A DNA stretch of 49,995 nt, from sequence record NC_105507.1; one strand, 5' to 3'. Below, one piece after another: positions 1 through 49,995 of the stretch. The position numbers and the translations under genes were made by a program. This DNA is from a phage. The notes beneath the pieces are model-generated. The model saw only the letters and a list, made by a program, of their open reading frames with translations. It made no database searches and was not told the DNA's origin. Numbering within the stretch: the first letter of the stretch is position 1; each line of letters starts with the position of its first letter.

Positions 1-1
1 T

Positions 2-931
2 TTATAGCAGTGATTCGGGCTTGTAGAGTTTTCTTTCTACTCCCTGTTTAAAATTATCGTTAACAGGCATCATTATGTCAAGCCCTCTTTCCTCTGCCGC
101 GATTATCACATCACGATCATCTTTCCGGCAGACTACGCGCATTCTTCTTTCTCCTTTATATCTATGCGCAACCATTTCAAGATTTGAAGGAGTAAAACAG
201 GCCCACACCTCTTGACCAGTTGATAAATGAACATGCTGAGAATCAACCCAATCAAGGCACAAATAGATCGTCTTATCTGTACTACCTGTTTTAACAACAG
301 ATCCGCGCGTGTAGTCGCGAGCTAAAAACCAATCCTTTCCATCCTCATCAATGAAAAGCACGTTACACATTTCATCATCCAGCCCGTCATCATGCACCAG
401 GTGACAAGGTAGCGCGTGAATGTATCGACCATCCTTGACGCCGCAATCATAATGACAATCTTCCGGCGGATATATCCCCTCATAAACGCTTAAAGGTGTG
501 CGATCGAATTTTAATGTTTTTGCCATCACTTTTTCGCAACATTCATGACTTGCCTGTTTCCCGAACGAGTAACCAGAAGAACGCGAAGCGCGTTTGTTTG
601 CTCTGATCCTGTAATCTTGTGGCACTTTTCCGAGGAAGCGGCCCAAAATGTTGATGGCCTCGCTGTAAGGTTCGCCAGTTAATTTCATTAACCAACCGAT
701 CCCCGTGTCGTTGCCGCACACGTTGCAGATCGCGCCGCCGTCGCCCTCTTCATTTAGCTTATCAGTCCATCTAAAACGATCCTTACCGCCGCAGTGTGGG
801 CAAGGTTGATGCTTTTTGTTGAAAACATCGCTATGCAGTCCGCAAATGCTTTGTAGTGCTTCACGCCATAACCCCTTCATATATGGCAAAACATCTTCTT
901 TCTGATAGGTCATAAAGTTTTCAGTATTCAT
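2..931 (-). CDS. DNA primase-like protein (Zn-ribbon plus TOPRIM-like region)
   Basis: CPHCGG...CNVCG zinc-ribbon near N-terminus; start placed at ATG 931 with GAGG RBS (track ORF runs to GTG 1009); stop TAA at 2-4. Confidence 0.6.
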   Translation of the reverse strand: MNTENFMTYQKEDVLPYMKGLWREALQSICGLHSDVFNKKHQPCPHCGGKDRFRWTDKLNEEGDGGAICNVCGNDTGIGWLMKLTGEPYSEAINILGRFLGKVPQDYRIRANKRASRSSGYSFGKQASHECCEKVMAKTLKFDRTPLSVYEGIYPPEDCHYDCGVKDGRYIHALPCHLVHDDGLDDEMCNVLFIDEDGKDWFLARDYTRGSVVKTGSTDKTIYLCLDWVDSQHVHLSTGQEVWACFTPSNLEMVAHRYKGERRMRVVCRKDDRDVIIAAEERGLDIMMPVNDNFKQGVERKLYKPESLL

Positions 932-944
932 GGCAAACCTCAAT

Positions 945-985
945 AAAAAAGCCCAGCAAATATTATCATTTCGCTGGGCCTTATC
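945..985 (-). terminator. rho-independent terminator (minus strand)
   Basis: GCCCAGC/GCTGGGC 7-bp stem followed by T6 on minus strand, directly after stop of 987..1463. Confidence 0.5.
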
Positions 986-986
986 A

Positions 987-1463
987 TTAGCTATTCGTGC
1001 TGTTATCACCTTTGTAGAATCGTCCGCCTGGTTCGTAGTCTGAATTTTTGACTACGCGCAACATATCGTATTTGTCGCAACGGGTAGTAAGAGGCTTACC
1101 GTTAGAATCAAACCGCAGATCTGGACGACAAAATGATGCGCGGTATCCTTTGCATCCATTATATTTGTAGTCGTTATGCACCTTTTGTGCTCCAGCGGCT
1201 GAAATCATACCACGCTTTCGCCACTGGTTAACGACTTGCTGAGATACGCGCAGACGTCGAGCCATAGCAGGAACGCCGCCGTAATACTCGATCAGAATGT
1301 CAAGGCGAGATTTCAGGCTTGCTTTTACCTCATCTCGCAGGATAAGAAATCCGGTTCGGTGTTTTCGTGGTTTTTTGTCTTTACCTCGTCGCGTTCCGTT
1401 GTTACCGTTAATAGTGCGCTTGTCGATCTCACCCGTAGATACTGCAATTCGTGCATCTTTCAT
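987..1463 (-). CDS. HTH DNA-binding protein (Cro/YdaS-like)
   Basis: helix-turn-helix-like segment GVPAMARRLRVSQQVVNQWRKRG; GAGGTG RBS 5 nt upstream of ATG 1463. Confidence 0.55.
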   Translation of the reverse strand: MKDARIAVSTGEIDKRTINGNNGTRRGKDKKPRKHRTGFLILRDEVKASLKSRLDILIEYYGGVPAMARRLRVSQQVVNQWRKRGMISAAGAQKVHNDYKYNGCKGYRASFCRPDLRFDSNGKPLTTRCDKYDMLRVVKNSDYEPGGRFYKGDNSTNS

Positions 1464-1475
1464 CTAGTCACCTCA

Positions 1476-1518
1476 TAGCATTTTTTGTTAAAACAGTTTA
1501 TTGTAATGAGTCTATTAT
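1476..1518 (+). promoter_or_regulatory. TAGCAC-box promoter-like cassette
   Basis: TAGCATTTTTTGTTAAAAC box then TATTAT 22 bp after TTGTTA; upstream of helicase gene. Confidence 0.5.
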
Positions 1519-1550
1519 ATACTCCAAATGGCATTTTTTAAAGGTTTAAG

Positions 1551-3548
1551 ATGATTCCAAATATCGAAAAACAAATATCAGCATTAGGCGAGGCAGTAAT
1601 AAAAAGCATCCAAGAGCGATTCACGGTTGGCAATATAGTGCCTTATCCTTATCAGTGCGTTGCGTATGCAGAGATCGCAAAGCGCATGAAAAACTATGAG
1701 CATCCTTTCTTTGTTAAGGCTTCTGTATCGGCTGGCAAAACATTGATGTTTGCGATGGTTGCGGCGCAATGCCGCAAAATGGGATTGAAAATGATGGTCC
1801 TTGCTCGCCAGGCTGAAATTGTTGATCAGGATTCGGAAGAGATCAGCAATCTTGGCGTGCCAAACTCAATCTATTGCGCCGGACTGAAAACAAAAAGCGC
1901 ATACTTTCCGATCGTAGTCGGTTCTGAGGGCACTGTAGTAAACGGATTGTTTAAGTCGTTAGGTGATTATGTTCCGCACGTTATCGGTATTGATGAATGT
2001 CACCAGGTGGATTGGGAGGATCTCGCGGACGCGATAGAAAATAATGAATCTTACCAGCAGATGACCACTAAGAAGGATTTGCCAGTACTGATTGGAGAAG
2101 AACAGCAATTTGATTCCAATGGCGATCCAATGTTCGGAACAGGGCGCACACAGTACACCGTAATAATCATGGAAATGATGCGCAGGTGTCGCGAGGCATA
2201 CGGGCACGAATTGCGAATATTCGGCATGACTGGATCTGAGTTTCGCGGCGTGGTTCCAATACTGGTTGAAGATAAGAACAAAAAGGGATTCTGGCGTGAG
2301 CAAGTAACTAACATAGACACAAACTACTTAATCAAATTCGGTTCGGTAGTGCCAACAAATTTCGGCGACGTCGGCGACCTGGGGTATGACCTTTCAGAGT
2401 TCGAGGCCAGTAGCGAGGACGGCGTTTCAGACTTTGACGCTAAAACATTGCGCAAGATGGAAGAAAAGATCCATCAAGACGCAACAATGACACAGAAAAT
2501 CATGGCTAAAGTCCATGAGATATGCAAAGACAGGAACGGAGTTTTAGTTACATGCGCAGGGGAAAGGCACTGCAAGGAGGCCGCCGCCGCACTGCCGCCA
2601 GGCGTTGAATACAGGATCATAACTGGCAAGACTGGAGATAATCAGCGTAAAGAGTGGCTGAGGGAGGCATACGAGGGAAAAGTAAAATACATCTTCCAGG
2701 TACAGGCGCTTACCACTGGCGTTAACGTTCCGTTTTGGGATACTTCGGTAATGCTGAGAAAGATAGGATCTCTAACATTGCTTATCCAGCTTTTGGGGCG
2801 CGGCATGCGACTGCTTAAGCAATGGCACATTGAACAGGGATTCAAGAAAAAAGATCATCTTGTATTGGATTTTGCAGGTACTATGGATGAGTTAGGTGAT
2901 TTGTATTTCGATCCAATCCTTGAGCAAGCGCAATTCCAAAAGAGATTTACAAACGGGAAAGAGCCTAAGACTTGTCCGATATGTGGAACGCTAAACAGCT
3001 TTTACGCTCGCCGATGTATGCACGTAGACGATAACGGGAAGCGATGTGAGCATTTTTGGACTTACAGAATTTGCGAGGACCAGGTAGATCCGAGAACGAA
3101 AAAGATAATCAAGCGCGGTTGTGGAACAAAAAACGACGTAGTGGCGAGAGTATGCCGTTGTTGCGATATTTCTCTTGTCGATCCTAACGAGAAGTTAAGC
3201 GGTAAGCACTACACCAAAAACGATTGGTGCAACGTTAAATCTTTCCGCGTTGATATGACGAAAAACCAGAAAGGAATTATTTTTTGCTATGAGCTTGAGG
3301 CCAACGGCGATACGTTCAAGGCATACGAAAGATTTTTCCCTGAGTCAGAAAGCAACATTTGCCGGACGATATGGAGAAAAATAGCATTGCAGCACATACC
3401 GGATCGCAAGATTGCTGGTATGGTGGCGAGCTATAGAAATGCTCGTAAAATAATGTCATACGCTCATCACATCATGCCGCCTGTACGCGTAACGCATCGC
3501 AAAAACGGCAAAGGTGAGGATAACATTGCAAAACGGGAGTTTGTTTAA
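1551..3548 (+). CDS. SF2 DNA helicase with C-terminal Zn-ribbons
   Basis: Walker A SAGKT, DECH box, LLGRGMRL motif VI-like; C-terminal CxxC clusters. Confidence 0.85.
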   Translation: MIPNIEKQISALGEAVIKSIQERFTVGNIVPYPYQCVAYAEIAKRMKNYEHPFFVKASVSAGKTLMFAMVAAQCRKMGLKMMVLARQAEIVDQDSEEISNLGVPNSIYCAGLKTKSAYFPIVVGSEGTVVNGLFKSLGDYVPHVIGIDECHQVDWEDLADAIENNESYQQMTTKKDLPVLIGEEQQFDSNGDPMFGTGRTQYTVIIMEMMRRCREAYGHELRIFGMTGSEFRGVVPILVEDKNKKGFWREQVTNIDTNYLIKFGSVVPTNFGDVGDLGYDLSEFEASSEDGVSDFDAKTLRKMEEKIHQDATMTQKIMAKVHEICKDRNGVLVTCAGERHCKEAAAALPPGVEYRIITGKTGDNQRKEWLREAYEGKVKYIFQVQALTTGVNVPFWDTSVMLRKIGSLTLLIQLLGRGMRLLKQWHIEQGFKKKDHLVLDFAGTMDELGDLYFDPILEQAQFQKRFTNGKEPKTCPICGTLNSFYARRCMHVDDNGKRCEHFWTYRICEDQVDPRTKKIIKRGCGTKNDVVARVCRCCDISLVDPNEKLSGKHYTKNDWCNVKSFRVDMTKNQKGIIFCYELEANGDTFKAYERFFPESESNICRTIWRKIALQHIPDRKIAGMVASYRNARKIMSYAHHIMPPVRVTHRKNGKGEDNIAKREFV

Positions 3549-3967
3549 TGGCTATAACTGATAAAGGAGATTATCTTGAGTTTTACGAAAGAGATCCAAC
3601 CGACACGAGAAAGGAAGTTAATCACCAGATAGATAGCTTTCAGTGGTTGACTTATGCTCATCCTTATTTGCTAGCGTGGCATACGGTAAACGAGAATGAG
3701 AAGTCGAAAGTAACGGCGATGATTGATCAGCAGTCCGGCTTGGTTAAGGGGGTAAGCGATTTCATCATCCTGATTGGTTCAAACGGAAAATACCCCTTTG
3801 CAGCGATTGAGATCAAACGAGTGAATAAATCAGGCAAGGGGAAAGCATCACCAGTCAGCGATGAACAAAAGGCTTTTTTGCGTCGCGTTCGCAGCTTAGG
3901 AGGATTCGCTGCGGTCGCCTACGGATTTAATCAGTTTAAGTTAGCTATTGAATACATGCTTAAATAG
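3548..3967 (+). CDS. VRR-NUC domain nuclease (PD-(D/E)XK)
   Basis: DFIIL...AIEIK...Q pattern typical of VRR-NUC; ATG overlaps helicase stop (TAATG). Confidence 0.65.
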   Translation: MAITDKGDYLEFYERDPTDTRKEVNHQIDSFQWLTYAHPYLLAWHTVNENEKSKVTAMIDQQSGLVKGVSDFIILIGSNGKYPFAAIEIKRVNKSGKGKASPVSDEQKAFLRRVRSLGGFAAVAYGFNQFKLAIEYMLK

Positions 3968-4007
3968 CACTTTTTGTTAAAACTGGCGCGATGGATTGCG
4001 CCATAAT
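3965..4007 (+). promoter_or_regulatory. TAGCAC-box promoter-like cassette
   Basis: exact box TAGCACTTTTTGTTAAAAC, GGCGC/GCGCC hairpin, CATAAT 22 bp after TTGTTA. Confidence 0.55.
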
Positions 4008-4044
4008 TCAATAACACGAGATGGCTTTTAATAGCGGAGAAATG

Positions 4045-4773
4045 AAAATGGCTAAAGATATTTTAGATAAAGACACCCATGACGCATTTGTTAGCTTTGA
4101 GCAGTTGGAGAGAGAAACGTTTATAGGAAATGCTCTTGCAACTGGAGGCCATTACCAGGCAGTAAAGCCAAATCAATATTATAAGGTAAGCGGCAACCGA
4201 TACGCTGGAATCACTACGCCGGACGTTGTGCGCGATATGTGGAGCACACCTCAAGAGATCGTGGAGTGGATGGAATCAGAATTTGGCGAATACGATCTCG
4301 ACGCGGCAGCAAGCCAGGAAAACGCAGTTTGCGAGAAGTTCTATAGCAAGGAAACAAACTGCTTAAAGCGTTGGTGGGGTAGCAACAAGCACGTATGGCT
4401 TAACCCGCCGTACAGCAACCCAACTCCATTTATCAAGAAAGCAATTGAGCAAATGGAGCACAACAACCAAATTGATGTTTTGTTGCCATCCGACAACTCT
4501 ACAGCATGGTTTTATGAGGCGCAGAAAAACGCGGCTGAAATCATCTGGATCACTGGCGAGGTTTACGAAGAGGGGGGAGTGGAATATTCCCGCACCGGAA
4601 GAATCGCCTTTGTGTCTGGATTGACTGGCGAGCCTGTACAGGGCAACAATAAGGGAAGCGTGATTTTTGTCATGCGCAAACTTAAAGAAGGCGAGGAGCA
4701 GAAAACGCGATACGTTAAGATCAGCGATATTTGCCCCTCTGTAACCGAACGCCGCGCGCGCAAACGGAGCTAA
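4045..4773 (+). CDS. dam: DNA N6-adenine methyltransferase (Dam-like)
   Basis: NPPY catalytic motif (WLNPPYSNP); GGAG RBS before ATG 4045 (track ORF starts at ATG 4021). Confidence 0.8.
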   Translation, partial: KMAKDILDKDTHDAFVSFEQLERETFIGNALATGGHYQAVKPNQYYKVSGNRYAGITTPDVVRDMWSTPQEIVEWMESEFGEYDLDAAASQENAVCEKFYSKETNCLKRWWGSNKHVWLNPPYSNPTPFIKKAIEQMEHNNQIDVLLPSDNSTAWFYEAQKNAAEIIWITGEVYEEGGVEYSRTGRIAFVSGLTGEPVQGNNKGSVIFVMRKLKEGEEQKTRYVKISDICPSVTERRARKRS

Positions 4774-4777
4774 CACG

Positions 4778-5035
4778 ATGAAAAAAGAGAGAAGCGTTTA
4801 TTTAAATGAAACTGGCGAGTGGTTGTTATTTCGCGCTATGGTGTGCGATGCACTTGATAAAAACCCTAACGTGAAAAAGATGATTGATTGCGATCCGTGG
4901 GAATTTTCAAGCGCATTAGATATGAGCTTTGATGAGACAAGAAAACTCCCTCTTGAAAAATGGCACGAACAAATCAGAAATGATATGCAAGAGTTTGTAG
5001 ATTCGTGGAATTTTCAGAACGGAATGATCCACTAA
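4778..5035 (+). CDS. hypothetical protein
   Basis: ORF with GGAG RBS, tightly packed after dam. Confidence 0.55.
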   Translation: MKKERSVYLNETGEWLLFRAMVCDALDKNPNVKKMIDCDPWEFSSALDMSFDETRKLPLEKWHEQIRNDMQEFVDSWNFQNGMIH

Positions 5036-5078
5036 TAGCACTTTTTGTTAAAACGCCCGGCATTTTGTCGGGCATAAT
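5036..5078 (+). promoter_or_regulatory. TAGCAC-box promoter-like cassette
   Basis: exact box, hairpin GCCCGGC..GTCGGGC, CATAAT at 22-bp spacing. Confidence 0.55.
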
Positions 5079-5110
5079 TATTTCAACGAAGCAAACATGA
5101 GGAAATAAAA

Positions 5111-5290
5111 ATGGTGGTATTCGATAAACGCGCTTTTAATCTTGCTCAAGAAGTAGCAAAAGGTTCAGTAGAGGGCGGTTCAAAGGAAGGGTTCCAGTTT
5201 GATTGGGGCATCGCAATGTTTTTACTGAAAGTTGCATACGGTCACGCGCCAATTGAACAAGCGGAGGCATATTATAAGCATGAAGGTTGA
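5111..5290 (+). CDS. hypothetical small protein (59 aa)
   Basis: ORF below track cutoff; GAGG RBS 8 nt upstream of ATG; sits downstream of box cassette. Confidence 0.4.
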   Translation: MVVFDKRAFNLAQEVAKGSVEGGSKEGFQFDWGIAMFLLKVAYGHAPIEQAEAYYKHEG

Positions 5291-5522
5291 GCAAGGAAGA
5301 GATGCGGTATGGAATCACGCTAAAGAATGCGGAATTGCAGACGATATAAAGAAGATCGCGCAATACTTTGATATTGCAGATGTGAGCATAATTAGCGGCG
5401 ATAAGATGACTTTCCTCAAGGAAAGGCCGCGAAAAATGGTAAGAGTTCCAGCAGTTCCAACAAAAATTGATTTCAAAGAGGCAATGGCTAAAATCCGAGA
5501 GCCTCGCAAATATTATAAATGA
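5280..5522 (+). CDS. hypothetical protein
   Basis: ORF, GGAGG upstream; start uncertain (track ORF from 5232). Confidence 0.45.
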   Translation: MKVEQGRDAVWNHAKECGIADDIKKIAQYFDIADVSIISGDKMTFLKERPRKMVRVPAVPTKIDFKEAMAKIREPRKYYK

Positions 5523-5616
5523 GGATAGTTATCATGTGGCGCTTGTTTGTTCTACCGTTACCCGTTATCATCGCTGTTACAGTTATGTACCATATAGTGA
5601 TGAGATAGGTAGCAGA

Positions 5617-6732
5617 ATGAAAAATGTAAAAATTACAGATGAGCAATTCAAGATCGAACGGGCGGCAGGCAAGACATATAAACAGATCGCTCAAGAGTAC
5701 GGAATGAATGTGAGAAGCGTCGAGCGTCGCGCGGCGCGTCTTGCAAAGCAAGGACAGTTATCGACCATCGGAGCGCCTGGTTTTGGTGTTCATGGTGAGT
5801 CAGTAATGACTGACAAAGAAGGAAATATAATCCTCAAGTGGACCAAAACCAGCAAGGATAAAGAGCAATTAGAGGCACTGATGCGCGCAGCTATGGAGGC
5901 GTTTAGCGAGGAAGTGCCGCGATTAGATCCAGTTCCATTGCAGGAGCGTAATTATAATGAAACGCTTTCATTGTATCCGATCTTTGACATGCACTTAGGA
6001 GCTATGGCCCATAAGCACGAATGCGGCGAAAATTGGGATACTGCGACGGCAGAGCGCGTTATGAATAACTTTATCGACTATGCTTTGATGTGCGCACCGG
6101 ACAGCGAAAAGGCTGTTATCCTGATTGGTGGCGATATGCTGCATAGCGACGGCCTGGAGGCGGTGACACCTGCAAGCGGTCACGTACTTGATCAAGATAG
6201 CCGATATGCAAAATTGGTTTACGTTGCAATACGTGCAATGCGCCGCGCAATTAATAAAATGCTGTTAAAGCATAAACATGTGGAGGTCCAGATCGTAGAG
6301 GGGAATCACGACCAATCAGGAATGATTTGGCTACGCGCAGCAATGGCGGCAGCATATGAGAACGAGCCGCGCGTTTACGTTGATGTTTCTCCTCGCGTTG
6401 TTCACCACACGCAATACGGAAAAACTTTCCTTGCGTACCATCACGGGCACACAGTGCGTAAACCGGAGACTTTGCTAATGATGTGCGCGTCAGATTGGCG
6501 GGAGGACTTCGGAAACTCAAAAACTATGTATGCGCACGTAGGGCACTGGCATCACCAGACCGTGACGGAAACGTCGCTTGGCATCGTTGAGGTGCATAGC
6601 ACCCTGGCGGCAAAAGACGCATACGCCGCGCGCGGTGGCTGGAGATCTCGACGCCGTGCAGCGGTTATCATTTACGACAAGGAGCATGGGGAAGTTGGGC
6701 GATTTGTTCACTATCCAGAAATGATGAATTGA
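5617..6732 (+). CDS. calcineurin-like metallophosphoesterase with N-terminal HTH-like region
   Basis: motifs DMH, GGDMLHSD, GNHD, HHGH, GHWHH; start at ATG 5617 avoids overlap with upstream gene. Confidence 0.7.
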   Translation: MKNVKITDEQFKIERAAGKTYKQIAQEYGMNVRSVERRAARLAKQGQLSTIGAPGFGVHGESVMTDKEGNIILKWTKTSKDKEQLEALMRAAMEAFSEEVPRLDPVPLQERNYNETLSLYPIFDMHLGAMAHKHECGENWDTATAERVMNNFIDYALMCAPDSEKAVILIGGDMLHSDGLEAVTPASGHVLDQDSRYAKLVYVAIRAMRRAINKMLLKHKHVEVQIVEGNHDQSGMIWLRAAMAAAYENEPRVYVDVSPRVVHHTQYGKTFLAYHHGHTVRKPETLLMMCASDWREDFGNSKTMYAHVGHWHHQTVTETSLGIVEVHSTLAAKDAYAARGGWRSRRRAAVIIYDKEHGEVGRFVHYPEMMN

Positions 6733-6780
6733 TGAATTTTTATTTAAATCAATGACAAATTAAATCAAAAACTTGCAAAG

Positions 6781-6808
6781 GGGCGGCGTTTGTCGCCTCT
6801 TTTTTTTG
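6781..6808 (+). terminator. rho-independent terminator
   Basis: GC hairpin GGCGG..CGCC followed by T8. Confidence 0.55.
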
Positions 6809-6878
6809 TTTAATTTTTTTACCATGTGCGTTTATCATGCGGTCAATATATTGACTTTAATTAATATGGAGAATAAAA

Positions 6879-7094
6879 ATGAAAGATTTTATTAACGCAG
6901 CTACCGCCGGATCTGGCGGTTCATCTATCGCAAGCGCCGCTACAGGGCAGTTAACCATTGCTATTGCCAGTTTTGTTTTAATGGCTGCATTCGGTGCGTG
7001 GGGCGCTTACCTTCGCTGGCGTGATAGTAAAAAATTCCACGAGGCGATCGAAAAAGGTGATATTCAAAAAGCTATTGAGATCAGGGGCAAGTAA
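6879..7094 (+). CDS. putative holin (single TMD)
   Basis: 71-aa protein with one hydrophobic helix and charged C-terminus, immediately upstream of endolysin; GGAG RBS. Confidence 0.55.
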
Positions 7095-7585
7095 TGAGCA
7101 TAAAGAACAAGGTAGCGGCTGCGGCCTTTGGCGTTGCGGTTGCCTTGACTTCTCCACTTCTTGAAGAGATCGAAGGGGTAAGATACAAGCCATACAAAGA
7201 TATTGCTGGAGTATGGACGGTTTGCGCAGGAATCACCGGACCAGATGTTATCCTGGGGAAAACGTACACTAAAAAAGAGTGTGATGCTTTGTTGGCTAAA
7301 CATATCCAGGTTGCTAAAAAAGAAGTTGACAAGCAGGTTAAGGTTGACATTCCTGATAGTATGCGTGCAGCAATGTACTCATTCACTTATAATGCAGGTG
7401 TGGGAGCTTTCAGAAATTCAACAATGCTGAAACTCATCAACCAGGGGAAATTAAACGAGGCTTGCGATCAGCTTTATCGTTGGACGTATTACCATAACCC
7501 CAAAACAGGAAAGCGCGAGAAGTCTAAAGGCTTACTTAACAGGCGCAAGGTCGAATACAAATATTGCACGATGGATCTGAAATGA
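7094..7585 (+). CDS. SAR endolysin (GH24 lysozyme, P21 R-like)
   Basis: N-terminal signal-anchor-release helix then [46 protein letters not shown] lysozyme signature. Confidence 0.95.
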
Positions 7586-7977
7586 TGAAGAAATTTTTAC
7601 TTACACCAATCGCAATGGCGGTGATCTTGTCTGGATGTTCAACCGTTACGCCACTGACCGGATTAATCGGCAGTAAGCCGGAAATCACAGCACAGGCTGG
7701 CGCGGAGAACGTGAAGCAGACAGTTGGCATTACAGCAAAGCAGGACGCCAGCACAAAACAGGAAACCACAATAAAGGAATCTGCGGTTGACAAGGTGGAC
7801 ACGTCCAGCAAGAAGGATTTCACAACATCAACCATTCAGGCCAATACCATCAAGGCAGACAAAATTCAGGTCGTGCAGGGTAATAACGGCAGATGGTACG
7901 ATCCGGTAGTCATATGCGTGGTTGTGTTAATTGTGCTGATTTGTCTTTACTGGAGAGAAAAGAAAAAGGAGGCTTAA
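7582..7977 (+). CDS. unimolecular spanin (T1 gp11-like)
   Basis: lipoprotein signal with lipobox LSGC at N-terminus and C-terminal [19 protein letters not shown]; overlaps endolysin stop. Confidence 0.8.
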
Positions 7978-7995
7978 TGCCTCCTTTATTTTTAT
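7962..7995. terminator. bidirectional rho-independent terminator
   Basis: AGGAGGC/GCCTCCT stem flanked by A-run and T-run between converging lysis and early-left operons. Confidence 0.6.
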
Positions 7996-8216
7996 GCGTC
8001 GGGCCACATATGAGTTTCGTTTGTTGGCTTGTTCGATTCGTCGTACTGCCTTACTTCAATGCTGCAAGTGTCGCCATACATTTCTGCAATCTTGCGCTCA
8101 TTTTCAACCGCCGATTGCTCACTCCATCCAAAATCCCTGTCGTAAATTGTCGGTATTTCAGCAGAAGATCCGTTGTCATGATTATATACGCGAACTACTA
8201 AAAACTTGCTGGACAT
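7992..8216 (-). CDS. hypothetical protein
   Basis: ORF downstream of minus-oriented box cassette. Confidence 0.5.
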   Translation of the reverse strand: MSSKFLVVRVYNHDNGSSAEIPTIYDRDFGWSEQSAVENERKIAEMYGDTCSIEVRQYDESNKPTNETHMWPDA

Positions 8217-8252
8217 AATTTTACCTTTTGGTTGTTTCGTTTCTATGAAACA

Positions 8253-8295
8253 AATATACCCGACACTAGGCCGGGCGTTTTAACAAAAAATGCTA
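8253..8295 (-). promoter_or_regulatory. TAGCAC-box promoter-like cassette
   Basis: box variant, hairpin arms identical to the 5055-5072 copy, TATATT at 22-bp spacing. Confidence 0.5.
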
Positions 8296-8487
8296 TTCCA
8301 TACGCTTTACCGTAACCAGTAATACACCATCATCATTGCATAAAACATGTTCAGTGGTGCTAAAAGCGCGCATATCTGAATAAAGTAGCGTAAGTAAAGC
8401 ATGAATAAAATCCTCATGTGATATTGAATTTACGGCGCAGTGCTTCAAGATCTTGTCTATTAGCTTTTGCCTGGAACAATTCATCAT
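8293..8487 (-). CDS. hypothetical protein (doubtful)
   Basis: track ORF overlapping 8414..8809 by 74 nt; an alternative ATGA-coupled 36-aa hydrophobic ORF 8307..8417 exists. Confidence 0.25.
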   Translation of the reverse strand: MMNCSRQKLIDKILKHCAVNSISHEDFIHALLTLLYSDMRAFSTTEHVLCNDDGVLLVTVKRME

Positions 8488-8809
8488 CGCCCATCTCCCC
8501 TATTCTAGCAATATCCCTGATCCAGTCGTTGCGCATACCATCCAGGCTATACAATTCGAATCCGAAAGGCCGCTTTGACGATCCTTTGGACCAGTATTTA
8601 CCGCAGACCCCATCTATATAGCCAGCCGTCATCATTCTTGCGCAAAATTCCTTAGATGCAAGGCTGGCGAACATTCGCGGCGTAAGTCCGGCGGCCCGTG
8701 CGAGCCGCTCACATTCTCTATGCTGATAGATAAATTTGGCTATGTGCTGCCTGTTAAACCAGTCGTATGACTCACACCATTTATACAGATCAAGCAAAAA
8801 CATAATCAT
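8414..8809 (-). CDS. hypothetical protein
   Basis: ORF tightly coupled to upstream 526-aa gene. Confidence 0.55.
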   Translation of the reverse strand: MIMFLLDLYKWCESYDWFNRQHIAKFIYQHRECERLARAAGLTPRMFASLASKEFCARMMTAGYIDGVCGKYWSKGSSKRPFGFELYSLDGMRNDWIRDIARIGEMGDDELFQAKANRQDLEALRRKFNIT

Positions 8810-10386
8810 CCCAGCAGTATTGGATTGACAAAAATAACACCATTAATCACACAAACATAATTTCTTTCTTCCAGCATTGGCAGCAAGTGCCCTTCTATCC
8901 TCTTCATTACGCCAGCCTGACCAACGAAAGGTTTTACCTTTCTCGCTGATTCGTACAGGGCGCGAATATTCAGAATCCCTTTATTAGCCTTGCCGTGTCT
9001 AGTGATCAATTCAATCAATTTGCCCATTTCAGCATCATCACCAGCATAACCAGAAGCATTGGCGGCGCTAATGTATGTTTTGCTCAATTCCTGAAACATG
9101 ATCAACGCCTCTTGCATTGTTTCCACGTCGATCTCTTTCGACTTCTGCGGGTATCCAGCAGGATTAAACCAGTTGCGGATAACATGCAGGACGGAAGCAA
9201 GCCTGATCACCTGTTTATCCATTTTACCCAGCGCACCGCGTAACATTGTATGAGAATACTTTCCGCCGTCTGCAAGATGCGGTTCCATATCCTGGCGAGC
9301 AATGTTGAGCACTCGCATAGCTGAGCGGCTTATTTTCAGCGATATATTTGATTCGCTCATGATGTTATGCACCAATTGATAATATTGGGCCTTCAATTCA
9401 GGATCCACCGCCTCATAGGTAGAATCACCATTTTCATCAATGAATGAGCGACGGCCTAAGAATGATTCCTCACGGACCAACAAAAAGCGCTCACTCACAC
9501 CGATACCGCGCGATCCAGCGTCCATGATTCCGCTTATCGTTTCATCCTGGGCTATAACGCTCATACATCCAAGCGCGCGAAAACTCATGTTATTGTCAGC
9601 ATTAGCACGGGCAATTGATACGTGACCATTATCCCACGCCTTAAGCACTAGCTCGCTGTTAGTCTTCCTTTCGCTATTGGCATAGGTCAAGCCTAACAGG
9701 CTGTTAATACTTGTTGCTTCGTCAGATATTACGGCAAAGTTACCTTGCTTGTTGTTGATTTTCGCCAAGCCTTCTGGAGTTGTATCTGAAACAGGAAAAG
9801 TTATATCACACATTTTTTCCAGCTTTTCCTCCAGATCCTCTTTTTCCTGGTATAGAGATTCCATATCAGCGCCGGATCTTTCGCTTTTCATCTCCTTTGC
9901 AAGACCTGCCAGCTTTGCCTGTATTTTCTTTCTTTCCTTGCGGCGTTGCTCGTTGATCTTCTCAACTTCCGCAATCATCGGAGCAATAGCCATGCTGTTG
10001 ATCGCAGATTTACCAGTTGACGGCGGCTGGCTTGTAACGACGTAAAGCGCAGTCGGCTGATCGGTTCCGTGATAGTCAACCGTAAAGCGTCCAAGCATAG
10101 CGGCAGAAATGCAGCCGATAAAGTGCATGTAAGCCGATGATTCAGGGAATTGAACGGATCGCGCAATGCTGCGTGATAACTTGCCGACAACATCAATATC
10201 ATTACCAAGAGAAATAACGGGGTAGCGATCGTGACCGCTATTCACATCCTTTACGTCGCCCCAAAAGCTGGACGACTGGCGATAGCCGTTAGCCTGAATT
10301 GATACGCGAACTGGCGAAAGGTTCTGGCTTTCAGCCATAGCGATTATTTGTTGTGGAGTTAATTTGTTCGTTTCTAATGAAAACAT
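8806..10386 (-). CDS. P-loop NTPase-like protein (SF3-helicase-like Walker A/B), function unknown
   Basis: PPSTGKS Walker A-like and FAVISDEA Walker B-like segments, coiled-coil insert; AAGGAG RBS. Confidence 0.6.
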   Translation of the reverse strand: MFSLETNKLTPQQIIAMAESQNLSPVRVSIQANGYRQSSSFWGDVKDVNSGHDRYPVISLGNDIDVVGKLSRSIARSVQFPESSAYMHFIGCISAAMLGRFTVDYHGTDQPTALYVVTSQPPSTGKSAINSMAIAPMIAEVEKINEQRRKERKKIQAKLAGLAKEMKSERSGADMESLYQEKEDLEEKLEKMCDITFPVSDTTPEGLAKINNKQGNFAVISDEATSINSLLGLTYANSERKTNSELVLKAWDNGHVSIARANADNNMSFRALGCMSVIAQDETISGIMDAGSRGIGVSERFLLVREESFLGRRSFIDENGDSTYEAVDPELKAQYYQLVHNIMSESNISLKISRSAMRVLNIARQDMEPHLADGGKYSHTMLRGALGKMDKQVIRLASVLHVIRNWFNPAGYPQKSKEIDVETMQEALIMFQELSKTYISAANASGYAGDDAEMGKLIELITRHGKANKGILNIRALYESARKVKPFVGQAGVMKRIEGHLLPMLEERNYVCVINGVIFVNPILLG

Positions 10387-10414
10387 TCGTTAGCTTCTCC
10401 TTTGTGGGCCGTAA

Positions 10415-10457
10415 ATTTTAACGGCCCAATACTACCCCGTTTTGTCAAAAAGTGCTA
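10415..10457 (-). promoter_or_regulatory. TAGCAC-box promoter-like cassette
   Basis: box variant containing TTGACA; TAAAAT in loop of GGGCCGT/ACGGCCC hairpin at 22-bp spacing. Confidence 0.55.
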
Positions 10458-10676
10458 TTTGATCCGCTCTATTGCAACCAGAAGTCGATCAGGCTGGCGG
10501 TCGCTGTAGCATTCTCCTGTAATCCCATCCTTAAACGTAAAGTAAAGCGCCTTATGATATGAAAAACCAATCAGCCAACCTACCGCCGTTTTTTTGATGG
10601 GCCTGACTATATCGCCAGGATTGAAAGTCTTTGTGGTAGAATGCGTTACTTTGTAACGGTTTTCACTGTTTATCAC
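10455..10676 (-). CDS. hypothetical protein
   Basis: ORF in leftward early cluster. Confidence 0.5.
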   Translation of the reverse strand: MINSENRYKVTHSTTKTFNPGDIVRPIKKTAVGWLIGFSYHKALYFTFKDGITGECYSDRQPDRLLVAIERIK

Positions 10677-11059
10677 AGATATTTGCCCTCAAACAGATAA
10701 CAGCCGCCAGCAGAGAATCCGACCTCTTCACGGTACAGGTTCCAGCGGTCGCCGCACTCATCAAAAACATAACCCGCAACGCTTCCAAGCGGTCGCCCTT
10801 TCTCGATCTGGTATCGCTTGCCCTGCTTAAAGTGCTTTTTACACGGCATGTTATGATCTACAAACGTGCAAAGAACGGTCTTTGTGTTAATGGCGCGGTA
10901 ATCATCTCTGTTTGCTGGAAGCCAACGGCTACCCTTAACAAGCGTCTTAACCTGGAACTCTTCCAACTCGATCACATCATTACTTCCTGCAATCTTCTGA
11001 TAAACCGTTTTAAAACGGCCTTTCATCAATACGTTGGTTTCATTACAGATAACATTCAT
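10673..11059 (-). CDS. hypothetical protein
   Basis: ORF with GGAG RBS downstream of box cassette. Confidence 0.55.
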   Translation of the reverse strand: MNVICNETNVLMKGRFKTVYQKIAGSNDVIELEEFQVKTLVKGSRWLPANRDDYRAINTKTVLCTFVDHNMPCKKHFKQGKRYQIEKGRPLGSVAGYVFDECGDRWNLYREEVGFSAGGCYLFEGKYL

Positions 11060-11088
11060 GATTAGATCTCCTTTGTTTGTTCGATGTG

Positions 11089-11131
11089 ATTATGCCAGGT
11101 TTTTACACCTGGCTTTTAACAAAAAGTGCTA
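11089..11131 (-). promoter_or_regulatory. TAGCAC-box promoter-like cassette
   Basis: box, GCCAGG/CCTGGC hairpin, CATAAT. Confidence 0.55.
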
Positions 11132-11837
11132 TTTTGAGTTTGACTCAAATACGGCGCGAGCAAATCCGCGCGGAGTGAGGGAGCGGATCATCTTTGTGCG
11201 TGATGAATTGCCGCCAGTTTTGGCCCAGCCTGGATTATCTTTGTCTTTCTCTTTCGGCAGGATTAAAGCACGTGGAGGAATAACAAAGCCGTTGCCAGTC
11301 CAGAGGCATGTTTTCTTAAAGTAGCGATCCCGCGCCGGAATAATATCAGGGAAGTCGGGATGTTTATCATCTTCCGGCAGATAGCCAGCGTAATCGCACG
11401 GATGGAACGTATAATCAGGTTTTCGCCATAACGTTGACAACTTGCCAACCGGATTTTCGATCATGTAAGGAACACCGAAATAATCAGCTATATCAGCCGC
11501 GATTCTGCAAGTGTCGGCGGCCTCATCCTGGAACGATGGATTCTCAAGGCGTTTTTTGGCCCAATGGCGAGATCCGCTATTTGCAAGGTCGGTGCAAGGA
11601 GGGAACGCCATAATAAAATCAGGATTGCCCCACTCATTATTGATTGCCTTAACATAAAAAGCATCATCAATCCAGACGTTAACGTATTCGATATTCTCAT
11701 GCTGTATGCGCACTGACTGGTAATCACCGTGATCGCCGCCGTCAGCATTAAAGCAAATGCACTTATATCCATTATCAGCCCAATCTTTAACGGCTTTACC
11801 AGATCCATCAAATAGGGAGAATATTAAACCTTTATAC
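11129..11837 (-). CDS. SAM-dependent DNA methyltransferase-like protein (cytosine-5 type motifs)
   Basis: FSLFDGSG (motif I-like), FPPC (PC dipeptide), ENP (ENV-like); start set to second ATG after GAGG. Confidence 0.45.
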
Positions 11838-11849
11838 ATCGTCATTACC

Positions 11850-12074
11850 TCAAAACGGAAAACAGCGCGGACAACCAGGATCGAAATCGCATCCACAATC
11901 ATTAACAATCATAGTGGGATCTGCAAATATTGCGCTTGATTCAAGATCCATATCCATATCACCTAAAGCCTCATCAAGACTCTTAATTTTATATGCCACT
12001 TCAAGCGCCGCCTCTTTATTTAGTCCGGCATCTTCTGCCATTTGAAGGCGCTCAAAAAATCCGTCTTGACTCAT
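11850..12074 (-). CDS. acidic small protein with C-terminal Cys cluster
   Basis: D/E-rich 74-aa ORF ending CGCDFDPGCPRC. Confidence 0.5.
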   Translation of the reverse strand: MSQDGFFERLQMAEDAGLNKEAALEVAYKIKSLDEALGDMDMDLESSAIFADPTMIVNDCGCDFDPGCPRCFPF

Positions 12075-12187
12075 CGCATAATCCCCTTAATAACAGCCAA
12101 GATAATAGCCAGGCCAGCAGCAGTAACCAAAAAGCCAACCGCGCCAATAATCGAATAAAAAAAGAAATCAATAGCCTTATCTATCAT
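12071..12187 (-). CDS. small hydrophobic membrane peptide (38 aa)
   Basis: below track cutoff; ATGA stop-start overlap with downstream gene. Confidence 0.35.
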   Translation of the reverse strand: MIDKAIDFFFYSIIGAVGFLVTAAGLAIILAVIKGIMR

Positions 12188-12228
12188 TTCCACCTCATTT
12201 AAAAGGCGGCAAAACGCCGCCATATTAA

Positions 12229-12456
12229 TTAAAGAGCACGCCAACTTTGAATATAGAAAGCGTTTTCTTCCAGTAATTCTTTTAACTGATCTCTATTGTA
12301 TTTGCGCACCTTACCGCCTGGATGGATACCAATAAGATAGCCGCCTTTGCCCTCGGTGATAGTGATTTGGCTAATTCCGCAAGACTTATCAAGTTTTACA
12401 GCCACGCGGTGATGAGCGTCAATAGTTGCCATAATGTTTAAAACTTTTGCTTTCAT
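12229..12456 (-). CDS. hypothetical protein
   Basis: ORF in leftward early cluster. Confidence 0.5.
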   Translation of the reverse strand: MKAKVLNIMATIDAHHRVAVKLDKSCGISQITITEGKGGYLIGIHPGGKVRKYNRDQLKELLEENAFYIQSWRAL

Positions 12457-12564
12457 TTAAATATCCTCAATTGAAATATGAATGGCGCCGTGCTCTTTTT
12501 CCGTCGCCGCCGTAATGGTCATTTGCAGCCGATACCATCCAGGCATTTTTGAAAATAAATAGCC

Positions 12565-12777
12565 TCATTTCTTATTTTTCATCTTAAATTTATGGCCTGG
12601 AACACCAGCACCAATATAGCCATCGTTGTATTCCATTAAATAAAGGTGAAGGCCATTATCTGAAATTACATGAGGATCTTCTTTGAGATTTCCCATTAGC
12701 GGGTATTCTTTTCCGCGCGTAAATCTCCAATTTGAGTTATAAGTTTCTACGCATTTAAGTTTTAATTGCTTTGCCAT
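12565..12777 (-). CDS. hypothetical protein
   Basis: ORF in leftward early cluster. Confidence 0.5.
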   Translation of the reverse strand: MAKQLKLKCVETYNSNWRFTRGKEYPLMGNLKEDPHVISDNGLHLYLMEYNDGYIGAGVPGHKFKMKNKK

Positions 12778-12974
12778 TAGATGATCTCCATGTATGTTTC
12801 AAAGCCATTTAACTTGAACAGGCCGTTTTCACATTTGCGAACGTTCCAAGTTAGCCCTGAGTGGTACGCCTCCATATCATCAAGGTCAATGGTGATTTCA
12901 GCACCTTTCTTAAACAAACATTTTTCGTGAGACTTGTCGCGCTTAACAACTTTAACATCAACCTGATTTTCCAT
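12777..12974 (-). CDS. hypothetical protein
   Basis: start moved to ATG 12974 with GAGGA RBS; track GTG start at 13025 would overlap the box cassette. Confidence 0.5.
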   Translation of the reverse strand: MENQVDVKVVKRDKSHEKCLFKKGAEITIDLDDMEAYHSGLTWNVRKCENGLFKLNGFETYMEII

Positions 12975-13005
12975 CTTTAAATCCTCGCTTGTTGTCGATG
13001 GGTGT

Positions 13006-13048
13006 AATATACCATTCAGGCGCACATCGTTTTTAACAAAAAGTGCTA
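13006..13048 (-). promoter_or_regulatory. TAGCAC-box promoter-like cassette
   Basis: box (TTGTTAAAAAC variant), TATATT at 22-bp spacing. Confidence 0.5.
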
Positions 13049-13049
13049 T

Positions 13050-13313
13050 TTAGTCCAGAAATTCGATTTCACGCTCTCCAGTTAACGGATCTACAAGCCA
13101 GAATCCTAGCGGTTCGCCGTGAACACCGCCATAGAATCCAAGAGCCGTCAGATCTTCACCTTTAACGAATACCAGGTTTCCGCTACGGCTTACGTGAGAC
13201 ACGTTAACGATAACCGGAAATGTGCGATCCTTAAATGCAGGCCGCAGGGCGTAACATCCGTTGTTGAGCAAACGTGCTTTGCGCTTAACTGGAATAGGTG
13301 CATTAATTTTCAT
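13050..13313 (-). CDS. hypothetical protein
   Basis: ORF in leftward early cluster. Confidence 0.55.
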   Translation of the reverse strand: MKINAPIPVKRKARLLNNGCYALRPAFKDRTFPVIVNVSHVSRSGNLVFVKGEDLTALGFYGGVHGEPLGFWLVDPLTGEREIEFLD

Positions 13314-13325
13314 GGTTATTACTCC

Positions 13326-13538
13326 TTATCGTAAAGATTTAAAGACGTATAGTTTATTGCGGTAACTATATATCCGCATTGTTATTTCTCGCAGCGCAAT
13401 ATATTCCTTCCTGTTTTCCGGCAGACTGGCGAGCAACAACAGGCAGTATTTATAAGCGCGGTCAAGATTCCTTTCCGTGCCCCTGCAATATCCCTTGTTG
13501 CGCCTGGAGCGGCACAGCCATAACAATTTCTTGAACAT
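13326..13538 (-). CDS. hypothetical basic Cys-containing protein (doubtful)
   Basis: shorter version of track ORF 13326..13724; ATG 1 nt after upstream stop. Confidence 0.3.
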   Translation of the reverse strand: MFKKLLWLCRSRRNKGYCRGTERNLDRAYKYCLLLLASLPENRKEYIALREITMRIYSYRNKLYVFKSLR

Positions 13539-13539
13539 T

Positions 13540-13749
13540 TCAGATCCGCCCATACAGATCGCAAACTTCGTTGATAAAACAGCGTTGAGACTCTTTATCC
13601 TGCTTCTCAAACATCGCACGGCACTCATAGCGGTGATTATGCACGATGACAACAACCATATTTTCAGGCGCTGACGGGTGACGCGCGGAAGCGTCGCAGA
13701 TTGAAACATCCATACCCATCTCACGGGCTTTCTTGATCACATCCAACAT
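13540..13749 (-). CDS. hypothetical protein
   Basis: first ATG with AGGAG RBS; track ORF begins at TTG 13773. Confidence 0.45.
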   Translation of the reverse strand: MLDVIKKAREMGMDVSICDASARHPSAPENMVVVIVHNHRYECRAMFEKQDKESQRCFINEVCDLYGRI

Positions 13750-14003
13750 TTTTTCTTCTCCTGCAATAAGCAAACATCATTGATAAAATCAGCACGGCCC
13801 TTAATGTTGCTGATGTGGAACGTCTTTTCAGCGTACAGGCCATCACCTTCAATCACGATCATTACGCGAGTCGGTTTATTCACGGGCGCACGAGAAAAGA
13901 GTGGTCGCACCGGAAGAAATTTAGTCATCACATCAAGGTTAGCCCTGGCGGCCCTGCAAAACGCCTCCGCCAGATCCAAATCATTTTCGGTAATCACCGC
14001 CAT
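13737..14003 (-). CDS. hypothetical protein
   Basis: ORF in leftward early cluster. Confidence 0.5.
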   Translation of the reverse strand: MAVITENDLDLAEAFCRAARANLDVMTKFLPVRPLFSRAPVNKPTRVMIVIEGDGLYAEKTFHISNIKGRADFINDVCLLQEKKKCWM

Positions 14004-14275
14004 TACTTCTTAATCTCCTTACTGATAAATTTCAGCACCTGGCGCAAGAAAACCTCGTTGTTGATAGTCGCTGGCAATTCTTCTTTCACTTCTTGCGGCA
14101 GATAGATATTGCCGTGCCAGGTCAAGCAATCGTAGTTGATACGATAAGAGCAAAGCCACTCGCAATCGTTATCTGCTTCCCATATGCAGAGTTGCAGAAC
14201 ATCGCCAAAATCTTCAACAGTCAGATCCAGACCGTGACGCTTAGCGAAATTGAAAGTGGTTTTGCTGATGTTCAT
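14003..14275 (-). CDS. hypothetical protein (first gene of leftward early operon)
   Basis: AGGAG RBS; directly downstream of box cassette. Confidence 0.55.
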   Translation of the reverse strand: MNISKTTFNFAKRHGLDLTVEDFGDVLQLCIWEADNDCEWLCSYRINYDCLTWHGNIYLPQEVKEELPATINNEVFLRQVLKFISKEIKK

Positions 14276-14310
14276 TTACTATCTCCTGAGCGGTTCGTTT
14301 CGATGTGTGT

Positions 14311-14353
14311 AATGTACCCGATCAGGCGGCCTGAGTTTTAACAAAAAGCGCTA
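14311..14353 (-). promoter_or_regulatory. TAGCAC-box promoter-like cassette (leftward early)
   Basis: box variant TAGCGC, TCAGG/CCTGA hairpin, TACATT at 22-bp spacing. Confidence 0.5.
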
Positions 14354-14383
14354 TTTGACGGTTAGCACCAGGATTGTGATCGA

Positions 14384-14474
14384 AATAATCAAAAGTAATC
14401 ATTCGTAATCAAATCACGTCAAAATGATGATTGCCTTTGCAAATTTGATGAGAAAAGTAATCACGTTTAATCAT
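14384..14474. repeat. phased iteron-like array (TAATCA x5)
   Basis: TAATC at about 14386, 14396, 14406 (10-bp phasing) and 14458, 14468. Confidence 0.5.
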
Positions 14475-14649
14475 TGGTTGCAGTGGAGATAGTGAAACCT
14501 TCCCCTCTTGCCTCACTTTTCCGCCTGGCTGTCAGTGGTTGTTGTCTTTTGTTCACCCCTGTTACCGATTTCAGGCGGCGTGTTTCCGCGCGGTTTTCCG
14601 GTGTAGCGAAAACGGAAAAAACAAAGAAAATCCTCTATAATACATTGAA

Positions 14650-14810
14650 AATAAAGATTATTTATTTATATATATCTATAATGTTTTCTTTTTGTTCTCA
14701 CTGTTACAGTGCTTTTTGTTGGTTATGGTGTGGTTGTGTGTGGGTATATATGGATAGTTGCGCGCGCGGCGGATTGCATATGTATATATACTTTTTCCGG
14801 CGGATTGCGT
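14650..14810. repeat. AT/GT-rich intergenic element, copy A (homologous to 44060-44205)
   Basis: shared blocks TTTATTTATTTA, T-rich CTTGTT, GT-rich GGTT repeats, CATRTGTATRTATATA..CCGGCG; contains direct repeat CGGCGGATTGC x2. Confidence 0.5.
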
Positions 14811-14909
14811 TAACAGCGTGAACAGAAAAATAACAGCCGCGAAATCAATAACTTGCGCATGATTTTGTAGTTTTTCGATATTGGTAACGTTTTGAATACA
14901 ACAAAAACA

Positions 14910-14937
14910 TTGACACGCACCAAATAGCTTTTATAAT
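14910..14937 (+). promoter_or_regulatory. consensus sigma70-type promoter (rightward early)
   Basis: TTGACA-16 bp-TATAAT, about 30 bp upstream of RBS/ATG 14969. Confidence 0.7.
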
Positions 14938-14968
14938 GCGCCAACAGTCAACAACTGGAGGAAAGGAA

Positions 14969-15430
14969 ATGGAACAGAAGACCACTAAGGACTATTGCGA
15001 TTGGCTTCGCGAGCTTGGTCGCCGCCTGGCTAGTGGCGATATTGAAGAGTATAAAATGTCACTAATTGACCTGGCCGGAATGTTAAGCGGTGACGACTGC
15101 TACAAGATCACGCGCAGTTCATCCTACAGCCGGACCATTATCAACCGCGTTCCAGAAGTAAGGGCCGCAGGTCGGGTAAGCATCAAGGTAGAGGAAACGG
15201 AAGATGATAAATTTTACGTTTTCCGCATGGTCCGAGAATCGAAAAGGAAAATCATCACGCCAGAAGAATTGCCAGCCATCAAGGCAAGGGCGATCAAAAA
15301 GTTTGCCGATCGCTTACTGGCAGCAATCCCGAATATCGTTGACCTGGAAGGGGATAAACTGGCTGGGGCTTGCGAGGGCGTAAGCCGCTACCAGGATATG
15401 ATCCGCGAAATCATCAAAGAGGAAGAGTAA
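14969..15430 (+). CDS. hypothetical protein (first rightward early gene)
   Basis: GGAGG RBS 7 nt before ATG 14969; track ORF start 14936 lies inside the -10. Confidence 0.55.
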   Translation: MEQKTTKDYCDWLRELGRRLASGDIEEYKMSLIDLAGMLSGDDCYKITRSSSYSRTIINRVPEVRAAGRVSIKVEETEDDKFYVFRMVRESKRKIITPEELPAIKARAIKKFADRLLAAIPNIVDLEGDKLAGACEGVSRYQDMIREIIKEEE

Positions 15431-15702
15431 TGAAAAAGGCATTAATCAGCGTTTTGGCGGCAATGGCATTCCTGACCGGATGCAAAGAAAATGGCGCGCA
15501 TGTTGGCAATGTGCAGATGGCTAACCCTGGTGATGACTACAGCGTAAGGGAGCTATTCACCGCTGACGGTTGCACCGTTTACCGATTCTATGACGATCGC
15601 ACTGTTTACTTCACCAACTGCAAGGGCACTACTAGCCGGGAAGTGTCGAAAAGCAATGGCAAAGGCACGAAGACAGAACATATGACCGTCGAGACAAAAT
15701 AG
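15430..15702 (+). CDS. lipoprotein (candidate superinfection-exclusion/receptor-blocking)
   Basis: signal peptide with lipobox LTGC (MKKALISVLAAMAFLTGC); TAATG overlap with upstream gene. Confidence 0.7.
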   Translation: MKKALISVLAAMAFLTGCKENGAHVGNVQMANPGDDYSVRELFTADGCTVYRFYDDRTVYFTNCKGTTSREVSKSNGKGTKTEHMTVETK

Positions 15703-15742
15703 CACTTTTTGTTAAAACTCAAAAACGATAATCAGGCATAAT
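15700..15742 (+). promoter_or_regulatory. TAGCAC-box promoter-like cassette
   Basis: exact box overlapping TAG stop; CATAAT at 22-bp spacing. Confidence 0.5.
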
Positions 15743-15944
15743 ACACACATAGACGGGCGGCAAGGATTGCTGCGGGAGAGGAGCGACGCAGGGGCTTGAT
15801 CGAAGTGTCAGGATTCCCAACCGTGAGGCCAGAACTATCACACTCGCCACCAGGCAGAACGCTAGATAGGTCACTGAGCTGAGGCTACCGACGAAGTGAA
15901 GCCCGTCACCAAAGATTAAACGATTATTTATGTGAAAGGGGTTA
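15743..15944 (+). ncRNA. candidate structured non-coding RNA or long structured leader
   Basis: about 200 bp GC-rich stretch with no plus-strand ORF, downstream of box cassette; complementary GACGGGC/GCCCGTC about 160 nt apart. Confidence 0.3.
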
Positions 15945-16127
15945 ATGATGGATAAGATCATCAAAATGAGCGAAGCCAAGCCGGGAATGATGGTTAAGTT
16001 TGCTGGCAAATATCGCCTAGTGCTGGATAACTGCCGCAAAGAGAACATTCTTACCATTCGTGTAAATGGCAAGGCGCAGCTATTCGCCCCTAACGCAGAT
16101 ATTGACGTTGAAGTTAGAATTAAGTAA
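15945..16127 (+). CDS. hypothetical protein
   Basis: ORF with purine-rich RBS. Confidence 0.45.
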   Translation: MMDKIIKMSEAKPGMMVKFAGKYRLVLDNCRKENILTIRVNGKAQLFAPNADIDVEVRIK

Positions 16128-16142
16128 TCAGGAGAAAGCACC

Positions 16143-16715
16143 ATGTTAAAACTTGCTGACATTAAATTCCCGATCACCTTCCGCACGACTGGTGAGTCAA
16201 CGATTCGCTACACATCGCGCGAAAATGGCGTTTATAGCGATGGTACGAAATCATGGTTGAAAGTTGATTTCTTTGTCAACGGTCACAATAGACACAATCC
16301 GCACAACGAAGAGGATAAAGTGTACTACGTGGAAGACATTACAAAACACTTATTTGGAGAAACTCCATTCGGCGGCGGTAAGACGTCAATTCAAAAAATC
16401 ATTGGCGATGAGATCCACAAAGCGGCTACCGAAATGAAAGCGCCTGGAGGCTGGCGTATTGACAAGAGCGCATTTGCAAATCAAGAAATCGTAACGCAGG
16501 GCGCAATTGAAGATATGCCAGTTGCAGCCACTCTAAAAGGAGTCCGGCTTGATGACGGCACCTGGTATGAAGTAACGGCCACACCAAAGACGATCGAGAT
16601 TCATGATGACGTTGTTATCCTTCTGCTTCACTACGGCGGCTATAAAAACCGGACGATTGCAGGTGAGATCAGCATTAAGCGCGGAACGATGGTTAAGTGG
16701 AAGGTCAAAGTGTAA
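16143..16715 (+). CDS. hypothetical protein
   Basis: AGGAG RBS; 190-aa ORF. Confidence 0.6.
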   Translation: MLKLADIKFPITFRTTGESTIRYTSRENGVYSDGTKSWLKVDFFVNGHNRHNPHNEEDKVYYVEDITKHLFGETPFGGGKTSIQKIIGDEIHKAATEMKAPGGWRIDKSAFANQEIVTQGAIEDMPVAATLKGVRLDDGTWYEVTATPKTIEIHDDVVILLLHYGGYKNRTIAGEISIKRGTMVKWKVKV

Positions 16716-16716
16716 A

Positions 16717-16758
16717 TAGCACTTTTTGTTAAAACTCAAATGTGGGGCCAGGTATAAT
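16717..16758 (+). promoter_or_regulatory. TAGCAC-box promoter-like cassette
   Basis: exact box; TATAAT in loop of GGGCC/GGCCC hairpin (21-bp spacing). Confidence 0.55.
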
Positions 16759-16788
16759 GGCCCTACTTTCAACGAAGGAGATAAAACG

Positions 16789-17019
16789 ATGTACATTAAA
16801 AAGAAGATGAAATGCGTTTCCGTTAACTATGCTTGCTCTGGCATGTTCAAGCCTGGCGAAATCTATACGGCGCAAAAACTGAAATCATCAACCGGATCTT
16901 TTTACGTGAGCAATAGTAAGGGGCATCGCATGTTCCTGAACGGCGGCGAAGGCACTAAGGTTATGGCACACGCTATGGTAATGGCTGAATTTGAGGAAGT
17001 GAAAGATGAAAACAAATAA
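16789..17019 (+). CDS. hypothetical protein
   Basis: AAGGAG RBS before ATG 16789. Confidence 0.5.
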   Translation: MYIKKKMKCVSVNYACSGMFKPGEIYTAQKLKSSTGSFYVSNSKGHRMFLNGGEGTKVMAHAMVMAEFEEVKDENK

Positions 17020-17227
17020 GCGCGTCAAGCACAGGTTTACTGATAACCACGGCGACGCGATTGATGTATACAAGTTTGGCGATCGAGTTTTTATTGATGG
17101 CACGTTTGAAGGTGGGCGTAGGCCGGATTTTAGGTCGATACTTACCGTTGACCAAGTGCGCAAGCTGGCAGATAAGTTAAATGATCTGGCAGATGAAATA
17201 GAATACAAGCAAATCCATTTTAATTGA
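17006..17227 (+). CDS. hypothetical protein
   Basis: ORF overlapping upstream stop. Confidence 0.5.
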   Translation: MKTNKRVKHRFTDNHGDAIDVYKFGDRVFIDGTFEGGRRPDFRSILTVDQVRKLADKLNDLADEIEYKQIHFN

Positions 17228-17238
17228 TAGGTTTTATA

Positions 17239-17949
17239 ATGAAAAAATACACTTTCGAACTATGGGGCAAGAAGTACGAATTAATCACCAGCAAGCCGAT
17301 TGTTATCGTTGACCTGGACGGCACACTATCGGACGGATCGCATCGTTTGCATTTGCTGCCAACTGAAAACTTACACCTTACGGAATCGTGGAGCGAATTT
17401 AACAGGGCCGCCGCCGGAGATTCACCGATTAAAAGCACGATCGCGGTTATTAACGGTTTGTGGGTGTCGGGATTTGCCATCGTCATCTTGACCGGACGCA
17501 GCGACGAGGTGCGCTATGAAACCTGCAAATGGTTGAATGAGAGCGGCGTGAAGTTTGACGAAATCATCATGCGCCGCCAGGAGGACAACCGAAAGGATAC
17601 GGTTATTAAAGAAGAAGCCTTGCGCGCTATTGGCCTGGACAACATTGTTTGCGCCTTTGACGATTCGCCGAACGTGGTTAAGCACTTCCGCAGCTTGGGG
17701 ATCACAACCTATCAGGTCACGGAATACGACAAGCCACACGCTCACATACAATCTCACGGCGTGGAATCAATAAAGATCACGAAGCGCGCCCGATTCGTCG
17801 ACAGCAAAGACAGCATGGTTAATGCCAGCTTTATCAAAGGCAAGGTTTATGATGTTCATAGCCATGATAAAAACCGATTCTTTTTGTGGGATGAAAAAGG
17901 TTTTGGCTGGTGCTTTGAACACGACGACGGCGATTTTGTTAATGCGTAA
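17239..17949 (+). CDS. HAD-superfamily phosphatase (nucleotidase / polynucleotide 3'-phosphatase-like)
   Basis: DLDGT motif I, LTGRS motif II, FDDS motif IV. Confidence 0.75.
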   Translation: MKKYTFELWGKKYELITSKPIVIVDLDGTLSDGSHRLHLLPTENLHLTESWSEFNRAAAGDSPIKSTIAVINGLWVSGFAIVILTGRSDEVRYETCKWLNESGVKFDEIIMRRQEDNRKDTVIKEEALRAIGLDNIVCAFDDSPNVVKHFRSLGITTYQVTEYDKPHAHIQSHGVESIKITKRARFVDSKDSMVNASFIKGKVYDVHSHDKNRFFLWDEKGFGWCFEHDDGDFVNA

Positions 17950-17992
17950 TAGCACTTTTTGTTAAAACATCTTAACGGGCTTGCGGTATAGT
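17950..17992 (+). promoter_or_regulatory. TAGCAC-box promoter-like cassette
   Basis: exact box after TAA stop; TATAGT in loop of GGGCTT/AAGCCC hairpin at 22-bp spacing. Confidence 0.55.
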
Positions 17993-18023
17993 AAGCCCAT
18001 CAACAACAAGCGAGGATTAAATC

Positions 18024-18287
18024 ATGGCTAACAAGATCGAATTTTTCAAAGCGGTAGACATTATTGATGGTGCTCCTAGCTTCTTTGCCATCCATTCCAT
18101 TGACGGCAAGGATATTGGGTACAACGTTATCCGTCGAGATGGAATCTCAAAACTTAGCGATCTGGTAGGGCATATTGTGTCAAACGGGAAGTGCGCATGG
18201 CCCGATTCGCCACGAGAGCCACGCCGCCTCGACATGGTAGAGCCTGTTCTGCTTTACACTCTGGTAGTAGAAGGAGAAAATAAATGA
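18024..18287 (+). CDS. hypothetical protein
   Basis: GAGG RBS. Confidence 0.5.
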   Translation: MANKIEFFKAVDIIDGAPSFFAIHSIDGKDIGYNVIRRDGISKLSDLVGHIVSNGKCAWPDSPREPRRLDMVEPVLLYTLVVEGENK

Positions 18288-18469
18288 TTTGGTTACTTGC
18301 TTTTTTGGTTGTTTTTCTTTACATTTCAGGCTTGTTTACGTTCCGCGCGTTGGTGAAATATTCTGACGCGACAGACAAAGACGATAAAATCGTTCTCGCT
18401 TTCTGGTTTGTTTGGGTGTGGTTAGCAATTTACGAGATCATCAGAGACAAACAGAAATTTGAGTGGTGA
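18284..18469 (+). CDS. small membrane protein
   Basis: hydrophobic 61-aa ORF, ATGA overlap. Confidence 0.45.
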   Translation: MIWLLAFLVVFLYISGLFTFRALVKYSDATDKDDKIVLAFWFVWVWLAIYEIIRDKQKFEW

Positions 18470-18528
18470 TTCTTGCTATGGCGCATTCATGCAGTGCGCC
18501 ATGTTGAGAAAACCTAAAGGGGGAGACG

Positions 18529-18648
18529 ATGCGTAACTTTGAAAAAATCATTACCAAAAAGAAGCGTCGCGGGTACGATGAGCATGTGGAGCTTGTGAAA
18601 GCAACGCAAGAAGCGCAACGAAGACAAGAAGCGCGGGAAAAAATTTAA
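18529..18648 (+). CDS. small basic protein (39 aa)
   Basis: below track cutoff; GGGGGAG RBS; preceded by perfect inverted repeat ATGGCGCA..TGCGCCAT. Confidence 0.3.
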   Translation: MRNFEKIITKKKRRGYDEHVELVKATQEAQRRQEAREKI

Positions 18649-18678
18649 TGCGATTTTTCGCTATGGAGATCATTAATC

Positions 18679-19269
18679 ATGAAGCGAGACATTATCATCC
18701 TTAATGGGCCGCCAGGTTGCGGGAAGGACACTATTGCAGCTTACCTAACGGGCCATCGTTACCCAGCGGTTAAGGCGTCATTCAAACAGCCGATGTTCGA
18801 TATTGCGTTTTCCATGCTTGGCCCGACTCGATATGATGAGTTTATTGACCTGTACAACGACCGAGAGCAAAAAGAAAAGCCTCAAGTTATCTTAGGCGGC
18901 AAGTCACCTCGACAATTCATGATCTGGATTAGCGAGGATGTAATGAAGCCAGTCTTTGGGGAGCAGTATTTCGGGCGTCGAATGGTTGAAGAGATTAACG
19001 AGATGTACCGAGATTTGACGGTTGTGATCAGTGATGGCGGATTCCCCGAAGAAATCAAGCCGCTTGTTAAGGCAGGGCATGAAGTGCATATTTGCCGATT
19101 GCATCGCGACGGCTTCACGTTTGCTGGCGATTCGAGAGACTACATTGACCTGAGCGGTTATCACTATCGAATCCATCACTATGACTTCCACTTGCAGGAC
19201 GGCAAGCCGGAACTGGCTGTAAACGAGATCGTCAATGCTGTCAAATGGAAGCACACACAGATTAAATAG
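18679..19269 (+). CDS. P-loop nucleotide kinase (dNMP kinase-like)
   Basis: P-loop GPPGCGKDT resembling the GKDT loop of phage dNMP kinases; GGAG RBS. Confidence 0.7.
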   Translation: MKRDIIILNGPPGCGKDTIAAYLTGHRYPAVKASFKQPMFDIAFSMLGPTRYDEFIDLYNDREQKEKPQVILGGKSPRQFMIWISEDVMKPVFGEQYFGRRMVEEINEMYRDLTVVISDGGFPEEIKPLVKAGHEVHICRLHRDGFTFAGDSRDYIDLSGYHYRIHHYDFHLQDGKPELAVNEIVNAVKWKHTQIK

Positions 19270-19309
19270 CACTAATTGCTAAACGCGGGGCGCAATGCCT
19301 CGCTATAAT
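19267..19309 (+). promoter_or_regulatory. TAGCAC-box promoter-like cassette (variant)
   Basis: TAGCACTAATTGCTAAAC, imperfect hairpin, TATAAT at 22-bp spacing. Confidence 0.5.
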
Positions 19310-19339
19310 GCAAACACCAATCAACGAGAGGAAACAATC

Positions 19340-19741
19340 ATGGTGGAGTTAAACGACATTCGCGTTGGAACAAAATTTCGCGTAACCTGGGCAGATAAAT
19401 ATTGTGGCGTTAGCAAGGGCCAGGTTGTTGCGGTGGATAGTATTTATCGTGGTGTTAGTGGTGACTTTCGCCGTCCGCGCATCAATAATGGCTATATTAT
19501 TACTCGCCGTATTGGCTTTGATAATTATTGCGTAGTGGCGACTCAAGGAGTTTTGATTGAGCTTAAGAGAATCAGCGATCATCGCGGTCGTCATGTTAAG
19601 GCAATGAAAACACCATTTCAGCGAGCGAGATACGATGCGCGACGTATGCGCCGACTTGCGCGAAATGCGATCAAGTTCAAAAAGCCTGGCGATGATTTTT
19701 ACGGCATGTATAAGGGGATTGCGCGCAATGCTGGGAAATAA
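19340..19741 (+). CDS. hypothetical protein
   Basis: GAGG RBS before ATG 19340 (track ORF from 19295). Confidence 0.5.
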   Translation: MVELNDIRVGTKFRVTWADKYCGVSKGQVVAVDSIYRGVSGDFRRPRINNGYIITRRIGFDNYCVVATQGVLIELKRISDHRGRHVKAMKTPFQRARYDARRMRRLARNAIKFKKPGDDFYGMYKGIARNAGK

Positions 19742-19840
19742 CAATAACGCAACGAATCCTAAGACACCTTTTGATTTTCATTCCGCAATGATTGCGGTAT
19801 TATCAATGCTACTTTTTCTTTATAGCATGAGGGCGCTACT

Positions 19841-20089
19841 ATGGTTTTTAACGCATTGAAACGACTGTTTAAGCCGGAATACCGGATCGTATTTTGCCGC
19901 GACTGTTCTACTTATCATGTGCAGCGACGCAGCTTAGGCGGCAATTGGCACTATGTTACAGACGACTTTTTCGGCATCATTGCCACTGAATTTAAGTATT
20001 ACAGCGATGCTTATATGTACGTCAAGAAGCGCCACCGCTTACGCAAGTGTCGTTTTTCCGTGCTGATTCACGTTAATGATTGTTACTGA
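19841..20089 (+). CDS. hypothetical Cys-containing protein
   Basis: GAGGG RBS. Confidence 0.45.
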   Translation: MVFNALKRLFKPEYRIVFCRDCSTYHVQRRSLGGNWHYVTDDFFGIIATEFKYYSDAYMYVKKRHRLRKCRFSVLIHVNDCY

Positions 20090-20096
20090 GGTGAAA

Positions 20097-20258
20097 ATGA
20101 AAACTGGTATTATTATTCTTTTCCTGATTCTTTTCGGCAGTCATTTAACCATTAACTATGAGGGCATTATGGCCTTTTGGGGCAACTTGATTATGTTTGC
20201 CGCTGGTTCAATTGCTGGCTACTCTGACGGGAAAAGGATGGTGTGCGCAAGATGCTGA
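20097..20258 (+). CDS. small membrane protein
   Basis: hydrophobic; GAGGTG RBS before ATG 20097. Confidence 0.4.
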   Translation: MKTGIIILFLILFGSHLTINYEGIMAFWGNLIMFAAGSIAGYSDGKRMVCARC

Positions 20259-20289
20259 TGGGGCTTAAACAAAAATAAGGGGATATGAA

Positions 20290-20580
20290 ATGGCAAACAA
20301 AACTTACCGCAAACTACTGGTTAACGCTTTTGAAAACATCGCGCAGTGTAACAAGTGGAACGACTCTAAACACTCGCCAGTCACAATGAAGCGCGCTGGA
20401 TTCAAAAATGCTCGTTCATGGGCGAGAGCTTTCGCATCTTGCTATATGCCGGATGGCGGATTAGGGGTGATGAACGATTTTTTGATCAACATGATAGAGC
20501 AAGCGGCGCGAGAGGATCGACCGCTGACACAGCGAGATTTTGACGACTTCGCGCGCGATGAGCTTTACTATCTGAGCTAA
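20290..20580 (+). CDS. hypothetical protein
   Basis: AAGGGG RBS. Confidence 0.5.
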   Translation: MANKTYRKLLVNAFENIAQCNKWNDSKHSPVTMKRAGFKNARSWARAFASCYMPDGGLGVMNDFLINMIEQAAREDRPLTQRDFDDFARDELYYLS

Positions 20581-20623
20581 TAGCACTTTTTGTTAAAACT
20601 TCCGCAAGGGCATTTGGTAAAGT
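20581..20623 (+). promoter_or_regulatory. TAGCAC-box promoter-like cassette
   Basis: exact box right after TAA stop; TAAAGT in loop of AAGGGCA/TGCCCTT hairpin. Confidence 0.5.
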
Positions 20624-20655
20624 GCCCTTATTGAAGCGAAACAGAGGAAAGCGCA

Positions 20656-20868
20656 ATGAAAATCAAAATCACCAAAATCGACACTATCAACGGCGACGGA
20701 TCAATCACTCTTGAGCAATGTGGCTTGGTTGTTGGTGATGTGCTGGAAGTTGACGGACATTTCAGCGACGGATCTTATTGTGTTATTGCGCCGCGCAACA
20801 GCGAGTTTATCAAGGCTGGCGACAATATTAGTGTTAACCATGACGAATGCGAGGTAGTAGAAGAATGA
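20656..20868 (+). CDS. hypothetical acidic protein
   Basis: GAGGAAA RBS. Confidence 0.5.
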   Translation: MKIKITKIDTINGDGSITLEQCGLVVGDVLEVDGHFSDGSYCVIAPRNSEFIKAGDNISVNHDECEVVEE

Positions 20869-21098
20869 TCACGATTAACCTTTCAGAGAAGCAAGCATAT
20901 CAAGTGATGCGCTACATTTCTGGCTTTGGTATGGAAGGCGCTATGGGTGAAGTTGCGGATCAGATTTGCCGTCAACTTACACCAGCACCAACGCGAGCGG
21001 CAGAAACTGCCGCATGGCGCAACGAGGCTGGATACATCCAGAAAGCTATTGAAGACTGGAAGCGCATAAACGAGACTATGGAGGAATCAGGTTTATGA
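20865..21098 (+). CDS. hypothetical protein
   Basis: ATGA overlap, GAGG RBS. Confidence 0.5.
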   Translation: MITINLSEKQAYQVMRYISGFGMEGAMGEVADQICRQLTPAPTRAAETAAWRNEAGYIQKAIEDWKRINETMEESGL

Positions 21099-21409
21099 TT
21101 TATATTCACTACTACCAAATCGGAACTAACGAGAACAAGAAAGAGCATCGTTTCATCCATGATGATTTGGACAAGGCAAAGGCACAGCAACAGGTTTTAG
21201 GCGGTGTCATTCAGGCTTTTGAGCCTGTAGAAGATATTGAGTACCGCGAGCATTTAAAAGATGTTGTTATTGATGAGATCTCTTGCTTGATTGATGATAT
21301 GACAAATCACGGCCCTGGTTCCCCGTGGGAAGATGCAGGATCTGTAACGTGGGATAAGGCCAAAGTTAAGACGCTAAACAACTTTCGAGAGATTCTCGAC
21401 GGTTTTTAA
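21095..21409 (+). CDS. hypothetical protein
   Basis: ATGA overlap. Confidence 0.5.
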   Translation: MIYIHYYQIGTNENKKEHRFIHDDLDKAKAQQQVLGGVIQAFEPVEDIEYREHLKDVVIDEISCLIDDMTNHGPGSPWEDAGSVTWDKAKVKTLNNFREILDGF

Positions 21410-21607
21410 TTAAAAACGCATAGCCGTTAGAGCGCCTAAATCGCATTCTAACGAGCTATTTTTCTGGTAAGGTGATTTAATGGATGAGTACAAACAACCC
21501 TCGCAATGGTGCAAAGAGAAGCAGGAGGAAGCACTTGAGCGCGGAGATGTAGAAGAAGCTATGAACTATTTCAAACTTGCGGAAGAATGGAAGGGGAGAG
21601 GATACTG

Positions 21608-21838
21608 ATGTTCGGCATGAACGAGGCGCAATTCAACGCAGCTAAACGCCAGGCTAAAAAGTGCGGCGAGGCAATGAAAGCGGATGTGGAAAAGCGCGGG
21701 AAGTATGTTGATGAAGTAATGAAGGGCATCATTGCAGAACACTACCAGCCAATCGCGCCAATGTTGACGATCACTCAATTCATTTGGCTATGTGGTTACT
21801 TGCGCGGACGTTGGGGGAACGCTTTCGACAGGGAATGA
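21608..21838 (+). CDS. hypothetical protein
   Basis: ATG overlaps stop of a 42-aa upstream ORF (21480..21608) that has a GGTGA RBS. Confidence 0.45.
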   Translation: MFGMNEAQFNAAKRQAKKCGEAMKADVEKRGKYVDEVMKGIIAEHYQPIAPMLTITQFIWLCGYLRGRWGNAFDRE

Positions 21839-21867
21839 TTGACAACTCTTTCCTGATTGGTTAGCAT
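21839..21867 (+). promoter_or_regulatory. sigma70-like promoter
   Basis: TTGACA-17 bp-TAGCAT; followed by palindrome GTGACgcgataGTCAC (21904-21919). Confidence 0.45.
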
Positions 21868-22000
21868 GGCGTCGTTTACATAAGAGCGGCTTTGTCAGAA
21901 CGCGTGACGCGATAGTCACACAACAACGGCGATATGCAGGAGGTTTTTGCAATGCAAAATAATCCGTAAGACGTATCGCCTTTTTTAATGGAGATCCAAA

Positions 22001-22234
22001 ATGATTAAATACAAATTAACCGTTTCTTTCCGTGATACCGTTATTCATCCTTTCTACAATAGCTTTGTTAACAGCTTTACAGTAGAAGCGACAAATGATC
22101 AGCTTTGCGGTGACGAAACTTGCATTTCTATCGGCAATGTTGCTTATCCGATTCACAACATTACCAGCATTAAGCGTGAGGTTGTAGCTGATGAATTACA
22201 AAGTGAAGATGACGATCCGGCGAATGGGGCGTAA
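22001..22234 (+). CDS. hypothetical protein
   Basis: GGAG RBS. Confidence 0.5.
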   Translation: MIKYKLTVSFRDTVIHPFYNSFVNSFTVEATNDQLCGDETCISIGNVAYPIHNITSIKREVVADELQSEDDDPANGA

Positions 22235-22376
22235 CTGCCAATCATGCAAACAGGAATATGAATGCGTAGTTGATGCTCTTGATGAACTGGAAGCAGTAGC
22301 AAAAGCAAAAGAGCAATCGGGCGCTAATCCTGAAACACATCAATTTTCAATTAATCTTGTGAGGGCTTTACAATGA
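22191..22376 (+). CDS. hypothetical protein with CxxC pair
   Basis: GAGG RBS; overlaps upstream gene by 44 nt. Confidence 0.4.
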   Translation: MNYKVKMTIRRMGRNCQSCKQEYECVVDALDELEAVAKAKEQSGANPETHQFSINLVRALQ

Positions 22377-22597
22377 TCGCATTATCTTTCTGCATTGGTT
22401 TTATCATGGCTATCATTATCTTTTCCGTTGTCATGCGCTTTGCTTATAAGTTCGTGATTAATAAAGGTTGGTACGCTTCTGCAATCTGGAGCGAAAAACA
22501 AAATAAATGGCTTGTACGTGGTCAATACCTGATGATCGGCAGCAAGATCCTAAATTCCATTCGAGCCAAAGATGGAAAAGTAAAATATACAGCTTAA
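22373..22597 (+). CDS. small membrane protein
   Basis: N-terminal TMD; ATGA overlap. Confidence 0.45.
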   Translation: MIALSFCIGFIMAIIIFSVVMRFAYKFVINKGWYASAIWSEKQNKWLVRGQYLMIGSKILNSIRAKDGKVKYTA

Positions 22598-22600
22598 AAA

Positions 22601-22630
22601 TTACCCGCCGCACGGCGGGTTTTTTATTGC
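22601..22630 (+). terminator. rho-independent terminator
   Basis: ACCCGCC..GGCGGGT stem plus T-run. Confidence 0.7.
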
Positions 22631-22675
22631 CCGTTGTCTGGTATAATCAGGCATCTAACCAAAGGAGGATTAATA

Positions 22676-23203
22676 ATGGCTAAAAATGTTGAGCCTGCTG
22701 TAAAGGCATTAAATTTCAAAGAGTTATACAATAAAACTTATGGCGATATTGTCACGCTAAACAACCGCCACAAGTACACGCCGGAACAGGTTTTTGATAT
22801 GGCGATCCGCTATTTCACTTGGGCTGAAGAGAATCACATCCAGGCGGCTGAAACTGCTTCCTTTCAGGGTGACGTGTACGAGAGCAGAGTTTACAAGCCT
22901 CGCGTTTTCACGGTTAACGGATTCAGCTTGTATCTCGGCGTGACTGAGGCTGCCGTAAGCAAATGGCGTAAAGAGCCTGGATTCTGCGATGTGATGGAGT
23001 TTGTTGATAAAGTAATTTACGAGCAAAAATTCCAGCTTGCGGCAAATAACATGATTAATGCTGGATTTATCGGTAAAGAGATCGGCGTAGAGAAGCCAGC
23101 AACAGTGAGCGTTGAAGCTAGCGCGGCAGCTAATGCAAGCATTGACGCAGTAACTGCCGATGAGGTGAAAGAGGCTGTTATTGATATTCTGGAGCAACTT
23201 TAA
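22676..23203 (+). CDS. terminase small subunit
   Basis: HTH-like segment, position immediately upstream of large terminase; AGGAGG RBS. Confidence 0.7.
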   Translation: MAKNVEPAVKALNFKELYNKTYGDIVTLNNRHKYTPEQVFDMAIRYFTWAEENHIQAAETASFQGDVYESRVYKPRVFTVNGFSLYLGVTEAAVSKWRKEPGFCDVMEFVDKVIYEQKFQLAANNMINAGFIGKEIGVEKPATVSVEASAAANASIDAVTADEVKEAVIDILEQL

Positions 23204-24771
23204 TGATCATATGGGAAGATTTGACGGCGGCGCAAAAGCGAGCCATTAAAGAAATCAGTGAGCATTCATTCGAAAAGATGATCAGAATCTGGTTTCAGTT
23301 ATTGCAGGGGCAAAAATTCCAGAGCAACTGGCATTTTAGCTTATTGTGCAGTGAGGTAGAGAAGATCATCAATGGAGAGTCGCAGAATGTGATTTTCAAC
23401 ATTACGCCAGGTAGCGGTAAGACTGAGATTTTCTCGATCCACATGTCACCATACGCGTCATTGAAAACTCGGAAGGTGAGAAACCTTAACCTTTCGTTTA
23501 GTGATGGACTTGTCCAGCAAAACAGCAACAGGATAAAGGAGATTATCGGTTCTCCTGAGTGGCAAGAGCTATGGCCAGGAAAACTGGCAAAGGCGAGCGC
23601 AAAAGATCTCATAGTTACGGATGGCGGCAAGGTTAAATTGCAAGTTAACTCACGTTCTATTGGCGGACAGGTAACAGGTTTGCGTGGCGGCTATATGGAC
23701 GATGGTTTTACTGGTATGCTGGTTCTGGACGATCCAGACAAGCCGGATGATATGCTTTCTAAGGTCAAGCGTGAGGCGATCCACATGCGGTTAAAAAACA
23801 CAGTGCGATCGCGTCGAATGAAAGACACTACGCCGATTGTTATGGTGCAACAGCGACTACACGTTAATGATTCCACCTGGTTCATGCTTAATGGCGGGAT
23901 GGGCGGTATTGAGTTTAAAGTTGTGAGCATTCCTGCGCTGGTTACGAAAGAATACCGCGAAACGCTTCCTGATTGGTTGAAGCCTGAATTTGATCGTGAT
24001 GTGTTGTCAAGTAAGCCAGTGATGATAGATGGCGTTGCTCATTATTCATTTTGGCCTGCGAAGGAAAGCGCGGAGGAATTGCTTGCATTGCGCAATGCAG
24101 ATCCTTATACGTTCGCCAGTCAGTACCAACAGCAACCCATCGCGCTTGGCGGCAACGTGTTTAAAACAGAGTGGTTCCAGTATTACGGCAGCGGCGAAAA
24201 ATGCGCACTTCCTAAACCGGATCGCTTTGAATACACATTTATTACTGGTGATACCGCGCAGAAGGCCGGAGAGCTTAACGACTATTCAGTTTTTTGTTAT
24301 TGGGGGATGTATAAGAATCGCGTTTACTTCATTGATGGCATTCGCGGAAAGTGGGAAGCGCCGGATCTTGAATTAAATTTTATTGCCTTCGTTAATCAGT
24401 GCTGGAAGCGCAATAAGGAGTGTGGCAGCTTGCGACGTATCCACATTGAGGATAAGGCCAGCGGCACGGGTTTGATTCAGGGGGCCAAAAAGAAGATCCC
24501 GATTGATATAAATCCCGTTCAGCGAAGCAATGACAAGGTAACGCGAGCAATGGACGCCGCGCCAGTAATGAGGGCCGGACGTGTGGCACTGCCAGAAAGT
24601 CATCCCATGTTACCTGAGATACTGGCAGAGGTTGCAGCGTTCACTTTTGACGATTCTCATCCCCATGATGATATTGTCGATAATATAGTTGATGCTGTTA
24701 ACGTCGAAATGAACTTGGCTGATGATCCGGTAGCAAGGATGAAAAAGCTGGCTGGTCTACGCAATAAATAG
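23203..24771 (+). CDS. terminase large subunit
   Basis: 522 aa, P-loop-like TPGSGKT, acidic C-terminal nuclease region, synteny. Confidence 0.85.
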   Translation: MIIWEDLTAAQKRAIKEISEHSFEKMIRIWFQLLQGQKFQSNWHFSLLCSEVEKIINGESQNVIFNITPGSGKTEIFSIHMSPYASLKTRKVRNLNLSFSDGLVQQNSNRIKEIIGSPEWQELWPGKLAKASAKDLIVTDGGKVKLQVNSRSIGGQVTGLRGGYMDDGFTGMLVLDDPDKPDDMLSKVKREAIHMRLKNTVRSRRMKDTTPIVMVQQRLHVNDSTWFMLNGGMGGIEFKVVSIPALVTKEYRETLPDWLKPEFDRDVLSSKPVMIDGVAHYSFWPAKESAEELLALRNADPYTFASQYQQQPIALGGNVFKTEWFQYYGSGEKCALPKPDRFEYTFITGDTAQKAGELNDYSVFCYWGMYKNRVYFIDGIRGKWEAPDLELNFIAFVNQCWKRNKECGSLRRIHIEDKASGTGLIQGAKKKIPIDINPVQRSNDKVTRAMDAAPVMRAGRVALPESHPMLPEILAEVAAFTFDDSHPHDDIVDNIVDAVNVEMNLADDPVARMKKLAGLRNK

Positions 24772-24788
24772 CACTAATTGCTAAAAAG
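24769..24788 (+). repeat. degenerate TAGCAC box copy
   Basis: TAGCACTAATTGCTAAAAAG overlapping terminase stop; no -10 at canonical spacing. Confidence 0.4.
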
Positions 24789-24800
24789 TTATATAATCAA

Positions 24801-24830
24801 GGCTGGATTTTTCCAGCCTTTTTTATTATG
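24801..24830 (+). terminator. rho-independent terminator
   Basis: GGCTGGA..TCCAGCC stem plus T6. Confidence 0.6.
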
Positions 24831-24841
24831 GAGATTTGACG

Positions 24842-26134
24842 ATGAGCGAAAAAACAAGGCTAGTTAAGGCCGATGGATACAACGAGATTTTCAAGGGTAG
24901 TAAGGGCAATGGGCGTGTAGAGTTGCCTTTCTTTATGCAGGGGTTCGAACACACCACGCACGCTGATTTTTACATTCGTGACGGCCTAGCAAAACGAATC
25001 ATCGACGTTGTTCCAGAAGAAATGGTGACGCCTGGATTTAATATTGATGGCGTGGAAGATGAGGAAAGTTTTAGATCTTTGTGGGATGAGAAGCGACTAA
25101 ACGATAAAATCATTGATGCGCTTTGCTGGTCGCGTCTTTTTGGTGGCGCTGCAATCGTGGCAATCGTCCAGGATGGCAGGTCGTTAAAGTCACCTGTAGC
25201 TCCTGGTGCAATCCTTGAAGATGTTCGCGTTTACGATCGCTTTCAGGTTAGGGTAGAAAAGCGCGAAACTAATCCACGCAAGGTAAGATATGGTGAGCCA
25301 TTAATTTACACCATTTCACCTGGTGTCGACTTGCCAGAATACCAGGTTCACTATTCGCGAGTCTGTATTATCGACGGTGAGCGGCTACCAAATCAGCGGC
25401 GTCAATCAAATGATGGGTGGGGTGAGTCGATCCTGAATAAGAGACTTGTTGAGGCTATTTGTGATTATAACTACTGCGAAAACTTAGCAACTCAATTGTT
25501 GCGACGTAAGCAACAGGCGGTATGGAAAGTTAAAGGTCTTGCTGATCTTTGTGATGATGATGATGGTGTTAGTGCCGCACGTTTGCGACTTGCTCAAGTT
25601 GATGATGAGGGTGGCGTAGGCCGTGCGATCGGCATTGATGCGGAAGATGAGGAATATGATGTTTTAAATTCTGATATTTCTGCCGTCGATTCATTCCTGG
25701 AAAAGAAGATGGATCGCATTGTATCTCTTTCCGGCATCCATGAAATCATCCTCAAAAACAAGAACGTTGGCGGTGTTAGCGCGAGCCAAAACACGGCGCT
25801 TGAAACCTTCTACAAGCTGATCGACCGAAAGCGAAAGGAAGAATACAAACCAATCCTTGAATTTCTGATCTCGTTCCTTATTCAAGAGGAAGAATGGAGC
25901 ATTCAGTTTGCGCCGTTAAGCGTTCCAAGCGAAAAGGACCAGGCCGAAATCTTGAACAAGAACATTGATTCTTTGAGTAAGGCTATTGACGGTCAATTCA
26001 TGGATGCAGAAGAGGCGCGCGACACATTGCGAGCCATTGCGCCTAACGTTAAACTAAAAGACGGCAATGACATTAAATTACCTGAGCAAGACGTAGAGCC
26101 GGAGCCAGGAACAACAGAGGGTAGCAATCAATGA
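24842..26134 (+). CDS. portal protein
   Basis: about 430 aa directly after terminase; acidic C-terminus. Confidence 0.8.
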   Translation: MSEKTRLVKADGYNEIFKGSKGNGRVELPFFMQGFEHTTHADFYIRDGLAKRIIDVVPEEMVTPGFNIDGVEDEESFRSLWDEKRLNDKIIDALCWSRLFGGAAIVAIVQDGRSLKSPVAPGAILEDVRVYDRFQVRVEKRETNPRKVRYGEPLIYTISPGVDLPEYQVHYSRVCIIDGERLPNQRRQSNDGWGESILNKRLVEAICDYNYCENLATQLLRRKQQAVWKVKGLADLCDDDDGVSAARLRLAQVDDEGGVGRAIGIDAEDEEYDVLNSDISAVDSFLEKKMDRIVSLSGIHEIILKNKNVGGVSASQNTALETFYKLIDRKRKEEYKPILEFLISFLIQEEEWSIQFAPLSVPSEKDQAEILNKNIDSLSKAIDGQFMDAEEARDTLRAIAPNVKLKDGNDIKLPEQDVEPEPGTTEGSNQ

Positions 26135-26886
26135 TAGTGAAAGGCGTCGTTAAACAATGGCGCTTTCCTGAAGCAAGCGAGCGGCAATTGCGCCGCTCAA
26201 TTCAGGAGGCGATAAGGGATCTTGTTGTGCTGATGCGCAGCAAAACAAAGGAAATGAAATTTGACGCGGACACCGAAGAAATCAACGCCGCAGAGGATGA
26301 GATTAGTAGCTTCGCGTTAAAGCTAATAGCTGGCATCGCCGCATCACTTCCGGCTATCGGTCTTGCTGTTTATAAATTCAACGCGAAGCAATTTATTAAC
26401 GTAGCCAAATCAACGGGAGGCAAGTCAAATTCAGCCGTTATCATCCTTATGGCTATTGGGGCCAATGCGAATGAGAGTTGGTATAGGACGCTATACGGTC
26501 AATGGCATGACATGACGATCGCATCTCTTCAAAAGCTATTTGGAAACATCGTGTCTGACTGGTCAACCAATATTAGATTGGCAAACTTTCGCGGAATGAG
26601 AGATAGCCAGGTTAATGAATTGGCTGGTAAGAGGTTCGCAGTGTATAGCTCTTGGGGTAAGACAAGGGCGGAAAACATCATAGGCGCTTGGAATAGTAGA
26701 CTCATGCGCCAGCGTCTTTATGATTCAAAAGTAACTCATTATTTTTGGCATGGTATGCTTGATGACAGAGAGCGATTGCAGCATGTACAATGGGAAGGTA
26801 AGCGCATTGCGCTAGATTCTGAACATGATTTTCCTGGTGAGCCTTTCGGTTGTCGTTGTTGGGCCATACCAGATTGGAACAGTTAA
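26131..26886 (+). CDS. head morphogenesis protein (Mu F / SPP1 gp7-like)
   Basis: position after portal, conserved C-terminal CRC segment. Confidence 0.65.
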   Translation: MIVKGVVKQWRFPEASERQLRRSIQEAIRDLVVLMRSKTKEMKFDADTEEINAAEDEISSFALKLIAGIAASLPAIGLAVYKFNAKQFINVAKSTGGKSNSAVIILMAIGANANESWYRTLYGQWHDMTIASLQKLFGNIVSDWSTNIRLANFRGMRDSQVNELAGKRFAVYSSWGKTRAENIIGAWNSRLMRQRLYDSKVTHYFWHGMLDDRERLQHVQWEGKRIALDSEHDFPGEPFGCRCWAIPDWNS

Positions 26887-26896
26887 GAGGTATTAA

Positions 26897-28012
26897 ATGA
26901 AGGCAAAACAAAGATTTGATAGCGCCAAAGTAAAGGCGCACTTTGATGATAACGGGTTTTTAGTTGATCGCCCTATCGTGGCGCGAATTGGTTTACAAGT
27001 CTATCAGACTCCTTTCGGTGAGCGCCGAGAATTTCGCCCTGCGTCAGAAGTATTCAAGGCCGACTCGCTCGCCACCTTTGCAGGGAAGCCGGTCACGGTT
27101 GGTCACGTCACGGTAACGCCAGAAAACGCCGAAAAGGTTGTAGTTGGTTCTTGTGCTGGCGCTGGTGTGCCGAACGGGATCGGCGTAGAGGTTCCGTTAA
27201 GCATTTACTCAAAACGAGCAATCGAAAGCGCAAAGAAGCGAGACACGGCGGAAATTTCAGTTGGTTATACATCGGTTGATATTGATAAACCAGGCTGGGG
27301 CAATAATAAAACTGGTGAGTACGTTTTCGATGAGGACGTTAGCGAAGACTGGAAACCTGATTCTCCTGATTGGGTTAAGTTTGATGCAATCCAGACTGAA
27401 ATCAAGGTAAACCACATCGCGTTAGTTTTCCGAGGTCGAGCTGGCATTGCAAAATTAAACCTTGATAGCCAGCAAGATTTTCCGTATAGTGACGACGTTA
27501 TTAACAACAAAGAGGATCAAATCATGACTGTAAAAATTAAACTGGATGGCGCTGTAGAGTTTGACGTGCCGAAAGCGGTTGCGGATCACATTGAATCACT
27601 GAAAGCTGATACCAAAGCGCAGAAAGAAAAGGCTGACAGCCTAGAAGCTGAGCGAGACGCACTGCAAACCAAAGTAGATGGCATTCAGGATCAGATTGAT
27701 GCCGCAGTCAAGAAGGCCAAAGAAGATGCCGAGCAATATGCTCAATTAGTGGCAGACGCTAAAGAGTTAGGCATCAAGTGCGACGGCCTGGATGCGAAAG
27801 CAATCAAGGTTGCATACATCAAGGAAGTTATGGGCAATGACGTTTCTGATAAAACTGATGCCTATATCGAAACAGCTTTCGACATCGCCAAAAACTCTGA
27901 TAAAATGGCGGCGCAGCGTAAGAGCATTAAAGGTGACTCTTTCGCGAATGAAAAGCAGGATGACGCAGGTTCTAAGCTGAATCCTAACGCTCGTTTTGAG
28001 AAACTGAAATAA
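26897..28012 (+). CDS. putative prohead protease/scaffold protein
   Basis: position before capsid genes; C-terminal coiled-coil Ala/Lys/Asp-rich segment. Confidence 0.5.
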   Translation: MKAKQRFDSAKVKAHFDDNGFLVDRPIVARIGLQVYQTPFGERREFRPASEVFKADSLATFAGKPVTVGHVTVTPENAEKVVVGSCAGAGVPNGIGVEVPLSIYSKRAIESAKKRDTAEISVGYTSVDIDKPGWGNNKTGEYVFDEDVSEDWKPDSPDWVKFDAIQTEIKVNHIALVFRGRAGIAKLNLDSQQDFPYSDDVINNKEDQIMTVKIKLDGAVEFDVPKAVADHIESLKADTKAQKEKADSLEAERDALQTKVDGIQDQIDAAVKKAKEDAEQYAQLVADAKELGIKCDGLDAKAIKVAYIKEVMGNDVSDKTDAYIETAFDIAKNSDKMAAQRKSIKGDSFANEKQDDAGSKLNPNARFEKLK

Positions 28013-28024
28013 GGAGTAATTAAA

Positions 28025-28534
28025 ATGGCTAAAATTGGAGCAAGTTATTTTGACACTATGGCGCGTGCGCTTCCTGGTCAGGTATCCGATACTTCGGCAT
28101 ATAACATCGACGGCGCTTGTGTTCTTGACAAGGAAGACGGCATCCCAATCCTGGTTGGCGTGGCTGTTAAGCTAAAAGGCGTTGACTCAATGGGTAATAA
28201 GCTGATCGACTCCATTTCCGCTGGCGGTGACGTTCCTTATGGCGTTGGCATCCGTTCGCACTTTCAAACTACGGCTGATAATGGACGAATGGTTTATGAG
28301 GCTGGCGGCGGGATCAACGTTATGACAGAGGGCCGCGTTTGGATGGTTGGCGATGATACCGACAAGAGCAAAAAACCATCGTATCGTGAGCCTGTAAAAA
28401 TTGATGAAAACACTGGCAAGGTGAAAAGTGCTGGCACTATCAATACCAACTGGATTTACACGGGAGATAAAACCACATTTGGAACTGGCGATGATGTGTT
28501 GACTTTGTTTGAAGTTCAGGTCTTCCCAAGCTAA
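28025..28534 (+). CDS. structural protein (putative capsid decoration), paralog 1
   Basis: shares YNIDG, GVxIRS, TxGRVW motifs with 28585..29367. Confidence 0.45.
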   Translation: MAKIGASYFDTMARALPGQVSDTSAYNIDGACVLDKEDGIPILVGVAVKLKGVDSMGNKLIDSISAGGDVPYGVGIRSHFQTTADNGRMVYEAGGGINVMTEGRVWMVGDDTDKSKKPSYREPVKIDENTGKVKSAGTINTNWIYTGDKTTFGTGDDVLTLFEVQVFPS

Positions 28535-28538
28535 AATT

Positions 28539-28567
28539 AAGGCGCTCGCTTGAGCGCCTTTTTTATT
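28539..28567 (+). terminator. rho-independent terminator
   Basis: GGCGCTC/GAGCGCC stem plus T-run. Confidence 0.6.
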
Positions 28568-28584
28568 ATGTAAGGAGAAATGAA

Positions 28585-29367
28585 ATGGCTAAAGATTATT
28601 CATCTGTTATGGGTCTTTCTTGCCCTGGTTGTTTGGTTGATTCTACTCGCTACAATATTGATGGAACTGGCGTTTGCGGATCTGAGTCGATCATTGCTGG
28701 CAAAGTTGTTTTCTTCAAAGAGAGAGTGGAAGGTTATAACATATTTGTTGATCATAAAGAGTATGATGCTGTGGTTGCTGGTGTTGCTATAAGGAGCAAT
28801 ATCACGACAACGGTTAACGAGGAAGACGGATACTCTGACTATAAGGAAGGAGATTCTATCAATATTTTAACAAGAGGGGTTGTATGGTGCTTAACTCAAA
28901 CGATTGAGTCTGCGCCTGAACATGGCGATCTTGTTTATGTTAACAATGATGGTTTTGTAGCAAAAGGTGATGGCGATGAAATCGTCGATGGCTGGATTTT
29001 TACTGGTGACTTCTACAAGTTTGATGAAACAATGAACATAGTCGGAGTCAGAATAACGCCGCTTCATCATAGAAAATACCTTCTTACTGGTGCGATCATT
29101 GAGGCCGAAAATGGCTACATAGAGGGAACAGAGACGATTAATAACGTTCAATTAAAGGTAACGGTTGTTCCTACTTGGGCTGATGACAAAACGGGTCAGT
29201 GGACAATTACAAACGAGCAAGATCCAAAGGTTGCCAGCGTTAGCCGTACAGGTCTTGTTGTTCCTACTGGTGTAGGAGGCAGAGTTAACGTCAACTGGAC
29301 TGCTAATGATGGTTCTGGAGTTGCTGACCAGTTTGATATTGTATTTAAGAAAACCGCTGGCGAATAA
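28585..29367 (+). CDS. structural protein with C-terminal Ig-like domain, paralog 2
   Basis: N-terminal domain paralogous to 28025 gene; C-terminal Ig-like pattern. Confidence 0.5.
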   Translation: MAKDYSSVMGLSCPGCLVDSTRYNIDGTGVCGSESIIAGKVVFFKERVEGYNIFVDHKEYDAVVAGVAIRSNITTTVNEEDGYSDYKEGDSINILTRGVVWCLTQTIESAPEHGDLVYVNNDGFVAKGDGDEIVDGWIFTGDFYKFDETMNIVGVRITPLHHRKYLLTGAIIEAENGYIEGTETINNVQLKVTVVPTWADDKTGQWTITNEQDPKVASVSRTGLVVPTGVGGRVNVNWTANDGSGVADQFDIVFKKTAGE

Positions 29368-29392
29368 CTGATAGCATAAAAAAACATTGCAC

Positions 29393-29410
29393 GTTTAACA
29401 AAAAGTGCTA
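29393..29410 (-). repeat. degenerate TAGCAC box copy (antisense in structural module)
   Basis: revcomp TAGCACTTTTTGTTAAAC; no good -10 at canonical spacing. Confidence 0.4.
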
Positions 29411-29417
29411 TCATCTA

Positions 29418-29444
29418 GGCCGTTACATTTAACGGCCTTTTTTA
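29418..29444 (+). terminator. rho-independent terminator
   Basis: GGCCGTT/AACGGCC stem plus T6. Confidence 0.6.
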
Positions 29445-29457
29445 TGGAGGAAGCAAA

Positions 29458-30429
29458 ATGGCTAAAAAATACGATGAATTAGATGCTACCATTGTAGCAA
29501 ATCATTTACAGGTTCAGGGCGTTAAGGGTGATGCTTCTGATATGGGTATTTGGACCGCTAAAGAGCTACACAAGATCCGCTCAACCGCATACGAGAAAGA
29601 ATATCCGGCAGGTTCCGCACTTCGCGTATTCCCTGTAACAAACGAGCTTTCTGATACTGATAAGACTTTTGAGTATCAGACTTTTGATAAGGTTGGCTAC
29701 GCGAAAATTATCGCCGACTACACCGACGATCTGCCGACTGTGGACGCGCTGATGACTTCTGAGTTTGGCAAAGTGTTCCGCCTGGGTAACGCTTATCTGA
29801 TCTCCATTGATGAGATTAAAGCAGGTCAGCGAACTGGCAAGAGCCTGTCAACTCGCAAGGCTAACACTGCGCAAAATGCGCATGATCAGTTGATTAACTT
29901 CCTGGTGTTCAAAGGTTCCAAGCCTCATAAGATCGTTTCCGTTTTCGATCACCCTAACCTTACGAAAATTGTTTCTAAAGGATGGATGAGCCAGGATGGA
30001 AACACCAAGTTCCCTGATGTGGCAAGCGATGAACTGGAGGCTGCAATCGAGACTATCGAGGAAGTAACCAAAGGTCAGCACCGCGCGACTAACATCCTGA
30101 TCCCGCCGTCCATGCGTAAAGTCTTGACGGTTCGAATGGAAAATACCACTGAAAGTTATCTTGAATACTTCCAGAAGCAAAACGGCGGCATCACTATCGA
30201 CTCTATCGCAGAGCTTGAGGATATTGACGGCAAAGGTACGAAAGGTTGCTTGGTTTACGAAAAAGATCCAATGAACATGAGCATTGAGATTCCAGAAGCG
30301 TTTAACATGCTTCCGGCGCAGCCAAAAGACCTTCATTTCAAGGTTCCTTGCACTTCCAAGTGTACTGGCCTTACTATTTACCGTCCGTTTACGATGGTGC
30401 TTATTACTGGCTTGAAAAAGTCAGATTAA
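29458..30429 (+). CDS. major capsid protein
   Basis: 323 aa, strong GGAGG RBS, followed by strong terminator, synteny. Confidence 0.75.
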   Translation: MAKKYDELDATIVANHLQVQGVKGDASDMGIWTAKELHKIRSTAYEKEYPAGSALRVFPVTNELSDTDKTFEYQTFDKVGYAKIIADYTDDLPTVDALMTSEFGKVFRLGNAYLISIDEIKAGQRTGKSLSTRKANTAQNAHDQLINFLVFKGSKPHKIVSVFDHPNLTKIVSKGWMSQDGNTKFPDVASDELEAAIETIEEVTKGQHRATNILIPPSMRKVLTVRMENTTESYLEYFQKQNGGITIDSIAELEDIDGKGTKGCLVYEKDPMNMSIEIPEAFNMLPAQPKDLHFKVPCTSKCTGLTIYRPFTMVLITGLKKSD

Positions 30430-30440
30430 TTAGATAACAT

Positions 30441-30469
30441 GGGGAGCCTTAAGGGTTCCCCTTTTTTTT
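30441..30469 (+). terminator. rho-independent terminator
   Basis: 8-bp GC stem plus T8 after capsid gene. Confidence 0.75.
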
Positions 30470-30487
30470 ATTTACGGAGTACACAAA

Positions 30488-30754
30488 ATGAGCAAAACTT
30501 TAAAACTTAAAGTAACTGGCGTTTGCATGATTATTATGGACGGTAAGCGTTATCACCCTGGTGATGAGATTGAAATTGAATCTGATCGCATTAATGATTC
30601 CGCAATTGAATACCTGATCGCTCGCGGCGATGTGGAAGTTAAAGACAATTCCGAAATTAACGAGCAAATCAAGGAGAAAGCGGAGAAGAAGCGCAAAAAA
30701 GATCCTACCGAGGGCAAGAGCCGCAAAGAGCTAGAGGATGGCGGCGAATATTAA
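30488..30754 (+). CDS. hypothetical head-associated protein
   Basis: ORF with Lys/Glu-rich C-terminus. Confidence 0.45.
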
Positions 30755-30800
30755 TAATTGGGGCGCTTATGCGCCCCTTGTCATATCTGGAGAAAACAAA

Positions 30801-31220
30801 ATGGTAGATGAATTTTACACAGACGCTGAAATCGTTCAGCAAATCGTAAAGTTGGCCCCACCAATGCAGCAGGTTGATCCCGATTTAATTGTGGCATGGA
30901 TTGAGCTTGCTAAAGAATTTGTTTGCAAAAAACGGTTTAAAAACTCATACCCGAAAGCGGTTGCGCTTTACACTCTTCACCTTATGACCTTAGACGGGGC
31001 AATGAAACAGGAAGGTGAAAGCGTAGAAAGCTATTCCCGCCGCGTTGCATCGTTCACTCTGACTGGTGAGTTTAGTCAGACGTTTGATCGAATTTCTTCC
31101 GATACAAGCGGAAAGCAGATCCGACAAACGCCGTGGGGCAAAATGTACGAAGTGTTAAACCGTAAGCACGGTGGCGGCTTTGGACTTGTAACTGGATTGC
31201 GCCGGAGATGTTGCCGATGA
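30801..31220 (+). CDS. head-tail connector/adaptor protein
   Basis: synteny; start at ATG 30801 after GGAGAAAACAAA RBS cassette. Confidence 0.5.
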
Positions 31221-31591
31221 ATTACAATGAGATTGCAAGAATGGCTACTGCTGGGATTAACTTTTTCAGCGACGCTAACGGTATGTTTAAGTGCATCACG
31301 CAGCAGGGAGGGGTTGAGATTATCGGCGGAGAGGAAGTTGCCAAGCCTGAGATTTCAGTGATGATAAAGGGGCTTGTTAGATCTCCGAGAACTAGAGAGG
31401 TTGACGGTGAAACGATCCGAGTAACCGACAAGTTGGGGGTATTCACCAATGAAACTGAGATCAAAAATGGTTATCAGATTGAAATTGATGGCGATCGTTA
31501 TGTTGTCGTTGAAGCAAGACCAGTCAGACAGACTAACATCACGGCAGCTTATCGTCCGATATTAAGGAGGATTGCAGTGCATGGCGGATAA
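31208..31591 (+). CDS. head-tail joining protein
   Basis: synteny. Confidence 0.5.
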
Positions 31592-32024
31592 TTATAAGAT
31601 CAGGGAATTTCACGGTGATATAAGCAGGTGGATTGATTCAGTAAGCAGCGGCCTTGTTGATTGCGTTGAAATGTTCGCGACAAACGTCCACGAGGATCTT
31701 GTAAAGCGTTCGCCAGTTGATACGGGCCGATATAAAGCTAACTGGCAGGTAACAGCAAACAAGCCGCCGCTATATGCTCTCAATCAATACGATCGCGATG
31801 GTAGTAAAACCATTGCAGAAGGCAAGCGAGCAATATATGCAATCATGCGGGGCGGTGGAGCGGTGCGGTCAATCTATTTTTCAAACATGCTTATTTACGC
31901 CAATGCGCTTGAATACGGGCATTCAAAACAAGCGCCGTCCGGCGTGCTGGGAATCGTGGCGGTAAAGCTGCGATCCTATATGACTAAGGCAATAAAGGAT
32001 TCGAGGGCAAAAAATGCACTATGA
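31572..32024 (+). CDS. tail completion protein
   Basis: synteny. Confidence 0.5.
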   Translation: MQCMADNYKIREFHGDISRWIDSVSSGLVDCVEMFATNVHEDLVKRSPVDTGRYKANWQVTANKPPLYALNQYDRDGSKTIAEGKRAIYAIMRGGGAVRSIYFSNMLIYANALEYGHSKQAPSGVLGIVAVKLRSYMTKAIKDSRAKNAL

Positions 32025-32415
32025 TTTAATGTTAGCGGCAAGAAAGGCGCTGGCGGAGGAATATGAATCACGATTCAAGATCGCCTATGAAAACGTTGAT
32101 TTTGTTCCGCCTGGTGATGGTTCGATGTGGTTAAAATTTGACTACATGGAAGCCGACACAGATCGCATATCTCTTGATAGAAAATGCGTTTCTTATATCG
32201 GATTGGTTCAGGTTGGAATTGTTATGCCTCCTGGCGGCGGCACTGATAAAGCGCGTTTGCTGGCTAAAGAGATTGCGAGATTTTTCTATGATGGTAGAAT
32301 GTTTGAAACTGGCTATATTAGCGAGGGGGCAAACGTCCACGCATTACTAAAAAGTGAAACAGGTTGGTTCTTACCGATCCGTTTCAGTGTTAGGCTTGAC
32401 ACAAAGGAGGAATAA
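32014..32415 (+). CDS. tail terminator protein
   Basis: synteny (lambda U position). Confidence 0.5.
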   Translation: MHYDLMLAARKALAEEYESRFKIAYENVDFVPPGDGSMWLKFDYMEADTDRISLDRKCVSYIGLVQVGIVMPPGGGTDKARLLAKEIARFFYDGRMFETGYISEGANVHALLKSETGWFLPIRFSVRLDTKEE

Positions 32416-32417
32416 TC

Positions 32418-33083
32418 ATGCACTTGCCTAATGGTTCTCAAATTTTCATCGGCGTTAATATGGGTGATCCGATTCAGGCTACGGCTATTTCAAATGCTGA
32501 TGATCCTGTTTTTACGACTGCAAAAAACACTCAAAGCATCAAAAAAGGCGCTTATGTTCTTATTGAAACATCTTCCTGGGGCAAACTTGTTAGTCGCGTG
32601 CTTCGAGTTAAGGAGGTATCAGATGATGCAAGCGTTACTCTTGAGGGTGTAAGCACGAAAGACACCAATGTTTTTCCGGCTGGTTCTAATACCGCAACTT
32701 TCCGAGAAGTGAAATCTTGGGTAGAGGTTCCTTGCGTACAGGATCTTGCGCAGGACGGCGGCGAGCAACAGTATTACACTTATCAGTGTTTGGCTGATGA
32801 CCAAGAGCAGCAGTTACCGACCTACAAGAGCGCGGTTTTTCTTACCTACACTTTCGCTCATGAATATGATAACCCGATTTATCCGATCTTGCGCGAGGCT
32901 GATGAATCCGGCGACGTAACCGCTTTGCGTATGTACGTGCCGAAAGCTAAAGAGATGCGTTGCTGGGCTGGCGTATTGTCTTTTAATGACATTCCGCAAA
33001 CAACTATGAACGAAATGGAAACTGTTTCCCTTTCTGTATCTCTGAAAGGCCGATTCACGTTCTTACCTTCCGACGTTAAGTAA
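32418..33083 (+). CDS. major tail protein
   Basis: lambda V position, followed by terminator, GGAGG RBS. Confidence 0.65.
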   Translation: MHLPNGSQIFIGVNMGDPIQATAISNADDPVFTTAKNTQSIKKGAYVLIETSSWGKLVSRVLRVKEVSDDASVTLEGVSTKDTNVFPAGSNTATFREVKSWVEVPCVQDLAQDGGEQQYYTYQCLADDQEQQLPTYKSAVFLTYTFAHEYDNPIYPILREADESGDVTALRMYVPKAKEMRCWAGVLSFNDIPQTTMNEMETVSLSVSLKGRFTFLPSDVK

Positions 33084-33088
33084 AACAA

Positions 33089-33110
33089 GGGGGCGTTGCG
33101 CCCCTTTTTT
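33089..33110 (+). terminator. rho-independent terminator
   Basis: GGGGCG/CGCCCC stem plus T6. Confidence 0.7.
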
Positions 33111-33125
33111 CATTCCTGTAAAATC

Positions 33126-33168
33126 AATCTATCAAATAAATTAATTCCACTTTTAACAAAAAGTGCTA
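33126..33168 (-). promoter_or_regulatory. TAGCAC-box promoter-like cassette, antisense to tail genes
   Basis: revcomp box, TAGATT at 22-bp spacing, pointing leftward into terminator hairpin. Confidence 0.4.
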
Positions 33169-33183
33169 TAAGGAGATCTTAAG

Positions 33184-33501
33184 ATGGCAAAGATGAAACT
33201 AACGTTAGGCCCACTGCCTGATTTTAAGCTGCCTGTTTCTTTCGTGCTTCCAAATGGTGATGAGCAAGTTATTGTTTTTACCGTGCGCCACAAGAAGGCA
33301 AGCGAAATTCACGAACGATACACGGCAGAAAAGCCGATGAGCGACGTAGAAATGATCACCTTCCTTGCTTCCGGTTGGGATCTGGAAGATGAATTTAACG
33401 AGGAAAACGTTGCTAAATTGCTGGATTATTACCCGTCTGCGTCATTATCGCTGACTGGTCATTATATGAAAGCACTTGCGGGGCAGCGGGTAAAAAACTA
33501 A
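33184..33501 (+). CDS. tail assembly chaperone (lambda G-like)
   Basis: position upstream of tape measure; AAGGAG RBS; slippery site near 3' end. Confidence 0.8.
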   Translation: MAKMKLTLGPLPDFKLPVSFVLPNGDEQVIVFTVRHKKASEIHERYTAEKPMSDVEMITFLASGWDLEDEFNEENVAKLLDYYPSASLSLTGHYMKALAGQRVKN

Positions 33502-33818
33502 AGCGGGCGGTTTACCTGTTTTACCTCAAGCCGCCAACTGACGCACAATTAGAGGCCGTCGGCCTATCCCGTTCAGACTACGAAGGGGAGGATCCGCCGG
33601 AGGTAATTTTTGATGAATCAATGTTTCAATCTTGGGATCTGTTTTGCGCTATGCAGACGCAATGGAGATCGACTAGCGGCAGTGTGTATGGGTTCGACTA
33701 TAACGTTTTGCCTATGCTTTTTGACATTTACAAGATTGAGGATCGGGAGATGGCGCTAAATGATTTGCGCATCATGGAACAAAAGGCGCTAGAAATGATT
33801 CATTCAAACAAAACATAA
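33184..33818 (+). CDS. tail assembly chaperone frameshift product (G-T-like, -1 frameshift)
   Basis: A_AAA_AAC heptamer at 33492-33498 one codon before stop; -1 frame stays open to 33818. Confidence 0.7.
33492..33498 (+). other. -1 programmed ribosomal frameshift slippery heptamer
   Basis: AAAAAAC in X_XXY_YYZ register relative to chaperone frame; GGCGG..CCGCC hairpin just downstream. Confidence 0.7.
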
Positions 33819-33857
33819 GCGCCGCGAGGCGCTTTTTTAATATCTGGAGGTTTTAAA

Positions 33858-36539
33858 ATGGCTGAAAAATACGCTGGCCTAACGCTAGGCGTTGACGTGT
33901 CGCAGGTCAACAATGCTGTTAAATCATTGCAGCAATTCAAGAAGGCAAACGACGACGCAAAAAAAAGCGTTAATGAATTTGTTGATTCTGAGGTTGTGGC
34001 CCGACAGCAAGCAAAACAGCTTGCCGAAGAACTGGCGCGCCAGAAAGCAGAATTTAAGAAAATCCAGGAGTCAATTGATCCCACTGCATCAAAGATGGAT
34101 AAGCTGCGAAAGGCAGCGACACAGCTTGATGCGCTATGGAAAAAGGGCGTTGTTCCTGATCAGACTTTTTTTGAGCTTGGGGCAATTCTTGAGACGCAGC
34201 AAAACAAGCTGATCGCAACCAAAAAAGCGATGACAGAGGAAGGCCGCGCGGCGCTTGAGGAATCAAAGAACAAGGCGCGTGCAGCGGAAGAGGCTAAAAA
34301 ATTCGTCCAGGCTTTGCGTGAGCAGGAAGAAGCAGCAGGAAAAAGCAAGTCTGAATTGCTGGAAATGAAAGCGGCACAGCTTGGAGTTAGCCAGGAGGCA
34401 GCACCTTACATCGCAAGGCTGAAAGAGCAGGAAAAGCAGATCCAGAAACTTGGGATTTCTACAGGCCAATACAAACAAGCAATGGCGCAATTGCCAATGC
34501 AGATCACAGACGTGGTGACTTCACTTGCTTCTGGTATGCCAGTTTGGTTGGTCGCAGTCCAGCAGGGTGGACAGATCAAGGATTCTTTTGGTGGTGCATC
34601 CAATGCTTTAAAAGCGTTGCTATCTTTCCTGAATCCGGTAAACGTGGCGTTTGGCTTGCTTTCCGGCACACTGGCAATTGCTGCATATAATGCCTACAAA
34701 GCACAGACAGAGCTTGAGGCAATTAAAAAAACCGTTCAGGAAACAACTGGCTTGAGTGGTGAGTTTGCCGAAAAGATTGCTATAGGAATCCAGGAGCTTT
34801 CCGACAAGACAGGCGAAAGCGCCGAAGATCTGGCAAAGGCTTACATAACAACGAAAGACGGCGCGAGCGAGGCGATTAAAAAACTGGTTGACGTTGGCAT
34901 GACTTATGATGACGCAAAAAAGAAAGTCAACGAGTACAAGGGCGCGTCTAGCTTTGTCAGCTTGAATAACGAAATTGCAAACCACAAAAACAAAGTCCTT
35001 GAGTTGGGCGATTCGTGGTATGAGGTTTTGAAAGCGAAGCGTGATTACGCTTCCCCGTCCGGCGGCCTGTTAGGTAAGGAGCTTGGCTATGTTAACCCTA
35101 TGCTTAAGTTTGCACTTAACACTTATGAAGACATTGGAAAGGTCGTAAAAGATGCGAATAAGGACATGGCGGAACGAGCGGAGCGAATCGACAAAGAAAA
35201 CCTGGCCTTAAACAGAGTGCGCGCAGCACAGGAGGCTTTAAACAAAGCCATTGAGGATCAGAAAAATGTGGCGCGTTCGGCTGATGAAGAACTGAAAAAG
35301 CGCGCGGCTGAAAACGTGGAGTTTAGGCGCAAAGAGCTTGAGGAAATCAAGAAGCAGGAGCAGAAAAAGAAAGAGGCTAAAGGTGGAATAGTTCGCGGCC
35401 CGACTGAGCAGCTTGATAAAGAGTTGTACGTTTTAAAAGCGCAACTGGAGATGCTTAAAGAGCATCGCACTGTTAACGATGTTATTTCTCGCCAGCGTAA
35501 ATCATTATGGAGTATCGAAAAGCAGATCGAGATCCTGGAGGAAGCGCAGAGCAAGCGTAAATTGACCGGAGCGGAACAGGCGCTACTAAACGAGCAAAAG
35601 GCCGTTCTTGAAATGGCAAGACAAAAAGCTGAGCTAGGGGATCAGATTGTTTTGCAGGAGCGCAAAAACAAGCTGGAGCAAGATAGTCTTAAGTTTATCC
35701 GTGAAACTGAGGCTGCTATTGATGCGATTGGCCTTAAGCAACTTGGCTACACTGAAAAGCAGATCGAGCGTGAGCTAGAGTTACGCAAGCTGCGCACCGA
35801 CTACGAGGCGCAAGGCGGAAGCGTTAGCGACGAAGTTTTTCAGCAAATGGAGACGAAACTTAAGCTGTATTACCAGGCACAAGACGAGGCGCAAGGCAAC
35901 TGGTTAGCCGGAGCAAAGAACGCATGGGAGCTATTCGCGGAAGATGCAAACAATGCCTATGGCAATGTTCAGCAGATCGCAAGCGAGGCGTTAAACGGCC
36001 TTACAAACCAATTAGCGAATTTTATCGCTACTGGCAAGGCAAACTTTAAAGACTTCTCGACGGCTATCATCAAAATGATTATTCAGATGATCACGAAAAT
36101 GGTCGTCTTTAATGCGTTATCTGGCCTGATGGGTGGTCAAACCTGGACGATGGGGAGCTTGCTTAAGAATATTGGCGGATTTGCTGGCGGTGGATACACT
36201 GGCGACGGCGGGAAGTATGAGCCAGCCGGAATTGTCCATAAAGGTGAATTTGTCATGACGAAGGAGGCGACGCAGCGTATTGGGGTAGGAAACTTGTACC
36301 GCATGATGCGAGGCTATGCTAACGGCGGCGTTGTTGGTAGTTCCGGCTATACTGGCGGTGGCGCTGTAACTGGTGGAGCACCTCAATTTAACATCGGCGG
36401 GATTGATGTTAGCATCAATAACGGCAGCGATCCGAAGGGCATCGAAACTGGTGTTAAGATGATCTTTACTGATATGATTAAACGTTCCTGTATGCAGGGC
36501 GGCGAGGTTTACGAATTTGTTATGAGCAAGCGAGGTTGA
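33858..36539 (+). CDS. tail tape measure protein
   Basis: 893 aa, long coiled-coil Ala/Lys/Glu-rich region, Gly-rich C-terminus, synteny. Confidence 0.9.
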   Translation: MAEKYAGLTLGVDVSQVNNAVKSLQQFKKANDDAKKSVNEFVDSEVVARQQAKQLAEELARQKAEFKKIQESIDPTASKMDKLRKAATQLDALWKKGVVPDQTFFELGAILETQQNKLIATKKAMTEEGRAALEESKNKARAAEEAKKFVQALREQEEAAGKSKSELLEMKAAQLGVSQEAAPYIARLKEQEKQIQKLGISTGQYKQAMAQLPMQITDVVTSLASGMPVWLVAVQQGGQIKDSFGGASNALKALLSFLNPVNVAFGLLSGTLAIAAYNAYKAQTELEAIKKTVQETTGLSGEFAEKIAIGIQELSDKTGESAEDLAKAYITTKDGASEAIKKLVDVGMTYDDAKKKVNEYKGASSFVSLNNEIANHKNKVLELGDSWYEVLKAKRDYASPSGGLLGKELGYVNPMLKFALNTYEDIGKVVKDANKDMAERAERIDKENLALNRVRAAQEALNKAIEDQKNVARSADEELKKRAAENVEFRRKELEEIKKQEQKKKEAKGGIVRGPTEQLDKELYVLKAQLEMLKEHRTVNDVISRQRKSLWSIEKQIEILEEAQSKRKLTGAEQALLNEQKAVLEMARQKAELGDQIVLQERKNKLEQDSLKFIRETEAAIDAIGLKQLGYTEKQIERELELRKLRTDYEAQGGSVSDEVFQQMETKLKLYYQAQDEAQGNWLAGAKNAWELFAEDANNAYGNVQQIASEALNGLTNQLANFIATGKANFKDFSTAIIKMIIQMITKMVVFNALSGLMGGQTWTMGSLLKNIGGFAGGGYTGDGGKYEPAGIVHKGEFVMTKEATQRIGVGNLYRMMRGYANGGVVGSSGYTGGGAVTGGAPQFNIGGIDVSINNGSDPKGIETGVKMIFTDMIKRSCMQGGEVYEFVMSKRG

Positions 36540-36892
36540 TAATGAAGCTGGATCAGTTTAAGTGGTGTACGCAGGTTCAGAACGGCGGCGGGTCCATGAC
36601 GTCATCAAATAACGATCGAGAGATTGCATTCGGTAACGGATACACTCAGGTAGCATCTGGAGGTTTTAACACAATCAGGCGAGAGTTTAGCATTGTTTAC
36701 GCTGGGCTTGATTACAGAGATGTTGTCAAGTTCCTGAATGAGCACAGGCTAAAACCTTTCTTGTGGATCATGCCAGATGGAAGCCCTGGGTTGTTTAGGG
36801 TTAAAAGCGGTAGCGTCGGGCTTACCCCATTGTCGCCAACCGTTCAGGAAGTAAAAGCCACTTTTACGGAACAATTTACATCAATGCAGTAA
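36536..36892 (+). CDS. minor tail protein (lambda M-like)
   Basis: size and FGNGYTQ..FLW pattern comparable to lambda M; synteny. Confidence 0.85.
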   Translation: MIMKLDQFKWCTQVQNGGGSMTSSNNDREIAFGNGYTQVASGGFNTIRREFSIVYAGLDYRDVVKFLNEHRLKPFLWIMPDGSPGLFRVKSGSVGLTPLSPTVQEVKATFTEQFTSMQ

Positions 36893-36896
36893 TTTT

Positions 36897-36922
36897 AAAG
36901 CCGCCTTTGTGCGGCTTTTTTC
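36897..36922 (+). terminator. rho-independent terminator
   Basis: AGCCGC/GCGGCT stem plus T6. Confidence 0.6.
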
Positions 36923-36955
36923 TTGATGTTACAATGAGCAAAAAGGAGGTAGAAA

Positions 36956-37717
36956 ATGGCTAATAAAGAATCAGGTAGAGTTGAATTTGAGAACTGCCTA
37001 CAAAGTTTGTACCCAGGCGAAATTATAACGCTTGTAGAGATTGACGGGACGAAGTTCGGAGCAAATATTTACCGATTTCACAATGAGAACATCTCTTATA
37101 CTGCCGAGGAATTAATGCAAGCGCAGCAAACAGGAATCTTGCCGCCGAAAGATATTATTTTTCAGGGTGATGTTTACGGAGCGCGGCCCTTTGGTGTGAG
37201 CGGGATTAACTTCACAAGTAACGGCAGGGCAGATAAGCCTCAGCTTATAGTGTCAAACATTGACAGCAGGGTGAGCGCCATGATCAGAAATTACAATGGC
37301 ATGATGCAAGCAAAGGTGACTTTCTGGATAACGGCAAAGGAATTTATCGGAGAAGGCGGAGCAATCAAAGATGGCGCTTACAGAAAATTGGTTTATTACA
37401 TTGAGCGCCCAAGCCAGTACAATAGAGAGATAGCGAAATTTGATCTAACATCGCCTTACGATATGGATGGATTGATGATCCCGCCGCGCATCACTCAAAG
37501 CGTTTGCTATTGGGCGCAAAGGGGGTGGTACAGGAGCGGAAAGGGTTGCTCTTATAACGGATCGGCAATGTTCGATAAAGACAATAAGCCAGTAACAGAT
37601 CCATCACAAGACTATTGCGCCGGAACTGTAACGGCTTGCAAATTGAGATTCGGTCAGCAAAACGAGTTGGATTTCGGTGGTTGCGCGGTGGCGTCACTGC
37701 TACGGAGGAATCAATAA
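36956..37717 (+). CDS. minor tail protein (lambda L-like)
   Basis: C-terminal Cys cluster as in lambda L; synteny. Confidence 0.9.
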   Translation: MANKESGRVEFENCLQSLYPGEIITLVEIDGTKFGANIYRFHNENISYTAEELMQAQQTGILPPKDIIFQGDVYGARPFGVSGINFTSNGRADKPQLIVSNIDSRVSAMIRNYNGMMQAKVTFWITAKEFIGEGGAIKDGAYRKLVYYIERPSQYNREIAKFDLTSPYDMDGLMIPPRITQSVCYWAQRGWYRSGKGCSYNGSAMFDKDNKPVTDPSQDYCAGTVTACKLRFGQQNELDFGGCAVASLLRRNQ

Positions 37718-38448
37718 TGATTAGTGCAAAAATTAAACTTGAAATAATGCAGCACGTTAAAGAGGAATACCCTAAAGAGGCTTGCGGTGTCATAACTCAA
37801 AAGTCACGGGTACAGAAATATCACCGCATAACCAATGTGCATGACGATCCAGAAAATCATTTTGAAATGGACGCCGTAGAATACGCTGAATCGCTCGACA
37901 AAGGCGAATTAATCGCGGTGGTGCATTCCCATTGCGGGGATGGTGCTAGTACGATACCGAGCGCGCACGACTCATGTATGTGCGATGAAATGGGTGTATC
38001 GTGGATTATAGTTTCATGGCCCGAAGGTGATATGAGAATTGTCGAGCCGCAGGAGAGGCCGCTTATCGGTCGCCCGTGGTCGCTGGGGTCGTTCGATTGC
38101 TGGGGTCTTATCATGGCATGGCATAAACAGCACGGAGTAGTATTGAATGACTTCCGAAAGCCTTACGAGTGGTGGAAGTCAGAATATGGTGAAAATCTTT
38201 ACCAGGATAATTATTTGAAAGAGGGATTTGTTGAAACTAACGAGCCTCCAAAACCTGGTGATATGGTGATTATGCAACTATCATCACCAGTCTGGAATCA
38301 TGCGGGAATTTATTTGGGTAACAACCAGCTATTACATCATGCGTTTGGAAAGCTATCTCGCATCGACTTGTATTCTGGATGGTATCAGGAGCACACTGTA
38401 AAAATTTGCCGACATAAGGATCTGAAATATGACATTGAAAGTAATTAA
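37717..38448 (+). CDS. tail assembly protein (lambda K-like, MPN/JAMM plus NlpC/P60)
   Basis: HSHCGDG...SAHD JAMM-like motif and DCWG Cys; GGAGG RBS; TAATG overlap with L. Confidence 0.9.
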   Translation: MISAKIKLEIMQHVKEEYPKEACGVITQKSRVQKYHRITNVHDDPENHFEMDAVEYAESLDKGELIAVVHSHCGDGASTIPSAHDSCMCDEMGVSWIIVSWPEGDMRIVEPQERPLIGRPWSLGSFDCWGLIMAWHKQHGVVLNDFRKPYEWWKSEYGENLYQDNYLKEGFVETNEPPKPGDMVIMQLSSPVWNHAGIYLGNNQLLHHAFGKLSRIDLYSGWYQEHTVKICRHKDLKYDIESN

Positions 38449-39025
38449 ACTATCAGGTTCCCTGGGGCGTAGATTTGGCGTCTTTCACAAAATGGCGGTT
38501 GACTCATACCCCGAAGCAATACGCGCGTTATCTTCCCAGGTTGAAGGGTTCAAGGACTACATGCAAAGCGAAGTAGGATCGCGAATGAAGTATGCTGTAT
38601 TCGTTGATGGAAAAAACGTTGGTCAGCATGATGAAAAATCATGGAAGTGCGCGCGAGAGGTTCGAATAGTTCCTGTTCCAACTGGTTCTAAGTCCGGCGG
38701 CCTGTTCAATGTTGTTTTTGGTGCTGTAATTATGGCTACTGCGTTCATTACTGGCGGTGCAAGCCTGGCGGCTATGGGCGCTTTTGCATCTTCCGCATTT
38801 ATGATGGGTGGTGCTATCGCGCTTGGCGGTGTCATGCAAATGATCTCGCCGCAGCAGGGCGGAATGAAACTGCAAAGCCAATCAGCAGAAAACAAGCCTT
38901 CTTACGCTTTCGGCGGTGCTGTAAATACCACGGCGGCAGGTTATCCGGTTCCTTTGCCATATGGATATAGGACAGTAGGCGGCGCAATCTGGTCGGCTGG
39001 CAGCTACGCAGAAGATAAAGCATAA
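38429..39025 (+). CDS. tail assembly protein (lambda I-like)
   Basis: Gly/Ala-rich hydrophobic central region, synteny. Confidence 0.8.
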   Translation: MTLKVIKLSGSLGRRFGVFHKMAVDSYPEAIRALSSQVEGFKDYMQSEVGSRMKYAVFVDGKNVGQHDEKSWKCAREVRIVPVPTGSKSGGLFNVVFGAVIMATAFITGGASLAAMGAFASSAFMMGGAIALGGVMQMISPQQGGMKLQSQSAENKPSYAFGGAVNTTAAGYPVPLPYGYRTVGGAIWSAGSYAEDKA

Positions 39026-39055
39026 AAAAATACCCGCCTTGCGCGGGTTTTTTTG
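39024..39055 (+). terminator. rho-independent terminator
   Basis: CCCGC/GCGGG stem plus T7, flanked upstream by A7. Confidence 0.65.
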
Positions 39056-39103
39056 TGCATTTATAATGTGCAAACCAAGAAACAGCACAAAAGGTTAAAA
39101 GTC

Positions 39104-42100
39104 ATGGCTAAATATATGATAAGCGGCAGTAAGGGCGGAAGCAAAAAGCCATACGTGCCAAAAGAGATGGAAGATAACCTGATCTCGATAAACAAGATTA
39201 AAGTTTTGCTGGCTGTATCTGATGGCGAGTGCGATCCAGATTTCACGTTGCGCGATCTTTATCTTGATGATGTTCCGGTTATTGCCAGCGATGGCACTGT
39301 TAACTACGAGGGAGTTACGGCTGAATATCGACCAGGTACGCAGACGCAAGATTACATCCAGGGTTTTACTGACACATCAAGTGAGGTGACAGTTGCAAGA
39401 GATATTACAGGAGACAATCCTTATGTTATTTCTGTTACAAATAAAAATCTATCTGCGGTAAGAATAAAGATCCTGATGCCAGTAGGCATTAAAACAGAGG
39501 ATAACGGCGATCTTGTTGGCGTAAGGGTTGAGTATGCCGTAGATATGGCTGTTGATGGCGGTTCTTATAGCGAGGTTATGAGAGATGTAATTGACGGCAA
39601 GACAAGATCAGGATACGACCGCAGCAGAAGGATTGATCTTCCTAAGTTTGATGAGCGCGTTTTAATCCGAGTAAAGCGACTGACTCCAGACAGCACATCT
39701 TCAAAGGTGACTGATAAAATCAAGCTGCAAAGTTACGCTGAGGTTGTTGATGCAAAATTCCGCTATCCTCTGACTGGACTTGTATTCGTAGAATTTGACA
39801 GCGAATTGTTTCCTACGCAAATCCCTAACATTTCTATAAAAAAGAAATGGAAGATTATTAATGTGCCAAGCAACTATGATCCAATATCAAGAGAATATCA
39901 CGGGTCATGGGATGGGACTTTTAAAAAAGCGTGGTCAAATAATCCTGCTTGGGTTCTTTATGATCTGGTGACAAATCAGCGTTATGGACTTGATCAGCGA
40001 GAGTTAGGAATACAGATCGACAAGTGGAGCTTATACGAGGCGGGCGTTTACTGCGATCAGAAAGTTCCAGACGGTAAAGGCGGCACTGAGCCTCGCTACC
40101 TATGCGATGTGGTGATTCAGAATCAAGTTGAGGCTTATCAGCTAATCCGTGACATTTGCTCAATCTTTCGCGGAATGAGTTTTTGGAATGGTGAGAGCTT
40201 ATCAATCGTGATTGATAAGCCGCGCGATCCATCATACGTGTTTACTAATGAAAACGTCATCAACGGTGATTTTCAGTACACAAACGCAAGCGAAAAAAGC
40301 ATGTACACGCAGTGTAACGTGACGTTTGACGACGAACAAAACATGTATCAGCAGGACGTAGAGGGGGTTTTTGATACTGAGGCTGCATTACGATTTGGAT
40401 ACAATCCAACAAGCATTACAGCGATCGGTTGTACACGCAGGAGCGAAGCGAATCGTCGCGGTCGGTGGGTTTTGAAAACAAACCTTAGAAGCACTACTGT
40501 AAACTTTGCTACCGGACTAGAGGGGATGATTCCATCAATAGGTGATGTGATTGCTATCGCTGATAATTTTCAGAGCAGCAACCTAACGTTAAACCTATCG
40601 GGCCGAGTGATGGAAGTTTCAGGATTGCAGGTTTTCGTTCCGTTTAAGGTTGATGCTCGTCCTGGTGATTTTATTATCATCAACAAGCCGGACGGAAAGC
40701 CAGTTAAGCGCACGATCTCAAAGGTTAGCGCAGACGGAAAAACCATTGAGTTAAATATTGGATTTGGTTTTGATGTTAAGCCTGATACTGTTTTTGCGAT
40801 TGACCGTACTGACCTTGCGTTGCAGCAATACGTTGTGACAACTATCAGCAAGGGTGATGACGAAAACGAGTTTACCTATTCAATCACTGCTGTAGAGTAC
40901 GATCCGAACAAATACGACGAGATTGATTATGGAGTAAACATTGATGACAGACCGACTTCAATTGTTCAGCCTGACGTGATGGCAGCGCCTGAGAACGTTA
41001 AGATCTCATCTTATTCTCGCGTCGTGCAGGGTGTTAGCGTTGAGACTATGGTTGTTTCATGGGATAAGGTTCCTTACGCATCGCTTTATGAAATGCAGTG
41101 GCGAAAAGGTGATGGTAACTGGCTGAATACGCCGCAGACCGCTAACAAAGAGATAGAGGTAGAAGGGATTTACTCTGGCAACTACCAAGTAAGGGTGAGA
41201 TCAGTTTCTGCAAGCGGTAACGCTTCCCCGTGGTCAAAGATTGCAACCGCCACTCTGACAGGTAAAGTTGGAGAGCCAGGAGCGCCGATTAATCTTACGG
41301 CTTCTGATAATGAAGTTTTTGGCATTCGTGTCAAATGGGGTATGCCGGAAGGATCAGGCGATACGGCTTACATTGAGCTTCACCAATCGCCAGACGGAAC
41401 GGTTGAAAACTCAAGTCTGCTTACGCTGATTCCATATCCTCAATATGAGTATTGGCATAGCACGTTACCAGCGGGGCAAGTTGTATGGTATAGAATCCGC
41501 AGCGTTGACAGAATAGGCAACGTTTCAAGCTGGACTGACTTTGTTCGCGGCATGGCGTCAGATGACGTTGAATCTGTTTTGGGCGACATTCTGGACAAGA
41601 TTTTTGATACAGAAGCTGGTCAAGAAATCAAAGAGAACGCCATAGACAGTGCCAATAAAATCAAAGACCAGGCGCAATCAATCATACAGAACGCGTTGGC
41701 AAATGATGCAGATGTGAAGTGGACGCGAGTGCAAAACGGAAAGCGCAAGGCTGAATATGGTCATGCTCTTGAGCTTATCGCCAATGAAACAGAAGCGCGC
41801 GTAACTCAAATCGAAGAATTAAGGGCATCAATTGATGGCGAGATAACATCAAGCATCAAGACAGTGCAGGAGGCAATTGCCACTGAATCAGAGACGCGAG
41901 CGACTCAAATTCAGCAGCTTGATTCTAAATTCACAAAAGAAATCGACGGCGTGCGCAAGGATACTTCTGCAAGCATTAGCGATGTAAGGCAGACAATCAC
42001 TAACGAGTCAGAAGCGCGCGCTCAGGCCGTTCAGCAGCTTGACGCTAAGTTCACGAAAGAGATAAACGACCTTGACGGAGTTATCAAAACAGAAGTCGAG

Positions 42101-42682
42101 GCTAACATCTCAGAAGTGAAACAGGCGATCGCCAATGAGACAGAGGCAAGGGTTCAGGCTGACCAGGCATTAACAGCACGATTTGGCGACGTTGAATCTG
42201 CATTGGTTGAAAAGTTGGATTCTTGGGCGAGCGTTGATTCAGTTGGGGCTAAATACGCTATGAAACTTGGCCTTACTTACAAAGGCCAGCAATACAGCGC
42301 AGGAATGGTGATGCAGCTTTCGCAGGGTTCATCCGGCCTTATCTCGCAAATTTTGTTTGATGCTAACAGGTTCGCCATTATGACTAGCTCTACTGGAGGG
42401 ACTTTTACTTTGCCTTTCGTGGTTGAGAATAATCAGGTTTTCATTAATAGTCTTTTGGTGAAGAACGGTTCAATCACTAATGCGATGATTGGTAATGTGA
42501 TTCAGTCAAACAACTTTGTTCAAAACCAGCAAGGATGGAGGCTTGATAAAAACGGAATCTTTGAGAATTACGGATCAACGCCAGGAGAAGGAGCTACTAA
42601 ATTCACCAATGAGGGATTGAAGGTAAAAGATGCAAACGGAGTATTGAGGGTTGAAGTCGGAAGGATTACCGGAAGCTGGTAA
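39104..42682 (+). CDS. tail tip / host specificity protein (lambda J-like)
   Basis: about 1190 aa, synteny after I. Confidence 0.9.
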   Translation: MAKYMISGSKGGSKKPYVPKEMEDNLISINKIKVLLAVSDGECDPDFTLRDLYLDDVPVIASDGTVNYEGVTAEYRPGTQTQDYIQGFTDTSSEVTVARDITGDNPYVISVTNKNLSAVRIKILMPVGIKTEDNGDLVGVRVEYAVDMAVDGGSYSEVMRDVIDGKTRSGYDRSRRIDLPKFDERVLIRVKRLTPDSTSSKVTDKIKLQSYAEVVDAKFRYPLTGLVFVEFDSELFPTQIPNISIKKKWKIINVPSNYDPISREYHGSWDGTFKKAWSNNPAWVLYDLVTNQRYGLDQRELGIQIDKWSLYEAGVYCDQKVPDGKGGTEPRYLCDVVIQNQVEAYQLIRDICSIFRGMSFWNGESLSIVIDKPRDPSYVFTNENVINGDFQYTNASEKSMYTQCNVTFDDEQNMYQQDVEGVFDTEAALRFGYNPTSITAIGCTRRSEANRRGRWVLKTNLRSTTVNFATGLEGMIPSIGDVIAIADNFQSSNLTLNLSGRVMEVSGLQVFVPFKVDARPGDFIIINKPDGKPVKRTISKVSADGKTIELNIGFGFDVKPDTVFAIDRTDLALQQYVVTTISKGDDENEFTYSITAVEYDPNKYDEIDYGVNIDDRPTSIVQPDVMAAPENVKISSYSRVVQGVSVETMVVSWDKVPYASLYEMQWRKGDGNWLNTPQTANKEIEVEGIYSGNYQVRVRSVSASGNASPWSKIATATLTGKVGEPGAPINLTASDNEVFGIRVKWGMPEGSGDTAYIELHQSPDGTVENSSLLTLIPYPQYEYWHSTLPAGQVVWYRIRSVDRIGNVSSWTDFVRGMASDDVESVLGDILDKIFDTEAGQEIKENAIDSANKIKDQAQSIIQNALANDADVKWTRVQNGKRKAEYGHALELIANETEARVTQIEELRASIDGEITSSIKTVQEAIATESETRATQIQQLDSKFTKEIDGVRKDTSASISDVRQTITNESEARAQAVQQLDAKFTKEINDLDGVIKTEVEANISEVKQAIANETEARVQADQALTARFGDVESALVEKLDSWASVDSVGAKYAMKLGLTYKGQQYSAGMVMQLSQGSSGLISQILFDANRFAIMTSSTGGTFTLPFVVENNQVFINSLLVKNGSITNAMIGNVIQSNNFVQNQQGWRLDKNGIFENYGSTPGEGATKFTNEGLKVKDANGVLRVEVGRITGSW

Positions 42683-42710
42683 AAAAGGGGGCATAGCCCC
42701 CTTTAATTTT
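42681..42710. terminator. bidirectional rho-independent terminator
   Basis: GGGGGC ata GCCCCC flanked by A6 and T-rich run between converging genes. Confidence 0.7.
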
Positions 42711-43323
42711 AATCATAGTGTGATGCATTTATAACCAAAACAGATGAAGCGGTGTAAATACCAACAGGTCCAGGAGTTTGTGCAACCTGCCTAGAAAAAG
42801 AGTAGATCCCGTTACCATACGCGGCAGCTTGAGACTCAAAAATCATGAATCCACCTAAAGCCGGATTAGGAACAGAGTTTAATGCTGTCAGTGATGGCAT
42901 TATGGCGCAAGGATAGCCCATGTTAACATCAAATGCGATCCCGCTTACGCCTACTTGCTTTGCATCTAGCGGCCTCATTTTTCCATGATAAACCATTTCA
43001 CCATGAGCATTATAAAACGCTATGCCGTGACTACCTGGGGGAGTCACCATATTACTAAAAGCATAAACAATAACCTCACCCTGATTATCAGATCTATCAA
43101 GTCTTATTGCGTGCCTTCCACCATTGTTAAATTGCGTGAATGATATGTATGATTTAGCGGTCAATCTAACAAAGAAAAAACATACCCTATCAACAGGAAT
43201 TGACGAAGTAAAAACGGTTCCGGTATTAGCAGATATTACGGCCCGATCAATTAGATTAACTGGAGTGAAATCTGGACTTAACCATAACGATCCGTCTGAT
43301 TTTTTTATACTCATCCCGTACAT
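42709..43323 (-). CDS. hypothetical protein (reverse cassette gene 3)
   Basis: ATG 2 nt after upstream stop; track ORF starts at TTG 43335. Confidence 0.5.
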   Translation of the reverse strand: MYGMSIKKSDGSLWLSPDFTPVNLIDRAVISANTGTVFTSSIPVDRVCFFFVRLTAKSYISFTQFNNGGRHAIRLDRSDNQGEVIVYAFSNMVTPPGSHGIAFYNAHGEMVYHGKMRPLDAKQVGVSGIAFDVNMGYPCAIMPSLTALNSVPNPALGGFMIFESQAAAYGNGIYSFSRQVAQTPGPVGIYTASSVLVINASHYD

Positions 43324-43325
43324 TA

Positions 43326-43604
43326 TCACCCCCAAAAAGTATATATATATCTTGAATCAGATCCAGAAAGCCCACTCCATGTAACGGTGTCGCCACTTAC
43401 CCCTAAGTTTGGTGCGCCAGGGTCGCCACCACGCCAGGAATTCATGCCAACATATATTGCTTTCAATGATTTACCTGGCGGCCTGTTTTGGTAAGTCTTG
43501 CTACCTGATGGCTGAGTGAATTTATCAAGGAAGAAAACAGGCGTTAAAAGCCCTGTAACTTCCCTTCCTCGATCGTCATATATTGCATAACCATATTGCG
43601 CCAT
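43326..43604 (-). CDS. hypothetical protein with YDxxGR-like segment (reverse cassette gene 2)
   Basis: ORF; TAATG overlap with lipoprotein gene. Confidence 0.5.
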   Translation of the reverse strand: MAQYGYAIYDDRGREVTGLLTPVFFLDKFTQPSGSKTYQNRPPGKSLKAIYVGMNSWRGGDPGAPNLGVSGDTVTWSGLSGSDSRYIYTFWG

Positions 43605-43879
43605 TAATTACACCTCAAATCAATAAATTTACTTTCATTTTGCCAACGGTTGATAAATTTAACTTCTTTATTGTCAACGCTCAACCTGTATTGCTTTTGG
43701 CTGAATCTGTTTTCTCGGACTGCATTAATTTTGACTTCATGTAATCCGTTAACAGGGAATGTTTTAACGTTAAATTTTGCCGTGCAATCGATCTCCTTGA
43801 AGTTGCCAGTAGGCGACGCTGCGCATCCTGTCAGAGCGGCTACAGTGGCGATAACTGCGATTAACTTTTTCATCTTCAA
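43604..43879 (-). CDS. outer-membrane lipoprotein, Cor-like superinfection-exclusion candidate
   Basis: signal peptide with lipobox LTGC; AAGGAG RBS; placement next to tail genes as for cor. Confidence 0.65.
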   Translation of the reverse strand: MKMKKLIAVIATVAALTGCAASPTGNFKEIDCTAKFNVKTFPVNGLHEVKINAVRENRFSQKQYRLSVDNKEVKFINRWQNESKFIDLRCN

Positions 43880-43904
43880 TACTCCTTAGTTGTTGTTGGA
43901 TGCA

Positions 43905-43946
43905 ACTATACACGATCTTGGGCATCGCGTTTAGCAAAAAGTGCTA
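43905..43946 (-). promoter_or_regulatory. TAGCAC-box promoter-like cassette (variant) for reverse cassette
   Basis: revcomp TAGCACTTTTTGCTAAAC, TATAGT at 21-bp spacing, then AAGGAG RBS. Confidence 0.5.
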
Positions 43947-44059
43947 TTTGTTATTTTTTGTTTTCCGGTGTTATCGAATTTAAGACGGCGTAAATTTAGC
44001 GCAAAATTTAGACAACATAAGATCAATAAACAATCAACAAAATAGATATATACATATAA

Positions 44060-44205
44060 AATCAATAGTTTATTTATTTATGTATGTATATTTGTTTTTT
44101 CTTGTTATCTGCGTTTCTTGTGGTTTTGGTTGTTTGTGGTGATTTTTCTTTCTGAGTATCTGTATGTGCCATCATTCATGTGTATGTATATAATCCGGCG
44201 TATCT
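44060..44205. repeat. AT/GT-rich intergenic element, copy B (homologous to 14650-14810)
   Basis: same block order as copy A. Confidence 0.5.
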
Positions 44206-44316
44206 GAGAGAACATGGGAACAAGAAAAATAACACAAATTAATCATTAACTTATGAGTCAAATCTGTTTTCTTGCCATCTGAGAACGTTTAGAAAACAGA
44301 AAAAACAAAACAGCTA

Positions 44317-44344
44317 TTGACTAAATCAACCAAATGGCTACAAT
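44317..44344 (+). promoter_or_regulatory. sigma70-type promoter for recombination module
   Basis: TTGACT-16 bp-TACAAT about 30 bp upstream of AAGGAG RBS/ATG 44375. Confidence 0.6.
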
Positions 44345-44374
44345 GCACACATAAAGCAACAAGGAGCATTAAAG

Positions 44375-45430
44375 ATGAGTGATTTTAACGCCTACACTAG
44401 CGAAGAAATGAGCAACGAGCTTTATCATGATCCTAACGCGTGGACGGCTGAATATGTCAGCGGTTCCAGCCTGGCGGAGATTTACAGCACTTGCCCGGCG
44501 TACTGGAAGTACAAGCCGCGCCAGGAAACTAAAGCACTTGTTTTCGGTACGCAGTCGCATACCAACTTTGAAAGCAAGGAGCTATTCGAAAAAACATATC
44601 GCCGCGCACCGTCGCAGGATGATTTTAAAGACCTGATCACTAGTCAAACGGCGTTAGCATCAAAGCTGAAATCTTTTGGCCTGAAAGGTACGACGGGTAA
44701 ACAATACCCTGAATTACTGGAAATGCTGTACAAGTGCGGCGAGGATCTCAATGTGTGGTGGCTTATCGAAATGATGGCAGAATGCCAGGCCGCAGCGGAC
44801 GGAGTGCAGTTAATAGACGCTAAAGATTATGATGCCTGTGTAGCGATGCGGCGCGTACTTGAGGCCATACCGGAGCATAACGCTTGCATGAACAGCCCAA
44901 CCGCGCAGCGTGAAATGTCAATATTTGGGATCATCAACGGCGTAAAAGTAAAAGTGCGTCTTGATCACGTTGACGTAAACAAGGATGTAAAGGCAACAAT
45001 CATTAACGGTTACGACGAAAAAGGCAGGCCGATTTATGAAGAAGTCACCTATCCAGAAGCGGTGATTATCACTGACTACAAAACAACGGTTAGCGCAAAT
45101 CCGGTTGACTTCCAGCGCCTGGCTTACAATCACGGCTATTATCTTAAAATGGCTTTGCAACATGACTTATTCAAAAAGGCTTATCCAGACGAGGAAAGGC
45201 CAGTAATTGTAAGATTGCTTGCGCAGGAGAAGAAAGAGCCTTACTTGCCGCTTGCTTTCCGTATGAATATTGAGCAATTGAAGATCGGGCGCATCCAGTA
45301 CATGAGCGTGATCAACAAGTTCAACGTTTGCCAGCAGTTAGACGAATGGCCTTCGTATGCAAACGGGCAACCGGAAATTGATCTTGATACTCCTGATTGG
45401 GTTCGTGCTCAATTCAGGCATTATCTTTGA
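44375..45430 (+). CDS. recombination exonuclease (PD-(D/E)XK, RecB-like nuclease domain)
   Basis: LDHVD ... ITDYKTT ... Q..Y motifs; adjacent to Erf and SSB. Confidence 0.6.
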   Translation: MSDFNAYTSEEMSNELYHDPNAWTAEYVSGSSLAEIYSTCPAYWKYKPRQETKALVFGTQSHTNFESKELFEKTYRRAPSQDDFKDLITSQTALASKLKSFGLKGTTGKQYPELLEMLYKCGEDLNVWWLIEMMAECQAAADGVQLIDAKDYDACVAMRRVLEAIPEHNACMNSPTAQREMSIFGIINGVKVKVRLDHVDVNKDVKATIINGYDEKGRPIYEEVTYPEAVIITDYKTTVSANPVDFQRLAYNHGYYLKMALQHDLFKKAYPDEERPVIVRLLAQEKKEPYLPLAFRMNIEQLKIGRIQYMSVINKFNVCQQLDEWPSYANGQPEIDLDTPDWVRAQFRHYL

Positions 45431-45505
45431 TAAACTAAACAAATAGCTAAACTTTTATAATGGTTGGTGATATAATTCGCCAACCAGATAACTGGAGAAT
45501 GAGAA

Positions 45506-45763
45506 ATGACAGACAAAGACAATGCCACATTATTGCATTTAGAACGATTCATTGATCGAGTAACCATTGCAATGAAAGAATTTATTAAGCCGATGAACAT
45601 TAAAGAGTCGGAAGAAATGAAGACTTACATCAAGGACGTGGTTGCATCCATTGACAACGTTATCCTTGTTGCAACGATGAGCAAGGGAAACAAAGAGCGC
45701 GAGAGGTTGGTTGCTGAATCAACAGAAGAATTTATTAAAATGCTTGAAAGCGAGAAGGAATAA
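45506..45763 (+). CDS. hypothetical protein
   Basis: GGAG RBS; preceded by hairpin with TATAAT-like loop. Confidence 0.5.
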   Translation: MTDKDNATLLHLERFIDRVTIAMKEFIKPMNIKESEEMKTYIKDVVASIDNVILVATMSKGNKERERLVAESTEEFIKMLESEKE

Positions 45764-46420
<657 letters not shown>

Positions 46421-46463
46421 TAAACGGGGCGCTTGCGCCCCTTTTGTCATAGGAGAAAACAAA

Positions 46464-46916
46464 ATGCACGTTATTACAGGTGAGATTCGAAAAGAGCCAA
46501 AAGTAAAGCAAATGCCTAACGGCAGCACGCTATATGTTATTGAGCTTTCCGAGCGATACAAAGACCGAGAAGGAAATTGGCAGTATACAAACTATGTGTT
46601 TTTCTTTAACGCGAAAACAGACGGCCTGAATGGTTGGTATGCCGAGGCGTTCCAGGTAGGCAAGGTTGTTTCTGTTTCCTGCGATACCTTGCGAGTTGAA
46701 ACGCGAGAATACAACGGAAAGATTTACAGCACCGTGCAGCCTGGCGGATTTGCAAACTTGCTATTTAGCCAGAGAGGTGAAAGCCAGCAACAATATCAGC
46801 AGCGAACGCAAGGAGGATGGGGGCAACCACAACAGCAACAGCAACAAAATACTCAACAGCAGCCGCAGCAAAGCAATCAGCCTCCGATTGACTTTGACGA
46901 CGATATACCATTCTGA
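46464..46916 (+). CDS. ssb: single-stranded DNA-binding protein
   Basis: OB-fold-like N-terminus, Gln-rich linker, acidic tail DFDDDIPF; start ATG 46464 after GGAGAAAACAAA RBS. Confidence 0.9.
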   Translation: MHVITGEIRKEPKVKQMPNGSTLYVIELSERYKDREGNWQYTNYVFFFNAKTDGLNGWYAEAFQVGKVVSVSCDTLRVETREYNGKIYSTVQPGGFANLLFSQRGESQQQYQQRTQGGWGQPQQQQQQNTQQQPQQSNQPPIDFDDDIPF

Positions 46917-46920
46917 TAAC

Positions 46921-46950
46921 AAAAAGCCCCGCATATGCGGGGCATTTTTT
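46921..46950. terminator. bidirectional rho-independent terminator
   Basis: perfect palindrome GCCCCGCATATGCGGGGC flanked by A5 and T6. Confidence 0.75.
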
Positions 46951-47644
46951 AGTCTAACGTGGTTGGTTTGTTTACCAGTGCCGCTACAACCGCTTTTAGC
47001 TCGTCAATTTCTTTTCTCATCTCATCGTTTTCCGCTTTCAGTTTCTTAACGTGGTGAATCAGTGGAACAGTGAGGCGGTCATACATAACGCCTTCCGCCA
47101 CCATGCCATTACTTGAAGCAATGGCAGAATCTTCTCCTTCTTGCAGCGGTCGCCAGTGAACGTACTCCGGCGCAATTTCTCCAACCTCTTCCGCGATTAG
47201 CCCGTACCATCCCCAATCTTTACGGTCGCTTTCACAAGTTGACCGATACCAAACAGGACGCATTTCAAGCATCAGATCCGCATATTCATCAATAACCGAT
47301 TCTACGCTGCTCTTATAACGAGAAGAGGAAGTGGAGCGTAAAACTTGCGACACTCCAGCATTTGGATCAAGCCATAAGTTTGCTGATTGAGCGGTTGTGT
47401 TAAGATTAAATAAATAAAATGCATCGTTACCAGTTAGGGGGTAAAAACTCCCACTATACCTTCCGCTATCCAACTCGGATGATAGATCAGTTTTTTTTAG
47501 ATACGGTTTCAACTTATTGTCAACATCAGCAGTTGATGCCTTTCCGGCAACATCCTGTTTTAGTGTCGAAACATCCTGTTTTAGTGTCGAAACATCATTT
47601 TTCAGCTTCGTTATATCACTAGGTATAACAGTGACTGTAGCCAT
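46949..47644 (-). CDS. tail fibre-like protein with C-terminal intramolecular chaperone (S74-like) domain
   Basis: WYGLIAEEVGEIAPEYV motif resembling fibre chaperone domain; N-terminal DVSTLKQ repeats. Confidence 0.6.
   Translation of the reverse strand: MATVTVIPSDITKLKNDVSTLKQDVSTLKQDVAGKASTADVDNKLKPYLKKTDLSSELDSGRYSGSFYPLTGNDAFYLFNLNTTAQSANLWLDPNAGVSQVLRSTSSSRYKSSVESVIDEYADLMLEMRPVWYRSTCESDRKDWGWYGLIAEEVGEIAPEYVHWRPLQEGEDSAIASSNGMVAEGVMYDRLTVPLIHHVKKLKAENDEMRKEIDELKAVVAALVNKPTTLD
47549..47597. repeat. tandem 21-bp direct repeat (coding)
   Basis: AACATCCTGTTTTAGTGTCGA x2.3 encoding DVSTLKQ heptads. Confidence 0.8.
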
Positions 47645-47656
47645 TTTCCTAACTCC

Positions 47657-47935
47657 TTAAGCCCATTCTCTAATAGGCTGATCTAACTCAACCACGTATC
47701 CATTAAAAATTACGGCATCAAACTTATCATCAATGATTCGCACATTAACGAAATAGCCGTCGTTCTTTCGCGCAATCTCCTCGCCATCGTCAGATCGTGC
47801 AATTACTGTATAAGTATTGCCGATTACATCGAGCAGGATTGCATCCTGAATGGATTCGTTATCATCCCAATTAATTTTTCCTAAAAAGGCCGAAAACTCG
47901 GCCTTGTCTGAAAATTTTAATGTTAAATCACGCAT
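47657..47935 (-). CDS. hypothetical protein (between tail-fibre genes)
   Basis: ATG overlaps stop of tail fibre gene (TAATG); track ORF extends to 47980. Confidence 0.45.
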   Translation of the reverse strand: MRDLTLKFSDKAEFSAFLGKINWDDNESIQDAILLDVIGNTYTVIARSDDGEEIARKNDGYFVNVRIIDDKFDAVIFNGYVVELDQPIREWA

Positions 47936-49890
47936 TAAACAATTTCCCCCAATTGATGATCTGTTAGTGCCTTGTGCCATATACGGAAGTTTCTAACGTG
48001 CCCGAAAAGATGGCGTTCGCCTGTACTTGTTTGTCCGCCAATCCTTATAGTAGCCGTTGATACTATATATCTCCATTCCGTTTTTGTTTCGCTTGATATT
48101 CTGGCATTACTTACACAACAAGTATTGTAATCACTCTTTACTCTCATTCCTATGATCATCTTTTTTAGTTTCGCATTCTCGTTAACCCTTCTGTTTGATT
48201 TACCTATATCGCAATAAGGGAATCCATCATTATCGCCCTCGGCAGATCCGAAAGCAAGAATAATTGCCGCACCAGATTGATGACCTCCAGTATCAAAAAC
48301 ACGAGGCGCAGCATTTGGCGTCATACTCCAGTTTTTATTAGCCTCCACAAGAACTGTAAACGGCAAATTGTAAAGGTTGTTTTTTATTGGCACTGTAACC
48401 ATATCGCTTGCCCTTGTTGTCGGACTTTCATTAGTTACAATGAATGATGAAGCGCAAGATCCAACCTCTACTTGAGGAGTTGTTAAATCCATAAAGCTAT
48501 TTTCATCAAAAACTTCTCCTTGTTTATTAACGACCTGTATTACCCCCCTAATGGAAGTTGATTCATCAGTAACTTTGTAAACTATTTCTGCAAAAATCCA
48601 TTCCCCGTCTATGGTAGCGTTCTTTAGCACTATGTTTTTTGCGTCAACTCCAGAAGTTGCCACCCCTAAGTTATCGCAATCAATAATAGCAGAAGCAACA
48701 GAAGATAAAGGATCTCCCTTGTCAAATCTTGCTGCAAATCTTACATTTTTCCCCTTAGCCCTAAAAGATATTGTAACTCCATCACCCTTTACAACTGCAA
48801 TCTTATTTGTAGTAAGTCCAGCTATAATAGTGTAAGAGCCTACGCCACCTAAATATTCCCCTGGTTTAAATGTTGCATACTTAAACCCCCTTTCATCAGT
48901 CTTAGTTTTACCTCTTTCTAATCCTGGATTTGGATTCCATGATTCAGGCTTATTTGAATTTACAAAATAGTTTGTTCTCTGCCCTTCAATCAAAAGACCA
49001 TCCTTTTCAAATCTAGGTTCATCAATAGCAGCATTAGTAAGCACCCCAGACTTATTAATGTAAGTAGCGGTTGATGCGCGTTTAAACTTAACAATCTTGT
49101 CACCTGGCATCGTGATCTCATCGTCACCTATAACAATCTTTTTATATGACGGAGAGAATCCGGTGATCATATCCAGGGAATCATTAAACGGTATCCACAC
49201 GTCCGGCAACGGTTGCAATAAATCTTTGTAAGGTTCTGCGGCCTGCTTTGCGTATTCCTCCGCTTGATCTCGCGCACTTTCAGCTCCTGCCTTTGCAGTG
49301 TTCGCAGCGTCACGCGCGGATTCAGCGCCAGACTTTGCTGCTTCAGCGCCAGTCTTTGCAGTGTTTGCAGCGGCGCGCGCGGATTCAGCGGCAGCCTTTG
49401 CAGTGTCAGCACCTTTCTTGCTATTCTCTGCATTTGTTGCGCTTGTCTTTGCGTTATTCTCGCTAGTTTTAGCTGCCTTCTGGCTTGCTGCGGCTGCGTC
49501 AGCATTTGTCTTTACGTCTTCCTGGATCTTCTGTAGCTTATCCCAATCAAAATCCTTGATGATCTCAATAAATCCAGCAAGCTCCGACTCCTTTCCCTGG
49601 TAATAACGCAACGTTTCCGCTACGTCTTGCGCAAGACCGTCAACCGTTAACGAGTCATGAAGCAAGATCAGGTAATTTGTCTTCTTGACTACCGCGCCGC
49701 CAGTAGTAATTGCGCGAATGCTTGTATCGCTAATCACTTCTGTAATCACAGCAGCTTGCAAAGGTTGAGCAAGAAAGAAAATAGTTGCGCCTGGGCGAAT
49801 CAAGGTTAATTGCTCACGCCATTTTGTACCGTAACCAGTTACATAACCTTGCGCGTCCATAGACGCTTGGCCTTGTCTGTAAATCGCCAT
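47935..49890 (-). CDS. tail fibre protein
   Basis: Ala-rich degenerate repeats (AKTSENNAKTSATNAE...), C-terminal beta-rich domain; AGGAGG RBS before ATG 49890 (track GTG 49914). Confidence 0.8.
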   Translation of the reverse strand: MAIYRQGQASMDAQGYVTGYGTKWREQLTLIRPGATIFFLAQPLQAAVITEVISDTSIRAITTGGAVVKKTNYLILLHDSLTVDGLAQDVAETLRYYQGKESELAGFIEIIKDFDWDKLQKIQEDVKTNADAAAASQKAAKTSENNAKTSATNAENSKKGADTAKAAAESARAAANTAKTGAEAAKSGAESARDAANTAKAGAESARDQAEEYAKQAAEPYKDLLQPLPDVWIPFNDSLDMITGFSPSYKKIVIGDDEITMPGDKIVKFKRASTATYINKSGVLTNAAIDEPRFEKDGLLIEGQRTNYFVNSNKPESWNPNPGLERGKTKTDERGFKYATFKPGEYLGGVGSYTIIAGLTTNKIAVVKGDGVTISFRAKGKNVRFAARFDKGDPLSSVASAIIDCDNLGVATSGVDAKNIVLKNATIDGEWIFAEIVYKVTDESTSIRGVIQVVNKQGEVFDENSFMDLTTPQVEVGSCASSFIVTNESPTTRASDMVTVPIKNNLYNLPFTVLVEANKNWSMTPNAAPRVFDTGGHQSGAAIILAFGSAEGDNDGFPYCDIGKSNRRVNENAKLKKMIIGMRVKSDYNTCCVSNARISSETKTEWRYIVSTATIRIGGQTSTGERHLFGHVRNFRIWHKALTDHQLGEIV

Positions 49891-49908
49891 TTGTAAAATC
49901 CTCCTAAA

Positions 49909-49926
49909 TAGCACTTTTTGCTAATG
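49909..49926 (+). repeat. degenerate TAGCAC box copy
   Basis: TAGCACTTTTTGCTAATG overlapping tail-fibre RBS region, no -10 at canonical spacing. Confidence 0.35.
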
Positions 49927-49955
49927 ACAATGCAGATAATAGCATTTTCAAGTGC

Positions 49956-49981
49956 AAAAAAAAACCCCGCATAAGCGGGGC
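49956..49981 (-). terminator. rho-independent terminator (minus strand)
   Basis: CCCCGC ataa GCGGGG stem followed on minus strand by T9; would terminate the primase transcript if the genome is circularised. Confidence 0.6.
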
Positions 49982-49995
49982 AATACTAGCGGAGT

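What the first reader, a model, noticed from the sequence alone, without database searches (positions are those of the whole stretch)
11129..12074. Second methyltransferase-like gene beside an acidic Cys-rich protein
In addition to the Dam-like enzyme, the early cluster encodes a roughly 236-aa protein with FxGxG, a PC dipeptide and an ENV-like triplet in the order expected for cytosine-5 methyltransferases, though too short for a standard target-recognition domain. The adjacent 74-aa protein is strongly acidic with a C-terminal CxCx5CxxC cluster, as seen in DNA-mimic anti-restriction proteins.
Basis: inference. Interest (0 to 1): 0.55.

Follow-up and report, generated by a model that had tools for sequence, protein, structure and literature searches.

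The report
Known phage Dcm methylase plus small acidic protein
The larger gene is a compact DNA cytosine-5 methyltransferase already annotated in T1-like coliphages, and a near relative is known to set off the bacterial retron Ec86 defence; the small acidic neighbour is a conserved protein of unknown function with no evidence that it is a DNA-mimic anti-restriction protein.

Summary
On the minus strand, 11129-11839 encodes a 236-aa protein with FDGSG, PPC and ENP in the order expected for a cytosine-5 methyltransferase. ORF74 (11850-12074) encodes a 74-aa protein with net charge -11 and a C-terminal CxCx5CxxC cluster.

The window is a T1-like Drexlerviridae phage, 98.9% identical to phages ityhuna and JLBYU01.

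The DNA-mimic reading of ORF74 is not supported. It has no profile or fold match, its structure model is weak, and its Cys cluster is missing in some genera. What the family keeps is an N-terminal helical domain, an acidic linker and a C-terminal [I/F]-P-[F/W]. That ending resembles the tip of the phage's own SSB (DFDDDIPF), which is a speculative lead only.

The parts
11129..11839 (-). dcm-like gene: a 236-aa compact DNA cytosine-5 methyltransferase (711 bp including the stop codon)
11798..11812 (-). Motif I, FDGSG (residues 10-14): the AdoMet-binding loop that follows strand beta-1
   Evidence: Invariant or nearly invariant in alignment A1. Follows strand E5-9 in the model. Aligns with motif I of DNMT3B, M.HaeIII and M.HhaI.
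11594..11602 (-). Motif IV, PPC (residues 80-82), with the catalytic Cys82
   Evidence: P81 and C82 are invariant. Aligns with the PC of DNMT3B and M.HhaI. C82 is one of the four residues changed to alanine in the K42 Dcm mutant, which lost both retron triggering and 5mC formation.
11450..11458 (-). Motif VI, ENP (residues 128-130), equivalent to ENV
   Evidence: E128, N129 and P130 are invariant and lie at the end of strand E125-129. E128 is mutated in the K42 Dcm mutant.
11165..11185 (-). Motif IX-like segment, RSLTPRG (residues 219-225)
   Evidence: R219, S220, L221, T222, P223 and R224 are invariant. The likeness to the R-x-L-T-x-R-E motif IX of C5 methyltransferases is my own inference from memory of the family.
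11848..11851 (-). GAGG Shine-Dalgarno sequence of dcm, overlapping the TGA stop of the 74-aa gene
   Evidence: Read from the sequence. Two K42 escape mutants carry a C-to-A change 9 bp upstream of the dcm start. In KarlJaspers this position falls inside the same GAGG.
11850..12074 (-). ORF74: a 74-aa acidic protein of unknown function, conserved in Drexlerviridae (phrog_9323)
   Evidence: ORF. phrog_9323, E 3e-36, no known function. 448 phage records carry a relative, and every one listed in the output is about 50 kb or a smaller fragment of a T1-like genome. 84% identical to KarlJaspers bas06_0056.
11862..11897 (-). CxCx5CxxC cluster (residues 60-71), a probable zinc knuckle
   Evidence: Present in 110 of 114 full-length relatives. 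Absent from the Tunavirus and Nouzillyvirus members. Zinc binding is inferred, not tested.
11853..11861 (-). C-terminal F-P-F (residues 72-74)
   Evidence: The [I/F/M/V]-P-[F/W] ending is kept at or next to the C-terminus in nearly all of 74 metagenomic loci, with or without the Cys cluster. Only the SSB-like ORF and one apparently non-coding reading frame in the window end the same way.
4021..4773 (+).
   Evidence: Pfam PF05869, E 7.7e-61.

Best explanation
Window 11129-11839 (minus strand) encodes a compact, single-domain, AdoMet-dependent DNA cytosine-5 methyltransferase. It is the Dcm-like enzyme common to T1-like (Drexlerviridae) phages and many other enterobacterial phages.

Proposed mechanism (inferred from the family): Cys82 of the PPC motif attacks C6 of a flipped-out cytosine, Glu128 of the ENP motif protonates N3, and the methyl group is transferred from AdoMet held by the FDGSG loop. 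The likely benefit is that phage DNA is marked with 5mC, reportedly at CCWGG, so it is protected from EcoRII-type restriction whichever host the phage last grew in.

The known cost is that the same activity methylates the msDNA of retron Ec86 (Eco1) and switches that abortive-infection system on.

The upstream 74-aa gene (11850-12074) is a separate, conserved small acidic early protein. It has an N-terminal helical domain, an acidic linker, a probable zinc knuckle and a terminal FPF. Its stop codon overlaps the dcm Shine-Dalgarno sequence, so the two genes may be translationally coupled. Its function is unknown, and it is not needed for Dcm activity.

What is shown here: the fold, the motifs, and orthology to the KarlJaspers gene. 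What is shown elsewhere: 5mC formation and retron triggering by phage K42 Dcm. What is inferred: the CCWGG specificity, the protective role and the operon coupling.
For: - Locus identity: the window is 98.9% identical to Drexlerviridae phages in which this gene is annotated as a DNA or dcm methylase.
- Family: phrog_757 'DNA methyltransferase', E 1e-84. About 3030 relatives in the protein database and 1497 phage records.
- Motifs: FDGSG, PPC, ENP, K175-K176 and RSLTPRG are invariant or nearly so.
- Weak but specific sequence links: PDB sequence and profile searches return only C5 methyltransferases, namely DNMT3B and M.HaeIII, at E about 0.1. In addition, 13 of 33 homologues hit Pfam PF00145 below threshold.
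- Fusion: one relative is fused to a D12-class Dam domain.
- Orthology: 89% identity with no gaps to KarlJaspers bas06_0055, 'Dcm-like C5 cytosine methyltransferase', in the same gene order.
- Experiment: all four phage K42 escapers of retron Ec86 hit the 711-bp dcm. Expressing Dcm alone was toxic only when the retron was present. LC-MS showed 5mC on the msDNA, and this was lost in the C82A/E128A/K175A/K176A mutant. Published as Wang et al., Cell Rep 2024 (cited).
- Site frequency: CCWGG is not depleted in the window, at 126 observed against 123 expected from a Markov model.
- ORF74 is dispensable for Dcm: Dcm worked alone from a plasmid, and dcm loci in Dhillonvirus, Vequintavirus and Webervirus NJR15 have no ORF74 relative next to them.
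Against: - The protein itself gives no Pfam or NCBIfam hit.
- The hhalign comparison with M.HhaI covers only motifs I-IV, with a low reported probability and E 0.059.
- The segment where a target-recognition domain should be is only about 30-35 residues, so how the enzyme reads a sequence is unclear.
- In the preprint, CCWGG specificity was assumed by analogy with E. coli Dcm and supported only by msDNA mutants. msDNA from dcm+ MG1655 carrying the empty vector had little 5mC. The phage enzyme's substrate or site preference may therefore differ from that of host Dcm.
- The BASEL study found no simple link between methyltransferase genes and restriction resistance in Drexlerviridae.
- No methylation data exist for this particular phage.
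Confidence: 0.92

Rival explanations
1. The 74-aa acidic protein is a DNA-mimic anti-restriction protein of the Ocr, ArdA or Arn type. It would work alongside Dcm to defeat host restriction.
For: Net charge -11 and pI 4.05. The gene lies among small genes in the minus-strand cluster that also holds dcm and a DUF3987 putative helicase. It lies immediately upstream of dcm in most Drexlerviridae genera, with a gap of 7-23 nt in most of the 74 metagenomic loci.
Against: No match to any Pfam family, including Ocr and ArdA, even at E up to 10, and none in NCBIfam or by PDB profile search. The structure model has pLDDT 68 and pTM 0.37, with only three short helices, and has no Foldseek hit better than E 6. 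A Cys cluster is not a feature of known DNA mimics (my own knowledge). KarlJaspers carries an 84%-identical copy, yet BASEL reports that most Drexlerviridae, apart from Bas04 and Bas05, are very sensitive to restriction-modification systems, sometimes including type I.
Confidence: 0.08
2. ORF74 is a partner or regulator of Dcm, for example a zinc-knuckle specificity or targeting subunit that makes up for the missing target-recognition domain.
For: The two genes are tightly linked: the ORF74 stop codon overlaps the dcm Shine-Dalgarno sequence. The gene pair is conserved across Warwickvirus, Hanrivervirus, many Webervirus and other lineages. The Dcm region where a recognition domain would lie is unusually short.
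Against: K42 Dcm alone, expressed from a plasmid, methylated msDNA and triggered the retron. More than 1000 phage records have the Dcm homologue against 448 with ORF74. Dhillonvirus, Vequintavirus and Webervirus NJR15 have no ORF74 relative next to dcm. In Tunavirus-like contigs, dcm either lies about 2.2 kb on the other side of the ORF74 relative or is not found within the fetched flanks. The acidic charge argues against DNA binding.
Confidence: 0.1
3. ORF74 uses its acidic tail, which ends in [I/F]-P-F, as a copy of the SSB C-terminal tip. With it, the protein would engage or block host proteins that normally dock on SSB.
For: The phage's own SSB-like ORF ends in ...IDFDDDIPF. SSB-Ct (DDDIPF) is the conserved docking peptide of SSB (PMC5872125). 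ORF74 ends in ...CDFDPGCPRCFPF. The Cys-less relatives end in ...KFDDGIPF (ESCO41) and ...DDNDDDYIPW (SH6). The x-P-[F/W] ending is kept across nearly the whole family whether or not the Cys cluster is present. Only 3 of 579 stop-to-stop reading frames of at least 40 codons in the window end this way.
Against: Webervirus members carry one extra residue (IPFW, VPFL), which would bury the terminal Phe carboxylate. A few relatives lack the PF ending altogether. In the window protein the tail is embedded in the Cys cluster rather than in a free acidic peptide. There is no experimental or structural support, and a short motif can arise by convergence or chance.
Confidence: 0.12
4. The 236-aa protein is not a plain DNA methyltransferase. 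It might be an inactive relic, an RNA or tRNA m5C enzyme like Dnmt2, or an enzyme that adds a larger group such as carboxymethyl.
Against: All catalytic motifs are invariant across thousands of relatives, which argues against a relic. LC-MS detected 5-methylcytosine on DNA for the K42 enzyme, and this depended on C82, E128, K175 and K176. One relative is fused to a Dam DNA methyltransferase.
Confidence: 0.04

Closest known systems
Dcm-like C5 cytosine methyltransferase of Escherichia phage KarlJaspers (Bas06, bas06_0055) and its strain K42 (Hzau42), the trigger of retron Ec86/Eco1
   Same: Same length (236 aa, 711 bp). 89% identical with no gaps. The same C82, E128, K175 and K176. The same GAGG Shine-Dalgarno sequence. 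The same neighbours: the 74-aa ORF upstream, and 128-aa and 73-aa ORFs followed by a helicase downstream.
   Different: Different genus: the window matches Warwickvirus, while KarlJaspers is a Hanrivervirus. There are 25 substitutions, mostly in residues 23-70 and the 192-236 tail. No experiment has been done on this allele.
Canonical bacterial and eukaryotic C5 DNA methyltransferases (Pfam PF00145: E. coli Dcm, M.HhaI, M.HaeIII, DNMT3A/3B catalytic domain)
   Different: About 90-240 residues shorter. It fails the Pfam gathering threshold. The segment between motifs VIII and IX is only about 30-35 residues. Motif VI reads ENP rather than ENV. The protein ends right after motif IX, without a clear GN-type motif X.
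Ocr (T7 gp0.3) and ArdA DNA-mimic anti-restriction proteins
   Same: ORF74 is small, strongly acidic and encoded among small genes of a lytic phage.
   Different: No sequence, profile or fold similarity. ORF74 carries a Cys4 cluster and is mostly predicted to be coil beyond three short helices. Phages that carry it are reported to be restriction-sensitive.
SSB C-terminal tip (DDDIPF) of E. coli SSB and of this phage's own SSB-like protein (window 46413-46916)
   Same: An acidic stretch followed by a hydrophobic-Pro-aromatic C-terminus. Relatives without the Cys cluster read FDDGIPF and DDDYIPW.
   Different: ORF74 has no OB fold. In the window protein the tail lies inside a Cys cluster. Some genera add a residue after PF. 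This is a resemblance only and has not been tested.

Membership tests
DNA cytosine-5 methyltransferase (Dcm-like; PF00145 superfamily) | Motif I, F-x-G-x-G, the AdoMet-binding loop after strand beta-1 | tested here: met
   FDGSG at residues 10-14. G12, S13 and G14 are invariant; F10 and D11 are at least 90% conserved. It follows strand E5-9 and aligns with motif I of DNMT3B, M.HaeIII and M.HhaI.
DNA cytosine-5 methyltransferase (Dcm-like; PF00145 superfamily) | Motif IV, Pro-Cys, with the catalytic cysteine | tested here: met
   P81 and C82 are invariant and align with the PC of DNMT3B and M.HhaI. Among the four residues changed in the inactive K42 quadruple-alanine Dcm mutant.
DNA cytosine-5 methyltransferase (Dcm-like; PF00145 superfamily) | Motif VI, E-N-V, with the glutamate that contacts the target cytosine | tested here: met
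   E128, N129 and P130 are invariant, giving ENP in place of ENV, at the end of strand E125-129.
DNA cytosine-5 methyltransferase (Dcm-like; PF00145 superfamily) | Motif VIII (Q-x-R-x-R) and motifs IX and X | tested here: inconclusive
   R170-D171-x-Y173-x-K175-K176-T177 comes before strand 177-182, and RSLTPRG (219-225) is conserved. These look like motifs VIII and IX, but I matched them by pattern only. There is no clear GN motif X, because the protein ends at residue 236.
DNA cytosine-5 methyltransferase (Dcm-like; PF00145 superfamily) | Class I methyltransferase fold that is closest to C5 methyltransferases | tested here: met
DNA cytosine-5 methyltransferase (Dcm-like; PF00145 superfamily) | Passes the curated Pfam PF00145 or NCBIfam thresholds | tested here: not met
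   No hit for this protein even at E up to 1. 13 of 33 homologues hit PF00145 at a best E of 1.3e-4, while none of the 120 relatives listed carries a precomputed Pfam domain. This is a divergent subfamily that the curated model does not capture.
DNA cytosine-5 methyltransferase (Dcm-like; PF00145 superfamily) | A target-recognition domain between motifs VIII and IX | tested here: inconclusive
   Only about 30-35 residues (about 183-215) lie there. They include the conserved P188 and G209-G210 but have lower model confidence (pLDDT 73-86). This is far shorter than in bacterial enzymes.
DNA cytosine-5 methyltransferase (Dcm-like; PF00145 superfamily) | Catalyses 5-methylcytosine formation in DNA | not testable with these tools
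   Shown by LC-MS for phage K42 Dcm, whose closest sequenced relative, KarlJaspers, is 89% identical to the window protein. Not measured for this phage.
DNA-mimic anti-restriction proteins (Ocr, ArdA) | Strong net negative charge | tested here: met
   16 acidic against 5 basic residues, pI 4.05. The family ranges from -5 to -16.
DNA-mimic anti-restriction proteins (Ocr, ArdA) | Sequence or profile membership in a known mimic family | tested here: not met
   No Pfam hit at E up to 10 for 9 diverse members. No NCBIfam hit. No PDB profile hit better than E 3.4. The PHROG families it matches have no known function.
DNA-mimic anti-restriction proteins (Ocr, ArdA) | A rigid fold that displays carboxylates in a DNA-like array | tested here: inconclusive
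   The model is weak (pLDDT 68, pTM 0.37), and there is no structural match.
DNA-mimic anti-restriction proteins (Ocr, ArdA) | Protects unmodified DNA from type I restriction | not testable with these tools
   Indirect evidence points the other way. Most Drexlerviridae in BASEL are very sensitive to restriction-modification systems, sometimes including type I, and KarlJaspers carries an ORF74 copy.
SSB C-terminal-tip-like peptide | An acidic run ending in hydrophobic-Pro-Phe at the free C-terminus | tested here: inconclusive
   The window protein ends in DFDPGCPRCFPF. Relatives end in FDDGIPF or DDDYIPW, but Webervirus members end in IPFW or VPFL and a few lack PF.

The most novel reading that the evidence does not exclude
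The 74-aa protein belongs to an uncharacterised Drexlerviridae family made of a helical N-domain, an acidic linker, an optional zinc knuckle and a terminal [I/F]-P-[F/W]. It may imitate the SSB C-terminal docking peptide and so hijack or block host proteins that bind SSB, rather than mimicking DNA. A smaller open point is that the minimal Dcm may recognise DNA differently from host Dcm, for example in hairpin or single-stranded contexts or with relaxed specificity. That would explain why it methylates retron msDNA when host Dcm does not.
Probability: 0.12. Interest if true: 0.6.

Novelty: already known. Interest (0 to 1): 0.25.

Why it matters
The methyltransferase matters because this enzyme family is both a likely anti-restriction tool and the signal that retron Ec86/Eco1 detects. 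Recognising it in a genome therefore helps predict sensitivity to that defence, but this is published knowledge.

Two points remain open:
- How a 236-aa enzyme with almost no target-recognition domain selects its site.
- What the conserved 74-aa acidic neighbour does.

Neither open point rises above a lead on the present evidence.

Tried and rejected
- Pfam and NCBIfam scans of both proteins found nothing.
- PDB sequence and profile searches gave only marginal C5-methyltransferase hits for Dcm, at E about 0.1-0.6, and nothing for ORF74.
It is too weak to use on its own.
- The ORF74 structure model had low confidence and its Foldseek search found nothing, so no fold assignment was attempted.
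- The idea that the small ORF upstream of dcm is the same gene everywhere was rejected. In Webervirus NJR15 and Tunavirus Shfl1 the upstream ORFs are unrelated, at 18% and 16% identity.
- The 259-aa reading from the TTG at 11908 was rejected as the start. It overlaps ORF74, and homologues together with the Shine-Dalgarno sequence support the ATG at 11839.
- The published Cell Reports paper could not be read because it is not held. I relied on the preprint and on citations of the paper.
- Searches for methylome data on Drexlerviridae, and for reports of phage proteins that mimic SSB-Ct, found nothing relevant.

Full report
**What is there**

The interval 11129-12074 holds two minus-strand ORFs.

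The first ORF is open from a TTG at 11908 (259 aa). Its real start is almost certainly the ATG at 11839, giving 236 aa and 711 bp with the stop codon. Three observations support this:
- Homologues begin at that position.
- A GAGG Shine-Dalgarno sequence sits 9-12 nt upstream.
- The longer reading would overlap the neighbouring gene.

The second ORF, ORF74 (11850-12074), encodes 74 aa. Its TGA stop overlaps the dcm Shine-Dalgarno sequence.
- In the 236-aa protein: FDGSG (10-14), PPC (80-82) and ENP (128-130).
- In ORF74: a net charge of -11, pI 4.05, and C60-x-C62-x5-C68-xx-C71.

**Where the window comes from**

Megablast of 10400-12500 gives 98.9% identity over the full length to Escherichia phages ityhuna and JLBYU01 (Drexlerviridae, Tempevirinae, Warwickvirus). 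It also matches dozens of other T1-like phages. In those records the larger gene is annotated as a DNA, dcm or cytosine methylase.

**The 236-aa protein is a compact C5 DNA methyltransferase**

Curated profiles miss it: there is no Pfam or NCBIfam hit. It does match phrog_757, "DNA methyltransferase", at E 1e-84.

The family is large. There are about 3030 relatives in the protein database and 1497 phage records. These span Drexlerviridae, Dhillonvirus, Vequintavirinae, phAPEC8-like phages, Salmonella phage 7-11 and even Arthrobacter phages.

In an alignment of 33 relatives (54-82% identical to the window protein), the following are invariant or nearly so:
- FDGSG, PPC and ENP
- R170-D171, Y173 and K175-K176-T177
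- R219-S-L-T-P-R224

Sequence links to solved structures are weak but specific:
- Only DNMT3B and M.HaeIII are returned, at E about 0.1, aligned over motifs I-IV.
- 13 of 33 homologues touch PF00145 below threshold.

The AlphaFold2 model is confident (pLDDT 90.4, pTM 0.88). Its best structural matches are C5 methyltransferases:
- The top 30 Foldseek hits are all DNMT3A/3B or 3g7u, at E 2e-6 to 5e-5.

One distant relative is fused to a D12-class Dam domain, which also fits a DNA-modifying role.

Only about 30-35 residues separate the motif VIII-like strand from the motif IX-like helix. It is also notable that DNMT3, which I recall as having the smallest recognition domain among known C5 enzymes, is the closest fold.

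**This enzyme is already characterised**

A 2023 preprint (10.1101/2023.08.16.553469) studied phage K42, a strain of KarlJaspers. It was later published as Wang et al., Cell Rep 2024, 43:114857 (cited). Its main findings were:
- All four escapers of retron Ec86 disrupted a 711-bp dcm gene, or a base 9 bp upstream of its start.
- Dcm expressed alone was toxic only in cells carrying the retron.
- LC-MS found 5mC on the retron msDNA, and this was lost in a C82A/E128A/K175A/K176A mutant.
- Changing the CCTGG in the msDNA stem abolished defence.

I fetched KarlJaspers (MZ501090). Its bas06_0055, annotated "Dcm-like C5 cytosine methyltransferase", is 236 aa and 89% identical to the window protein with no gaps. 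C82, E128, K175 and K176 are all conserved, and the flanking gene order is the same.

In KarlJaspers, position -9 falls inside the same GAGG. The escape mutation therefore weakens dcm translation and leaves the ORF74 coding sequence untouched. This is my inference from the preprint's description and the Bas06 sequence.

CCWGG is not avoided in the window: 126 sites are observed against 123 expected from a Markov model. That is compatible with self-protection.

Two caveats apply:
- CCWGG specificity was assumed by analogy with host Dcm. msDNA from dcm+ MG1655 carrying the empty vector had little 5mC, so the phage enzyme may differ from host Dcm in substrate or site.
- BASEL found no simple link between these methyltransferases and restriction resistance.

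**The 74-aa protein**

ORF74 matches only PHROG families of unknown function. Relatives occur in 448 phage records. Every record listed in the output is about 50 kb or a smaller fragment of a T1-like genome. The profile search found about 200 database clusters.

Across genera the conserved parts are as follows:
- An N-terminal domain of about 46 aa (A13, A16-G17-L18, E21, V26-A27, L33, A36-L37-G38, M40, M42, E45-S46).
- A variable acidic linker.
- A C-terminus ending in [I/F/M/V]-P-[F/W].

The Cys cluster is present in 110 of 114 full-length database relatives. It is absent from the Tunavirus group (...DDNDDDYIPW) and from Nouzillyvirus ESCO41 (...KFDDGIPF). It is therefore not the invariant core of the family.

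In 74 IMG/VR loci, the Cys-containing form usually sits 7-23 nt upstream of dcm, and sometimes 110-245 nt upstream. In the Tunavirus-like contigs, dcm lies about 2.2 kb on the other side or is not found in the fetched flanks.

Dcm loci in Dhillonvirus, Vequintavirus and Webervirus NJR15 have no ORF74 next to them. K42 Dcm also works alone. ORF74 is therefore not an obligatory subunit of Dcm.

**Is ORF74 a DNA mimic?**

Apart from its acidity, nothing supports this:
- No Pfam hit at E up to 10 for nine diverse members.
- No PDB profile hit.
- A weak model with three short helices and a coil tail (pLDDT 68).
- No fold match.

KarlJaspers carries an 84%-identical copy. Yet most Drexlerviridae are reported to be very sensitive to restriction-modification systems, sometimes including type I. 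I put this reading at about 8%.

**A lead, not a finding**

The phage's own SSB-like ORF (46413-46916) ends in ...IDFDDDIPF, the canonical SSB C-terminal docking peptide (PMC5872125). ORF74 ends in ...CDFDPGCPRCFPF, and its Cys-less relatives end in FDDGIPF and DDDYIPW. Only three of 579 stop-to-stop reading frames of at least 40 codons in the window end in [IFLMV]-P-[FW]: the SSB-like ORF, ORF74 and one apparently non-coding frame.

This suggests that ORF74 may present an SSB-tip-like tail. Against it, Webervirus members add a residue after PF, a few relatives lack PF, and nothing has been tested. I give it about 12%.

**Verdict**

The methyltransferase interpretation is supported but already known. 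The DNA-mimic interpretation is unsupported. Overall interest is low. The remaining interest lies in the function of ORF74 and in how such a small enzyme chooses its target.

Noticed in passing
whole window: CCWGG is not avoided: 126 sites observed against 123 expected from a Markov model and 68 from base composition. CCSGG is strongly depleted: 5 observed against 20.7 and 55 expected. This would fit Dcm protecting CCWGG sites but not CCSGG sites from enzymes that cut CCNGG.
   Followed up: no
window 46413-46916 (+): An SSB-like ORF just downstream of the ERF recombinase gene ends in ...PPIDFDDDIPF. This is the same C-terminal docking tip as E. coli SSB, so the phage SSB probably recruits host SSB partners. 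It gave no Pfam hit at E up to 0.001.
   Followed up: partly
window about 11094-11113: A 7-bp hairpin, GCCAGGT-gtaaaa-ACCTGGC, is built from two CCWGG sites and lies about 16 nt after the dcm stop. No U-run follows it. In a 66-nt RNA context that also contains a second small hairpin, the predicted fold is -15.3 kcal/mol.
   Followed up: partly
L001 7451-7675 (JLBYU01_20); also phages Motto, MMBB and Domnhall: Several GenBank records label the 74-aa ORF 'putative cytosine DNA methylase'. It has no methyltransferase motif, so the name seems to have been copied from the neighbouring gene.
   Followed up: yes
phage collection, records MG0656xx: Roughly 20-39 records named 'Campylobacter phage' (host C. 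jejuni) carry sequence nearly identical to T1-like and rV5-like coliphages. They are probably mislabelled or contaminated deposits.
   Followed up: no
protein P0334 (563 aa): A natural fusion of the compact Dcm-like domain (residues 1-177) with a D12-class N6-adenine methyltransferase domain (residues 303-546).
   Followed up: partly
window 12205-12221 (-): A GC-rich terminator-like hairpin, GGCGGCGTTTTGCCGCC followed by TTTT, lies between the 75-aa ORF (12229-12456) and the run of a small ORF, ORF74 and dcm. It may mark a transcription-unit boundary or an attenuator.
   Followed up: no
window 8806-10386 (-): The ORF annotated 'putative helicase' downstream of the dcm cluster matches only Pfam DUF3987 (E 6e-44).
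   Followed up: no

What the first reader, a model, noticed from the sequence alone, without database searches (positions are those of the whole stretch)
14384..14474. Helically phased TAATCA iteron array in the main divergent control region
TAATC(A) occurs at about 14386, 14396 and 14406 with exact 10-bp spacing and again at 14458 and 14468. Same-face phased repeats are typical of iterons bound by an initiator or of a cooperative regulator array. They sit between the leftward early promoter cassette and the AT-rich element.
Basis: seen in the sequence. Interest (0 to 1): 0.55.

Follow-up and report, generated by a model that had tools for sequence, protein, structure and literature searches.

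The report
Phased TAATCA repeats beside the packaging start
Five identical TAATCA hexamers on one face of the DNA helix are real, and they lie directly beside the spot where related T1-like phages start packaging their DNA, so they are more likely the phage's packaging-recognition (pac) signal than replication iterons, although no binding protein has been shown.

Summary
TAATCA occurs five times on the + strand at 14386, 14396, 14406, 14458 and 14468. All copies lie on one helical face. It is the only such cluster in the window and is far beyond chance.

The window is a Warwickvirus, a T1-like phage of Drexlerviridae. The array lies in the 660-bp divergent intergenic region, 82-169 bp upstream of the leftward promoter.

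Related phages keep the AATCA/TGATT core at the same place but arrange it differently. Hanrivervirus has TTAATCA-NN-TGATTAA with invariant arms and a free spacer. That pattern indicates a protein-binding site.

This same segment holds the physical genome ends of relatives: T1 position 1 (the start of its annotated repeat_region 1..2800), the TLS pac position, and sequencing-based ends in MSK, SU57 and GS166. The three sequencing-based ends fall 0-35 nt to the right of a conserved purine box, which lies at 14482-14498 here.

My best explanation, at about 0.45, is a pac recognition array for the P22-gp3-type small terminase. Its repeat anatomy resembles the hexamer repeats of the P1 pac site.

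The rivals are an operator array for an early regulator, origin iterons, and a host factor or DNA curvature. The binding protein is not identified, and no packaging end has been mapped in this genus.

The parts
14386..14411 (+). Cluster A: three TAATCA hexamers at exact 10-bp spacing (14386, 14396, 14406).
   Evidence: Identical in five Warwickvirus relatives.
14458..14473 (+). Cluster B: two TAATCA hexamers at 10-bp spacing (14458, 14468). They are in helical phase with cluster A. The last copy runs into ATCATTGGTTGCAG, the counterpart of the GATTGTTGCA motif of T1, PHB17, SRT8 and MSK.
14412..14457 (.). 46-bp spacer between the clusters. It holds degenerate copies (AAATCA at about 14411-14416; TGATTG at 14428-14433, which is CAATCA on the - strand) and a small palindrome TTGC-CTTT-GCAA at 14431-14442. 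TTGC(A)-N4-7-(T)GCAA palindromes recur at this place in T1, MSK, PHB17 and SRT8.
14371..14382 (+). Conserved left flank GGATTGTGATCG. It is homologous to GGATTGTGAGA in Hanrivervirus and ATGATTGTGAGA in T1, and it contains one TGATCG (GATC) site.
14482..14498 (+). Conserved purine-rich box AGTGGAGATAGTGAAAC, directly to the right of the array. Counterparts are GGAGGGGATAGAGAAAC (Hanrivervirus), AGTGAGTGAGTAGAAAT (TLS and GS166), GGTGAGTGAGTGAATGAAAG (MSK and SU57) and GGGGAGAGGTTATAGAGTGAAAC (SRT8).
14485..14530 (+). Predicted zone of the first packaging cut, with packaging running rightward. This is inferred by homology only. The GS166 end falls at the end of the box, the MSK PhageTerm peak 13 nt past it and the SU57 end 31 nt past it. 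The XY3 and haarsle records are cut inside the box.
   Evidence: PMC8421802, PMC7718038 and PMC12896672. Not measured in this phage.
14311..14354 (-). Leftward early promoter of the genome-wide cassette type. On the - strand it reads ATAGCGCTTTTTGTTAAAAC, then 18 nt, then TACATT. It drives the gene at 14003-14275. The array lies at about -82 to -169 relative to its inferred transcription start near 14304.
   Evidence: (families D1-D5, I13, I14).
22676..23203 (+). Small terminase (TerS), the favoured candidate binder. It is P22 gp3-like.
   Evidence: Pfam PF16677, E 3.8e-11. PDB 3P9A, E 1.7e-15. It is 66/74-75/53-55% identical to WaterSpirit, aaroes and T1, against 91/93/65% for TerL.
23203..24771 (+). 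Large terminase (TerL), the nuclease/ATPase that would make the cut.
   Evidence: Pfam Terminase_6C; annotated as terminase large subunit in relatives.
987..1463 (-). Cro/YdaS-like HTH protein encoded next to the primase gene; the alternative candidate binder. Its recognition-helix region VSQQVVNQWRKRG is nearly invariant across genera.

Best explanation
The TAATCA array is most likely the recognition part of the phage's pac site, where headful DNA packaging starts.

Proposed mechanism:
1. The small terminase (22676-23203, P22 gp3 family, an oligomeric ring in P22) binds the five hexamers, which all face one side of the helix, together with the degenerate copies between them. This bends or wraps the DNA.
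2. The large terminase then makes the first cut a few tens of bp to the right, in or just past the purine box (about 14485-14530).
3. Packaging runs rightward through the early genes.

Shown here:
- The array is real, phased and unique in the genome.
- Its AATCA/TGATT core is conserved at this place across Drexlerviridae, with free spacers.
- The homologous segment holds the mapped packaging ends in five relatives.
- The phage has a headful-type terminase.

Inferred:
- That TerS is the binding protein.
- The position of the cut in this phage.
For: 1. Physical ends of relatives fall in the homologous segment.
- The T1 record carries repeat_region 1..2800, and its position 1 lies 162 bp past the start of the last leftward gene, among GTGATTGTTGC repeats.
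- TLS position 1 was placed by restriction mapping of the pac fragment (PMC11447400). It lies inside a cluster of TGATCA, TGATTG, TGATTT and TGATTA hexamers.
- The MSK PhageTerm start is 36,862, forward, p = 1.6e-9 (PMC8421802). That is 222 bp from the leftward gene's start codon, directly to the right of the hexamer cluster and purine box.
- The SU57 ends were set at a step in read coverage (PMC7718038) and lie 18 nt from the MSK peak.
- The GS166 ends were checked with PhageTerm (PMC12896672) and fall at the end of the purine box.

2. The array is the only such cluster in the genome, as expected for a single cis-acting site.

3. The core is conserved while the arrangement changes. In nine distinct Hanrivervirus sequences the arms TTAATCA and TGATTAA are invariant and the 2-bp spacer takes four forms. 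WaterSpirit has TGATTAATCA.

4. The terminase is of the headful type: TerS matches PF16677 and 3P9A. TerS is much more diverged between lineages than TerL, as expected if TerS and pac co-evolve.

5. There is precedent. The P1 pac site is built of seven TGATCA/G hexamers in groups of 4 and 3 (PMC10028697). SPP1 TerS makes multiple contacts flanking the cut (PMC9611059).
Against: - No binding or cleavage data exist for this phage or its genus. All mapped ends come from other genera or subfamilies.
- T1 position 1 and TLS position 1 lie about 60-100 bp to the left of the sequencing-based ends, so the cut position is only approximate.
- The cut predicted by homology lies to the right of both clusters, not between them as in P1.
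- P22, whose TerS is the closest solved homologue, uses a single 22-bp asymmetric site inside its terS gene. Here the best match to that sequence is 11 of 22, and the array is 8 kb upstream of terS.
- TerS-pac binding is weak and hard to show even in model phages (PMC9611059).
- The shared AATCA core would fit the Cro-like protein, whose helix is invariant, at least as well as TerS, whose variable patches differ in every lineage.
- The TerS divergence follows phylogeny, so it is not independent evidence.
- The three substitutions seen inside the array span in close relatives all fall outside the hexamers, but that has a chance probability of about 0.29.
Confidence: 0.45

Rival explanations
1. 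Operator or enhancer array for a phage-encoded transcription regulator, for example the Cro/YdaS-like HTH protein (987-1463). The regulator would bind cooperatively on one face of the DNA upstream of the leftward early promoter and switch early leftward transcription on or off. It might also insulate the two divergent transcription units.
For: - The array lies in the main divergent control region, 82-169 bp upstream of the leftward cassette promoter.
- In relatives, the slot right next to that promoter holds textbook operator-like palindromes: TTATTCCAnCTATTCCA...GGAATAACAGGAATAA in Hanrivervirus, WaterSpirit, T1 and SRT8, and TAGACCGATTGGTCTA twice in TLS and GS166. Regulators therefore do act in this region.
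- The Hanrivervirus TTAATCA-NN-TGATTAA is a classic dimer site.
- The HTH protein's recognition helix is nearly invariant across genera, which matches the conserved AATCA core.
Against: - The array does not overlap any promoter element, and it is about 440 bp from the rightward sigma-70 promoter at 14910-14937.
- The motif does not recur at the roughly 20 other promoters of the genome; no other stretch has more than 2 copies in 90 bp.
- No regulator gene is adjacent. Pfam and PHROGs found no DNA-binding domain in the neighbouring genes.
- This reading does not explain why the packaging ends of five relatives fall at this element.
Confidence: 0.2
2. Iterons of a replication origin. A phage initiator (the Cro-like HTH protein next to the primase, or the DUF3987 helicase at 8806-10386) would bind the phased repeats and open the AT-rich element at 14620-14700.
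For: - The repeats are direct and on one helical face, and an 86% A+T stretch lies about 150-200 bp away.
- The origin of T1-like phages is unknown, and no iterons have been reported for them (PMC11447400; PMC7718038).
- The phage encodes a primase, two helicases and an HTH protein fused to the replication module.
- A local dip in GC skew falls here.
Against: - Only a 6-bp core repeats, not a 17-22-bp unit.
- The direct arrangement is not conserved in relatives.
- There is no DnaA box; the best match is 5 of 8.
- The AT-rich/GT-rich module is not unique. A paralogue sits at 43950-44375 without any array, and it is tandemly duplicated in JK16.
- The global GC-skew and AT-skew minima are at 1474-1539, between the primase/HTH genes and the helicase gene. 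The skew simply follows transcription direction.
- No Rep or lambda-O-like initiator was found.
Confidence: 0.12
3. A site for a host protein or a purely architectural element. Examples are tandem binding of an OmpR-family response regulator such as CpxR, Fur, IHF or Fis, or intrinsic curvature that stimulates the leftward promoter.
For: - GTAAT-N5-GTAAT at 14395-14409 matches the CpxR box GTAAA-N5-GTAAA at 8 of 10 positions (the consensus is from memory).
- TAATCA is part of the 19-bp Fur box consensus.
- A 10-bp phasing is typical of upstream curved DNA.
Against: - All consensus matches are weak: Fur 12 of 19, CRP 7 of 10, and no IHF core in the array.
- The inverted and overlapping arrangements in Hanrivervirus and WaterSpirit do not suit tandem response-regulator binding.
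- A-tracts are not consistently phased, because the spacers include TTCG and CGTT.
- An exact hexamer repeated five times indicates base-specific reading rather than curvature.
Confidence: 0.08

Closest known systems
Bacteriophage P1 pac site (PacA/PacB pacase)
   Same: Both have short hexamer repeats in two clusters within about 90-160 bp. P1 has 7 copies of TGATCA/G arranged as HEX4 and HEX3 (PMC10028697); here there are 5 copies of TAATCA arranged 3 + 2. The two hexamers differ at one base. Relatives even carry TGATCA or TGATCG in the cluster (Hanrivervirus TTTGATCAA; TLS TGATCG and TGATCA). Both are single sites in the genome that start headful packaging.
   Different: - The P1 hexamers carry GATC and are controlled by Dam methylation; TAATCA has no GATC.
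- P1 cuts between the clusters, whereas the cut predicted here lies to the right of both.
- P1 needs an IHF site, and no IHF core is present here.
- The P1 site lies inside pacA, whereas this one is intergenic and 8 kb from terS.
- PacA is unrelated to the gp3-type TerS found here.
Bacteriophage P22 pac site and gp3 small terminase
   Same: The TerS is a clear homologue of P22 gp3 (3P9A, E 1.7e-15; PF16677). Both phages package by the headful mechanism from one pac site, in one direction.
   Different: P22 pac is a single 22-bp asymmetric sequence inside gene 3 (PMC9611059 and PMC11260489). Here the best match to it is 11 of 22. The candidate signal is a repeat array in an intergenic region far from terS.
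Bacillus phage SPP1 pac (pacL / pacC / pacR) with G1P
   Same: In SPP1 the TerS makes multiple contacts that flank the cut (PMC9611059). From memory, the repeated boxes are phased on one face of bent DNA.
   Different: The TerS family is different (SPP1 G1P, not gp3), the box sequences are different, and SPP1 pac overlaps the start of the terminase operon. The SPP1 footprint data have themselves been questioned (PMC9611059).
Iteron-type origins (lambda ori, P4 ori/crr, plasmid iterons)
   Same: Both have direct repeats at about one helical turn next to an AT-rich stretch.
   Different: See the membership test. The unit length, the missing initiator gene, the missing DnaA boxes, the non-conserved arrangement and the non-unique AT-rich module all differ.
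pSM19035 omega repressor heptad arrays (WATCACW), from memory
   Same: A short 6-7-bp unit with a similar core (AATCAC) works in either direct or inverted orientation. This shows that one small protein can read both arrangements.
   Different: Omega heptads are contiguous (7-bp period) and overlap promoters. No ribbon-helix-helix protein was detected in this phage with Pfam.

Membership tests
pac site of a headful-packaging phage | Coincides with the physical left end of the first headful (a sub-molar pac fragment, a PhageTerm peak or a coverage step). | tested here: inconclusive
   Met in five relatives at the homologous segment: T1, TLS, MSK, SU57 and GS166 (PMC11447400, PMC8421802, PMC7718038 and PMC12896672). 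No read or end data exist for this phage or any other Warwickvirus. The XY3 record ending at the equivalent of 14491 is only a hint.
pac site of a headful-packaging phage | The phage encodes a headful-type TerS and TerL. | tested here: met
   TerS matches PF16677 and 3P9A; TerL matches Terminase_6C.
pac site of a headful-packaging phage | A single site in the genome. | tested here: met
   Five copies here, against at most 2 per 90 bp anywhere else.
pac site of a headful-packaging phage | Specifically bound by TerS and required for the first cut. | not testable with these tools
   Needs EMSA or footprinting, pac-plasmid transduction, or mutagenesis.
P1-type hexamer pac | Two hexamer clusters flank the cleavage site. 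| tested here: inconclusive
   Two clusters (3 + 2) exist, separated by 46 bp. The sequencing-based ends of relatives project to the right of both (about 14485-14530). Only T1 position 1 and TLS position 1 fall inside their repeat clusters.
P1-type hexamer pac | The hexamers contain GATC (control by Dam methylation), and an IHF site is present. | tested here: not met
   TAATCA lacks GATC; only one TGATCG lies nearby, at 14376. There is no IHF core in 14357-14500.
P22-type pac | A single 22-bp asymmetric site inside the terS gene. | tested here: not met
   The best match in the region is 11 of 22. The array is intergenic and 8.2 kb upstream of terS.
Iteron-type replication origin | Several direct repeats of a 17-22-bp unit, with the arrangement conserved among relatives. 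| tested here: not met
   Only 6 bp are shared between copies. Hanrivervirus has an inverted pair and WaterSpirit an overlapping palindrome.
Iteron-type replication origin | An adjacent, unique AT-rich unwinding element. | tested here: inconclusive
   An 86% A+T stretch is present at 14650-14699, but it is about 150-200 bp away. Its module has a paralogue at about 44.0-44.1 kb without an array and is duplicated in JK16.
Iteron-type replication origin | A cognate initiator gene and/or DnaA boxes. | tested here: not met
   Pfam and PHROGs scans of about 45 proteins found no Rep or O-like initiator. The best DnaA-box match is 5 of 8. The HTH protein next to the primase remains an untested candidate.
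Operator array of a transcription regulator | The sites overlap or closely flank the core promoter they control. | tested here: not met
   The array lies at -82 to -169 relative to the leftward promoter and about 440 bp upstream of the rightward promoter. Activator-type upstream sites are not excluded.
Known E. coli regulator sites (Fur, CpxR, CRP, ArcA, PhoB, DnaA, IHF, Fis) | A good match to the published consensus. | tested here: not met
   Fur 12/19, CpxR 8/10, CRP 7/10, ArcA 10/15, PhoB 11/18, DnaA 5/8, no IHF match, Fis 7/9. The consensus strings are from memory, and no weight matrices were available.

The most novel reading that the evidence does not exclude
The array is the first sequence-level definition of a Drexlerviridae pac signal and also part of a combined hub. 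On this reading, one set of phased AATCA-core sites, read by the gp3-type small terminase, by the Cro-like protein encoded beside the primase, or by both in competition, would couple three events within a 300-bp stretch: shut-off of early leftward transcription, initiation at the neighbouring AT-rich element, and the first packaging cut. A gp3-family TerS reading a repeat array 8 kb from its own gene would also bear on the unresolved question of how ring-shaped small terminases achieve sequence specificity.
Probability: 0.1. Interest if true: 0.65.

Novelty: new member of a known kind. Interest (0 to 1): 0.42.

Why it matters
T1-like phages are common laboratory and industrial contaminants, therapy candidates and generalised transducers. 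Even so, their pac signal has only been placed roughly: by restriction mapping, and for TLS by a 6-bp resemblance to P22 pac. Their replication origin is unknown (PMC11447400).

A defined candidate element has several uses:
- It gives a direct experimental handle: five hexamers that can be scrambled, plus a conserved purine box next to the mapped ends.
- It would let genome records of this family be linearised at a biological end.
- It would help in designing packaging-competent phagemids or packaging-deficient helper phages.
- It offers a tractable system for asking how a P22-gp3-type ring terminase reads DNA.

If the operator or iteron reading turns out to be right instead, the same mutants would reveal it.

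Tried and rejected
1. Chance was rejected.

2. A promoter inside the array was rejected. The only + strand hit is a 9-of-12 match (TTAGCA-16-AATAAT at 14362-14389), which is no better than shuffled sequence. The - strand candidates lack a usable -10 (and by eye).

3. Host-factor sites were weak. I tested Fur, CpxR, CRP, ArcA, PhoB, DnaA, IHF and Fis against consensus strings.

4. P22-like pac sequence: 11 of 22.

5. GC skew as an origin marker was uninformative. It follows transcription direction, and the global minimum is at 1474.

6. I looked for a co-varying protein by comparing 63 window proteins with WaterSpirit, aaroes and T1. The genomes are mosaic, and both candidate binders are moderately diverged, so the test does not discriminate. 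The recombination breakpoint between the window and WaterSpirit lies at the boundary between the cassette and the array.

7. TerS variable patches lie at residues 23-34, 89-95 and 143-160. I could not establish which patch, if any, reads DNA. I could not retrieve the P22 gene 3 specificity-mutant papers.

8. Scans of IMG/VR and of metagenomes for TAATCA-N4-TAATCA-N4-TAATCA returned 120 hits each, mostly unrelated tandem repeats and giant-virus contigs, and no new homologues of the array.

9. Substitutions in close relatives avoid the hexamers, but there are only 3 events (P about 0.29), so this is not evidence.

10. Record ends of XY3, haarsle and G29-2 fall at the purine box, but their papers report no end mapping. 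I treat this as a hint only.

Full report
**What the window is.** The region 13900-15500 is 97-99% identical to many Escherichia phages of Drexlerviridae, Tempevirinae, genus Warwickvirus. Examples are Phunderstruck and JLBYU01, and JLBYU01 shares the window's coordinates. The phage is therefore a virulent T1-like siphovirus.

**The observation.** TAATCA occurs on the + strand at 14386, 14396, 14406, 14458 and 14468.
- The spacings are 10, 10, 52 and 10 bp. At 10.4-10.5 bp per turn all five copies lie within 42-69 degrees of each other, so they share one helical face.
- Elsewhere in the window no 90-bp stretch has more than two copies on one strand.
- The Poisson probability for five copies is about 1e-9 per window. 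None of 3000 dinucleotide-preserving shuffles of the intergenic region produced any hexamer five times within 90 bp.
- Only the hexamer is shared between copies. Degenerate copies (AAATCA, and TGATTG on the other strand) lie between the two clusters.

**Setting.** The array lies in a 660-bp intergenic region between a leftward gene (14003-14275) and a rightward gene (14969-15430).
- The leftward promoter belongs to a cassette that recurs about 20 times in the genome. Its copy here occupies 14311-14354 on the - strand, which puts the array at about -82 to -169.
- A perfect sigma-70 promoter (TTGACA-16-TATAAT, 14910-14937) drives the rightward genes.
- Between the array and that promoter lie a G+C-rich stretch, an 86% A+T element (about 14620-14700), a GT-rich stretch and further repeats.
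- This right-hand module has a paralogue at 43950-44375, upstream of the recombination genes, with no TAATCA array. It is tandemly duplicated in phage JK16.

The AT-rich element is therefore not unique, whereas the array is.

**Comparison with relatives.**
- Five other Warwickvirus sequences carry the identical array. The few substitutions fall outside the hexamers, but there are too few of them to count as evidence.
- WaterSpirit and BabyEgg are also Warwickvirus and are 93-97% identical in the leftward genes. Their sequence to the right of the promoter cassette is different. It holds TTATTCC repeats, then CGATTGATTGCG and the overlapping palindrome TGATTAATCA.
- Nine distinct Hanrivervirus sequences have a TTATTCC palindrome next to the cassette, followed by TTAATCA-NN-TGATTAA. 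Both spacer positions of that site vary (GT, GG, AG, GA) while the arms never do. This is the signature of a protein-binding site with an uncontacted spacer.
- More distant lineages carry clusters of the same core in other forms at the same place: GTGATTGTTGC repeats in T1, SRT8, PHB17 and MSK, and TGATCG, TGATCA, TGATTG, TGATTT and TGATTA in TLS and GS166.
- In every lineage the cluster is followed on the right by a purine-rich box. In the window it is AGTGGAGATAGTGAAAC at 14482-14498.

**The lead that changed the interpretation.** The T1 reference record is linearised inside this very intergenic region and carries the annotation repeat_region 1..2800. I read that feature as the terminal redundancy of the first headful; the record gives it no note. 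T1 position 1 lies 162 bp beyond the start of the last leftward gene, in the middle of the repeat cluster.

Four other phages give ends at the same place:
- For TLS, position 1 was set from restriction mapping of the sub-molar pac fragment (PMC11447400). It also falls inside its hexamer cluster.
- For MSK, PhageTerm gave a forward packaging start at 36,862 with p = 1.6e-9 (PMC8421802). That position is 222 bp from the leftward gene's start codon, 13 nt past the purine box and to the left of the AT-rich element.
- For SU57, the ends were placed at an abrupt change in read frequency (PMC7718038). They lie 18 nt from the MSK peak.
- For GS166, a Tlsvirus in the same subfamily as the window, the ends were checked with PhageTerm (PMC12896672). 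The record ends right at the end of the purine box.

The three sequencing-based ends thus fall 0-35 nt to the right of the box. In window coordinates this projects to about 14485-14530, directly to the right of the array, with packaging running rightward.

**The terminase.** The phage has a headful-type terminase. TerS (22676-23203) matches Pfam GP3_package and the solved P22 gp3 structure 3P9A. TerS is much more diverged between lineages than TerL: 66/74-75/53-55% against 91/93/65% identity to WaterSpirit, aaroes and T1. It has variable patches at residues 23-34, 89-95 and 143-160. This is what co-evolution with a changing pac signal would give. It also follows phylogeny, however, and I could not establish which patch reads DNA.

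**Best explanation.** The array is the recognition part of the pac site. There is precedent. The P1 pac site is made of seven TGATCA/G hexamers in groups of four and three (PMC10028697), and SPP1 TerS contacts several sites flanking the cut (PMC9611059). The differences from both are listed in the membership test:
- There is no GATC in the hexamers.
- There is no IHF core.
- The predicted cut lies beside the clusters rather than between them.
- P22 itself, the closest TerS relative, uses a single 22-bp site inside terS, to which nothing here is similar (11 of 22).

I put this explanation at about 0.45, because the binding protein is inferred and no end has been mapped in this genus.

**Rivals.**
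- An operator or enhancer array for a phage regulator is the strongest rival (about 0.2). The neighbouring slot in relatives holds clear operator-like palindromes. The only recognisable HTH regulator (987-1463, Cro/YdaS-like) has a nearly invariant recognition helix, which would suit the conserved AATCA core. Against it, the array overlaps no promoter, the motif does not recur at other promoters, and the reading does not explain the packaging ends.
The repeat unit, its non-conserved arrangement, the absence of DnaA boxes and of an initiator gene, the non-unique AT-rich module and the GC-skew minimum at 1474 all speak against it. On the other hand, the origin of T1-like phages is unknown, so it cannot be excluded.
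- A host-factor site or curvature gets about 0.08, because the consensus matches are weak.
- These readings are not mutually exclusive. A pac site, an early control region and perhaps an origin may be packed into the same 600 bp.

**Novelty and interest.** The approximate position of pac in T1-like phages was already implied by the T1 and TLS records. None of the papers I read describes the phased hexamer array, its conserved core or the purine box. [quoted passage not shown] If the explanation holds, this is a new member of a known kind, namely a repeat-built pac site. The interest is moderate: it is useful and directly testable, but not surprising in principle.

**Seen in passing.** The 21-nt cassette, whose function is listed as an open question for T1-like phages (PMC11447400), fits the mar/sox/rob box consensus AYnGCACnnWnnRYYAAAY (PMC3709825). 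There are 16 matches with at most one mismatch, against 1.2 expected. In the five copies I examined, exactly 18 nt separate the box from a -10-like hexamer. This may deserve its own follow-up.

Noticed in passing
window 3962, 5033, 15697, 16714, 17947, 19264, 20578, 24766 (+) and 11106, 13023, 14328, 29385, 33143, 43921 (-): The genome-wide 21-nt cassette AAATAGCACTTTTTGTTAAAAC is the 'intergenic 21-base repeat' whose function is listed as an open question for T1-like phages in PMC11447400. It fits the mar/sox/rob box consensus AYnGCACnnWnnRYYAAAY (PMC3709825): 16 matches with at most 1 mismatch against 1.16 expected, 13 of them cassettes and 3 of those perfect. In the five copies examined, the 20-nt box is followed by exactly 18 nt and then CATAAT, TATAGT or TAAAGT. 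These look like activator-dependent promoters in which the activator site overlaps the -35 region. No AraC-family protein was found among the roughly 45 phage proteins scanned.
   Followed up: partly
window 43950-44375, compared with 14500-14935; locus L005 (JK16) 1480-2450: The AT-rich and GT-rich module, followed by a near-consensus sigma-70 promoter, occurs twice in the genome: upstream of 14969 and upstream of the recombination genes at 44375. It is tandemly duplicated around a small gene in JK16. Its function is unknown; possibilities include an immediate-early promoter context, a secondary origin or curved DNA.
   Followed up: partly
window 14550-14565 (+), 14692-14707 (+), 14811-14826 (-): A 15-16-nt element TGTTCAC(C/G)C(C)TGTTA flanks the AT-rich core as an inverted pair about 245 bp apart, with a third degenerate copy. 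CTGTTA occurs 4 times in the intergenic region against 0.46 expected, and 2 of the window's 5 TGTTCAC copies lie here. TGTTCACC is, from memory, the type I iteron of the phage P4 ori/crr. Hanrivervirus has CTGTTAT four times at 9-10-bp spacing at the same place.
   Followed up: partly
loci L006-L010 at about 1395-1440; L002 1290-1345; T1 junction (L027/L026); TLS junction (L033): Directly next to the leftward promoter cassette, relatives carry lineage-specific operator-like palindromes that the window lacks. Hanrivervirus has TTATTCCAnCTATTCCA-TTAATCA-GGAATAACAGGAATAA (two direct and two inverted copies at 10-bp spacing), with variants in WaterSpirit, T1 and SRT8. TLS and GS166 have TAGACCGATTGGTCTA twice.
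   Followed up: partly
window 1464-1550: The global minima of cumulative GC skew (1474) and AT skew (1539) fall in the short divergent region between the HTH/primase operon and the helicase gene. This is an alternative place to look for an origin, although the skew here mostly follows transcription direction.
   Followed up: no
window 12777-12974 (-): A 65-aa protein matches Pfam PF25180, 'Phage antiviral trigger protein Gp54', over its full length (E 1.2e-37).
   Followed up: no
search hits: 15-20 records named 'Campylobacter phage' (MG0656xx, host Campylobacter jejuni, mostly unannotated) match this coliphage region at 82-96% identity. They look like T1-like coliphage sequences filed under a wrong host.
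   Followed up: no
window 14474-14821 (+) and equivalents in relatives: Several database records annotate hypothetical proteins across the intergenic region, for example JLBYU01_30 and JLBYU01_31, and four small ORFs in WaterSpirit. These ORFs run through the repeat, pac and AT-rich elements, are not conserved between lineages, and are probably not genes.
   Followed up: no

What the first reader, a model, noticed from the sequence alone, without database searches (positions are those of the whole stretch)
14650..14810. Two homologous AT/GT-rich intergenic elements about 30 kb apart
The segment 14650-14810 and the segment 44060-44205 share the same ordered blocks by manual alignment: TTTATTTATTTA, a T-rich CTTGTT stretch, GT-rich GGTT/GTGG repeats and CATRTGTATRTATATA followed by CCGGCG. 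Each lies in one of the two largest non-coding gaps and just upstream of a near-consensus rightward promoter. A duplicated control element of this kind could be an origin-associated or host-factor-binding region.
Basis: seen in the sequence. Interest (0 to 1): 0.6.

Follow-up and report, generated by a model that had tools for sequence, protein, structure and literature searches.

The report
Duplicated DNA-unwinding module, T1-like phage
The two look-alike non-coding stretches are real: they are two copies of a module conserved across T1-like phages, which contains the most easily melted DNA in the genome, is flanked by evenly spaced short repeats and lies upstream of the two strongest early promoters. 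They are the best current candidates for this phage family's still-unknown replication origins, although a purely promoter-controlling role is almost as likely.

Summary
The window is a Warwickvirus (Drexlerviridae, T1-like) genome. About 400 bp (14540-14945 and 43945-44350) share one ordered architecture:
- three TGTT repeats phased at 10 bp;
- a TA-rich block;
- a T/GT-rich tract;
- a second TA block followed by CCGGCG;
- three inverted AACA repeats;
- an IHF-like site;
- an A-tract;
- a consensus sigma-70 promoter pointing right.

The left TA blocks are the two least stable duplex segments in the 50 kb. The adjacent tracts are its two most G+T-skewed segments. Five of the six phased TGTT/AACA triples in the genome lie here.

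The same layout holds in 11 of 11 genomes tested for both loci, including T1 and TLS, and in 42 of 43 orthologues of the second locus. In T1 the two copies resemble each other more than they resemble their orthologues.

Tests for a structured RNA, a conserved ORF, DnaA boxes, Chi, the P22 pac motif and a cruciform were all negative. The genome ends recorded for T1 and TLS map to the segment found only in the first locus, not to the shared module.

Best reading (0.4): a pair of replication origins activated by transcription, as in SPP1 oriL/oriR. Close rival (0.33): an upstream activating region for the early promoters. No experiment exists for either.

The parts
14337..14354 (-). R1: leftward copy of the T1-type 21-nt direct repeat (ATAGCGCTTTTTGTTAAA), followed about 20 nt later by a -10-like TACATT. 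Probably the promoter element for the leftward operon.
   Evidence: This repeat class is described, with function unknown, in the TLS paper PMC11447400.
14386..14475 (+). Segment found only in R1: TAATCA repeats phased at 10 bp (14386/14396/14406 and two more near 14458-14468). Not shared with R2. It corresponds to where the T1, TLS and haarsle records begin, so it is the candidate pac / small-terminase (TerS) recognition region.
   Evidence: (D2). Record starts. PMC7718038 places pac in this untranslated region.
14540..14566 (+). R1 array A: three direct TGTT units exactly 10 bp apart (TGTTGTC, TGTTCAC, TGTTACC).
   Evidence: (D1).
14633..14692 (.). R1 left TA-rich block: one of the two least stable 60-mers in the window (-0.976 kcal/mol per bp against a mean of -1.366). 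Candidate DNA-unwinding element. It is flanked by the inverted A-rich and T-rich arms 14615-14630 and 14684-14699.
   Evidence: (I3).
14682..14782 (+). R1 array B (TGTT at 14682/14693/14702, a direct repeat of array A) leading into the G+T-rich tract (0.76 G+T over 100 nt, second highest in the window).
14744..14808 (.). R1 right TA blocks (GTATATATGGATA; CATATGTATATATAC) bracketed by an exact 11-bp direct repeat, CGGCGGATTGC (14767 and 14798).
   Evidence: D8, I7.
14807..14836 (-). R1 array C: three AACA units (14812/14821/14832), that is, TGTT units in inverted orientation (CTGTTAAC, CTGTTCAC, CTGTTAT).
14843..14855 (+). R1 perfect IHF core consensus AATCAATAACTTG, about 90-100 bp upstream of the inferred start of the early transcript.
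14884..14937 (+). R1 array D, an A-tract resembling a promoter UP element (GTAACGTTTTGAATACAACAAAAACA), followed by the 12/12 consensus promoter TTGACA-16-TATAAT.
   Evidence: (I1).
43930..43975 (-). R2: leftward 21-nt direct repeat (43930-43947, followed by -10 TATAGT), directly abutted by array A (TGTT at 43949/43959/43969, 10-bp phasing).
44039..44098 (.). R2 left TA-rich block: one of the two least stable 60-mers in the window (-0.974 kcal/mol per bp). Contains a perfect IHF core, AATCAATAGTTTA, at 44060-44072.
44068..44167 (+). R2 array B (TGTT at 44093/44103) and the G+T-rich tract (0.82 G+T over 100 nt, the highest in the window).
   Evidence: D2.
44177..44200 (.). R2 right TA block CATGTGTATGTATATAAT followed by CCGGCG.
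   Evidence: D9.
44209..44253 (-). R2 array C (AACA at 44211/44219/44231), then the IHF-like AATCATTAACTTA (44241, one mismatch). This site is strongly conserved in orthologues.
44292..44344 (+). R2 array D, an A-tract (GAAAACAGAAAAAACAAAACAGC), followed by the promoter TTGACT-16-TACAAT upstream of the exonuclease VIII / Erf / SSB operon.
   Evidence: (I3, I6).

Best explanation
R1 (about 14540-14945) and R2 (about 43945-44350) are two copies of a cis-acting, non-coding module found throughout the Drexlerviridae. At its centre is a TA-rich DNA-unwinding block. Beside it lies a tract that is T/G-rich on one strand. Around these are arrays of short TGTTHHC repeats spaced one helical turn apart, direct on the left and inverted on the right, plus IHF-like sites. 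The whole unit sits about 270-300 bp upstream of a consensus early promoter that fires away from it, and was duplicated together with that promoter. My preferred mechanism is that these are the phage's replication origins, or an origin plus a second origin-like site as in SPP1 oriL/oriR. In this model a repeat-binding protein, phage-encoded or host, and IHF organise the flanks. Negative supercoiling generated behind RNA polymerase leaving the early promoter is absorbed at the least stable site. The opened TA block and skewed tract then receive the phage helicase and the zinc-ribbon primase, without DnaA. What is shown: the homology, the family-wide conservation, the extreme duplex instability and skew, the phased arrays, and the promoter linkage. 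What is inferred: protein binding, melting in vivo, and any start of replication.
For: - The left TA blocks are ranks 1 and 2 for lowest duplex stability at 30, 60 and 100 bp, about 4.5 sd from the mean.
- The adjacent tracts are ranks 1 and 2 for G+T content.
- Only 6 phased TGTT/AACA triples exist in 50 kb and 5 are here. Shuffles give a mean of 0.02 per region. R1 and R2 are also the two densest TGTT/AACA windows in the genome.
- The layout is positionally conserved in 11 R2 and 9 R1 non-redundant orthologues when aligned on the unstable block: TGTT at -90..-60, AACA at -30..-1, TGTT at +50..+85, AACA at +170..+200 and +250..+275.
- The unstable block lies 318-372 nt upstream of the exonuclease ATG in 42 of 43 orthologues.
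- R1-R2 similarity is significant in all 11 genomes tested. In T1 the best match of each copy is its own paralogue.
- These compact genomes keep the two regions as their largest non-coding gaps.
- Array A persists in TLS-type genomes, where there is no leftward promoter beside it. It is therefore not merely that promoter's UP element.
- No origin has been found in T1-like phages (PMC11447400, PMC7718038).
- The phage encodes a primase with a zinc ribbon and a DUF3987 helicase but no recognisable initiator.
- Precedents: SPP1 has two similarly organised origins made of direct repeats plus an AT-rich unwinding element (PMC6316719). Origins of phage-inducible chromosomal islands (PICIs) 'always' have two iteron sets flanking an AT-rich region (PMC6092414).
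- The absence of DnaA boxes fits T1's reported independence from host dnaA (from my own knowledge, not checked here).
Against: - There is no experimental or marker-frequency evidence.
- The repeat unit carries little information (TGTT plus a weak C) and overlaps A/T-tracts that could simply be promoter UP-like or bent DNA.
- The module always travels with the early promoter, so a promoter-upstream role explains the duplication more economically.
- GC skew tracks the coding strand only, with no switch inside the 15-42.7 kb block of co-oriented genes.
- No initiator protein has been identified.
- T1 replication is known to lean heavily on recombination (from my own knowledge).
- The G+T skew is weaker in T1 itself (about 0.6).
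- The predicted-curvature result was inconsistent between the two copies.
Confidence: 0.4

Rival explanations
1. A purely transcriptional element. The module is the extended upstream activating or regulatory region of the two immediate-early sigma-70 promoters, and in part of the leftward repeat-type promoters. A-tract arrays act as UP-like or bent DNA. IHF bends the upstream DNA. The supercoil-sensitive TA block boosts or times promoter firing, for example by passing destabilisation from the upstream block to the promoter as at E. coli ilvPG, or as with IHF stimulation of lambda pL. Alternatively the arrays are operators for a phage regulator that shuts the early promoters off.
For: - The homology includes the promoters themselves, and the module is always found upstream of the early promoter in every orthologue.
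- Arrays A and D abut the leftward and rightward promoters in R2, where UP elements sit.
- An IHF-like site about 95-105 bp upstream of the inferred start is conserved.
- These are the strongest consensus promoters in intergenic DNA.
- A Cro/YdaS-like helix-turn-helix protein is encoded.
- The ilvPG and lambda pL precedents are from my own knowledge.
Against: - About 230 bp of conserved DNA lies 150-400 bp upstream of the transcription start, unusually far for UP or activating functions in a genome this compact.
- The extreme one-strand G+T skew has no obvious promoter role.
- Arrays B and C adjoin no promoter.
- Array A persists in TLS, where no leftward promoter exists.
Confidence: 0.33
2. 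A recombination hot spot or entry site. The easily opened TA block and the G/T-rich strand favour strand invasion or annealing by the phage exonuclease VIII/Erf system or by RecA, seeding recombination-dependent replication and concatemer formation.
For: - The two most G+T-skewed tracts in the genome are here.
- R2 lies directly upstream of the exonuclease VIII-Erf-SSB operon.
- Mosaic breakpoints fall inside the module: many relatives match only 14607-14722, and PeterMerian shares R2 but not the R1 core.
- RecA's preference for GT-rich DNA and T1's dependence on recombination are from my own knowledge.
Against: - No Chi site, or one-mismatch Chi, in or near the module.
- The skew is weak in the T1 lineage.
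- This does not explain the phased arrays or the fixed geometry relative to the promoter.
Confidence: 0.08
3. A packaging (pac) element. The shared module is the small-terminase recognition and cleavage site, organised like SPP1 pacL-pacC-pacR.
For: - R1 lies in the untranslated region where pac maps in T1-like phages (PMC7718038).
- The T1 terminal repeat and the TLS record start lie within R1.
- Phased repeats flanking a central region resemble SPP1 pac (from my own knowledge).
- The small terminase is of the P22 gp3 family.
Against: - The T1, TLS and haarsle starts map about 200-250 bp to the left of the TA block, in the segment found only in R1, which has its own TAATCA/GATT repeats.
- R2 lacks that segment.
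- Only one pac is known for T1 (from my own knowledge).
- The P22 pac motif does not match above chance: 56 hits against 62.7 expected, none in the core.
Confidence: 0.05
4. A transcribed product: a small RNA or a short hydrophobic peptide encoded by the GT-rich tract, such as the 115-aa ORF 14474-14821 annotated as hypothetical in JLBYU01.
For: - An ORF is annotated in one relative.
- GT-rich DNA translates into hydrophobic, Cys-rich peptides.
Against: - No Rfam match, even at E<=1 for R2; for R1 only the gathering-threshold scan of the whole window ran.
- RNA folding of both strands is no better than shuffles, z from -0.8 to +0.2.
- No ORF is conserved in position or frame, even within the genus.
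- No Shine-Dalgarno sequence precedes the internal ATGs.
- Curated annotations leave the region empty.
Confidence: 0.02

Closest known systems
Bacillus phage SPP1 oriL / oriR
   Same: A pac-type siphovirus of about 44-51 kb with two distant, similarly organised non-coding or partly coding sites made of direct repeats plus an AT-rich unwinding element. One of them lies in one of the longest intergenic regions (PMC6316719).
   Different: In SPP1 the repeats are well-defined boxes bound by a known initiator, gp38, and origin activity has been reconstituted. Here the repeats are short (TGTTHHC), no initiator is known, nothing has been tested, and each copy is coupled to a consensus early promoter.
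Origins of phage-inducible chromosomal islands (PICI / SaPI)
   Same: Two sets of short repeats flanking an AT-rich presumed melting site, served by a primase-helicase type replication protein (PMC6092414).
   Different: Those origins lie just downstream of their pri-rep gene and the iterons are longer and more exact. Homology between the T1-type DUF3987 helicase and PICI Rep proteins was not tested.
E. coli oriC with the outward gidA promoter; transcription-activated phage origins (lambda ori, T7 primary origin, T4 oriF). From my own knowledge.
   Same: An unwinding element within a few hundred bp of a strong promoter. At oriC the promoter fires away from the origin, and the negative supercoiling behind it helps opening.
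   Different: There are no DnaA boxes here. No promoter is predicted to read into the TA block. This is an analogy only.
IHF-dependent upstream activating regions (ilvPG UAS1, lambda pL). From my own knowledge.
   Same: An IHF core about 90-105 bp upstream of a strong promoter, embedded in DNA that supercoiling readily destabilises.
   Different: The most unstable block lies about 270-320 bp upstream, much further than in those systems, and carries phased repeat arrays and a strand-skewed tract.
The 21-nt direct repeat of T1-like phages (aaATAGCACnnnTTGnTAAAA; TLS paper PMC11447400)
   Same: One leftward copy flanks each module (14337-14354 and 43930-43947), and 19 matches are found in the window.
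   Different: That repeat is a separate promoter-type element found upstream of many genes. It is not the AT/GT-rich core and does not account for the R1-R2 homology.
Satellite phage P4 ori / crr. From my own knowledge: iteron TGTTCACC, two cis sites.
   Same: A P4-alpha-like zinc-ribbon primase is encoded. Repeat units resemble the P4 iteron, with one exact TGTTCACC at 14550. There are two distant cis sites.
   Different: The primase here lacks alpha's helicase and origin-binding domains. A single exact 8-mer is within chance expectation. The P4 iteron sequence could not be verified in the paper library.

Membership tests
Iteron-type phage or plasmid replication origin (SPP1 oriL/oriR, PICI/SaPI ori) | An AT-rich DNA-unwinding element that is a local or global minimum of duplex stability. 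| tested here: met
   14633-14692 and 44039-44098 are ranks 1 and 2 in the whole window at 30, 60 and 100 bp. This is conserved in 42 of 43 R2 orthologues and 13 of 13 R1 orthologues.
Iteron-type phage or plasmid replication origin (SPP1 oriL/oriR, PICI/SaPI ori) | Repeated binding sites (iterons) flanking or adjoining the unwinding element. | tested here: inconclusive
   Phased TGTT/AACA triples are highly non-random: 5 of the 6 in the genome are here, against a shuffle mean of 0.02. Their positions are conserved. However the unit carries little information and overlaps A/T-tracts, and binding is unknown.
Iteron-type phage or plasmid replication origin (SPP1 oriL/oriR, PICI/SaPI ori) | A cognate initiator protein that binds the repeats. 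| not testable with these tools
   Only candidates exist: the Cro/YdaS-like helix-turn-helix protein at 990-1463(-) and the DUF3987 helicase at 8809-10386(-).
Iteron-type phage or plasmid replication origin (SPP1 oriL/oriR, PICI/SaPI ori) | Replication actually starts there. | not testable with these tools
   GC skew follows the coding strand and says nothing either way. No published data were found.
DnaA-dependent origin (oriC-like) | A cluster of DnaA boxes (TTWTNCACA). | tested here: not met
   No perfect box in R1 or R2. Two one-mismatch boxes against 1.9 expected.
pac site of headful-packaging phages (P22/SPP1 type) | The first packaging cut, or genome end, maps to the element. | tested here: not met
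   The T1 terminal repeat start and the TLS and haarsle record starts align to the R1-only segment at about 14430-14500, some 150-250 bp to the left of the TA block. This is indirect evidence, since it relies on deposited records.
pac site of headful-packaging phages (P22/SPP1 type) | The P22 pac consensus AAGATTTATCTG. | tested here: not met
   56 matches at up to 3 mismatches against 62.7 expected, none in the core.
IHF-dependent promoter upstream region | An IHF core WATCAANNNNTTR upstream of the promoter, conserved in relatives. | tested here: met
   Perfect cores at 14843 and 44060, and a one-mismatch core at 44241. In shuffles the chance that both regions carry a perfect core is 0.0065. 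The site near 44241 is conserved. This is a consensus match only; binding was not tested.
T1-like 21-nt direct repeat (TLS paper) | The sequence ATAGCACnnnTTGnTAAA, oriented with transcription, upstream of a gene. | tested here: met
   Present at 14337-14354(-) and 43930-43947(-), with no mismatch to the search pattern ATAGCNCNNNTTGNTAAA; the R1 copy reads ATAGCGC where the consensus has ATAGCAC. This applies to the flank only, not to the AT/GT core.
Structured non-coding RNA (Rfam) | A covariance-model match or folding better than shuffles. | tested here: not met
   No Rfam hits: the whole window at gathering thresholds, and R2 also at E<=1. The matching E<=1 scan of R1 failed on a call error. 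Folding z-scores range from -0.8 to +0.2 on both strands.
Chi recombination hot spot | The sequence GCTGGTGG. | tested here: not met
   No exact Chi in the window, and no one-mismatch Chi in R1 or R2.

The most novel reading that the evidence does not exclude
The two modules are a previously unrecognised type of DnaA-independent phage origin, found throughout the Drexlerviridae. Each is an unwinding element opened by the early promoter firing away from it, bracketed by helically phased TGTTHHC arrays for a phage protein, with a built-in one-strand G/T-rich landing zone for the zinc-ribbon primase or for a persistent RNA-DNA hybrid. The two copies are kept alike by gene conversion. They may divide the work as SPP1 oriL and oriR do, one starting theta replication and the other triggering the switch to concatemer synthesis.
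Probability: 0.15. Interest if true: 0.75.

Novelty: new member of a known kind. Interest (0 to 1): 0.5.

Why it matters
T1 is one of the seven classic T phages, and Drexlerviridae are common in phage collections and in therapy candidates. Yet neither their replication origin nor the logic of their early transcription is known. The 2024 TLS re-annotation and the SU57 paper both report finding no origin.

This analysis narrows the search to two defined 400-bp modules with precise, testable sub-elements: the TA block, four repeat arrays and the IHF sites. It also separates them from the probable pac region next to R1.

If they are origins, T1-like phages would join SPP1 as two-origin pac phages, and the module would be a handle for engineering, plasmid amplification or replication-targeted defence studies. 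If they are promoter control regions, they define the architecture of the immediate-early switch.

Tried and rejected
- **Structured RNA.** No Rfam match: the whole window at gathering thresholds, and R2 also at E<=1; the E<=1 scan of R1 failed on a call error. Folding of both strands of both cores was no better than shuffles.
- **Coding.** The 115-aa ORF at 14474-14821 and other small ORFs are not conserved in position or frame, even within Warwickvirus.
- **Cruciform or palindrome.** Imperfect inverted symmetry exists around the TA blocks, but DNA hairpin energies are within the shuffle range, z from -1.3 to +0.1, in the window and in T1.
- **DnaA boxes, Chi, GATC clustering.** None enriched.
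- **P22-type pac motif.** At chance level.
- **GC/AT skew as an origin signal.** It follows the coding strand only.
- **Predicted intrinsic curvature (Bolshoy wedge model).** R1 array A ranks third in the genome, but R2 is not in the top ten, so this is inconclusive.
- **Extra internal promoters at the TATAAT-like strings in the TA blocks.** No acceptable -35, and the -10 is not conserved; haarsle has TATAAC.
- **Tandem repeats.** Only marginal hits.
- **Similar DNA in plasmids or E. coli genomes, such as satellites carrying a copy.** None found.
- **Literature.** No transcriptome, origin mapping or description of this duplicated module for Drexlerviridae. The Rtp genome paper is not held. A search for the P4 iteron string was uninformative.
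- **Shigella phage 2019SD1.** It seemed to lack the right half of R2, but the record is flagged as an unverified assembly, so I did not use it.

Full report
**Identity of the window.** The region around the finding is 98-99% identical to Escherichia phages Phunderstruck, SECphi27, tunus, JLBYU01 and swan01. JLBYU01 is classified as Drexlerviridae, Tempevirinae, Warwickvirus. The window is therefore a circularly permuted genome of a T1-like virulent siphovirus.

Region R1 (14276-14935) lies between a leftward operon of small genes that also contains a DUF3987 helicase, and a rightward operon of small early genes that leads to the terminase. Region R2 (43880-44374) lies between a short leftward cluster and the rightward exonuclease VIII / Erf / SSB operon.

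**Check of the observation.**
- Local alignment of the exact claimed segments scores 53. Dinucleotide shuffles give mean 21.7 and maximum 36 (0 of 500 reach it).
- The whole intergenic regions score 82. Shuffles give mean 22.6 and maximum 34. Shuffles that keep local composition in 20-nt blocks give mean 32.8 and maximum 64 (0 of 500).
- The reverse-complement control and one unrelated region reach 53-54. The narrow segments alone are therefore only modestly above the AT-rich background.
- The extended alignment is the convincing one: 14636-14910 against 44047-44308, 251 aligned columns at 77% identity, with conserved order of features.

In curated relatives the two regions are the two largest non-coding gaps: PeterMerian 645 and 500 bp, T1 700 and 527 bp. 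Each ends in a near-consensus rightward promoter.

**Anatomy.** From left to right, both regions carry the same series of elements:
1. A leftward copy of the T1-type 21-nt repeat ATAGCACnnnTTGnTAAA followed by a -10-like hexamer.
2. Array A: three TGTT units exactly 10 bp apart (14540/14550/14560; 43949/43959/43969).
3. An A-rich stretch carrying AACA.
4. A TA-rich block.
5. Array B: a direct repeat of array A, 142-144 bp to its right.
6. A T/GT-rich tract.
7. A second TA block (CATRTGTATRTATATA) and CCGGCG.
8. Array C: three AACA units, which are TGTT units inverted (14812/14821/14832; 44211/44219/44231).
9. An IHF-like AATCAWTAACTTR.
10. Array D: an A-tract abutting the -35.
11. The promoter.

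The repeat unit reads roughly TGTTHHC. R1 has in addition an insert of about 180 bp (about 14360-14535) that R2 lacks. The insert contains TAATCA repeats phased at 10 bp.

**How far these features depart from chance.**
- The left TA blocks (14633-14692 and 44039-44098) are the two least stable duplex segments of the whole 50 kb at window sizes of 30, 60 and 100 bp. They give about -0.975 kcal/mol per bp against a mean of -1.366 and an sd of 0.085.
- The tracts next to them are the two most G+T-rich stretches on the top strand at 60, 100 and 150 nt: 0.82 and 0.76 against a mean of 0.50 and an sd of 0.06.
- Seven of the 16 TATATA hexamers in the genome lie in these 1.15 kb.
- Triples of TGTT or AACA on one strand with 8-12 bp spacing occur six times in the genome, five of them here. 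Dinucleotide shuffles of the two regions give a mean of 0.02.
- Two of the six perfect IHF cores in the window lie here. In shuffles the chance that both regions carry one is 0.0065.

**Conservation.** I collected 43 loci upstream of exonuclease VIII homologues and a dozen loci upstream of the R1 leftward gene from viral contigs. I also fetched T1, haarsle, PeterMerian and TLS.
- R1-R2 similarity is significant in all 11 genomes where both loci were available, spanning at least six genera and including T1 and TLS. Scores are 47-90 against null maxima of 27-36.
- The least stable 60-mer starts 318-372 nt upstream of the exonuclease ATG in 42 of 43 orthologues. It is followed by a G+T-rich 100 nt: 0.63-0.82 in Tempevirinae and about 0.6 in the T1 lineage. 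R1 orthologues behave the same way.
- When orthologues are aligned on the unstable block, TGTT and AACA fall into the same positional clusters at both loci.
- Column conservation among 11 non-redundant Tempevirinae picks out TTTTGTT, GTGTT, TTGTT, GAACA (twice), AATCA...ACTTA and the promoter.
- Within Tempevirinae the cores mostly group by locus. Across the deepest split, each T1 copy has its own paralogue as best match (score 66), while its matches to Tempevirinae cores reach at most 48, little above the shuffle maxima of 27-36 seen for such comparisons. This points to concerted evolution or a shared constraint.
- In TLS-type genomes R2 has no leftward gene and no 21-nt repeat, yet array A is retained just after a terminator.

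**What it is not.**
- Not an RNA: no Rfam match (whole window at gathering thresholds, R2 also at E<=1) and no folding signal on either strand.
- Not a gene: no ORF is conserved even within the genus, so the hypothetical CDSs annotated inside R1 in JLBYU01 are probably spurious.
- Not a DnaA-type origin, and not Chi.
- Cruciform potential does not exceed shuffles.
- No related DNA in plasmids or E. coli genomes.

**Relation to pac.** Published work places pac of T1-like phages in the untranslated region that corresponds to R1 (PMC7718038; PMC11447400).
- The T1 record, whose position 1 starts the 2.8-kb terminal repeat, and the TLS and haarsle records all begin in the segment found only in R1.
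- These starts lie near a conserved GGAG(G)GATAG motif that aligns to window positions of about 14430-14500. That is 150-250 bp to the left of the TA block, among genus-specific short repeats.
- The P22 pac motif is at chance level.

I therefore assign pac to the R1-only insert and treat the shared module as something else. This rests on deposited record starts, not on read data.

**Function.** Two explanations fit nearly equally well.

I prefer a pair of replication origins (confidence 0.4), for these reasons:
- A compact phage keeps about 230 bp of extra conserved non-coding DNA in two places.
- That DNA holds the genome's easiest-to-melt segment, bracketed by helically phased, oppositely oriented repeat arrays and IHF-like sites.
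- It lies within 300 bp of a strong promoter that fires away from it.
- The family encodes a primase and helicases but has no known origin or initiator.
- The architecture has direct precedents in SPP1 oriL/oriR and in PICI origins.

The close rival (0.33) is an extended upstream activating or regulatory region of the immediate-early promoters. It is favoured by the unbroken linkage of module and promoter and by the UP-like position of arrays A and D.

Minor rivals are a recombination entry site (0.08), a pac element (0.05) and a transcribed product (0.02). Nothing available here can show protein binding, melting in vivo or the start of replication. GC skew merely follows the coding strand.

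**Novelty.** The 21-nt repeat is published as an unexplained element. I found no description of the duplicated unwinding and array module or of any T1-family origin. In kind it resembles known origins or upstream control regions, so I class it as a new member of a known kind. Its main value is that it turns 'where does T1 replication start?' into a set of direct experiments.

Noticed in passing
window: 19 matches, e.g. 3964-3981(+), 5035-5052(+), 11115-11132(-), 16716-16733(+), 19266-19283(+), 24768-24785(+): The T1-type 21-nt repeat ATAGCACtttTTGtTAAA is nearly always followed, 19-20 nt after its last base and often across a GC-rich hairpin, by a good -10 (TATAAT, CATAAT, TATAGT) and then an RBS and start codon. 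With TTAAAA read as the -35 the spacer is 18 bp. It therefore looks like a dedicated promoter class: a weak -35 plus a conserved upstream ATAGCAC box, possibly an activator site. The TLS paper lists its function as an open question.
   Followed up: partly
window 29394-29411(-) and 33152-33169(-): Two perfect copies of the 21-nt repeat lie on the minus strand inside the plus-strand late operon, upstream of the major capsid gene and downstream of the major tail gene. They are antisense to the surrounding genes, contrary to the published statement that the repeats follow the direction of transcription. They could be antisense promoters.
   Followed up: no
window 14386-14475: The R1-only segment has TAATCA repeats at exact 10-bp phasing (14386/14396/14406, then two more near 14458/14468) around a spacer of about 45 bp. 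T1, TLS and haarsle have different short repeats at the same place, and their records start here. This is a candidate small-terminase recognition (pac) site.
   Followed up: partly
L001 (JLBYU01) 14408-14515(-) and 14473-14820(+); window ORF 14474-14821: The hypothetical-protein CDSs annotated inside R1 in JLBYU01 and several other records are not conserved even within the genus. They are probably annotation artefacts of a GT-rich non-coding tract.
   Followed up: yes
L006 (haarsle) 27022-27055: The depositors annotated a 34-bp 'repeat_region' inside the R2 GT-rich tract. It is two tandem 17-mers, GTGTTTTGTGTGATTTT and GTGTTTCTGGTGATTTT. The window's tract has a looser version of the same unit.
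   Followed up: partly
window, whole: There is no exact Chi site (GCTGGTGG) on either strand in 50 kb. There are about 306 GATC sites, against roughly 195 expected from length alone, which fits the phage-encoded Dam methylase.
   Followed up: no
window 46780-46880 and 46831: The sixth phased AACA triple, and the lowest G+T content in the genome (0.20-0.28), lie at the 3' end of the ORF 46413-46916(+), which by position is the SSB gene, next to a convergent gene junction. It may be just a repetitive codon run in the SSB tail.
   Followed up: no
L047/L020 (TLS, Stevie) upstream of exonuclease VIII: In Tlsvirus genomes R2 is not a divergent region. The module starts right after an intrinsic terminator of the preceding rightward gene, and the T-runs of array A double as the terminator tail. 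There is no leftward 21-nt repeat.
   Followed up: partly
L007 (PeterMerian) 41636-42280 compared with window R1: PeterMerian, in the same genus, shares a nearly identical R2 core with the window (score 377 of 480). Its R1 core, however, is closer to that of Hanrivervirus haarsle (110) than would be expected from the near-identity of its R2 core. Many relatives match only 14607-14722. The module seems to be a mosaic recombination boundary.
   Followed up: partly
L049/L098 (Shigella phage 2019SD1): This record appears to lack the right half of R2, including the early promoter. It is flagged UNVERIFIED_ASMBLY, so the apparent deletion may be an assembly error.
   Followed up: partly

What the first reader, a model, noticed from the sequence alone, without database searches (positions are those of the whole stretch)
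15430..15702. Second lipoprotein gene in the early rightward operon
A 90-aa protein with a clear lipobox (FLTGC) and three cysteines in the mature part is encoded as the second early gene. With the Cor-like gene at 43604-43879 the phage carries two small lipoproteins, which could give two layers of exclusion or target different envelope components.
Basis: inference. Interest (0 to 1): 0.45.

Follow-up and report, generated by a model that had tools for sequence, protein, structure and literature searches.

The report
Uncharacterised early phage lipoprotein (DUF4884)
The gene is real and encodes a small lipoprotein, probably anchored in the outer membrane, from a large phage-borne family (Pfam DUF4884) that nobody has characterised; it is unrelated to the phage's Cor-type exclusion lipoprotein, and its role in blocking other phages is plausible but untested.

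Summary
Window 15430-15702 (+) is a 90-aa ORF with a textbook lipoprotein signal peptide (MKKALISVLAAMAFLTG|C). It overlaps the upstream gene as TAATG. It lies behind the only full-consensus sigma-70 promoter in the 50-kb genome.

The window is Escherichia phage JLBYU16 (Warwickvirus, Drexlerviridae). GenBank already calls this protein "DUF4884 domain-containing protein".

The family is large, with about 1,750 clusters at 50% identity, and wherever I examined the context it was phage or prophage. Its lipobox Cys is 98% conserved. Cysteine pairs 48/64 and 76/80 are kept or lost together, which fits periplasmic disulfides. A confident AF2 model (pLDDT 85) gives a tether plus a five-stranded beta domain with no relative in the PDB, including Llp and Rtp45.

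The gene is not Cor-like. It never sat next to tail or lysis genes in the contexts I annotated. Its three allele classes in Warwickviruses vary independently of the almost invariant Cor locus.

So it is a second, independent envelope lipoprotein, and a third lipoprotein, the u-spanin, also exists. The exclusion role is an analogy only. I favour exclusion of competing phages through a target other than the phage's own receptor (about 0.35). Moderate interest.

The parts
14910..14937 (+). Full-consensus sigma-70 promoter (TTGACA-16 nt-TATAAT) driving the DUF7174-DUF4884 gene pair
   Evidence: 12/12 match, the only such site in 49,995 bases (expected 0.02). Exact copies stand upstream of the same gene pair in JLBYU07, vB_EcoS-95, an IMG/VR relative and MatMar, although DNA around it in MatMar is only 65-71% identical.
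14969..15430 (+). Upstream gene, DUF7174 protein (153 aa from ATG 14969), no signal peptide, function unknown
   Evidence: Pfam PF23796 E=3.9e-51 and phrog_4841. It is found in 219 phage records against 117 for DUF4884, so it is not an obligate partner.
15419..15422 (+). Shine-Dalgarno GAGG, 7 nt before the ATG; upstream stop and ATG overlap as TAATG (15428-15432)
   Evidence: Read directly from the sequence.
15430..15702 (+). DUF4884 lipoprotein gene (90 aa plus stop), the finding itself
15430..15483 (+). Signal peptide (residues 1-17) plus lipobox Cys18 codon. The DNA is conserved across allele classes.
   Evidence: Lipobox scan. C18 is conserved in 98% of 150 family representatives. This stretch is 93-100% identical at DNA level to vB_EcoS-95, whereas the mature part drops to 35-71%.
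15484..15546 (+). Variable tether, residues 19-39, without regular secondary structure
   Evidence: AF2 model. Tether length in the family is 13-25 residues, median 16, with polar composition.
15547..15699 (+). Five-stranded beta domain (residues 40-90) with the C48-C64 pair and the motif LFxxDGCTVYRFYDDRTVYFTNC
   Evidence: AF2 pLDDT 84.7 with strands 40-45, 48-54, 58-62, 66-75 and 80-89. Conservation table. Cys co-occurrence.
15702..15718 (+). Copy of the phage's repeated promoter motif GCACTTTTTGTTAAAAC, overlapping the stop codon. It probably starts the next transcription unit.
   Evidence: There are 15 copies in the window against 0.27 expected, each co-oriented with the gene downstream where one follows and most followed ~17 nt later by a TATAAT-like hexamer.
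43604..43873 (-). Cor-like lipoprotein (89 aa from ATG 43873), the phage's receptor-locus exclusion candidate, with its own repeated-motif promoter at 43928-43944
   Evidence: phrog_1119 'Cor superinfection exclusion protein' E=8.5e-8. NCBIfam Cor E=8e-4, below cut-off. Neighbours are phrog_557 and phrog_425. Promoter context.
7582..7977 (+). T1-type unimolecular spanin: N-terminal lipobox (ILSGC) and C-terminal transmembrane helix, in the lysis cassette. This is the third predicted lipoprotein.
   Evidence: Translation. phrog_1804 'Rz-like spanin' E=4e-47.

Best explanation
The gene encodes a DUF4884-family lipoprotein, an accessory gene carried in the early or replication regions of many unrelated phages.

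The sequence supports the following. Host RNA polymerase would read it, together with the upstream DUF7174 gene, from the only full-consensus sigma-70 promoter in the genome. The product has a type-II signal peptide with lipobox LTGC. The mature protein is a roughly 20-residue tether followed by a roughly 50-residue five-stranded beta domain, which holds one cysteine pair (C48, C64).

The following steps are inferred from established lipoprotein biology. The protein is exported by Sec. Cys18 is lipidated by Lgt, the signal peptide is cut by LspA, and Lnt adds the third acyl chain. [quoted passage not shown] DsbA forms the C48-C64 disulfide in the periplasm.

The following is inferred by analogy only. 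The tethered beta domain binds a periplasm-exposed envelope component. This makes the infected cell and its debris a poor target for other phages, as the small lipoproteins Llp (T5), Cor (T1, phi80) and Rtp45 (Rtp) do by binding the periplasmic face of FhuA or LptD. The target would be something other than the phage's own receptor, which the Cor-like gene beside the receptor-binding locus presumably covers. The variable tether and C-terminal hairpin, exchanged as a cassette between conserved flanks, would set the specificity.

My confidence that it is a real, expressed DUF4884 outer-membrane lipoprotein is about 0.9. My confidence that its job is exclusion of competing phages is about 0.35.
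For: Identity and reality of the gene:
- Pfam DUF4884 hit above the gathering score.
- The exact protein is in GenBank as 'DUF4884 domain-containing protein' of phage JLBYU16.
- 1,754 clusters at E<=1e-3 in the exhaustive search.
- pN/pS of 0.14-0.20 among the more diverged relatives.

Lipoprotein and periplasmic location:
- 158 of 168 sampled homologues have a lipobox, and C18 is 98% conserved.
- Asp at +2 is rare in the family: 8 of 158.
- C48 and C64 are present together in 149 of 150 sequences. C76 and C80 are present together in 106 and absent together in 40, with 3 exceptions. This is the pattern expected of disulfides.
- Two relatives replace the lipobox with an N-terminal transmembrane anchor, which again puts the domain outside the cytoplasm.

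Expression: the unique consensus promoter is kept in divergent relatives, the start overlaps the upstream stop as TAATG, and there is a Shine-Dalgarno sequence.

Fold: AF2 pLDDT 84.7.

Accessory and acting alone:
- All contexts examined are phage or prophage.
- No neighbouring gene family is shared across 28 lineages.
- Annotated neighbours are replication, nin-region, DNA-modification or RNA-repair genes and never tail or lysis genes.

Pressure to diversify: three allele classes sit at the same locus in otherwise 95-100% identical genomes, with breakpoints at the end of the signal-peptide coding region and at the stop codon.

Analogy: Llp, Cor and Rtp45 are small outer-membrane lipoproteins of siphophages that bind the periplasmic side of receptors (PMC9586334, PMC12685063 and PMC13164509, read).
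Against: No DUF4884 protein has been tested experimentally, as far as the searched literature shows.

The protein shows no sequence or fold similarity to any known exclusion lipoprotein and matches no PADLOC model.

The core motif is very strongly conserved across phages of Escherichia, Serratia, Pseudomonas, Xanthomonas and Ralstonia. This fits a conserved host target, or a purely structural core, better than a set of variable receptors.

The receptor of this phage is not known. The isolating laboratory reports that it does not use FhuA as sole receptor (PMC10373560).

The window's protein has Arg at position 70, where all close relatives have Trp (Trp or Tyr in 61% of the family), so this particular copy could be impaired.

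Lipidation, localisation and timing are all inferred.
Confidence: 0.4

Rival explanations
1. Host-envelope takeover or counter-defence unrelated to exclusion. The tethered domain would bind and inhibit, or hijack, a conserved periplasmic or outer-membrane host component, for example an envelope-stress sensor, a peptidoglycan hydrolase, Tol-Pal, or the Bam or Lpt machinery. This would keep the infected cell productive or blunt an envelope-based abortive response.
For: The core motif and charged residues R52, D55 and K78 are at least 94% conserved across phages of very different hosts, which suggests a conserved target. The gene sits among early host-takeover and anti-defence genes: polynucleotide kinase at 17224-17949, the PNK and Stp-like genes in Rtp, and Rnl1, Lar and NAMPT in another phage. 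It lies behind the strongest host-type promoter in the genome.
Against: No candidate target was identified. No fold match to any known inhibitor such as MliC/PliC, RcsF or LptM. Conserved aromatic and Cys residues may simply form the core of a very small domain. Cassette-like allele turnover within one genus is more typical of phage-phage or phage-receptor arms races.
Confidence: 0.3
2. A second layer of masking of the phage's own receptor, redundant or cooperative with the Cor-like lipoprotein.
For: Both are small, probably outer-membrane lipoproteins made by the same phage. Rtp also carries both kinds: Rtp45, which binds LptD, and rtp3, its DUF4884 gene.
Against: The DUF4884 allele class is uncoupled from the Cor and receptor-binding locus. 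Cor-like proteins 94-100% identical occur with DUF4884 alleles of >=90%, ~55% and ~45% identity. The family occurs in LptD-dependent phages (JeanPiccard shown, Rtp predicted), in Warwickviruses that do not depend solely on FhuA, and in Pseudomonas, Serratia and Xanthomonas phages. It was never adjacent to tail genes in the lineages sampled. Many Drexlerviridae do without it: 117 of the roughly 220-260 records that share the region carry it.
Confidence: 0.1
3. A role in lysis timing or progeny release, for example a periplasmic sensor or antiholin-like regulator, or a helper of the spanin.
For: It is a periplasm-facing membrane-tethered protein, as T4 RI and the spanins are. The phage has a holin, a SAR endolysin and a u-spanin cassette.
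Against: It lies about 7.5 kb from the lysis cassette and in a different transcription unit. It has no C-terminal transmembrane segment and no spanin PHROG hit. It was never next to lysis genes in the other lineages sampled. Many Drexlerviridae with the same lysis cassette appear to lack it, judged from record counts rather than a direct check.
Confidence: 0.07
4. A spurious or decaying ORF with no function.
For: The window copy carries R70 in place of the Trp found in all close relatives. One database relative (P0003) is frameshifted.
Against: Purifying selection. A very large conserved family. Conserved promoter, Shine-Dalgarno and translational coupling. A confident fold prediction.
Confidence: 0.03

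Closest known systems
Llp of phage T5 and Cor of T1, phi80 and N15 (FhuA-binding exclusion lipoproteins)
   Same: A small (60-90 aa) lipoprotein of a virulent siphophage, probably outer-membrane, with disulfide-forming cysteines, predicted to be made early and to face the periplasm.
   Different: No sequence similarity beyond the signal peptide and no structural match. Llp and Cor genes sit next to the receptor-binding gene, whereas this one is 28 kb away in the early region. Its alleles do not track the receptor locus. The function of Llp and Cor is demonstrated; none is for DUF4884.
Rtp45 of phage Rtp (LptD-binding exclusion lipoprotein; PMC12685063)
   Same: Also in Drexlerviridae. A small beta-rich periplasmic lipoprotein. 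Rtp45 binds its target partly by adding a strand to a beta-sheet, a mode that a five-stranded open sheet could also use (inference).
   Different: Rtp carries both Rtp45 and a DUF4884 gene, rtp3, so the two are separate genes with separate positions. No fold match was returned from the PDB copy searched.
Pfam DUF4884 (PF16225), phrog_6360 and phrog_902
   Same: The protein is a member: it scores above the Pfam cut-off and shares the motif, the cysteines, the length and the lipobox.
   Different: It belongs to the minority subtype with one cysteine pair instead of two (40 of 150), and it has R70 in place of the common Trp or Tyr. The family has no assigned function.
Bor/Iss (lambda) and other prophage 'moron' lipoproteins
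   Same: A small outer-membrane lipoprotein carried as an accessory gene. The Pseudomonas prophage members of the family sit in nin-like or integrase-proximal moron positions.
   Different: No Bor family hit. The window phage is virulent, so a lysogen-fitness role cannot apply here.
Spanins (Rz1-type o-spanin, T1 gp11-type u-spanin)
   Same: A phage-encoded outer-membrane lipoprotein.
   Different: It is not in the lysis cassette, has no C-terminal transmembrane helix and has no partner gene. The phage already has a u-spanin at 7582-7977.

Membership tests
Pfam DUF4884 (PF16225) | Match to the family HMM at or above the curated gathering score | tested here: met
   32.0 bits against a cut-off of 30, E=1e-7, residues 35-64. 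Sixteen of the 18 other proteins returned with it carry the precomputed PF16225 label.
Pfam DUF4884 (PF16225) | Conserved core LFxxDGCxVYRFxD...YFTxC with the C48/C64 pair, total length about 80-95 aa | tested here: met
   All core positions are present. L42, F43, G47, C48, Y51, R52, F53, D55, Y60, C64, G77 and K78 are at least 94% conserved in 150 representatives.
Bacterial lipoproteins (signal peptidase II substrates) | Positively charged n-region, hydrophobic h-region, and lipobox [LVI][ASTVI][GAS]C within about the first 35 residues | tested here: met
   MKK / ALISVLAAMAF / LTG|C. The Cys is 98% conserved in the family.
Bacterial lipoproteins (signal peptidase II substrates) | Actual lipidation and LspA cleavage; outer-membrane sorting (no Asp at +2) | not testable with these tools
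   Residue +2 is Lys, which predicts Lol-dependent outer-membrane sorting in E. coli (established +2 rule). This needs globomycin or palmitate labelling and fractionation.
Cor / Llp / Rtp45 superinfection-exclusion lipoproteins | Sequence membership (NCBIfam lamb_exclu_cor, phrog_1119) | tested here: not met
   No Cor hit for the DUF4884 protein in NCBIfam or PHROGs. hhalign against the window's own Cor-like protein aligns only the signal peptide. The Cor-like gene at 43604-43873 does hit phrog_1119.
Cor / Llp / Rtp45 superinfection-exclusion lipoproteins | Fold similar to Llp or Rtp45 | tested here: not met
Cor / Llp / Rtp45 superinfection-exclusion lipoproteins | Gene adjacent to, and co-varying with, the receptor-binding protein locus | tested here: not met
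   It lies 28 kb from the gpJ and Cor locus. Its alleles are uncoupled from Cor alleles. Neighbours in other lineages are replication or early genes.
Cor / Llp / Rtp45 superinfection-exclusion lipoproteins | Blocks adsorption or DNA entry by binding the periplasmic face of a receptor | not testable with these tools
   This needs plating, adsorption and binding assays. No complex-prediction tool was available.
Spanins | Location in the lysis cassette, and either a C-terminal transmembrane helix (u-spanin) or embedding in or adjacency to an i-spanin gene | tested here: not met
   The lysis cassette is at 6879-7977. The DUF4884 protein has no C-terminal hydrophobic segment and no spanin PHROG hit.
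Known anti-phage defence proteins (PADLOC) | Match to a PADLOC model | tested here: not met
   No hit at E<=0.1.

The most novel reading that the evidence does not exclude
DUF4884 would be a structurally new, very widespread class of phage envelope lipoproteins that act independently of the phage's own receptor. Made first after infection, or from prophages, they would bind a conserved periplasm-facing host component and so shut the cell to other phages or disarm an envelope response. Specificity would be retuned by swapping the mature-domain cassette between conserved flanks (the signal-peptide coding region and the promoter motif at the stop codon).
Probability: 0.3. Interest if true: 0.6.

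Novelty: new member of a known kind. Interest (0 to 1): 0.38.

Why it matters
Small outer-membrane lipoproteins are the best understood way in which siphophages close the door behind them. All characterised ones (Llp, Cor, Rtp45) sit beside the receptor-binding gene and mask the phage's own receptor. This gene belongs to a separate family of about 1,750 sequence clusters, with a different predicted fold and no link to tail genes. In this phage it sits behind the only full-consensus host promoter.

If it proves to be an exclusion or envelope-takeover factor, it would add a receptor-independent class to this toolkit and give a function to a large DUF. It would also bear on phage cocktails and on T1-type contamination, because one phage could pre-empt unrelated ones. 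If it does nothing measurable in such assays, it is one more accessory ORF of unknown function.

Tried and rejected
- Remote homology to solved structures by sequence profile: only noise.
- The first AF2 run, on a 20-sequence alignment, was too weak to use (pLDDT 56). The run on 150 sequences was good.
- Conserved-neighbour search across 61 loci and 28 lineages: no shared partner. The apparent shared 'families' were overlapping-frame artefacts of the gene itself.
- Domain fusions in long homologues: no extra Pfam domains; several look like upstream ORFs read through into the lipoprotein.
- PADLOC: no hit.
- NCBIfam: only signal-peptide-level noise.
- E. coli chromosomal homologue by DNA search: none.
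- Rfam and folding of the ORF-less 240-nt spacer downstream: nothing.
- Literature searches for DUF4884, Drexlerviridae lipoproteins, phage-encoded lipoproteins, and SECphi27 with lipoprotein found no functional study.
- Spanin, Bor and own-receptor-masking readings were considered and set aside for the reasons given under rival explanations and membership tests.
- The genome-collection scan could use only the exact peptide DGCTVYRF, so the count of bacterial and prophage copies (10 loci) is a lower bound.

Full report
**What is there.** Window 15430-15702 (+) is an ATG-to-TAG ORF of 90 codons. The product begins MKKALISVLAAMAFLTGC. It has a two-lysine n-region, an 11-12 residue hydrophobic core and the lipobox L-T-G-C, which is the pattern of a signal peptidase II substrate. 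Its cysteines are C18 (the one that would be lipidated), C48 and C64. The ATG overlaps the stop codon of the upstream gene as TAATG, and a GAGG lies 7 nt upstream. The one caveat is that 'three cysteines in the mature part' includes the lipidated one.

**Which genome.** The region is 97-99% identical to Warwickvirus phages of the Drexlerviridae, such as Phunderstruck, swan01 and tunus. An exact-sequence look-up shows that the protein is UGO54781.1, 'DUF4884 domain-containing protein' of Escherichia phage JLBYU16, on a contig of 49,995 bp. The paper that lists the phage gives JLBYU16 as OK272471.1, 49,995 bp, Warwickvirus (PMC10373560). The window is therefore that whole genome, and the gene is already deposited with a DUF label.

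**Is it a real gene?** Yes, on four counts.
- It scores 32 bits against Pfam DUF4884, whose cut-off is 30, and it hits two PHROGs of unknown function.
- A word-indexed search found 19 homologues. An exhaustive profile search found 1,754 clusters at 50% identity with E<=1e-3, and 709 with E<=1e-10.
- Among five close relatives, the more diverged pairs have pN/pS of 0.14-0.20.
- In 150 representatives, L42, F43, G47, C48, Y51, R52, F53, D55, Y60, C64, G77 and K78 are at least 94% conserved, and the lipobox Cys is 98% conserved.

**Lipoprotein and periplasmic location.**
- 158 of 168 sampled family members have a recognisable lipobox, and Asp at +2 is rare (8 of 158). The window protein has Lys at +2. 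By the established E. coli +2 rule this predicts transfer to the outer membrane by the Lol system (inference).
- The cysteines behave as disulfide pairs. C48 and C64 occur together in 149 of 150 sequences, and the one sequence lacking one lacks both. C76 and C80 occur together in 106 and are absent together in 40, with 3 exceptions.
- The window protein belongs to the one-pair subtype.
- Two metagenomic relatives replace the lipobox with an N-terminal transmembrane anchor. This again places the domain outside the cytoplasm.

**Expression.**
- A perfect TTGACA-16-TATAAT lies at 14910-14937. It is the only such site in the genome, where 0.02 are expected.
- An exact copy stands before the same gene pair in JLBYU07, vB_EcoS-95, an IMG/VR relative and MatMar. 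In MatMar the surrounding DNA is only 65-71% identical.
- The promoter is followed by a DUF7174 gene (14969-15430) and then the lipoprotein gene.
- Right at the lipoprotein stop codon begins a copy of a 17-nt motif, GCACTTTTTGTTAAAAC. The motif occurs 15 times in the genome against 0.27 expected. Where a gene follows, the motif points the same way as that gene, and in most copies a TATAAT-like hexamer follows about 17 nt later. This looks like the phage's own promoter consensus. One copy drives the Cor-like gene.

So the DUF7174-DUF4884 pair appears to be a two-gene unit with a promoter type of its own, and the next unit starts at 15702. That it is 'early' is a reasonable inference from the promoter, not a measurement. 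In Rtp the homologous pair (rtp1 and rtp3) are the first genes at the left end of the genome.

**Distribution and context.**
- tblastn finds the gene in 117 of 50,697 phage records. Most are Drexlerviridae (Warwickvirus, Hanrivervirus, Rtpvirus and others). It also occurs in Serratia myophages of about 68 kb, in Erwinia, Pantoea and Pseudomonas phages, and in Xanthomonas and Ralstonia jumbo phages.
- The shared DNA region is in 262 records and DUF7174 in 219. The lipoprotein is therefore accessory and is not an obligate partner of DUF7174.
- Metagenomic homologues lie in a 124-kb phage next to Rnl1, NAMPT and Lar genes, and in a 71-kb phage next to 7-deazaguanine genes.
- Ten bacterial genome hits are mostly in Pseudomonas. 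The one I annotated is a prophage, with NinX, a methylase and a reverse transcriptase nearby.
- Fifty IMG/VR loci come from contigs of 5 to 358 kb.
- Clustering all neighbouring ORFs across 61 loci and 28 lineages gave no shared partner family.
- Neighbours that could be annotated are replication proteins O and P, RdgC, RusA, ParB, an SNF2 helicase, a GNAT and the like. None is a tail or lysis gene.

**Relation to the Cor-like gene.**
- The gene at 43604-43873 lies on the minus strand and most likely starts at ATG 43873. It hits phrog_1119, 'Cor superinfection exclusion protein'. Beside it are the two proteins (phrog_557 and phrog_425) that accompany cor downstream of gpJ (PMC13164509).
- Profile comparison of the DUF4884 family with this Cor-like protein aligns only the signal peptides.
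- I tested linkage directly. Cor-like proteins 94-100% identical to the window's occur in phages whose DUF4884 protein falls in three classes: at least 90% identical (swan01, tunus, tonn and others), about 55% (MatMar, BEBK14, Jahat, WaterSpirit) and about 45% (atuna, FritzSarasin, mar001J1, tiwna, vB_EcoS-95, JLBYU26, Poky).
- The family is also present in JeanPiccard, whose receptor was shown to be LptD, and in Rtp, for which LptD is predicted. The JLBYU Warwickviruses do not use FhuA as sole receptor.

The lipoprotein therefore does not track the phage's receptor module.

**Allele turnover.** Against vB_EcoS-95, DNA identity is 93-100% up to about 15480, which is the end of the signal-peptide coding region. 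It then falls to 33-71% through the mature part and the following spacer and small gene, and recovers at 16140. Against MatMar the divergent block runs from 14340 to 15720 and identity is 98-100% afterwards. A three-way alignment shows that the signal-peptide coding stretch, and the 22 nt from the stop codon into the promoter motif, are the conserved flanks of the variable mature part. This cassette-like pattern suggests repeated exchange and selection for diversity, as is common for genes involved in conflicts.

**What it most likely does.** Three things are well supported: the gene is real, it encodes a lipoprotein precursor, and its domain folds in an oxidising compartment. Three things are inferred from general lipoprotein biology: the Lgt/LspA/Lnt processing pathway, outer-membrane sorting, and a DsbA-made disulfide.

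The function is unknown, and I commit to the following ranking.
- Most likely (about 0.35): the domain binds a periplasm-exposed envelope component other than the phage's own receptor and thereby excludes competing phages. The analogy is with Llp, Cor and Rtp45, which are all small outer-membrane lipoproteins of siphophages that bind the periplasmic face of FhuA or LptD (PMC9586334; PMC12685063).
- Next (about 0.3): an envelope-takeover or counter-defence role against a conserved host target. The very strong conservation of the core across phages of distant hosts favours this.
- Masking of the phage's own receptor as a second layer (about 0.1) is disfavoured by the linkage test.
- A lysis role (about 0.07) is disfavoured by position and by the absence of spanin features. 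The phage has a complete cassette of holin, SAR endolysin and u-spanin at 6879-7977.
- A non-functional ORF is about 0.03.

**Caveats.** The window copy has Arg70 where every close relative has Trp (Trp or Tyr in 61% of the family) and Asn21 where they have Asp, so this isolate's protein may be altered. The model coordinates could not be read, so I could not measure the C48-C64 distance. No complex prediction was possible. The genome-collection scan used one exact peptide and so undercounts bacterial copies.

**Novelty and verdict.** The protein and its DUF label are already in GenBank, and the family is in Pfam. What this work adds:
- the family is essentially phage-borne and very large;
- it is a disulfide-bonded lipoprotein with a fold unlike the known exclusion lipoproteins;
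- it is unlinked to the receptor module;
- it is exchanged as a cassette;
- in this phage it sits behind the only full-consensus host promoter.

No functional study exists in the literature searched. The finding is a sound observation with an untested interpretation, and it is of moderate interest.

Noticed in passing
window 1478, 3967, 5038, 8293(-), 10455(-), 11129(-), 13046(-), 14351(-), 15702, 16719, 17952, 20583, 29408(-), 33166(-), 43944(-): The 17-nt motif GCACTTTTTGTTAAAAC (usually preceded by aATA) occurs 15 times against 0.27 expected. Where a gene follows it is co-oriented with that gene, and in most copies a TATAAT-like hexamer follows about 17 nt later. It is probably the phage's own promoter consensus or a regulator-binding promoter. 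In many copies the spacer or the -10 region lies inside a promoter-specific inverted repeat, for example GGGCTTgcggTATAGTAAGCCC at 17952, AAGGGCAtttggTAAAGTGCCCTT at 20583 and GCCCGGCattttGTCGGGCATAAT at 5038.
   Followed up: partly
window 15719-15944: A roughly 225-nt G+C-rich stretch with no plus-strand ORF lies between the promoter motif at 15702 and the next small gene at 15945. It is 98-100% identical in MatMar but replaced in vB_EcoS-95. It has no Rfam match and folds no better than shuffled sequence (z = +0.8 on both strands). The only ORF is a doubtful 155-aa minus-strand one.
   Followed up: partly
window 15637-15639 (codon 70) and 15490-15492 (codon 21): JLBYU16 has Arg70 and Asn21 where all four close relatives compared have Trp70 and Asp21. 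Position 70 is Trp or Tyr in 61% of the family, so this copy may be functionally altered.
   Followed up: partly
window 14276-14909: About 630 nt between the leftward and rightward gene blocks have no convincing gene. The 115-aa TTG ORF at 14474-14821 is Cys/Trp-rich and is annotated in vB_EcoS-95 only as hypothetical with two transmembrane segments. The stretch holds a leftward copy of the promoter motif (14351) and a small terminator-like hairpin at 14699-14711.
   Followed up: no
window 7582-7977: A T1-type unimolecular spanin (lipobox ILSGC, C-terminal transmembrane helix) follows the holin (6879-7094) and the SAR-type endolysin (7094-7585). The phage therefore has three predicted lipoproteins, not two.
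   Followed up: yes
window 42709-43879 (minus strand): The Cor-like gene is the first of three co-oriented genes (Cor-like, phrog_557 'outer membrane protein', phrog_425 'membrane associated protein') that converge on gpJ (39053-42682). A recent paper links this three-gene cassette to FhuA use (PMC13164509), yet the isolating laboratory reports that JLBYU16 does not use FhuA as sole receptor (PMC10373560).
   Followed up: partly
L006, L007, L009-L014, L026, L027, L030-L033, L036, L039, L049 (Pseudomonas prophages and IMG/VR contigs): The Pseudomonas members of the family carry a conserved extra C-terminal tail of about 40 residues (...NERQLSPHETQPEPTPALAPGRWIDERYQL) that is absent from the coliphage proteins. 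In these prophages the gene lies near NinX-like and integrase genes.
   Followed up: no
L042 3730-4113 and L044 3902-4282: Two metagenomic relatives have an N-terminal transmembrane anchor in place of the lipobox, followed directly by the DGCTVYRF core. This is an inner-membrane-anchored version of the same domain.
   Followed up: no

What the first reader, a model, noticed from the sequence alone, without database searches (positions are those of the whole stretch)
15700..20623. In the rightward early cluster the -10 hexamer lies inside a hairpin loop
At the copies ending 16735, 17968 and 20599 (and the minus copy at 10457) the -10-like hexamer forms the loop of a 5-7 bp GC-rich hairpin (for example GGGCCaggTATAATGGCCC). 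The hairpin has no U-tract, so it is not a standard intrinsic terminator. On read-through transcripts it could be an RNase III or RNA-stability element; on DNA it could be an extrudable cruciform that shortens the effective -35/-10 distance.
Basis: partly seen in the sequence, partly recalled or inferred. Interest (0 to 1): 0.6.

Follow-up and report, generated by a model that had tools for sequence, protein, structure and literature searches.

The report
Promoter-embedded RNA hairpins in T1-like phage
In this T1-like coliphage and across its family, the promoters between genes carry a conserved hairpin wrapped around, or just upstream of, the -10 box; the evidence points to an RNA hairpin on transcripts reading through from the upstream gene, not to a DNA cruciform that tunes the promoter.

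Summary
The window is a Warwickvirus (Drexlerviridae). Its 19-nt repeat TAGCACnnnTTGnTAAAAC lies a fixed 17-18 nt upstream of a sigma70 -10 hexamer preceded by G at -14, with no usable -35.

Hairpins enclose the -10 at the copies ending 16735, 17968, 20599 and 10457(-), each beating shuffles (p <= 0.006). In 47 related loci, including T1, 207 of 411 unique copies have a perfect stem of at least 5 bp around the -10. Another 52 have the hairpin inside the spacer.

- Arms differ between copies and orthologues but stay complementary through compensatory changes.
- Wobble positions are G:T on the sense strand in 29 helices against 1 A:C.
- Hairpins are stronger where a same-strand gene ends at the repeat.
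- The 3' arm usually ends at -1, so locally started transcripts lack the hairpin.
- No U-tract follows.
- Hairpin-less copies keep the same repeat-to-hexamer spacing.

Best reading: an RNA boundary or stability hairpin on read-through transcripts, fitted into the free positions of the next promoter. RNase III cleavage and a distance-shortening cruciform are not supported. The exact function is inferred. The repeat is published; I found no description of the hairpin.

The parts
15700..15718 (+). Direct-repeat (DR) promoter element TAGCACTTTTTGTTAAAAC. Its -10 is CATAAT at 15737-15742. This copy has no hairpin.
   Evidence: MFE 0.0
16717..16735 (+). DR promoter element, about -49 to -31 relative to the predicted start.
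16742..16766 (+). Hairpin enclosing the -10 (type B): GUGGGGCCA / UGGCCCUAC, loop GGUAUAA. The -10 TATAAT is at 16753-16758. Predicted start is A16765.
   Evidence: I4
17950..17968 (+). DR promoter element.
17977..17998 (+). Hairpin enclosing the -10: GGGCUUGC / GUAAGCCC. The -10 TATAGT is at 17987-17992. Predicted start is A17999.
   Evidence: I5; orthologue covariation
19267..19285 (+). DR variant TAGCACTAATTGCTAAACG.
19285..19303 (+). Hairpin inside the spacer (type A): GCGGGGC / GCCUCGC with one G.U, loop GCAAU. It abuts the -10 TATAAT at 19304-19309.
20581..20599 (+). DR promoter element.
20606..20629 (+). Hairpin enclosing the -10: AAGGGCAUUU / AAGUGCCCUU. The -10 TAAAGT is at 20618-20623, preceded by TGg. 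Predicted start is A20630.
   Evidence: I2; orthologue covariation
10439..10457 (-). DR promoter element with 2 mismatches (TAGCACTTTTTGACAAAAC).
10405..10428 (-). Hairpin enclosing the -10: UGGGCCGU / ACGGCCCA. The -10 TAAAAT is at 10420-10415.
   Evidence: orthologue arms
3965..4007 (+). DR (3965-3983), spacer hairpin (3984-4003) and -10 CATAAT (4002-4007).
5036..5078 (+). DR (5036-5054), spacer hairpin (5055-5073) and -10 CATAAT (5073-5078).
8253..8295 (-). DR (8295-8277), spacer hairpin (8276-8258) and -10 TATATT (8258-8253). The tail is T-rich, and this is the only promoter hairpin that the terminator scan flagged.
11089..11131 (-). DR (11131-11113), spacer hairpin CCAGGU / ACCUGG (11112-11095) and -10 CATAAT (11094-11089).
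1476..1518 (+). DR promoter at the head of a transcription unit (divergent junction). Same 18-nt spacing to TATTAT, no GC-rich hairpin.
14311..14353 (-). DR promoter heading the leftward unit. Same spacing, only a weak 5-bp hairpin.
43905..43946 (-). DR promoter at a divergent junction, with only a weak 4-bp hairpin.
13006..13048 (-). Internal DR promoter with only a weak hairpin; an exception to the pattern.

Best explanation
Each unit is a compact gene junction. The upstream gene stops in or at the 19-nt direct repeat. The repeat plus a -10 hexamer preceded by G at -14 forms the promoter of the next gene.

A GC-rich hairpin is written into the only promoter positions that are free to vary. 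These are the spacer (about -24 to -15) and the discriminator (about -7 to -1), which leaves the -10 in the loop. Less often both arms lie in the spacer.

The hairpin works as sense-strand RNA on transcripts that read through from upstream. It is absent from RNA started at its own promoter, because the 3' arm ends at about -1.

With no U-tract it is not a canonical terminator. Most likely it is a cistron-boundary stability element. It would block 3'-to-5' exonucleases for the upstream message. It may also cap the 5' end of a downstream fragment after cleavage in the AU-rich repeat. A weak attenuating effect is possible.

Shown: position, pairing, covariation, strand asymmetry, link to upstream context, lack of a U-tract. 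Inferred: the start site, RNA as the folded molecule, and the stabilising function.
For: - Promoter anatomy over 411 unique copies from 48 sequences: invariant repeat, 16 variable nt, G 86% at -14, TATAAT (A 87% at -11, T 82% at -7), a C-rich discriminator, and A 75% seven nt after the hexamer.
- Repeat units sit at the heads of the divergent units at 1476, 14353(-) and 43946(-), where the repeat unit is the only promoter-like element found.
- Census: 207 copies with the -10 in the loop, 52 with the hairpin in the spacer, 12 downstream. The 3' arm ends at -1 in 106 of the 207.
- Pairing is copy-specific. Stems of at least 6 bp occur in 41.6% of copies against 6.1% when arms are swapped between copies; stems of at least 7 bp in 27% against 1.8%.
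- Orthologue covariation. Alignment A1 is 86.5% paired against 35-50% when partners are slid, with 5 of 10 pairs changed on both sides and 0 of 500 shuffles reaching the score. Alignment A3 is 82.7% paired, with G-C to C-G and G-C to U-A changes. Orthologues of the 10457 copy use arms GGGCCGT/ACGGCCC, TTGCCG/CGGCAA, GGTTGACC/GGTCAACC, GGTTGCCC/GGGCAAC and GGTTGGCC/GGCCAACC.
- Sense-strand wobble in 29 distinct helices (at least 15 clusters) against 1 A:C. This holds for promoters on either genome strand; binomial p = 6e-8, and 5e-4 by cluster.
- Context. Copies with same-strand coding upstream reach MFE <= -8 in 86% of cases (median -14.1). Copies with opposite-strand coding upstream do so in 55% (median -9.2). 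Mann-Whitney p = 2.5e-8 on unique sequences and 0.018 on cluster medians.
- The TAG of the repeat is the upstream stop codon in 164 of 254 cases.
- RNA stability is -15 to -17 kcal/mol.
- The same design with a true terminator occurs at 24769-24820. Late-operon junctions carry canonical terminators.
Against: - No 5' or 3' end mapping for any T1-like phage was found in the held literature. The start site and the RNA role are therefore inferred.
- G:T wobble is also tolerated in single-stranded DNA, so a hairpin on the non-template DNA strand alone is not excluded.
- About half of the copies without a same-strand upstream gene still have a hairpin.
- Two internal promoters in the window (15700, 13048) have little or none.
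- The cluster-level significance of the context effect is modest (p = 0.018).
- Nothing here separates stabiliser from weak attenuator.
Confidence: 0.55

Rival explanations
1. The hairpin is a non-canonical attenuator or insulator. It makes part of the read-through polymerases pause or terminate at each internal promoter. This separates 'transcriptons' and limits interference with the next promoter.
For: - It has the same position and form as a terminator stem directly after a stop codon.
- At 24769-24820 the equivalent hairpin is a canonical terminator with a U-tract, conserved in 20 orthologues.
- Late-operon junctions carry canonical terminators.
- The TLS annotation lists terminator T62 directly after repeat DR12.
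- The spacer hairpin at 8276-8258 has a T-rich tail.
Against: - After hairpins that enclose the -10, T is 18% and A is 46%; only 10 of 207 have at least 5 T in 8 nt.
- T content there equals that of hairpin-less copies (0.19 against 0.16), so there is no sign of selection for a U-tract.
- By established knowledge, E. coli RNA polymerase needs the U-tract for intrinsic termination.
- The phage does use full terminators where it can.
Confidence: 0.22
2. This is a DNA-level promoter device. In one version a cruciform forms. In the other, only the non-template strand folds, presenting the -10 as single-stranded DNA or changing promoter geometry.
For: - The inverted repeat is centred on the upstream edge of the -10.
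- G:T wobble on the non-template strand would fit a hairpin on that strand alone.
- The promoters lack a -35, and their TTGnTA lies 22 bp from the hexamer.
Against: - Hairpin-less copies have identical spacing.
- 52 copies place the whole hairpin in the spacer, with the -10 outside it.
- The 29:1 wobble asymmetry argues against a two-strand cruciform.
- DNA hairpins give only -5 to -9 kcal/mol per strand, with 4-10 nt loops.
- Hairpins are weakest at divergent junctions, where negative supercoiling should be greatest.
- G at -14 suggests that no -35 contact is needed.
Confidence: 0.08
3. The hairpin is an RNase III processing site between cistrons, as in the T7 early region.
For: It is an intercistronic RNA hairpin in polycistronic phage RNA.
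Against: Perfect stems are 5-11 bp (mode 6-7), or 8-10 bp with G.U. Folding 100-nt contexts gives no conserved lower helix or internal-loop architecture.
Confidence: 0.03
4. The inverted repeat is an operator for a dimeric DNA-binding regulator that overlaps the -10.
For: It is an inverted repeat over the -10, and many arms share GGGC...GCCC.
Against: - Arm sequences differ widely between copies and between orthologues while staying complementary.
- The register varies by 1-3 nt.
- Wobble is strand-specific.
- No DNA-binding domain was found in 20 early proteins scanned.
Confidence: 0.03

Closest known systems
21-nt direct repeats of phage TLS (aaATAGCACnnnTTGnTAAAA; PMC11447400, 2024), also reported there for T1, Rtp and Rogue1
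   Same: It is the same repeat, oriented with transcription and lying about 75 nt before start codons. There are 15 copies with at most 3 mismatches in this window and 491 in 48 related sequences.
   Different: The paper leaves the function open (stoperator, enhancer site or UP-like element) and reports only three sigma70-like promoters. It mentions neither the fixed 18-nt distance to a -10 hexamer preceded by G at -14 nor the hairpin.
Extended -10 sigma70 promoters, and class II activator-dependent promoters (galP1 with CRP at -41.5; lambda PRM with cI at OR2, about -42)
   Same: TATAAT with G at -14 (86%) and T at -15 (48%), no -35, and a conserved upstream element whose quasi-palindrome TAGCA-N5-TG(C/T)TA is centred at about -42. 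The comparison with galP1 and PRM comes from my own knowledge.
   Different: No binding protein is known. Deviations in the quasi-palindrome are almost never compensated (39 broken against 2 paired), so it is a sequence element and not a helix. No promoter assay exists.
Intrinsic (Rho-independent) terminators
   Same: A GC-rich stem-loop right after a stop codon. Canonical terminators occupy equivalent junctions in the late operon and at 24799-24820.
   Different: No U-tract follows, and loops are often 6-10 nt because they hold the -10.
3'-protective stem-loops: REP elements, and the stem-loops to which Rho-dependent 3' ends are trimmed in E. coli
   Same: A stable intercistronic RNA hairpin without a U-tract, on the sense strand. 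This is a functional analogy from my own knowledge.
   Different: These hairpins are not a repeated sequence family; only the pairing is conserved. They are built into a promoter. No half-life data exist.
RNase III sites of the T7 early region
   Same: Intercistronic RNA structure in a lytic coliphage.
   Different: Stems are far too short, and the two-helix architecture with an internal loop is missing.
Hairpin promoters of phage N4 used by its virion RNA polymerase
   Same: A short GC-rich hairpin at a phage promoter.
   Different: By my own knowledge, N4 hairpins have 3-nt loops, act on the template strand and need a phage RNA polymerase. Here the loops hold a sigma70 -10. No RNA polymerase gene is expected: the longest ORF is 1209 aa, and TLS has none.

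Membership tests
Drexlerviridae 21-nt direct repeat (TLS DR) | Consensus aaATAGCACnnnTTGnTAAAA | tested here: met
   15 copies with at most 3 mismatches against 0.01 expected by chance.
Drexlerviridae 21-nt direct repeat (TLS DR) | Intergenic, oriented with transcription, about 76 nt before the start codon | tested here: met
   16717 to ATG 16789 is 72 nt, 17950 to 18024 is 74 nt, and 20581 to 20656 is 75 nt.
Drexlerviridae 21-nt direct repeat (TLS DR) | Shared across T1-like genera | tested here: met
   3-14 copies in each of 47 loci, including T1 (L157).
sigma70 extended -10 promoter | -10 hexamer with A at -11 and T at -7, at a fixed position | tested here: met
   A 87% and T 82%, at positions 19-24 after the repeat.
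sigma70 extended -10 promoter | TG at -15/-14 | tested here: inconclusive
   G at -14 is 86% but T at -15 only 48%. Of the four reported copies, only the one at 20581 has TGn.
sigma70 extended -10 promoter | Mapped transcription start and RNA polymerase dependence | not testable with these tools
   No mapping data were found. The start is inferred from a conserved C-A seven nt after the hexamer.
Intrinsic terminator | GC-rich stem-loop after the end of a gene | tested here: met
Intrinsic terminator | U-tract directly after the stem | tested here: not met
   T is 18% in the 8 nt after the stem, and 10 of 207 have at least 5 T. The terminator scan did not flag the four hairpins.
RNase III processing site | About 20 bp of double-stranded RNA, or two stacked helices | tested here: not met
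   Stems are 5-11 bp, and no extended helix appears in 100-nt folds.
N4-type hairpin promoter | 5-7 bp stem with a 3-nt loop | tested here: not met
   Loops of 3 nt occur in 2 of 207; the mode is 10 nt for perfect stems.
N4-type hairpin promoter | A phage-encoded RNA polymerase that reads the hairpin | tested here: not met
   The longest ORF is 1209 aa. No RNA polymerase or sigma gene was found in TLS. The genome was not exhaustively annotated here.
Cruciform or palindromic operator | Pairing equally good on both strands | tested here: not met
   29 G:T helices against 1 A:C.
Cruciform or palindromic operator | A common arm sequence recognised by one protein | tested here: not met
   Arms differ between copies and between orthologues.
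Conserved RNA secondary structure | Compensatory base changes that keep the pairs | tested here: met
   the swapped-arm control is.
3'-protective or boundary stability hairpin | Transcript ends at the hairpin base, and an effect on half-life | not testable with these tools
   Needs Term-seq or half-life measurements in infected cells.
Rfam families | A match at the gathering score | tested here: not met
   0 matches in the window.

The most novel reading that the evidence does not exclude
The hairpin acts on DNA as a transcription-coupled promoter relay. In the negatively supercoiled wake of a polymerase reading through from upstream, only the non-template strand folds. That offers the -10 hexamer to sigma70 region 2 as a ready-made single-stranded loop. 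Promoters that lack a -35 could then fire without a separate melting step. This would fit the sense-strand G:T wobble and the link with same-strand upstream genes.
Probability: 0.05. Interest if true: 0.85.

Novelty: new variant of a known kind. Interest (0 to 1): 0.5.

Why it matters
- It gives T1-like phages the promoters that annotation has not found. The published TLS analysis reported only three sigma70-like promoters and left the function of 18 intergenic repeats open.
- It shows one 45-nt stretch carrying three overlapping codes: the stop codon of one gene, the promoter of the next, and an RNA hairpin seen only by read-through transcripts.
- This is a clean natural case in which promoter spacer and discriminator sequences are shaped by RNA-level selection.
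- It yields exact, testable predictions for transcript starts and ends in a classic but poorly studied phage family.
- It is useful for annotating and engineering Drexlerviridae, which are common among therapeutic coliphage and Klebsiella phage isolates.

Tried and rejected
- Scanning IMG/VR with the degenerate repeat gave mostly single chance hits in unrelated contigs. I replaced it with loci anchored on the dNMP kinase gene.
- An anti-diagonal pairing profile over all anchored copies gave only a weak peak (ratio 1.26), because the helix register differs between promoters. The swapped-arm control and orthologue alignments were more informative.
- The MAFFT alignment of the orthologues of the 10457 copy (A2) put arms out of register, so I did not use it for pair counting.
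- The -35 reading was rejected. TTGnTA lies 22 bp from the hexamer, and the hexamer at 17-18 bp is (T)AAAAC.
- A sigma54-like reading of TAGCAC-N3-TTGC was rejected, because it has AG in place of GG and the spacing is 2 nt short (my own knowledge of the consensus).
- The repeat as an RNA helix was rejected: 39 uncompensated against 2 compensated deviations.
- The second hairpin over TATAAT at 22635-22653 is not conserved outside close relatives.
- The search for a repeat-binding regulator found nothing. Pfam and PHROGs on the early proteins gave no DNA-binding domain, and PDB sequence searches of the two genes behind the consensus promoter were uninformative.
- Rfam and tRNA scans were empty.
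- The 15745-15915 leader is not significantly structured (z = 0.27).
- The Rtp genome paper could not be retrieved.

Full report
**What the window is.** Megablast places it at 98% identity to Escherichia phages swan01 and Phunderstruck, genus Warwickvirus, Drexlerviridae (T1-like). It covers almost the whole 51-kb genome.

**The repeat and the promoter around it.**
- TAGCACTTTTTGTTAAAAC occurs 15 times with at most 3 mismatches, against 0.01 expected by chance. Every copy points the same way as the gene downstream.
- The repeat is published for phage TLS as a 21-nt direct repeat of unknown function, also seen in T1, Rtp and Rogue1. That paper found only three sigma70-like promoters and links the repeat neither to a -10 nor to a hairpin.
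- I fetched 47 related loci, including T1, anchored on the dNMP kinase gene. They gave 491 repeat copies, 411 of them unique.
- The anchored frequency matrix shows the invariant repeat, then 16 variable nt. G follows at 86% (position -14), then one free nt, then TATAAT (A 87% at -11, T 82% at -7). A C-rich discriminator follows, and A at 75% seven nt after the hexamer.
- There is no -35. TTGnTA lies 22 bp from the hexamer.
- Repeat units head the divergent transcription units at 1476, 14353(-) and 43946(-), where I found no other promoter-like element.
- I therefore read the unit as a sigma70 promoter of the extended -10 type, with the repeat at -49 to -31. This is an inference; no start-site mapping was found.
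- Deviations within the quasi-palindrome of the repeat are not compensated (39 against 2). The repeat is conserved as sequence, not as structure.

**The observation.**
- As RNA they are worth -15 to -17 kcal/mol and beat dinucleotide shuffles (p <= 0.006 each). Over all 18 copies in the window the summed z-score is -8.9.
- With G.U pairs the stems reach 8-10 bp.
- Within the stated range, the copy at 15700 has no hairpin, and the copy at 19267 has its hairpin in the spacer.

**Family-wide census.**
- Of 411 unique copies, 207 have a perfect stem of at least 5 bp enclosing the -10.
- 52 have both arms in the spacer, ending at the hexamer.
- Only 12 have a hairpin downstream.
- The 3' arm ends at -1 in 106 of the 207.
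- Swapping the 3' segments between copies lowers stems of at least 6 bp from 41.6% to 6.1%, and stems of at least 7 bp from 27% to 1.8%. The pairing is therefore copy-specific and not a composition effect.

**Covariation.**
- Orthologues of the 20581 promoter are 86.5% paired, against 35-50% when partners are slid. Five of ten pairs change on both sides, and no shuffle in 500 reaches the observed score.
- Orthologues of the 17950 promoter show G-C to C-G and G-C to U-A changes plus U.G wobble.
- Orthologues of the 10457 promoter use six different complementary arm pairs.

**Which molecule folds.**
- At single non-Watson-Crick positions flanked by pairs, 29 distinct helices in at least 15 orthologue clusters have G:T on the sense strand, and one has A:C. 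This holds for promoters on either genome strand.
- That argues against a two-strand cruciform and against a protein-bound palindrome. It fits sense-strand RNA.
- Because the 3' arm ends at about -1, only RNA coming from upstream can contain the hairpin.
- Copies behind same-strand coding sequence have strong hairpins in 86% of cases (median -14.1 kcal/mol). Copies behind opposite-strand coding have them in 55% (median -9.2). Mann-Whitney p is 2.5e-8 on unique sequences and 0.018 on cluster medians.
- In the window, all three unit-heading promoters lack a strong hairpin, while 10 of 12 internal ones have one.
- In 164 of 254 cases the TAG of the repeat is the upstream stop codon. Read-through into the promoter is therefore unavoidable.

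**What it is not.**
- Not a canonical terminator. T is 18% and A is 46% after the stem, the same as in hairpin-less copies.
- Not an RNase III site. The stems are too short, and no lower helix forms.
- Not a spacer-shortening cruciform. Hairpin-less copies keep the same 17-18 nt spacing, the DNA hairpins are weak, and the -10 itself would be extruded.

**What it most likely is.**
- Nearly every junction in this genome has a hairpin. In the late operon these are canonical terminators.
- At 24769-24820 a repeat is followed by TATAAT and then a true terminator whose 5' arm covers the predicted start, conserved in 20 orthologues.
- In the early clusters the hairpin has to share space with the next promoter. 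It uses exactly the unconstrained positions.
- I conclude it is a boundary or stability hairpin for read-through RNA (confidence 0.55). A weak attenuator role is the main rival (0.22).
- A hairpin on the non-template DNA strand alone cannot be fully excluded (0.08 for all DNA-level readings).

**Novelty.** The repeat is known. Its fixed geometry with a -10 and the covarying hairpin are not described in the literature I could search.

Noticed in passing
window 24769-24830 (+): Between terminase large subunit and portal, a repeat copy is followed after only 4 nt by TATAAT (24792-24797). A canonical terminator follows (24799-24820, then TTTTTTATT). Its 5' arm covers the predicted start at about 24804. 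Read-through RNA would be terminated while locally started RNA would escape. The arrangement is conserved in 20 orthologues.
   Followed up: partly
window 14910-14937 (+): A perfect sigma70 consensus promoter (TTGACA, 16 nt, TATAAT) heads the rightward cluster, just before a DUF7174 gene and a 110-aa gene and upstream of the first rightward repeat promoter. This suggests a cascade in which consensus promoters fire first and repeat promoters need a phage factor. No DNA-binding domain was found in these proteins.
   Followed up: partly
window 14354-14909: About 550 nt without a convincing gene lie between the divergent units. They are AT-rich, with GTAATCA seen three times and GGCGGATTGC twice by eye. 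This may be a replication origin or control region.
   Followed up: no
window 29392-29410 (-) and 33150-33168 (-): Repeat copies point against the late operon, in late intergenic regions, with degenerate -10 hexamers and no GC-rich hairpin. The first is conserved across genera (25 orthologues). They may be antisense promoters.
   Followed up: partly
window 45443-45486 (+): A truncated repeat-like ATAGCTAAAC is followed by a 10-bp hairpin (45461-45470 with 45477-45486, one U.G pair). Its 6-nt loop is exactly TATAAT (45471-45476). The fold has z = -4.2.
   Followed up: partly
window 18478-18502 (+) and 19784-19798 (+): U-tract-less GC hairpins sit at early gene junctions that have no repeat: ATGGCGCA/TGCGCCAT, and CCGCAA/TTGCGG directly before TATTAT. 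Junction hairpins are therefore not tied to the repeat.
   Followed up: partly
window 28535-28584, 29368-29457, 30430-30487, 33084-33183, 33819-33857, 36893-36955, 39026-39103, 46421-46463 (+): Almost every intergenic gap of the late operon holds a canonical terminator with a long U-tract, directly before the next ribosome-binding site. This raises the question of how late transcription passes them (leaky terminators or antitermination).
   Followed up: no
L153-L164 (T1 and close relatives), upstream of the orthologue of window ORF 22634-23203: In T1-type genomes a repeat-like AGCACTAAATGTTAAAC lies downstream of a TGGTAAAAT -10, inside the 5' leader just before the ribosome-binding site. The repeat is therefore not always upstream of a -10.
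   Followed up: no
window, positions +1 to about +20 of many repeat promoters (e.g. 17999-18020, 12999-12980): Paralogous promoters share an A-rich leader, CATCGA(A/C)AACGAA(C)GAGGA, strong enough to merge unrelated promoters in flank-based clustering. This may be a translation or RNA-processing signal.
   Followed up: no
window 15719-15944 (+): An unusually long 226-nt leader lies between the hairpin-less promoter at 15700 and the ORF at 15945. It has no Rfam match and no significant fold (z = 0.27).
   Followed up: yes
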